Shown here piece by piece: positions 1-14,049 of a DNA stretch of 14,049 bases; within the stretch, counting starts at the first letter, position 1, and each line of letters starts with the position of its first letter. A program made the position numbers and the translations under genes. The stretch comes from Candidatus Bipolaricaulia bacterium (lineage in GTDB: Bacteria; Bipolaricaulota; Bipolaricaulia; JBHIAT01), in the NCBI GenBank assembly GCA_046758705.1, contig JBHIAT010000090.1, forward strand, positions 1 through 14,049. The letters are read 5' to 3'. Below the pieces are notes generated by a model. It made no database searches and was not told where the DNA came from. It saw nothing but the letters and a program-made list of their open reading frames with translations.

Positions 1-81
1 CAGGGGTTAAGAGATCACCCTACTGAAGGGTGATATGAGTTTCTGAGAGAACTCCGCTAGAGATCCTGAAGCCGTTGCTCC

Positions 82-110
82 TTGAGTCTACCCAGAACCT
101 GTGGTATGAT
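82..110 (+). promoter_or_regulatory. Putative sigma70 promoter for the yyaL-like/ppc unit
   Basis: TTGAGT (82-87), 17 bp spacer, TATGAT (105-110) with extended -10 TG at 102-103; 30 bp upstream of ATG 141. Confidence 0.55.
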
Positions 111-140
111 CAGATCGTTATAGTCTGATTTTTTGCTATC

Positions 141-2206
<2,066 letters not shown>

Positions 2207-2210
<4 letters not shown>

Positions 2211-4957
2211 GCCGAGAGACCATCAGCGGGCGGACAATCAGCGATGACATTCACCTCCTCGGAGACACCCTGGGGACGGTGCTGTGCTTCAAAGCCGGGG
2301 AGACGTTCTTCGACCTGGAGGAGCAAATCCGCACGCTGGCCAAAGATCGTCGCCAAGCGAGCGACCCGGCCGTACGTCGGGCAAAGCACCGGGAGCTGGC
2401 CGAGCTGATCGACTCCCTGGATCTGGTGGCTGTCTACAGGGTGGCCCGTGCCTTCACCCTCTACTTCCAGCTCATCAATCTTGCCGAGGATACCCACCGA
2501 GCTCGGGTGTTGCGGCATCGGGAGGCAGAAGCGGACATCCTGTCTGAGTCGGTTGCGGATGCGATCCGGATCTGCTCGGAGCAGGGGATCGCCCCTGAGA
2601 AGTTGCAACGTCTTCTCGATGAGCTCGACATCTGTCTCGTGTTCACCGCCCATCCCACCGAGATCAAGCGTCGGGTCGTCCTTGAGAAGCTCCAACGGAT
2701 CTCCAAAGCCCTGTTCGCCCTCGAGCGGATGCGCCTGACCCCTTTCGAACAAACAGAGCTCGAGCACAACCTCCGAAATGAAGTGGTCAGTCTGTGGATG
2801 ACGAGTGAGGTCCGGAAACAGCGTCCCAGCGTCCTTGATGAGGTGGAGCACACCCTCTACTTCTTCGATGAGGTGCTCTACGGGTTCCTCCCCTATCTCT
2901 ACCATCGCCTGGAGAGCGCGGTGGAACGCTTTTATCCCGGGGCCGGCATCTCGGTCCCCACGCTTCTGCGCTTCGGATCGTGGAGTGGGGGGGATCGGGA
3001 TGGGAACCCGTATGTCACCCCGGAGATTACTCAAACGACCCTGGAGATGCACCGACAACTGATCTTGAACAAGTACCGAGCTGAGGTCCGGAGGCTGATC
3101 TCGGAACTCTCCCTGGCCGAACGCCTCGTCCCGATCCCCGAGGCGCTCTGTGCCTCCCTGGCCGAAGAGCGACGTGCCTATCCCGATCCGGCCGAGGAGA
3201 TCGAGAAACAGTACGCCGGAGAGCCTTATCGAATGAAGCTGGCCTTTATACAGCACCGCCTCGAGGCGGCGATCGCAGCTCCCGGCCGGGGCTATCCGGA
3301 TTCAGAAACCTTCCTGAAGGACCTGCGTCTGATCCGTCGGGCGCTCCCTGATTCCCTGGCCGAAGAATTGGCCACCACCCGCCTCCGTGATCTGGAACGC
3401 CGGGTCGAGACGTTCGGCTTCCACCTGGCAGCCCTCGATATCCGAGAACACAGCGACGTTCACGGAGATACCCTCGAGGAACTGTTCGCCCAGACTGGGA
3501 TCGTCAACGGCTACCAGCAGCTCCCCGAGGCGGACAAGGTCGAGCTCCTGGTCCGACTCTTGAAGGAGGGGATCTCGTTCGATCCCGACGGGGATCGGCT
3601 CTCGGAAGGCACAAACCGGATGCTGGAGGTGTTCACCGCCCTGCCGGGGCTCAAAGAGAGGTTCGGCGAGGCGGCGATCGGAAGCTACATCATCTCCTTC
3701 GCTCGAGACGCGAGTGATGTGCTTGAGGTGCTGCTGCTTGCTGAGGCGTTCGATCTGGTGAACCTGGAGACCGGGGCGGGTGGGATCGACATCGTTCCTC
3801 TGTTCGAGACGGACGAGGATCTGCGCCGCGCTCCCCAGGTGCTGGAGGCCCTGTTAGCGATCCCTCTCTATCAACGCATGTTAGAGCTGCGTGGCAAGGT
3901 TCAAGAGGTGATGATCGGCTACTCAGACAGCGGCAAGAAGTCCGGGATCCTGACCGCCGGCTGGGAGCTGTATCTGGCCCAACGACATCTGGGGACGCTG
4001 GCCCGGGAGCGGGGGCTGGAGCTGCGGGTGTTTCACGGCCGGGGGGGGTCGATCGGCCGGGGCGGCGGCCCGACGAACCAAACGATCCTGGCCCAGCCGC
4101 CGGAGGTCGCCAATGGACGGCTGAAGCTGACGGAACAAGGGGAGGTCGTCGCCTACAACTACGCCCATCCCTGGATCGCGATGCGCCATCTCCAGCAGGT
4201 GACCCACGCGACGTTGCTTGCCCGCGCCCAGGCTGAGGCGGGCCAGGGAGAGCCGGAACCGGGCTGGGTCGAGACGATGACCCGCATGGCCGAGGTCGCC
4301 CGCCAGACCTACCAGGCGCTCATCTACGAGACTCCGGAGTTGCGCACCTATTTCGCCGAAGCGACCCCGATCGACGAACTCGAGGCACTGAAGATCGGCA
4401 GTCGCCCCCTATCGCGGAAGGGGACCCGAAAGATCGAGGATCTGCGGGCGATCCCCTGGGTGTTTGCCTGGATGCAGAACCGCTATGTCCTCCCCGGCTG
4501 GTACGGCGTCGGCACCGCCCTGGAGGCCGCTGCCCAATGGGTGGGATGGGAGGAGCTCGCCCGGATCTCCGACCGCTGGCCGTTCCTGGAAACTTTTCTC
4601 TCGAACGTGGAGATGTCACTGGCCAAGGCAGACATGACCATCGCCGCTCACTACAGCGAACTGGTTGAAGATCGCAACCTGGGGCAGGCGATCTTCGCCC
4701 GAATTCGGGAGGAGTATGAACGGACCTGCCGGGCGATCCTGAAGATCTCCGGACAGGGGACGCTTCTCGAGAAGAATCCGATCTTGCAGCACTCGATCAC
4801 ACGACGCAACCCTTACGTTGACCCGCTGAGCTATATCCAGGTGGCGATGCTGCGACGTCTGCGTCGGGCGACCGATCCCCAAGAGATCAGCCTAATCCGG
4901 GATGCCATCCTGCTCAGCATCAACGGAATCGCGGCCGGGTTGAAGAACACTGGTTGA
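2207..4957 (+). CDS. ppc: Phosphoenolpyruvate carboxylase (bacterial/plant type)
   Basis: 916 aa from ATG 2207, which overlaps the upstream stop (ATGA). Motifs [60 protein letters not shown] and C-terminal [10 protein letters not shown]. Confidence 0.97.
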
Positions 4958-4981
4958 CTTTGGCGGGTACTGGAAGGAGGT

Positions 4982-5010
4982 TTGAGAGTTGAGTTAAAAT
5001 ATGATATAAT
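4982..5010 (+). promoter_or_regulatory. Near-consensus sigma70 promoter in the IS left end
   Basis: TTGAGA (4982-4987), 17 bp, TATAAT (5005-5010) with extended -10 TG (5002-5003); 40 bp upstream of the tnpA ATG. Confidence 0.75.
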
Positions 5011-5050
5011 ATGCTCATAGCTATACAATAAAGGTGTTCACACATACACA

Positions 5051-5701
5051 ATGGATCGTTATTATTCCATCGGCCAAGTCAGCGAGATACTCGGTGTTTC
5101 CATTATTACCCTCCGGCGCTGGGATAAGTTGGGAAAGCTTGTCCCAGACATCCGTACCCAGGGAGGACACCGTCGCTACAGCGAGACCACCCTGCGTCAG
5201 TTCCTGGGTCAGCCGTTGCCTTCCTCGCCTAGGGACAAGAAGGTCATCCTCTATGCTCGTGTCTCTAGCCGGACTCACAAGGATGACCTGGAGAACCAGG
5301 CACAGACATTGAAACAATTCTGCATTGGGGCCGGACAACCCTATGACGAAGTCTGGACTGATATCGGATCTGACTTGAACTATCGTCGCTCCAAGTTCCG
5401 CCAGCTCATCACCGAGGCGCTGAACGGACGCCTGGAGAAGGTCATCGTAGCTCACAAAGACCGACTGGTCCGCCTCGGCTACGATCTTATCGAAGACATC
5501 TTCGCTCACTCCGGCACCGAACTGGTAGTCATCAACCGCTCTGAGACGCCAGAGCCAGAGTTCATGCACGAGTTGACTGAAGACTTCGTTGCCATCGTAC
5601 AACATTTCTGCACGAAGTTCTACGGCCGGCGCTCCTATAAATGCAGGCAGGCCAAGGAGTTGGCTCGGCAGACGATGCACATCCTGGAGGAAGAGGATTG
5701 A
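5051..5701 (+). CDS. tnpA: IS607-family transposase TnpA (MerR-like HTH + serine recombinase)
   Basis: 216 aa; N-terminal HTH YSIGQVSEILGVSIITLRRWDKLGK...RTQGGHRRY; catalytic YARVSS; HKDRLVRLG; ELTEDFVAIVQHFCTKFYGRRS. Confidence 0.93.
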   Translation: MDRYYSIGQVSEILGVSIITLRRWDKLGKLVPDIRTQGGHRRYSETTLRQFLGQPLPSSPRDKKVILYARVSSRTHKDDLENQAQTLKQFCIGAGQPYDEVWTDIGSDLNYRRSKFRQLITEALNGRLEKVIVAHKDRLVRLGYDLIEDIFAHSGTELVVINRSETPEPEFMHELTEDFVAIVQHFCTKFYGRRSYKCRQAKELARQTMHILEEED

Positions 5702-6960
5702 GAAGGACAATCAGGCGTTACAGCCGCTCCCTGAATCAGAGCAAGTGGCAGACCGTGCACTGGCTCGCTGCCGCTTATGCAGCTCAGAAGGACCGCTTCC
5801 TGGTGGAATACGGCCGCCCATCCAGGTTCGCCCGTCACCAGAACCACCGCCAAGCGCGGGACGAACTGCTGACAATTGGCTACCAAAGCCCCTTCGGCCT
5901 GCAAGCGCGTATGTGGAAGCTAGCGCTCCAGGATGCTATCGAGACGATAGATCGGCAGTGGCTGGCCCTGGCCGAAGTCCTGCGTCCGTTGGTGATGGCC
6001 CAGAAAACCCGGGGTCACTTCACCGACGAGCAAGCTCGCTATGCGTTCTGGGTGCTGAAGTCATCTCGGCACATGGCTCAACTGGTGAGTGGCAGGGCAC
6101 CGTCTCCACTACACTTCCCCATCAGCCGCAAAGAGCAGCGTCGGATGGCCGCCTATCTGCGCCGGATCATCCGGCGCAAGCGTGGGAAAGATCCCCGAGT
6201 CAGGCAGGTGTGCAGCTTGGTTTTGGATGCTGAGATGTACCGAGTCTTTGAGCAAGACGGTCATCAGTATATCTCGATCATGACCCTCACACCTGGCCGG
6301 CGCCTGGTCATACCCCTCACCGGGCGGGGACCTCTCCAGGGTAACCTACGTATCGTGCTGAATGAGGAAAAGCGGTGTATCGCAGTACACCAGACTATAG
6401 AGGTGAAGCCTGAGCTGGCCACCGGCGGGCCGAAAGCGGTAGACTTGGGCGTAACCGAGGTCATGACCGACTCCGACGGCGACCGGTGGGGCGAGGGTCT
6501 GGGCCAGCGACTCGCTAACTACTCGGACCAGATATGCGACAGAGGTTCCCGCCGTGAGCAGGTCAACGCGAGCTACTCCAGCCAAATGTGTCCTCGCTGC
6601 GGGTTCGTCCACCGCCAGAACCGCCGTGGGGACAGGTTTCAGTGCCTGTTTTGCGGGCACGGTGGAGAGAGCGACGCGATGGCCGCCCTGAACCTGCTGG
6701 ACCGCCGACATGATCCCGAGATCTTCCTTTGGACGCCGAAGGAGCGGGTCCGGGCGGTCCTAAAAAGCAGGTTCCATCGCCGGTTGGAAAGGTGGGCGTT
6801 CGACTTTCCACCGCAGCAGGTCAATCTAGCTGTTCTGGCTGAGGTAGGGATCGAGCCTCCAACTACTGTTCCGGGCAGGATTCGAGACACCCGACCGTCT
6901 GCGCCTTCGGTGGACAAGGGTAGGGACCCGGCGGGTCAATCCGAGAGCGAAACTCCGTAG
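5698..6960 (+). CDS. tnpB: TnpB (IS607-associated) with an in-frame internal deletion of the bridge helix/RuvC-II region; predicted nuclease-dead and possibly a pseudogene
   Basis: TTG 5698 overlaps the tnpA stop and has GGAGG at 5686-5690; 420 aa. RuvC-I AVDLG (D at 6442), VNASYSSQMCPRCG...FQCLFCG zinc finger and RuvC-III SDAMAALN (D at 6673) are present. Only 49 codons separate the RuvC-I Asp from the first Zn-finger Cys, and no RuvC-II Glu strand is visible. Confidence 0.85.
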   Translation: MRRTIRRYSRSLNQSKWQTVHWLAAAYAAQKDRFLVEYGRPSRFARHQNHRQARDELLTIGYQSPFGLQARMWKLALQDAIETIDRQWLALAEVLRPLVMAQKTRGHFTDEQARYAFWVLKSSRHMAQLVSGRAPSPLHFPISRKEQRRMAAYLRRIIRRKRGKDPRVRQVCSLVLDAEMYRVFEQDGHQYISIMTLTPGRRLVIPLTGRGPLQGNLRIVLNEEKRCIAVHQTIEVKPELATGGPKAVDLGVTEVMTDSDGDRWGEGLGQRLANYSDQICDRGSRREQVNASYSSQMCPRCGFVHRQNRRGDRFQCLFCGHGGESDAMAALNLLDRRHDPEIFLWTPKERVRAVLKSRFHRRLERWAFDFPPQQVNLAVLAEVGIEPPTTVPGRIRDTRPSAPSVDKGRDPAGQSESETP

Positions 6961-7037
6961 GCCGCGATAAGGCAGCGGACCGAACGTGGTCATATTTGAC
7001 CAAGTTAGGAGGAACAGAGATGCCATGATGCCGACCG
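6866..7037 (+). ncRNA. Predicted TnpB omega-RNA: scaffold about 6866-7017 plus flank-derived guide about 7018-7037
   Basis: CTGTTCC (6866-6872) is the exact reverse complement of GGAACAG (7011-7017). Internal stems: GGATT 6878-6882/AATCC 6938-6942, GAG-CGAAA-CTC 6945-6955, CCGC 6962-6965/GCGG 6975-6978, TGGTCA-TATT-TGACCA 6987-7002. It overlaps the tnpB 3' end, as is typical for omega-RNAs. Confidence 0.65.
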
Positions 7038-7708
7038 CGAATCGTTCATCTGTAGACCGGGCTTTAGAGACTGATAAGCGGCTCATGGACGTCTACGGCC
7101 CGTCGGCCCGTCGGCACCGCGACCCGGTGAGCGTGTTGGTGGGCACCATCCTCAGCCAGAACACCAACGATGTGAACCGAGATCGGGCCTTCGATCGGCT
7201 GCGCGAGCGGTTCCCGACCTGGGAGACGGTGCGGGACGCCCCGGTGGAAAAGATCGCCGAGGCGATCCAGGTTGCCGGGTTGAGTCAACAGAAGTCTGCC
7301 TCCATCAAGCGGGCACTCCAACACATCAGCGAAGAACGCGGCGAGCTACGCTTAGACTTCCTGCGGGAGATGAAGGTGGCTGAGGCAAAAGGATGGCTCA
7401 CCTCAATCAAGGGGATCGGGCCCAAGACGGCAGCGATTGTCCTGCTCTTCTCTTTGGGCATGCCGGCCTTCCCGGTCGATACCCACGTCCATCGGGTGAC
7501 GAAGCGACTGGGCGTGATCCCGCCCAAGGCGTCGCGTGAGCAGGCCCATGAGATCCTCGAAACCCTGATACCTCCAGAGCGATACTACGATTTCCACCTC
7601 AACTTGATCCGCCACGGCCGCGAGGTGTGTAACGCCCCGACCCCCCGATGTGATGCCTGCGTACTCACCGATCTGTGCGGCTATTATGCTAACCTTCCTC
7701 GCCAGTAG
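7025..7708 (+). CDS. nth: Endonuclease III-family DNA glycosylase/AP lyase (HhH-GPD, 4Fe-4S)
   Basis: 227 aa from ATG 7025 (ATG 7028 is an alternative); ILSQNTND, HhH LTSIKGIGPKTA, FPVDTHVHRV and C-X6-C-X2-C-X5-C (CNAPTPRCDACVLTDLC). Confidence 0.9.
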   Translation: MMPTANRSSVDRALETDKRLMDVYGPSARRHRDPVSVLVGTILSQNTNDVNRDRAFDRLRERFPTWETVRDAPVEKIAEAIQVAGLSQQKSASIKRALQHISEERGELRLDFLREMKVAEAKGWLTSIKGIGPKTAAIVLLFSLGMPAFPVDTHVHRVTKRLGVIPPKASREQAHEILETLIPPERYYDFHLNLIRHGREVCNAPTPRCDACVLTDLCGYYANLPRQ

Positions 7709-7710
7709 GT

Positions 7711-9027
7711 TTATTCTGGAGGTTTCAGAATCGAGACCACGTAGTGATCGAAGTAGCGTTTGGCCGCCTCTTGGAGATCCTCGGAGTTGAGCGTCCGGAT
7801 GCGCTCCGGATAGAGCTGATCCATCTCAAACCCGGCACCGAGCATCTCCCACCAGCCGAGGTACCAGGCCTGTCGCTCGGTCGTCTCATGGGCCATGACG
7901 TAGTTTCCTGCCAGGAAATTCTTCGACCGGTCGAGATCCTCGGCGGTGACCCCGCTCTGCCTAACTTCATCCAGCACGGCCAGGATACCATCTCTCGCCT
8001 GATCGACCGCCTCCGCCGGGGTGATGATGTAGGTGAGGAAGTGGCTGTTCGCCATCCGCGACGGGAAGAACGATCCGACCTGGTAGGCCAGTGGTCGTTT
8101 CTCGCGGAGCTCCACGAACAACCTGGAGCTCAGCCCCTCTCCGAGCACCGTATTGAGGAGCTTCATCGCCGGATAGTCCGGATCGGCCACCGTCGGACCC
8201 AGATAGCCGAGCATCATCCAGGCCACCTGGCTCTCCCGTTCGACCGAAATCTCCACGTTCTCCTTGGGTGAGAGCGGGGGCAGGTCCCGGATCAGCACGT
8301 CGGCGACCCGTGCCCGCAATGGCAGCTCCCCCGGCTCAAGCTCACCGAACGCCTGCTGGAGACGCTTCAGCATCGCCTCGGCCTCGAAGTCGCCTGTGGC
8401 AACGACCACCATGTTGTTAGGAACGTAGTGATCCCGATAGAATCGAACGACCGTCTCCCGTGAGATGTTTCTCACCGTCTCCTCGGTCGGGGTGAGCGCG
8501 TAGGGGAAGTCACCGTAGAGTCCCTGCCTCAGGTTGTCCCAGATGACGGTGAAGAAGTTGTCCTGTTGGGCCTGGAGCTCCCGAATCATCTGATCCTTGA
8601 CTCGATCTACCTCACGTTCGGGGAAGGACGGGTGAAGCAACACATCGATATAGATAGGAAGCGCCTCATCTAGCGTCTCCCGGGTGGCTTGCAGGGATAG
8701 ATTGGTCATATCGGGCAGAAGACCGGTCCCGATCCGCACCCCCAGGTTTTCGATCCCCTCGAAGATCTCGTCCTCCGTCTTCGTCTCCGTTCCCTTCAAA
8801 AGCAGCCTCTGGGTGAGATCAGAGATCCCGAGTTGTTCCGGCGGTTCCAGCAGGACTCCCGTCCGAACGAACGTCTGGATCGCGATCACCGGGGATGTCG
8901 GGTTCTGCTTCAAGATCACCCGAAGGCCGTTCGACAATGTATGCTTCTCCTGGGCTGAGGCGATCGTCCCGGTGGCGATCATGAGTGACAACAGCAACAT
9001 CCCCACAACTAGCTTGATTGAAATCAC
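7711..9027 (-). CDS. M16B peptidase-family protein, non-catalytic subunit, with signal peptide
   Basis: 438 aa; GTG start overlaps the upstream stop (GTGA). HxxEH is replaced by DLTQR (GISDLTQRLLLKGT), but SSRLFVELREKRPLAY (R/Y motif) is retained; hydrophobic N-terminus ends ASA-Q. Confidence 0.88.
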   Translation of the reverse strand: MISIKLVVGMLLLSLMIATGTIASAQEKHTLSNGLRVILKQNPTSPVIAIQTFVRTGVLLEPPEQLGISDLTQRLLLKGTETKTEDEIFEGIENLGVRIGTGLLPDMTNLSLQATRETLDEALPIYIDVLLHPSFPEREVDRVKDQMIRELQAQQDNFFTVIWDNLRQGLYGDFPYALTPTEETVRNISRETVVRFYRDHYVPNNMVVVATGDFEAEAMLKRLQQAFGELEPGELPLRARVADVLIRDLPPLSPKENVEISVERESQVAWMMLGYLGPTVADPDYPAMKLLNTVLGEGLSSRLFVELREKRPLAYQVGSFFPSRMANSHFLTYIITPAEAVDQARDGILAVLDEVRQSGVTAEDLDRSKNFLAGNYVMAHETTERQAWYLGWWEMLGAGFEMDQLYPERIRTLNSEDLQEAAKRYFDHYVVSILKPPE

Positions 9028-10415
9028 TGTCCTTCACCCCCTTTGGGTTTTAATACTACCTCGACGTACCGATCCAGGTCGATATAGCGGTTGGCCGTCC
9101 GGACGAGATCCTCGAGGCTGACCTCCCGGATTCCTTCAGGATAGCGAACGGCGAACCGATAATCCCCGGCGACGACCGCGTAGAACCCCAGAGTGAAAGC
9201 GAGCCCCGCATTCGTCTCGCTGCTGAACGCGTAATCGGAGAGCAGAATCGTCTTGGCTCGCTCGAGCTCCGTTGCGGTCAGGTCACCCGACAGCACCCGG
9301 CGCAGCTCCTCAAAGATCGCCACCTCCACTATCTCTCGGTTCTCATAAGGGAAGACAGCAAAGACGGAGAAGATCCCCGGCTCTTTCTGGGTCAGATAGC
9401 TGGCATCGACGCTGGTCACGATTTCGAGCTCTCGGTAGATGTTCTTGTAAAAGCGCGACCCCCGGCCTTGTGAAAGCACCGCGAGCAGCACATCCATGGC
9501 ATAGACATCGTTTGCCTGCCGAACGCTCGGAGCCGGCCAGCCGATCGCAAGATACCCTTGCTGGACGTCCCGTTCGATCACGGTGACCTGTTTTTCATCA
9601 CGCATGGGCTCTTGCGGATACACAGGCTGGGACAGTTGGCGAGACTCAAAGTCCGAGAACGCGGCGTTGACCGCGGCCAGAACCGCCTCGGCATCGATCT
9701 CACCCACCACCACCAGGGTCATGTTGTTGGGCGCGTAATACCGGTCCATGTAGCTCAATAGATCCTCCCGATTCAACTGGTTCAGGCTCGCCTCGGTCCC
9801 GGCGAGCGGCAGATGGTAGGGATGGACCCGGTAGAAGCTCTGGAACAGTTGGAAGAAGGTGAATTGGGTCGGATTGTCCGATCGCTGGGCGATCTCGTTG
9901 CGCACCACATCCAGCTCCCGCGCGACCTCCTCCTCCGGGAAGACCGAATGGCCGGTCACATCGGCTAAAATGTCGATCGCCCGCCCTACGTGCTCGCTGG
10001 GCACGACTGCAAAGTAGTGGGTCCAATCGAACGAGGTCGCCGCATTGGTCCGACCTCCGACGCCCTCGATCTCGCGGTCGATCGCCCCCGGCGGCCGACG
10101 CTCCGTCCCTTTGAACAGCATGTGCTCGAAGAAGTGAGAGATGCCGTTGTCGATCTTGGTCTCGTTGATCGTCCCGGTGTTGACCCACACGTCCACCGCC
10201 ACGATCGGAACGCCAGGTCGCTCAACGATCAGGACCGTCAACCCGTTCTCCAGGGTGAATGCCTGGATATCAGTGGACGTGATCCCCTGGGCGAGTCCGG
10301 GCGACGCCCCCAGCCATAGCCATACCACCAGAACCAGAGTCGTCACCCATCCCACCCGGAGAACCGCCCGGCCTGCCCTTGCTCTTGACACAGATCTGAG
10401 ACATCGCTGCTTCAT
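9024..10415 (-). CDS. M16B zinc peptidase (pitrilysin/insulinase family), catalytic subunit, with signal peptide
   Basis: 463 aa from ATG 10415 (AAGGGG RBS at 10421-10426); GISHFFEHMLFKGT, NAATSFDWTHY, ELDVVRNE, YYAPNNM; basic n-region and hydrophobic h-region ending GLA-Q. Confidence 0.92.
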   Translation of the reverse strand: MKQRCLRSVSRARAGRAVLRVGWVTTLVLVVWLWLGASPGLAQGITSTDIQAFTLENGLTVLIVERPGVPIVAVDVWVNTGTINETKIDNGISHFFEHMLFKGTERRPPGAIDREIEGVGGRTNAATSFDWTHYFAVVPSEHVGRAIDILADVTGHSVFPEEEVARELDVVRNEIAQRSDNPTQFTFFQLFQSFYRVHPYHLPLAGTEASLNQLNREDLLSYMDRYYAPNNMTLVVVGEIDAEAVLAAVNAAFSDFESRQLSQPVYPQEPMRDEKQVTVIERDVQQGYLAIGWPAPSVRQANDVYAMDVLLAVLSQGRGSRFYKNIYRELEIVTSVDASYLTQKEPGIFSVFAVFPYENREIVEVAIFEELRRVLSGDLTATELERAKTILLSDYAFSSETNAGLAFTLGFYAVVAGDYRFAVRYPEGIREVSLEDLVRTANRYIDLDRYVEVVLKPKGGEGQ

Positions 10416-10455
10416 GACCACCCCTTAAACCTGGTTTGTTTTTATTTCAATGGTA

Positions 10456-10485
10456 ATTCTAACCGGTTGTGAAGCCGGGGATCAA
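10456..10485 (-). promoter_or_regulatory. Putative sigma70 promoter for the M16 pair
   Basis: On the - strand: TTGATC (10485-10480), 18 bp, TAGAAT (10461-10456). Confidence 0.5.
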
Positions 10486-10493
10486 CAACAAGA

Positions 10494-10509
10494 TGTAAGA
10501 AATCTTACA
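10494..10509. promoter_or_regulatory. CRP/FNR-family-like operator palindrome TGTAAGA-AA-TCTTACA
   Basis: Perfect 7-2-7 inverted repeat; fits TGTA-N8-TACA and TGTAA-N6-TTACA. Confidence 0.6.
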
Positions 10510-10581
10510 GTGATCCACCGTTCGATCCCTTAACATGAATTTAAGGAACATGCTTATAGGATTGTTCAAAGGTGATCGGGG

Positions 10582-10656
10582 ATGTTTTGGGTGTTTCTGG
10601 AGTTGGTTGGGCTGACCATATCCCTTCCAGCATATTTGCTGTTAAGGGGACGGTAG
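10582..10656 (+). CDS. Putative small hydrophobic protein (24 aa) MFWVFLELVGLTISLPAYLLLRGR
   Basis: ATG 10582 to TAG 10654-10656; AGGTGA SD-like sequence at 10570-10575 with 6 nt spacer; single-TM-like sequence with basic C-terminus. Confidence 0.45.
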   Translation: MFWVFLELVGLTISLPAYLLLRGR

Positions 10657-10704
10657 AGCAAAACAAACCTTGGACTGACAATCGATTCGAATCGAGAGAA
10701 AACT

Positions 10705-10782
10705 ATGGCTACTTACCGATGGTTGATGGCTCTGACGGTGACCATGATCAGCTTGGGGTTTATCGCCCTGGCCCTCAGGTAA
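10705..10782 (+). CDS. Putative small hydrophobic protein (25 aa) MATYRWLMALTVTMISLGFIALALR
   Basis: ATG 10705 to TAA 10780-10782; weak GAGAG SD; 19 uncharged residues between two Arg; GC-rich third codon positions in the 3' two-thirds. Confidence 0.45.
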   Translation: MATYRWLMALTVTMISLGFIALALR

Positions 10783-10833
10783 ATACGATCACCACTTGTC
10801 CAGGTAGCTGTCTTCAGCTATAGTTGAGTTACC

Positions 10834-11409
10834 TTACTCACCCTGGATTTTCTCAAGCGCCTCGGCGGCTGCCCTGCGCACGAACACGACCTCATCCTGC
10901 ATTGCCTCTCTCAAGGCAGGGACCGCATCCTGGGCATCAGGGCCGATCTGCCCCAGCGCCTGGGCGGCAGCTGAGCGTACATCCTCGTTCTCATCCTGCA
11001 GCGCCTTGATCAAGGCAGAGACCGCGTCCTGGGCATCAGGACCGATCTTCCCCAGCGCAACGGCGACGTTAGCGCGAACGCCTGCGTCCTCATCCCGCAA
11101 CGCCTCGATTAAGACAGGGATCGCGGGGGAGCCGATCTGCCCCAGTGCTACGGCAGCTTGCTCGCGCACGCGAAAGTCCTCATCCCGCAGTGCGTTGGCC
11201 AGAGCAGGGATTGCCTTCAAAGTCGCACCCCTTATCTCTCCAAGAGCCTTCACTGCATCCTGGCGGGTGGTCCAGAAGGGATTTTGCAGCGCCTCGATGA
11301 GTTCGTCGATGACTTGGTCTGCGTGTGCAGGACCTACCCGCCCAGCTGGAGTGCAGCCTGTTAAAGCGACCAACGCCACCACCACCAAAGAAAGTACTGT
11401 GCTCTTCAT
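10834..11409 (-). CDS. HEAT-repeat (PBS-lyase-like) lipoprotein
   Basis: 191 aa; GGGAGG RBS; lipobox LTG-C19; about five repeats of the type L.D.D..VR..AA.ALG.IG; a 99-bp-offset DNA repeat (10921-10959 vs 11020-11058, 36/39 identical). Confidence 0.88.
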   Translation of the reverse strand: MKSTVLSLVVVALVALTGCTPAGRVGPAHADQVIDELIEALQNPFWTTRQDAVKALGEIRGATLKAIPALANALRDEDFRVREQAAVALGQIGSPAIPVLIEALRDEDAGVRANVAVALGKIGPDAQDAVSALIKALQDENEDVRSAAAQALGQIGPDAQDAVPALREAMQDEVVFVRRAAAEALEKIQGE

Positions 11410-11481
11410 CAGACTACCTCCCTTCAGGGCTGTGCTCCGGATTTATCTAATAATAAACCTTTCAGCCCAGGTAACACAAAG

Positions 11482-12636
11482 TCACATGGCTTTTCTCAAG
11501 ACTTCCGTTAACTCCTCATCCGTCAACGCGATGGGATTCCCCTTCATGCTACTTGCCTTTTGGGACTTATCCACCACTGGTGGGAAGTCATCTTCTGTCA
11601 ACCCAAATTCAGACAGTGGTGGTACGTTCAAAGCCCCACAAAGGTCTTGCACCCAGGCGACCCCATCGGCCGCTTGCGCCGTGGCCTTTCCCGTCAGAAC
11701 CCGAGCCACCTCGTCATACCGGGTCAATGCCGGGGAGTTGGGCGCACGGGCCTGCAACGCACGCACGTTGGCCTCCATGACATGCGGCAACAGTCGAGCG
11801 CATATTACACCATGTGGAGCGGGAAACATGCCCCCCAATGGGCCGGCGAAACCATGTACGGCTCCTAATTTAGCGTTTGCCAGAGCTAATCCACCCAAGA
11901 GACTCACCAGAGCCATCTCCTCACGCGCTGCCACGTTGCTTCCATCTTCATAAGCTCGACGTAACGAACGGGCGGCCCGTTGCAGACCCTCTCGGCATAT
12001 CGCGTCTGTCAGTGGGTTTGCTTGGTTAGAAACGTAAGGTTCCATGACCTGAGTGAGTGCATCCAGCCCGGTACTGGCGGTTACGACCGGCGGCATTGAG
12101 TGAGTTAGCTCAGGATCAACCACAGCCAGGCGAGGCAGCATCAACGGGCTGCGCAGGCTTACCTTGACACGATGCTCAGGTGAAGCTAGTACAGCATTGT
12201 GCGTGACCTCAGCCCCCGTGCCGGCCGTGGTTGGAATGGCAATGTAGGGTGCGGCAGCCTGGGTGAGCGGTTGTCCATGGCCGATAACCTCCAGGTAGTC
12301 CAGCGGTTCGCCGCCGTTGGTCAGGAGCGCAGCAATCGCCTTGCCACTATCCAGAACACTCCCGCCACCCATGCCAATCACGAAATCGCTCCCGGCCTCA
12401 CGGGCACGCTGCACGCCTGCGAGGGCTATCTCCGTCGTTGGCTCACCGGGCACGTTAACCGTGACCGGTTCCATCCCCTGCTCGTTCAACTGTTCCAACA
12501 GCGGTGCGGCGCGCTCAACGGTACGGCCGGTGACAACTAAAACACGGCGTCCCATCCTGGTCGCCAGCGGCGCGACTTCCTGTAGAGTGCCTCGGCCAAA
12601 AATGATGCGTGTGGCAGTGGCAAATTCAAACCTCAT
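11482..12636 (-). CDS. Iron-containing (group III) alcohol dehydrogenase family protein
   Basis: 384 aa from ATG 12636 (ATGA overlap with the upstream gene); [43 protein letters not shown]. Confidence 0.92.
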
Positions 12637-12947
12637 AGCGAGTCCCAACCATCCTCATCAGGGAATACATTGGTGTATTTGATGCTGGTGCGTGGCTCGG
12701 CCATCATGTCGACCACGGTGTCACGCCATTTCTGATAATGCGTCGTTTCTTTGTGCCGGGCCGGGTCATCGGATGTGCGATAGACCTCGACGAGTACAAA
12801 GCGAGTCGGGTCATCTTGTTGTTGAATGATATCAAAGCGGGCGATGCCGGGCTCTTGAACGCTGTTACGGGCGTTTTCAAGAGAGGCCGCCTCGAAAGCT
12901 TCCACTTGGTCAGGCTTAACATGGACAAAAACGTGGACGATGAACAT
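12633..12947 (-). CDS. ABM (antibiotic biosynthesis monooxygenase)/LsrG-like protein
   Basis: 104 aa; AAGGAGG RBS at 12953-12959; [11 protein letters not shown]...[11 protein letters not shown]...[11 protein letters not shown]...[12 protein letters not shown]. Confidence 0.88.
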
Positions 12948-12987
12948 AGAATCCTCCTTGGATTGAATTAGAACATTTCAGCTTTGA

Positions 12988-13016
12988 ATTGTACCGGCCT
13001 TGAACAACTGCTGCAA
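12988..13016 (-). promoter_or_regulatory. Putative sigma70 promoter for the ABM-ADH unit
   Basis: On the - strand: TTGCAG (13016-13011), 17 bp, TACAAT (12993-12988). Confidence 0.6.
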
Positions 13017-13151
13017 CCTCTATTATTCAGGTACTGAACTAAGGAACAGGTTGTGGTTGGAAGGTCTGCTTTGGCCTAGAGAAGGCGGTCTTACAATCGG
13101 AAAAGGCCGGATGCTATGTGGTTCTTGGGCGACATCGTCGAAATTTAACTC

Positions 13152-13460
13152 TCAGCCCCCACGTTCGTCCATGATCGCCCGCAAGCCGTCTAAGAGCTCA
13201 CCGGTTTGCTCGATCCTGATGGCTATACCCTCGCCCGGCTGCCAGTTGTCGGGGTCGTCAGGGTTCAGGCCGTCACTCTCGGCAAAGTACCACGTCCGAA
13301 TGTGACAATACTTCCGGCCCTTGTATTCAAAAACGCTTAGCAGCAACCGGTCGTGGCCGCGCTCGATGTCTTCGTAAACCGTGTGCCCCATGGCTTCAGC
13401 AGCCGCGGCTGCCGCGCTTTTCGCTTTAGTCGCAGTCGTTGTCTTGGTTTTCGTTGCCAT
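13152..13460 (-). CDS. PC4/YdbC-like single-stranded DNA-binding protein
   Basis: 102 aa from ATG 13460 with AAGGAGGGTG RBS; LLLSVFEYKGRKYCHIRTWY...WQPGEGIAI resembles the PC4 core pattern (V.EFKGK..+DIR.+Y...P.KGI.L). Confidence 0.75.
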   Translation of the reverse strand: MATKTKTTTATKAKSAAAAAAEAMGHTVYEDIERGHDRLLLSVFEYKGRKYCHIRTWYFAESDGLNPDDPDNWQPGEGIAIRIEQTGELLDGLRAIMDERGG

Positions 13461-13501
13461 GCTCACCCTCCTTTTATCCCCTGATTTTATCATCAAATGT
13501 C

Positions 13502-13531
13502 ATTGTAGCATTTGCACAACCCGTGTGTCAA
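13502..13531 (-). promoter_or_regulatory. Strong sigma70 promoter for the PC4-like gene
   Basis: On the - strand: perfect TTGACA (13531-13526), 18 bp, TG-C-TACAAT (13510-13502). Confidence 0.75.
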
Positions 13532-13561
13532 ATTGCCCCTGACATGCACCCGCCCCGCCCG

Positions 13562-13768
13562 GAGAAGGATAGGAAGCACGTGATCGTGGAAAAGGACGGC
13601 ATCCCCATGGTGGTCATCCTCTCTGTCCCCGAATATGAGCAGCTTTTGAAGGAACTGAAGCTAGCGCGCTTCGAGCAGACCAGCCGGGTTGTCGACCTGG
13701 AAGCCGAGCAGCAGGGGTTTACCGAAGAACAATTGGAGCAAGAGATGGAAGCCATCAAAGAGCGGCTC
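13562..13768 (+). pseudogene. Fragment of a Phd/YefM-type antitoxin gene
   Basis: KHVIVEKDGIPMVVILSVPEYEQL resembles the Phd beta2-beta3-alpha segment and is followed by an acidic helical tail. There is no N-terminal helix region, no RBS, no nearby stop (the frame runs antisense into the next gene) and no toxin gene. Confidence 0.55.
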
Positions 13769-13795
13769 CTTGGTCATCTTTTCCTTCCTCGACCC

Positions 13796-14049
13796 TCAAC
13801 CGGAGCCAGTGACCTGCTTGGCAACCCCGCGCACTTCCTTGGTAAACGGATGGTCAGGGTAGCGCAGGCAGAAGACATCGCTGCTGCCCAGACGAACCAT
13901 CTCTTCGTTGAGGGGCAGGATGCCGGCCACCGGCGCGTTGTAGGTGATCTCCACTTGTTCCCGTAGGGCGTCGAAATCGAAGGCCGTCAGCGCATTGTTG
14001 ACCACCATCAGCAGTTTGGGCACCTCCAACTTTCGGGCCACGTCCACCG
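13796..14049 (-). CDS. MinD/ParA-family ATPase, C-terminal part (cut by window edge)
   Basis: VDVARKLEVPKLLMVVN...EITYNAPVAGILPL...VFCLRYPDHPFT resembles the MinD/ParA C-terminus; the P-loop would lie outside the window. Confidence 0.65.
   Translation of the reverse strand, partial: VDVARKLEVPKLLMVVNNALTAFDFDALREQVEITYNAPVAGILPLNEEMVRLGSSDVFCLRYPDHPFTKEVRGVAKQVTGSG

Follow-up and report, generated by a model that had tools for sequence, protein, structure and literature searches.

An IS607-family element, probably of an undescribed TnpB/omega-RNA subgroup and inserted 3' of RGAG, at the likely Shine-Dalgarno sequence of a DNA glycosylase gene

The stretch of 14,049 nucleotides analyzed here (the window; contig JBHIAT010000090.1 of Candidatus Bipolaricaulia bacterium) carries at positions 4980-7017 a copy of an IS607-family element that probably belongs to an undescribed TnpB/omega-RNA subgroup and was probably inserted 3' of an RGAG motif through exchange at an AG dinucleotide. 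Elements of the IS607/TnpB kind are already known, whereas this subgroup is so far undescribed; it would be characterized by the size of its TnpB (about 540 aa), by GGAACAG as the constant terminus of the right end and by the lack of a RAGATH-18 motif. In the mechanism we propose, the serine-recombinase TnpA would place the element 3' of RGAG by exchange over AG without a target duplication. The RGAG struck here would be AGGAG, which an endonuclease-III-like gene has as its Shine-Dalgarno sequence, and because the two coincide the element separates this sequence from the ATG 7 nt on. The features of the region are:

4980..7017, plus strand: IS607-family insertion sequence, 2038 bp, delimited by the start and stop of similarity to a second copy (contig C115, 788-3159) and by gene content
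4975..4979, plus strand: AGGAG, the 5 nt that end the left flank, probable target/TAM and likely the native Shine-Dalgarno sequence of the glycosylase gene
4978-4979, plus strand: AG, presumed crossover dinucleotide, the same two bases with which the right end closes
4982..5010, plus strand: putative sigma-70-like promoter at the left end of the element (TTGAGA, 17 nt, TATAAT, with TG ahead of the -10 box; 11/12 matches)
5051..5701, plus strand: tnpA, serine-recombinase transposase, 216 aa, apparently intact (Pfam MerR and Resolvase; NCBIfam NF033518)
5698..6960, plus strand: tnpB, shortened in frame by an internal deletion of 321 bp to 420 aa compared with 544 aa in the intact protein (TnpB zinc-ribbon domain match)
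6866..7017, plus strand: predicted minimal omega-RNA (reRNA) scaffold, overlapping the 3' end of tnpB (RNAalifold)
7018..7037, plus strand: right flank, putative guide part of the omega-RNA as judged from TnpB/omega-RNA architecture, covering the start of the glycosylase gene
7025..7708, plus strand: HhH-GPD DNA glycosylase gene (endonuclease-III-like), 227 codons (Pfam HhH-GPD)

The second, diverged copy in the same genome is 86-91% identical to the window copy and represents a full-length relative of 2372 bp compared with 2038 bp here. At the left junction of the window copy TGGAAGGAG (4971-4979) is followed by GTTTGAGAG... from 4980, with the stop codon of ppc (PEPcase) upstream at 4955-4957, and at the right junction ...TTAGGAGGAACAG extends up to 7017 and is followed by AGATGCC and ATGATG (ATG at 7025 and 7028). 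Both copies have AGGAG directly in front of the left end and their flank directly behind GGAACAG, and they diverge exactly between AGGAG and the following G and after ...AACAG, which is more than coincidence. These junctions, together with domain matches of TnpA and TnpB, confirm the original prediction of an IS607 element directly 3' of AGGAG. In silico excision of 4980-7017 also produced the arrangement that had been expected, namely AGGAG, 7 nt and the ATG of the 227-codon HhH-GPD open reading frame. The encoded glycosylase stays below the cut-off of its best NCBIfam matches (195 of 400 bits for the DR2438-type monofunctional glycosylase and 108 of 211.7 bits for nth, TIGR01083), and its expression may be reduced because the intact gene now sits 2 kb from its ribosome-binding site. 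Logan contigs from three runs read through the two junctions and the deletion point in tnpB and showed 0 differences at these places, but these runs are not independent because they are possibly the very samples behind the assembly; run X4 contained low-depth flank pieces only and nothing over 4887-7001. An empty-allele joint was not seen in these four runs of one study, which has no bearing on its absence. Terminal inverted repeats were not found in the element, the sole match being an internal 8-nt inverted word, and the search for subterminal direct repeats, the expected TnpA-binding sites, gave nothing convincing in the element. From the occupied sites with AG at both ends we infer an IS607 element without target duplication. 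The second copy has a promoter-like sequence at the equivalent place (TTGACA, 17 nt, TATAAT), and the putative left-end promoter is presumed to drive tnpA on the basis of its consensus match.

The gene content is in line with the IS607 family. TnpA, a small serine recombinase that carries a MerR-like HTH at its N-terminus, reaches 193.4 bits against NCBIfam NF033518 (IS607 family transposase, cut-off 110) and is 87% identical to the TnpA of the second copy. The TTG start of tnpB at 5698 overlaps the tnpA stop codon (5699-5701) on the same strand, which is the gene order of IS607 elements. The deletion point in tnpB lies between 6541 and 6542 and corresponds to about residues 287-393 (107 residues) of P0001, the 544-aa intact TnpB of the second copy, in which 55 relatives show no variation at D253, E356, D437, C409, C412 and C430 and almost none at C427. 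As the deletion takes out the region of the RuvC-II glutamate E356, the window TnpB is predicted to be nuclease-dead and unable to cut DNA; the set of RuvC Asp-Glu-Asp triad plus CxxC...CxxC zinc ribbon is incomplete in the window TnpB through the loss of E356 and complete in P0001. The RuvC-III motif of TnpB aligns to Cas12f/TnpB and the match to NCBIfam guided_TnpB (91.8 bits) is slightly below the cut-off of 100. Foldseek searches with the AlphaFold2 model of P0001 (pLDDT 89) retrieved TnpB/Cas12f folds with E values from 1e-13 to 4e-9, with AsCas12f on top (1.5e-13), ISFba1 TnpB (8iaz) at rank 11 (7e-11) and ISDra2 TnpB (8h1j) at rank 22 (4e-9). By sequence, only the RuvC and zinc-ribbon part aligns to solved TnpBs and the N-terminal, TAM-reading part to none of them.

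A search with TnpB as query across the class, whose 183 other genomes make up the whole phylum set, did not find the element apart from one weak match (E 1e-31), and a DNA search for the empty site in 40 relatives from the same class matched the glycosylase gene only weakly and yielded no junction of ppc with it. The collection of genome contigs contained at least four loci, all in one MAG among the matches listed, and the metagenome contigs at least 16 loci with the family right end in L028, L029 (duplicate L030) and L033 and possibly in L031. At least two distant loci were present in the viral contigs, the plasmid collection yielded no relatives, and two matches were obtained in 390 genomes of the class of genome G184. 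Among the matches listed (best 120 of 157) the closest protein relatives are 63-67% identical.

The right end had been predicted at ...GGAACAG (7017), and the wider family bears this out. Similarity ends at the position equivalent to 7017 in 13 right junctions (the window, the second copy, L028, L029, L033, L058 and seven in genome G184), and all 13 distinct junctions finish with (G)GAACAG and have unrelated DNA beyond. The terminal GGAACAG (7011-7017) pairs with CTGTTCC (6866-6872), which closes the omega-RNA structure, and RNAalifold with seven family members resulted in 37 pairs, 12 of them with compensatory changes in the closing and inner helices. In this structure 92.8% of the cells are paired compared with 26.6-44.2% with slid partners and the covariation score was reached by 0 of 500 shuffles, the structure being derived from the same seven-sequence alignment that was used to score it. 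The alignment shows a conserved, covarying structure at the right end with the last seven bases in the closing helix, as expected for a guide RNA. RAGATH-18 gave no Rfam match in the window at the gathering score and none in either copy at E values up to 10. The last ~150 nt of the element would form the omega-RNA scaffold and the host bases from 7018 the guide, a use of the flank that we infer by analogy with other TnpB systems (Zedaveinyte et al. 2023; Ren et al. 2024). An intact TnpB, for example that of the second copy, would then recognize the empty donor site, made up of RGAG and the right flank, and cleave it, and such cutting would correspond to the homing or retention role shown for other TnpBs. 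The TnpB of the second copy may in this way also act in trans on the window element.

On the left side 11 junctions could be placed, which are not independent lineages because genome G184 alone supplies eight of them and short deletion derivatives are included. At all 11, positions -3 to -1 read G-A-G and position -4 holds a purine; position -5 is variable (five A, three T and three G). This flank is kept although the left-end sequences differ from lineage to lineage. AGGAG is present in four of the 11 flanks and the others read GAGAG, TAGAG, GGGAG, TGGAG or AAGAG. For L028 and L058 the left boundary was not placed, with no left-end match or no RGAG where expected, and further copies are truncated by contig ends. 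At all placed junctions AG precedes the left end and recurs as the final dinucleotide of the element, which agrees with the predicted 2-bp AG common to left flank and right end. Since RGAG is found at 11/11 left junctions and AG is shared, the target/TAM of the clade appears to be RGAG with an AG core and not AGGAG as such; of the proposed AGGAG target the purine motif left of the element stands, but its conserved part is shorter. The AG crossover and the original target are deduced from occupied sites, in which RGAG would act as the TAM.

It is rather unlikely that the target is specifically AGGAG, the Shine-Dalgarno sequence, and that gene starts serve as an adaptive "safe harbour" sparing open reading frames, possibly with an AGGAGG at the right end replacing the displaced ribosome-binding site. 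AGGAG is indeed located on the left of both copies in the genome and is the measured TAM of another IS607 TnpB clade, and AGGAGG occurs in the right end of the window lineage (7007-7012). Furthermore, two insertions split a ribosome-binding site, the window element and, in G184, a mini-element of 280 bp that lies 10 nt ahead of glnD, and all five elements with both junctions known are at gene boundaries and none inside recognizable genes. However, most left flanks have another pentamer, and an open reading frame of at least 100 codons starts 4-12 nt after the right junction in only two of 13 cases. In the genome of the window 9.0% of the 12,032 AGGAG sites precede such a start (control 5-mers 3.4-9.5%) by a similar, though not identical, rule (start 4-10 nt away, ATG or GTG only), and at a background of 9% two or more of 13 are expected about one time in three by our own arithmetic. 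The second copy in the genome is not at a gene start; a 41-codon open frame on its left, which looked like a peptidase N-terminus, had no Pfam match and no homologue, and we therefore treat this site as intergenic. The right-end AGGAGG would lie 12 nt ahead of the ATG in the window and 15 nt ahead of it at glnD, rather far for a Shine-Dalgarno sequence. Other members of the family have different hexamers at this place (AGAAGG, AGGTGG, TCATGG, TTTGGG), so that it is not conserved, and it falls in paired positions of the omega-RNA. The predicted steering of insertions to gene starts is thus not supported, given the background of about 9% and the site of the second copy. Steering to ribosome-binding sites is weakly supported and the placement in one is best read as a by-product, occasional rather than the rule: the Shine-Dalgarno consensus and RGAG overlap, and selection would let insertions at gene boundaries survive. 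It is similarly doubtful that a second IS607/TnpB lineage settled independently on a Shine-Dalgarno-like RGAG, with ribosome-binding sites and gene boundaries as a selected "safe harbour" and a purine-rich right end that partly restores translation; in that reading, neither the guide RNA of the lineage nor the TAM-reading half of its protein would be related to those of the published AGGAG clade.

We consider it very unlikely that AGGAG is internal to the element, with the left end at 4975, and shared by descent instead of target preference. At the left junction the two copies in the genome agree in a stretch of 11 bases, AGGAGGTTTGA, and from these two copies alone an internal AGGAG is indistinguishable from a target motif. 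In G184, however, eight copies of one left end (TAGTTAATAG...) vary at -4 and -5 and keep GAG, L029 has TAGAG ahead of a left end homologous to that of the window, and the preceding dinucleotides, GA in the window and CG in the second copy, would mismatch the AG of the right end and break the 2-bp identity rule. The least probable alternative is a crossover at GG (4979-4980 with 7011-7012), with the element ending at 7012, AACAG as host DNA and an empty site reading ...AGGAGGAACAGAGATGCC: classical IS607 elements terminate in GG and insert at GG and AGGAGG is present at both places in the window, but the right end is fixed at 7017, since AACAG follows GG in 13/13 right junctions, which stem from six separate sources and differ in their flanks, and belongs to the invariant helix with CTGTTCC, which already contradicts and rules out this crossover.

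With RGAG and the AG core as the preferred reading, the element can be compared with known systems. ISDra2 TnpB (IS200/IS605), which Karvelis and colleagues are said to have described in 2021 as an RNA-guided RuvC nuclease, reportedly has an omega-RNA that overlaps the tnpB 3' end with the guide in the flank; ISDra2 itself reportedly uses an HUH/Y1 transposase with single-strand "peel and paste" transposition, an AT-rich TAM and a protein of much smaller size. Besides the fold match to P0001, the window element would resemble ISDra2 in the RuvC nuclease family, the omega-RNA over the tnpB 3' end and the flank guide. As outlined in the text of Chen (2018; PMC6188088), IS607 elements exchange at a 2-bp identical sequence with a GG core, and most members terminate in GG. 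The window element ends in ...ACAG and its flank in ...GAG, but this mismatch does not exclude membership because the GG rule is usual and not universal. Like the classical IS607 of H. pylori and the Clostridium botulinum IStron (TnpA_S/TnpB), the window element has no terminal inverted repeats and apparently no target duplication (PMC6188088; 10.1101/2023.11.20.567912), and a 2-bp exchange sequence is identical in target and element end (PMC6188088). For an IS607-type element, the IStron, the preprint of Zedaveinyte et al. (2023; 10.1101/2023.11.20.567912) describes that the TAM equals the TnpA target motif and that the element is retained because TnpB cleaves the donor joint. The core is GG and the TAM TGGG in these elements, according to the same two sources, whereas core AG and motif RGAG would apply to the window family, and the group I intron of the IStron is absent from the window element.

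The closest parallel to the motif is found in the ISFba1/ISEre1-type IS607 elements, which like the window element have a serine-recombinase tnpA followed by tnpB and whose guide RNA comes from the right end, as is predicted here; the left flank of the window element matches their purine-rich TAM ending in AG. In the main text of Ren et al. (2024, Cell Res, PMC11061315) the TAMs of the ISFba1 type are given as 5'-AGGAG or 5'-GAGGG, with an AGGAG TAM in 18/22 strains of a clade with RAGATH-18 reRNA and a TnpB of 330-433 aa. The statement that AGGAG is a reported TAM of an IS607 TnpB was therefore correct, but it concerns another clade: as far as this main text describes the ISFba1 type, the window family differs by having no RAGATH-18 match, a TnpB of 544 aa instead of 330-433 aa and a looser left-flank consensus, RGAG. 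The TnpB of ISFba1 is related to P0001 in its fold, and only the RuvC and zinc-ribbon part can be aligned by sequence between both groups. Ribosome-binding sites are not discussed in the main text of Ren et al. (2024; PMC11061315), with 0 occurrences of Shine, ribosom or RBS.

The choice of the target sets both the damage caused by a transposon and the sites that its RNA-guided nuclease can defend. The element would add a TnpB/omega-RNA subgroup that exchanges at AG instead of GG and has RGAG as a flank motif of 4 nt, and it provides a concrete TAM prediction for a clade of ~540-aa TnpBs that is found mostly in metagenomes. Furthermore, under the background rule (4-10 nt, ATG/GTG) about 9 in 10 of the AGGAG sites in this genome do not qualify as ribosome-binding sites, and the overlap between TAM and Shine-Dalgarno sequence alone does not direct insertions to gene starts in a GC-rich genome.

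Direct reading of the window bore out the sequence layout that the original prediction had claimed for the IS607-family element at 4980-7017, with the following features.

PEP carboxylase gene, upstream of the element, ending at 4957
4971-4979: left flank, TGGAAGGAG
4982-5010: near-consensus sigma-70-type promoter (TTGAGA, 17 nt, TATAAT), directly at the left end
5051-5701: tnpA, MerR-type HTH and resolvase catalytic domain
5698-6960: tnpB, TTG start overlapping the tnpA stop
Right end, ...TTAGGAGGAACAG, last base 7017, followed by AGATGCC and ATGATG
HhH-GPD glycosylase gene, 227 codons, downstream of the element, from ATG 7025

TnpA passed the NCBIfam model "IS607 family transposase" (193.4 bits, cut-off 110), and the glycosylase is endonuclease-III-like, with NCBIfam scores for nth below the cut-offs. 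Removal of the element in silico leaves 7 nt between AGGAG and ATG; in the window, the insertion thus did hit a gene start. The right-end AGGAGG (7007-7012) was not accepted as a built-in replacement ribosome-binding site, because it lies 12 nt from the ATG, is not constant among relatives and falls partly into base-paired positions of the RNA. Located 7 nt past this AGGAGG is a mini-ORF of two codons (ATG CCA TGA, 7020-7028), the stop of which overlaps with the ATG of the glycosylase gene (ATGA); speculatively, it might couple translation after insertion. The other genes of the window (141-4957 and 7711-12648) are ordinary and encode a DUF255 thioredoxin-domain protein, PEP carboxylase, two M16 peptidases (minus strand), a HEAT-repeat protein and an iron alcohol dehydrogenase.

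The genome holding the window (G000, 319 contigs) contains one further copy on the minus strand of contig C115 (788-3159), which is 86-91% identical to the window copy. The similarity of both copies extends from AGGAG/GTTTGA... to ...GGAACAG/ and the flanks beyond are unrelated, which fixes the element boundaries. The C115 copy comprises 2372 bp and codes for an intact 544-aa TnpB (P0001); the window tnpB lacks 321 bp in frame (gap between 6541 and 6542). The 107 missing residues include E356 in the VVVHENL motif, and E356, D253 and D437 are invariant among 55 relatives. Because E356 is lost, the window TnpB should be incapable of DNA cutting, and TnpA, 87% identical between the two copies, looks whole. 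Contigs of three public runs from one study span both junctions and the tnpB deletion, which rules out a local mis-join; in them, the right junction of C115 is present as a loose end. These runs are possibly the assembly's own source and do not count as independent evidence. In a contig of one of the runs compared (X2), which carries the same insertion, 7 differences from the window fall within 21 nt (4951-4971) just left of GGAAGGAG and only one elsewhere in ~900 nt of ppc, which could reflect local strain variation or gene conversion beside the insertion site. The C115 copy is situated between a mutY gene and an AT-rich stretch preceding a CRISPR array, which lies ~500 nt past its right end (C115:1-~290, to the contig end; 37-nt repeats, at least 4 spacers) and gave only a weak CRISPR-DR10 match in Rfam (E 1.3). 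An HhH-GPD glycosylase gene adjoins both copies (nth-like in the window, mutY on C115), which is probably a coincidence with n=2.

The left end could be placed in 11 elements, namely the window and C115 copies, metagenome contig L029 and eight copies in G184, a genome of another phylum, some of which are deletion derivatives of 280 bp and 840 bp.

Five bases before the element at the left junctions
AGGAG: 4/11
GAGAG: 2/11
TAGAG: 2/11
GGGAG: 1/11
TGGAG: 1/11
AAGAG: 1/11

The target proposed originally, AGGAG, does flank both copies of G000, but the motif shared across all junctions is only RGAG: G-A-G never changes, position -4 is a purine throughout and position -5 is variable. The L029 left end can be aligned with that of the window, whereas the left end common to the G184 copies differs (TAGTTAATAG...). 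As RGAG persists although the left ends differ between lineages, and as positions -4 and -5 vary among copies of one element, these alignments indicate that RGAG is host DNA and represents a target preference. Furthermore, the last two flank bases equal the last two element bases (AG) in 11/11 cases, as predicted from the exchange over a 2-bp identical core described for IS607-type serine transposases (Chen et al., 2018, PMC6188088), but with AG instead of the classical GG core. Against this reading stand the left boundaries of L028 and L058, which were not placeable, and the fact that G184 alone supplies 8/11 left junctions; moreover, an empty site was found for none of the elements. In G184, the elements on C45 (L072, 280 bp) and C2 (L063, 840 bp) are MITE-like deletion derivatives that retain hardly more than the left end, including its promoter-like TATAAT, and the terminal ~100 nt of the right end. 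On C45, the mini-element splits the glnD ribosome-binding site, and its left flank (...CAGGAGGAACGG/GGAG) resembles a right-end terminus (GGAACGG), perhaps left behind by a previous insertion nearby.

For the right end, metagenome contigs L028, L029 (identical to L030) and L033 as well as G184 and G231, both from another phylum, served as relatives. All 13 distinct right junctions terminate in GGAACAG (one as GAGAACAG), and the DNA beyond is unrelated. The terminal GGAACAG has its complement in CTGTTCC, an invariant heptamer ~145 nt upstream (window 6866-6872), and RNAalifold paired the two in seven family members within a structure of 37 pairs, 12 of them with compensatory changes. Scored on the same small alignment from which the structure was derived, 92.8% of the cells pair, compared to 26.6-44.2% with partners slid by 1-3 columns, and 0/500 shuffles reached the observed covariation. 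Judged by this pattern, the paired right-end RNA is the expected omega-RNA scaffold. It is predicted to overlap the tnpB 3' end and to terminate at 7017, which would place the first base of the guide at 7018, on the glycosylase gene start. The crossover at GG 7011-7012, originally considered as an alternative, is excluded because every right junction ends at (G)GAACAG and this heptamer is paired with CTGTTCC.

The original statement that AGGAG has been reported as an IS607 TnpB TAM was right: Ren et al. (2024, PMC11061315) measured 5'-AGGAG in 18/22 strains and 5'-GAGGG in 4/22. Their TnpBs comprise 330-433 aa and use a RAGATH-18-derived guide RNA, whereas the TnpB described here has 544 aa and its own omega-RNA without RAGATH-18, for which Rfam gave no match at gathering score or at E up to 10. 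Its sequence aligns to solved TnpB and Cas12f only in the RuvC and zinc-ribbon part; the predicted fold (pLDDT 89) shows a general match to Cas12f and TnpB structures, with ISFba1 TnpB (8iaz) at rank 11 among the structure matches. Due to the different size, guide RNA and partial alignment, the published TAM is not simply transferable. As one and the same motif serves as TnpB TAM and as TnpA target in an IS607-type IStron (Zedaveinyte et al., 2023, preprint, 10.1101/2023.11.20.567912), we predict RGAG or NRGAG as TAM of this clade.

The idea that such a target steers insertions to gene starts is considered unlikely. A start codon opening at least 100 codons follows 4-12 nt downstream at only 2/13 right junctions, that of the window and that of the 280-bp mini-element in G184, which lies 10 nt before glnD (857 aa, Pfam GlnD_UR_UTase); two further junctions are questionable, one with an ORF of 78 codons at +3 and one with a GTG at +17 and the contig breaking off. 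In G000, an ATG or GTG opening at least 100 codons is present 4-10 nt downstream of 1,084 of 12,032 AGGAG sites (9.0%), and other 5-mers reach 3.4-9.5%. Against this background, two or more of 13 would be expected about one time in three by our own arithmetic. No gene start follows the C115 copy, 76 nt past mutY and ahead of the AT-rich stretch and CRISPR array. In L029, the insertion separates brxA from brxB in a BREX operon and has the opposite orientation, and the L058 element is located after the stop of a convergent ORF. The related full element on L029 (2793-5197) gives the order brxL-brxA-IS-brxB in this defence operon, and the brxA frame extends 15 nt into its right end. All elements with both junctions known are located at gene boundaries, none inside recognisable genes, which fits selection against disruptive insertions equally well as targeting.

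Taken together, the observation behind the original prediction was confirmed and its interpretation in part supported. IS607 elements and their 2-bp core are already published, as are homing by TnpB and AGGAG as a TAM. Among the openly accessible papers listed by full-text searches on IS607 and TnpB, no title or abstract connects the TAM with ribosome-binding sites, and Shine-Dalgarno or ribosome-binding wording is absent from the main text of Ren et al. (2024, PMC11061315) and one review. New is a separate subgroup that has a longer TnpB and an omega-RNA of its own and combines an AG core with an RGAG flank, together with the quantitative result that placement in ribosome-binding sites is only occasional in this subgroup.
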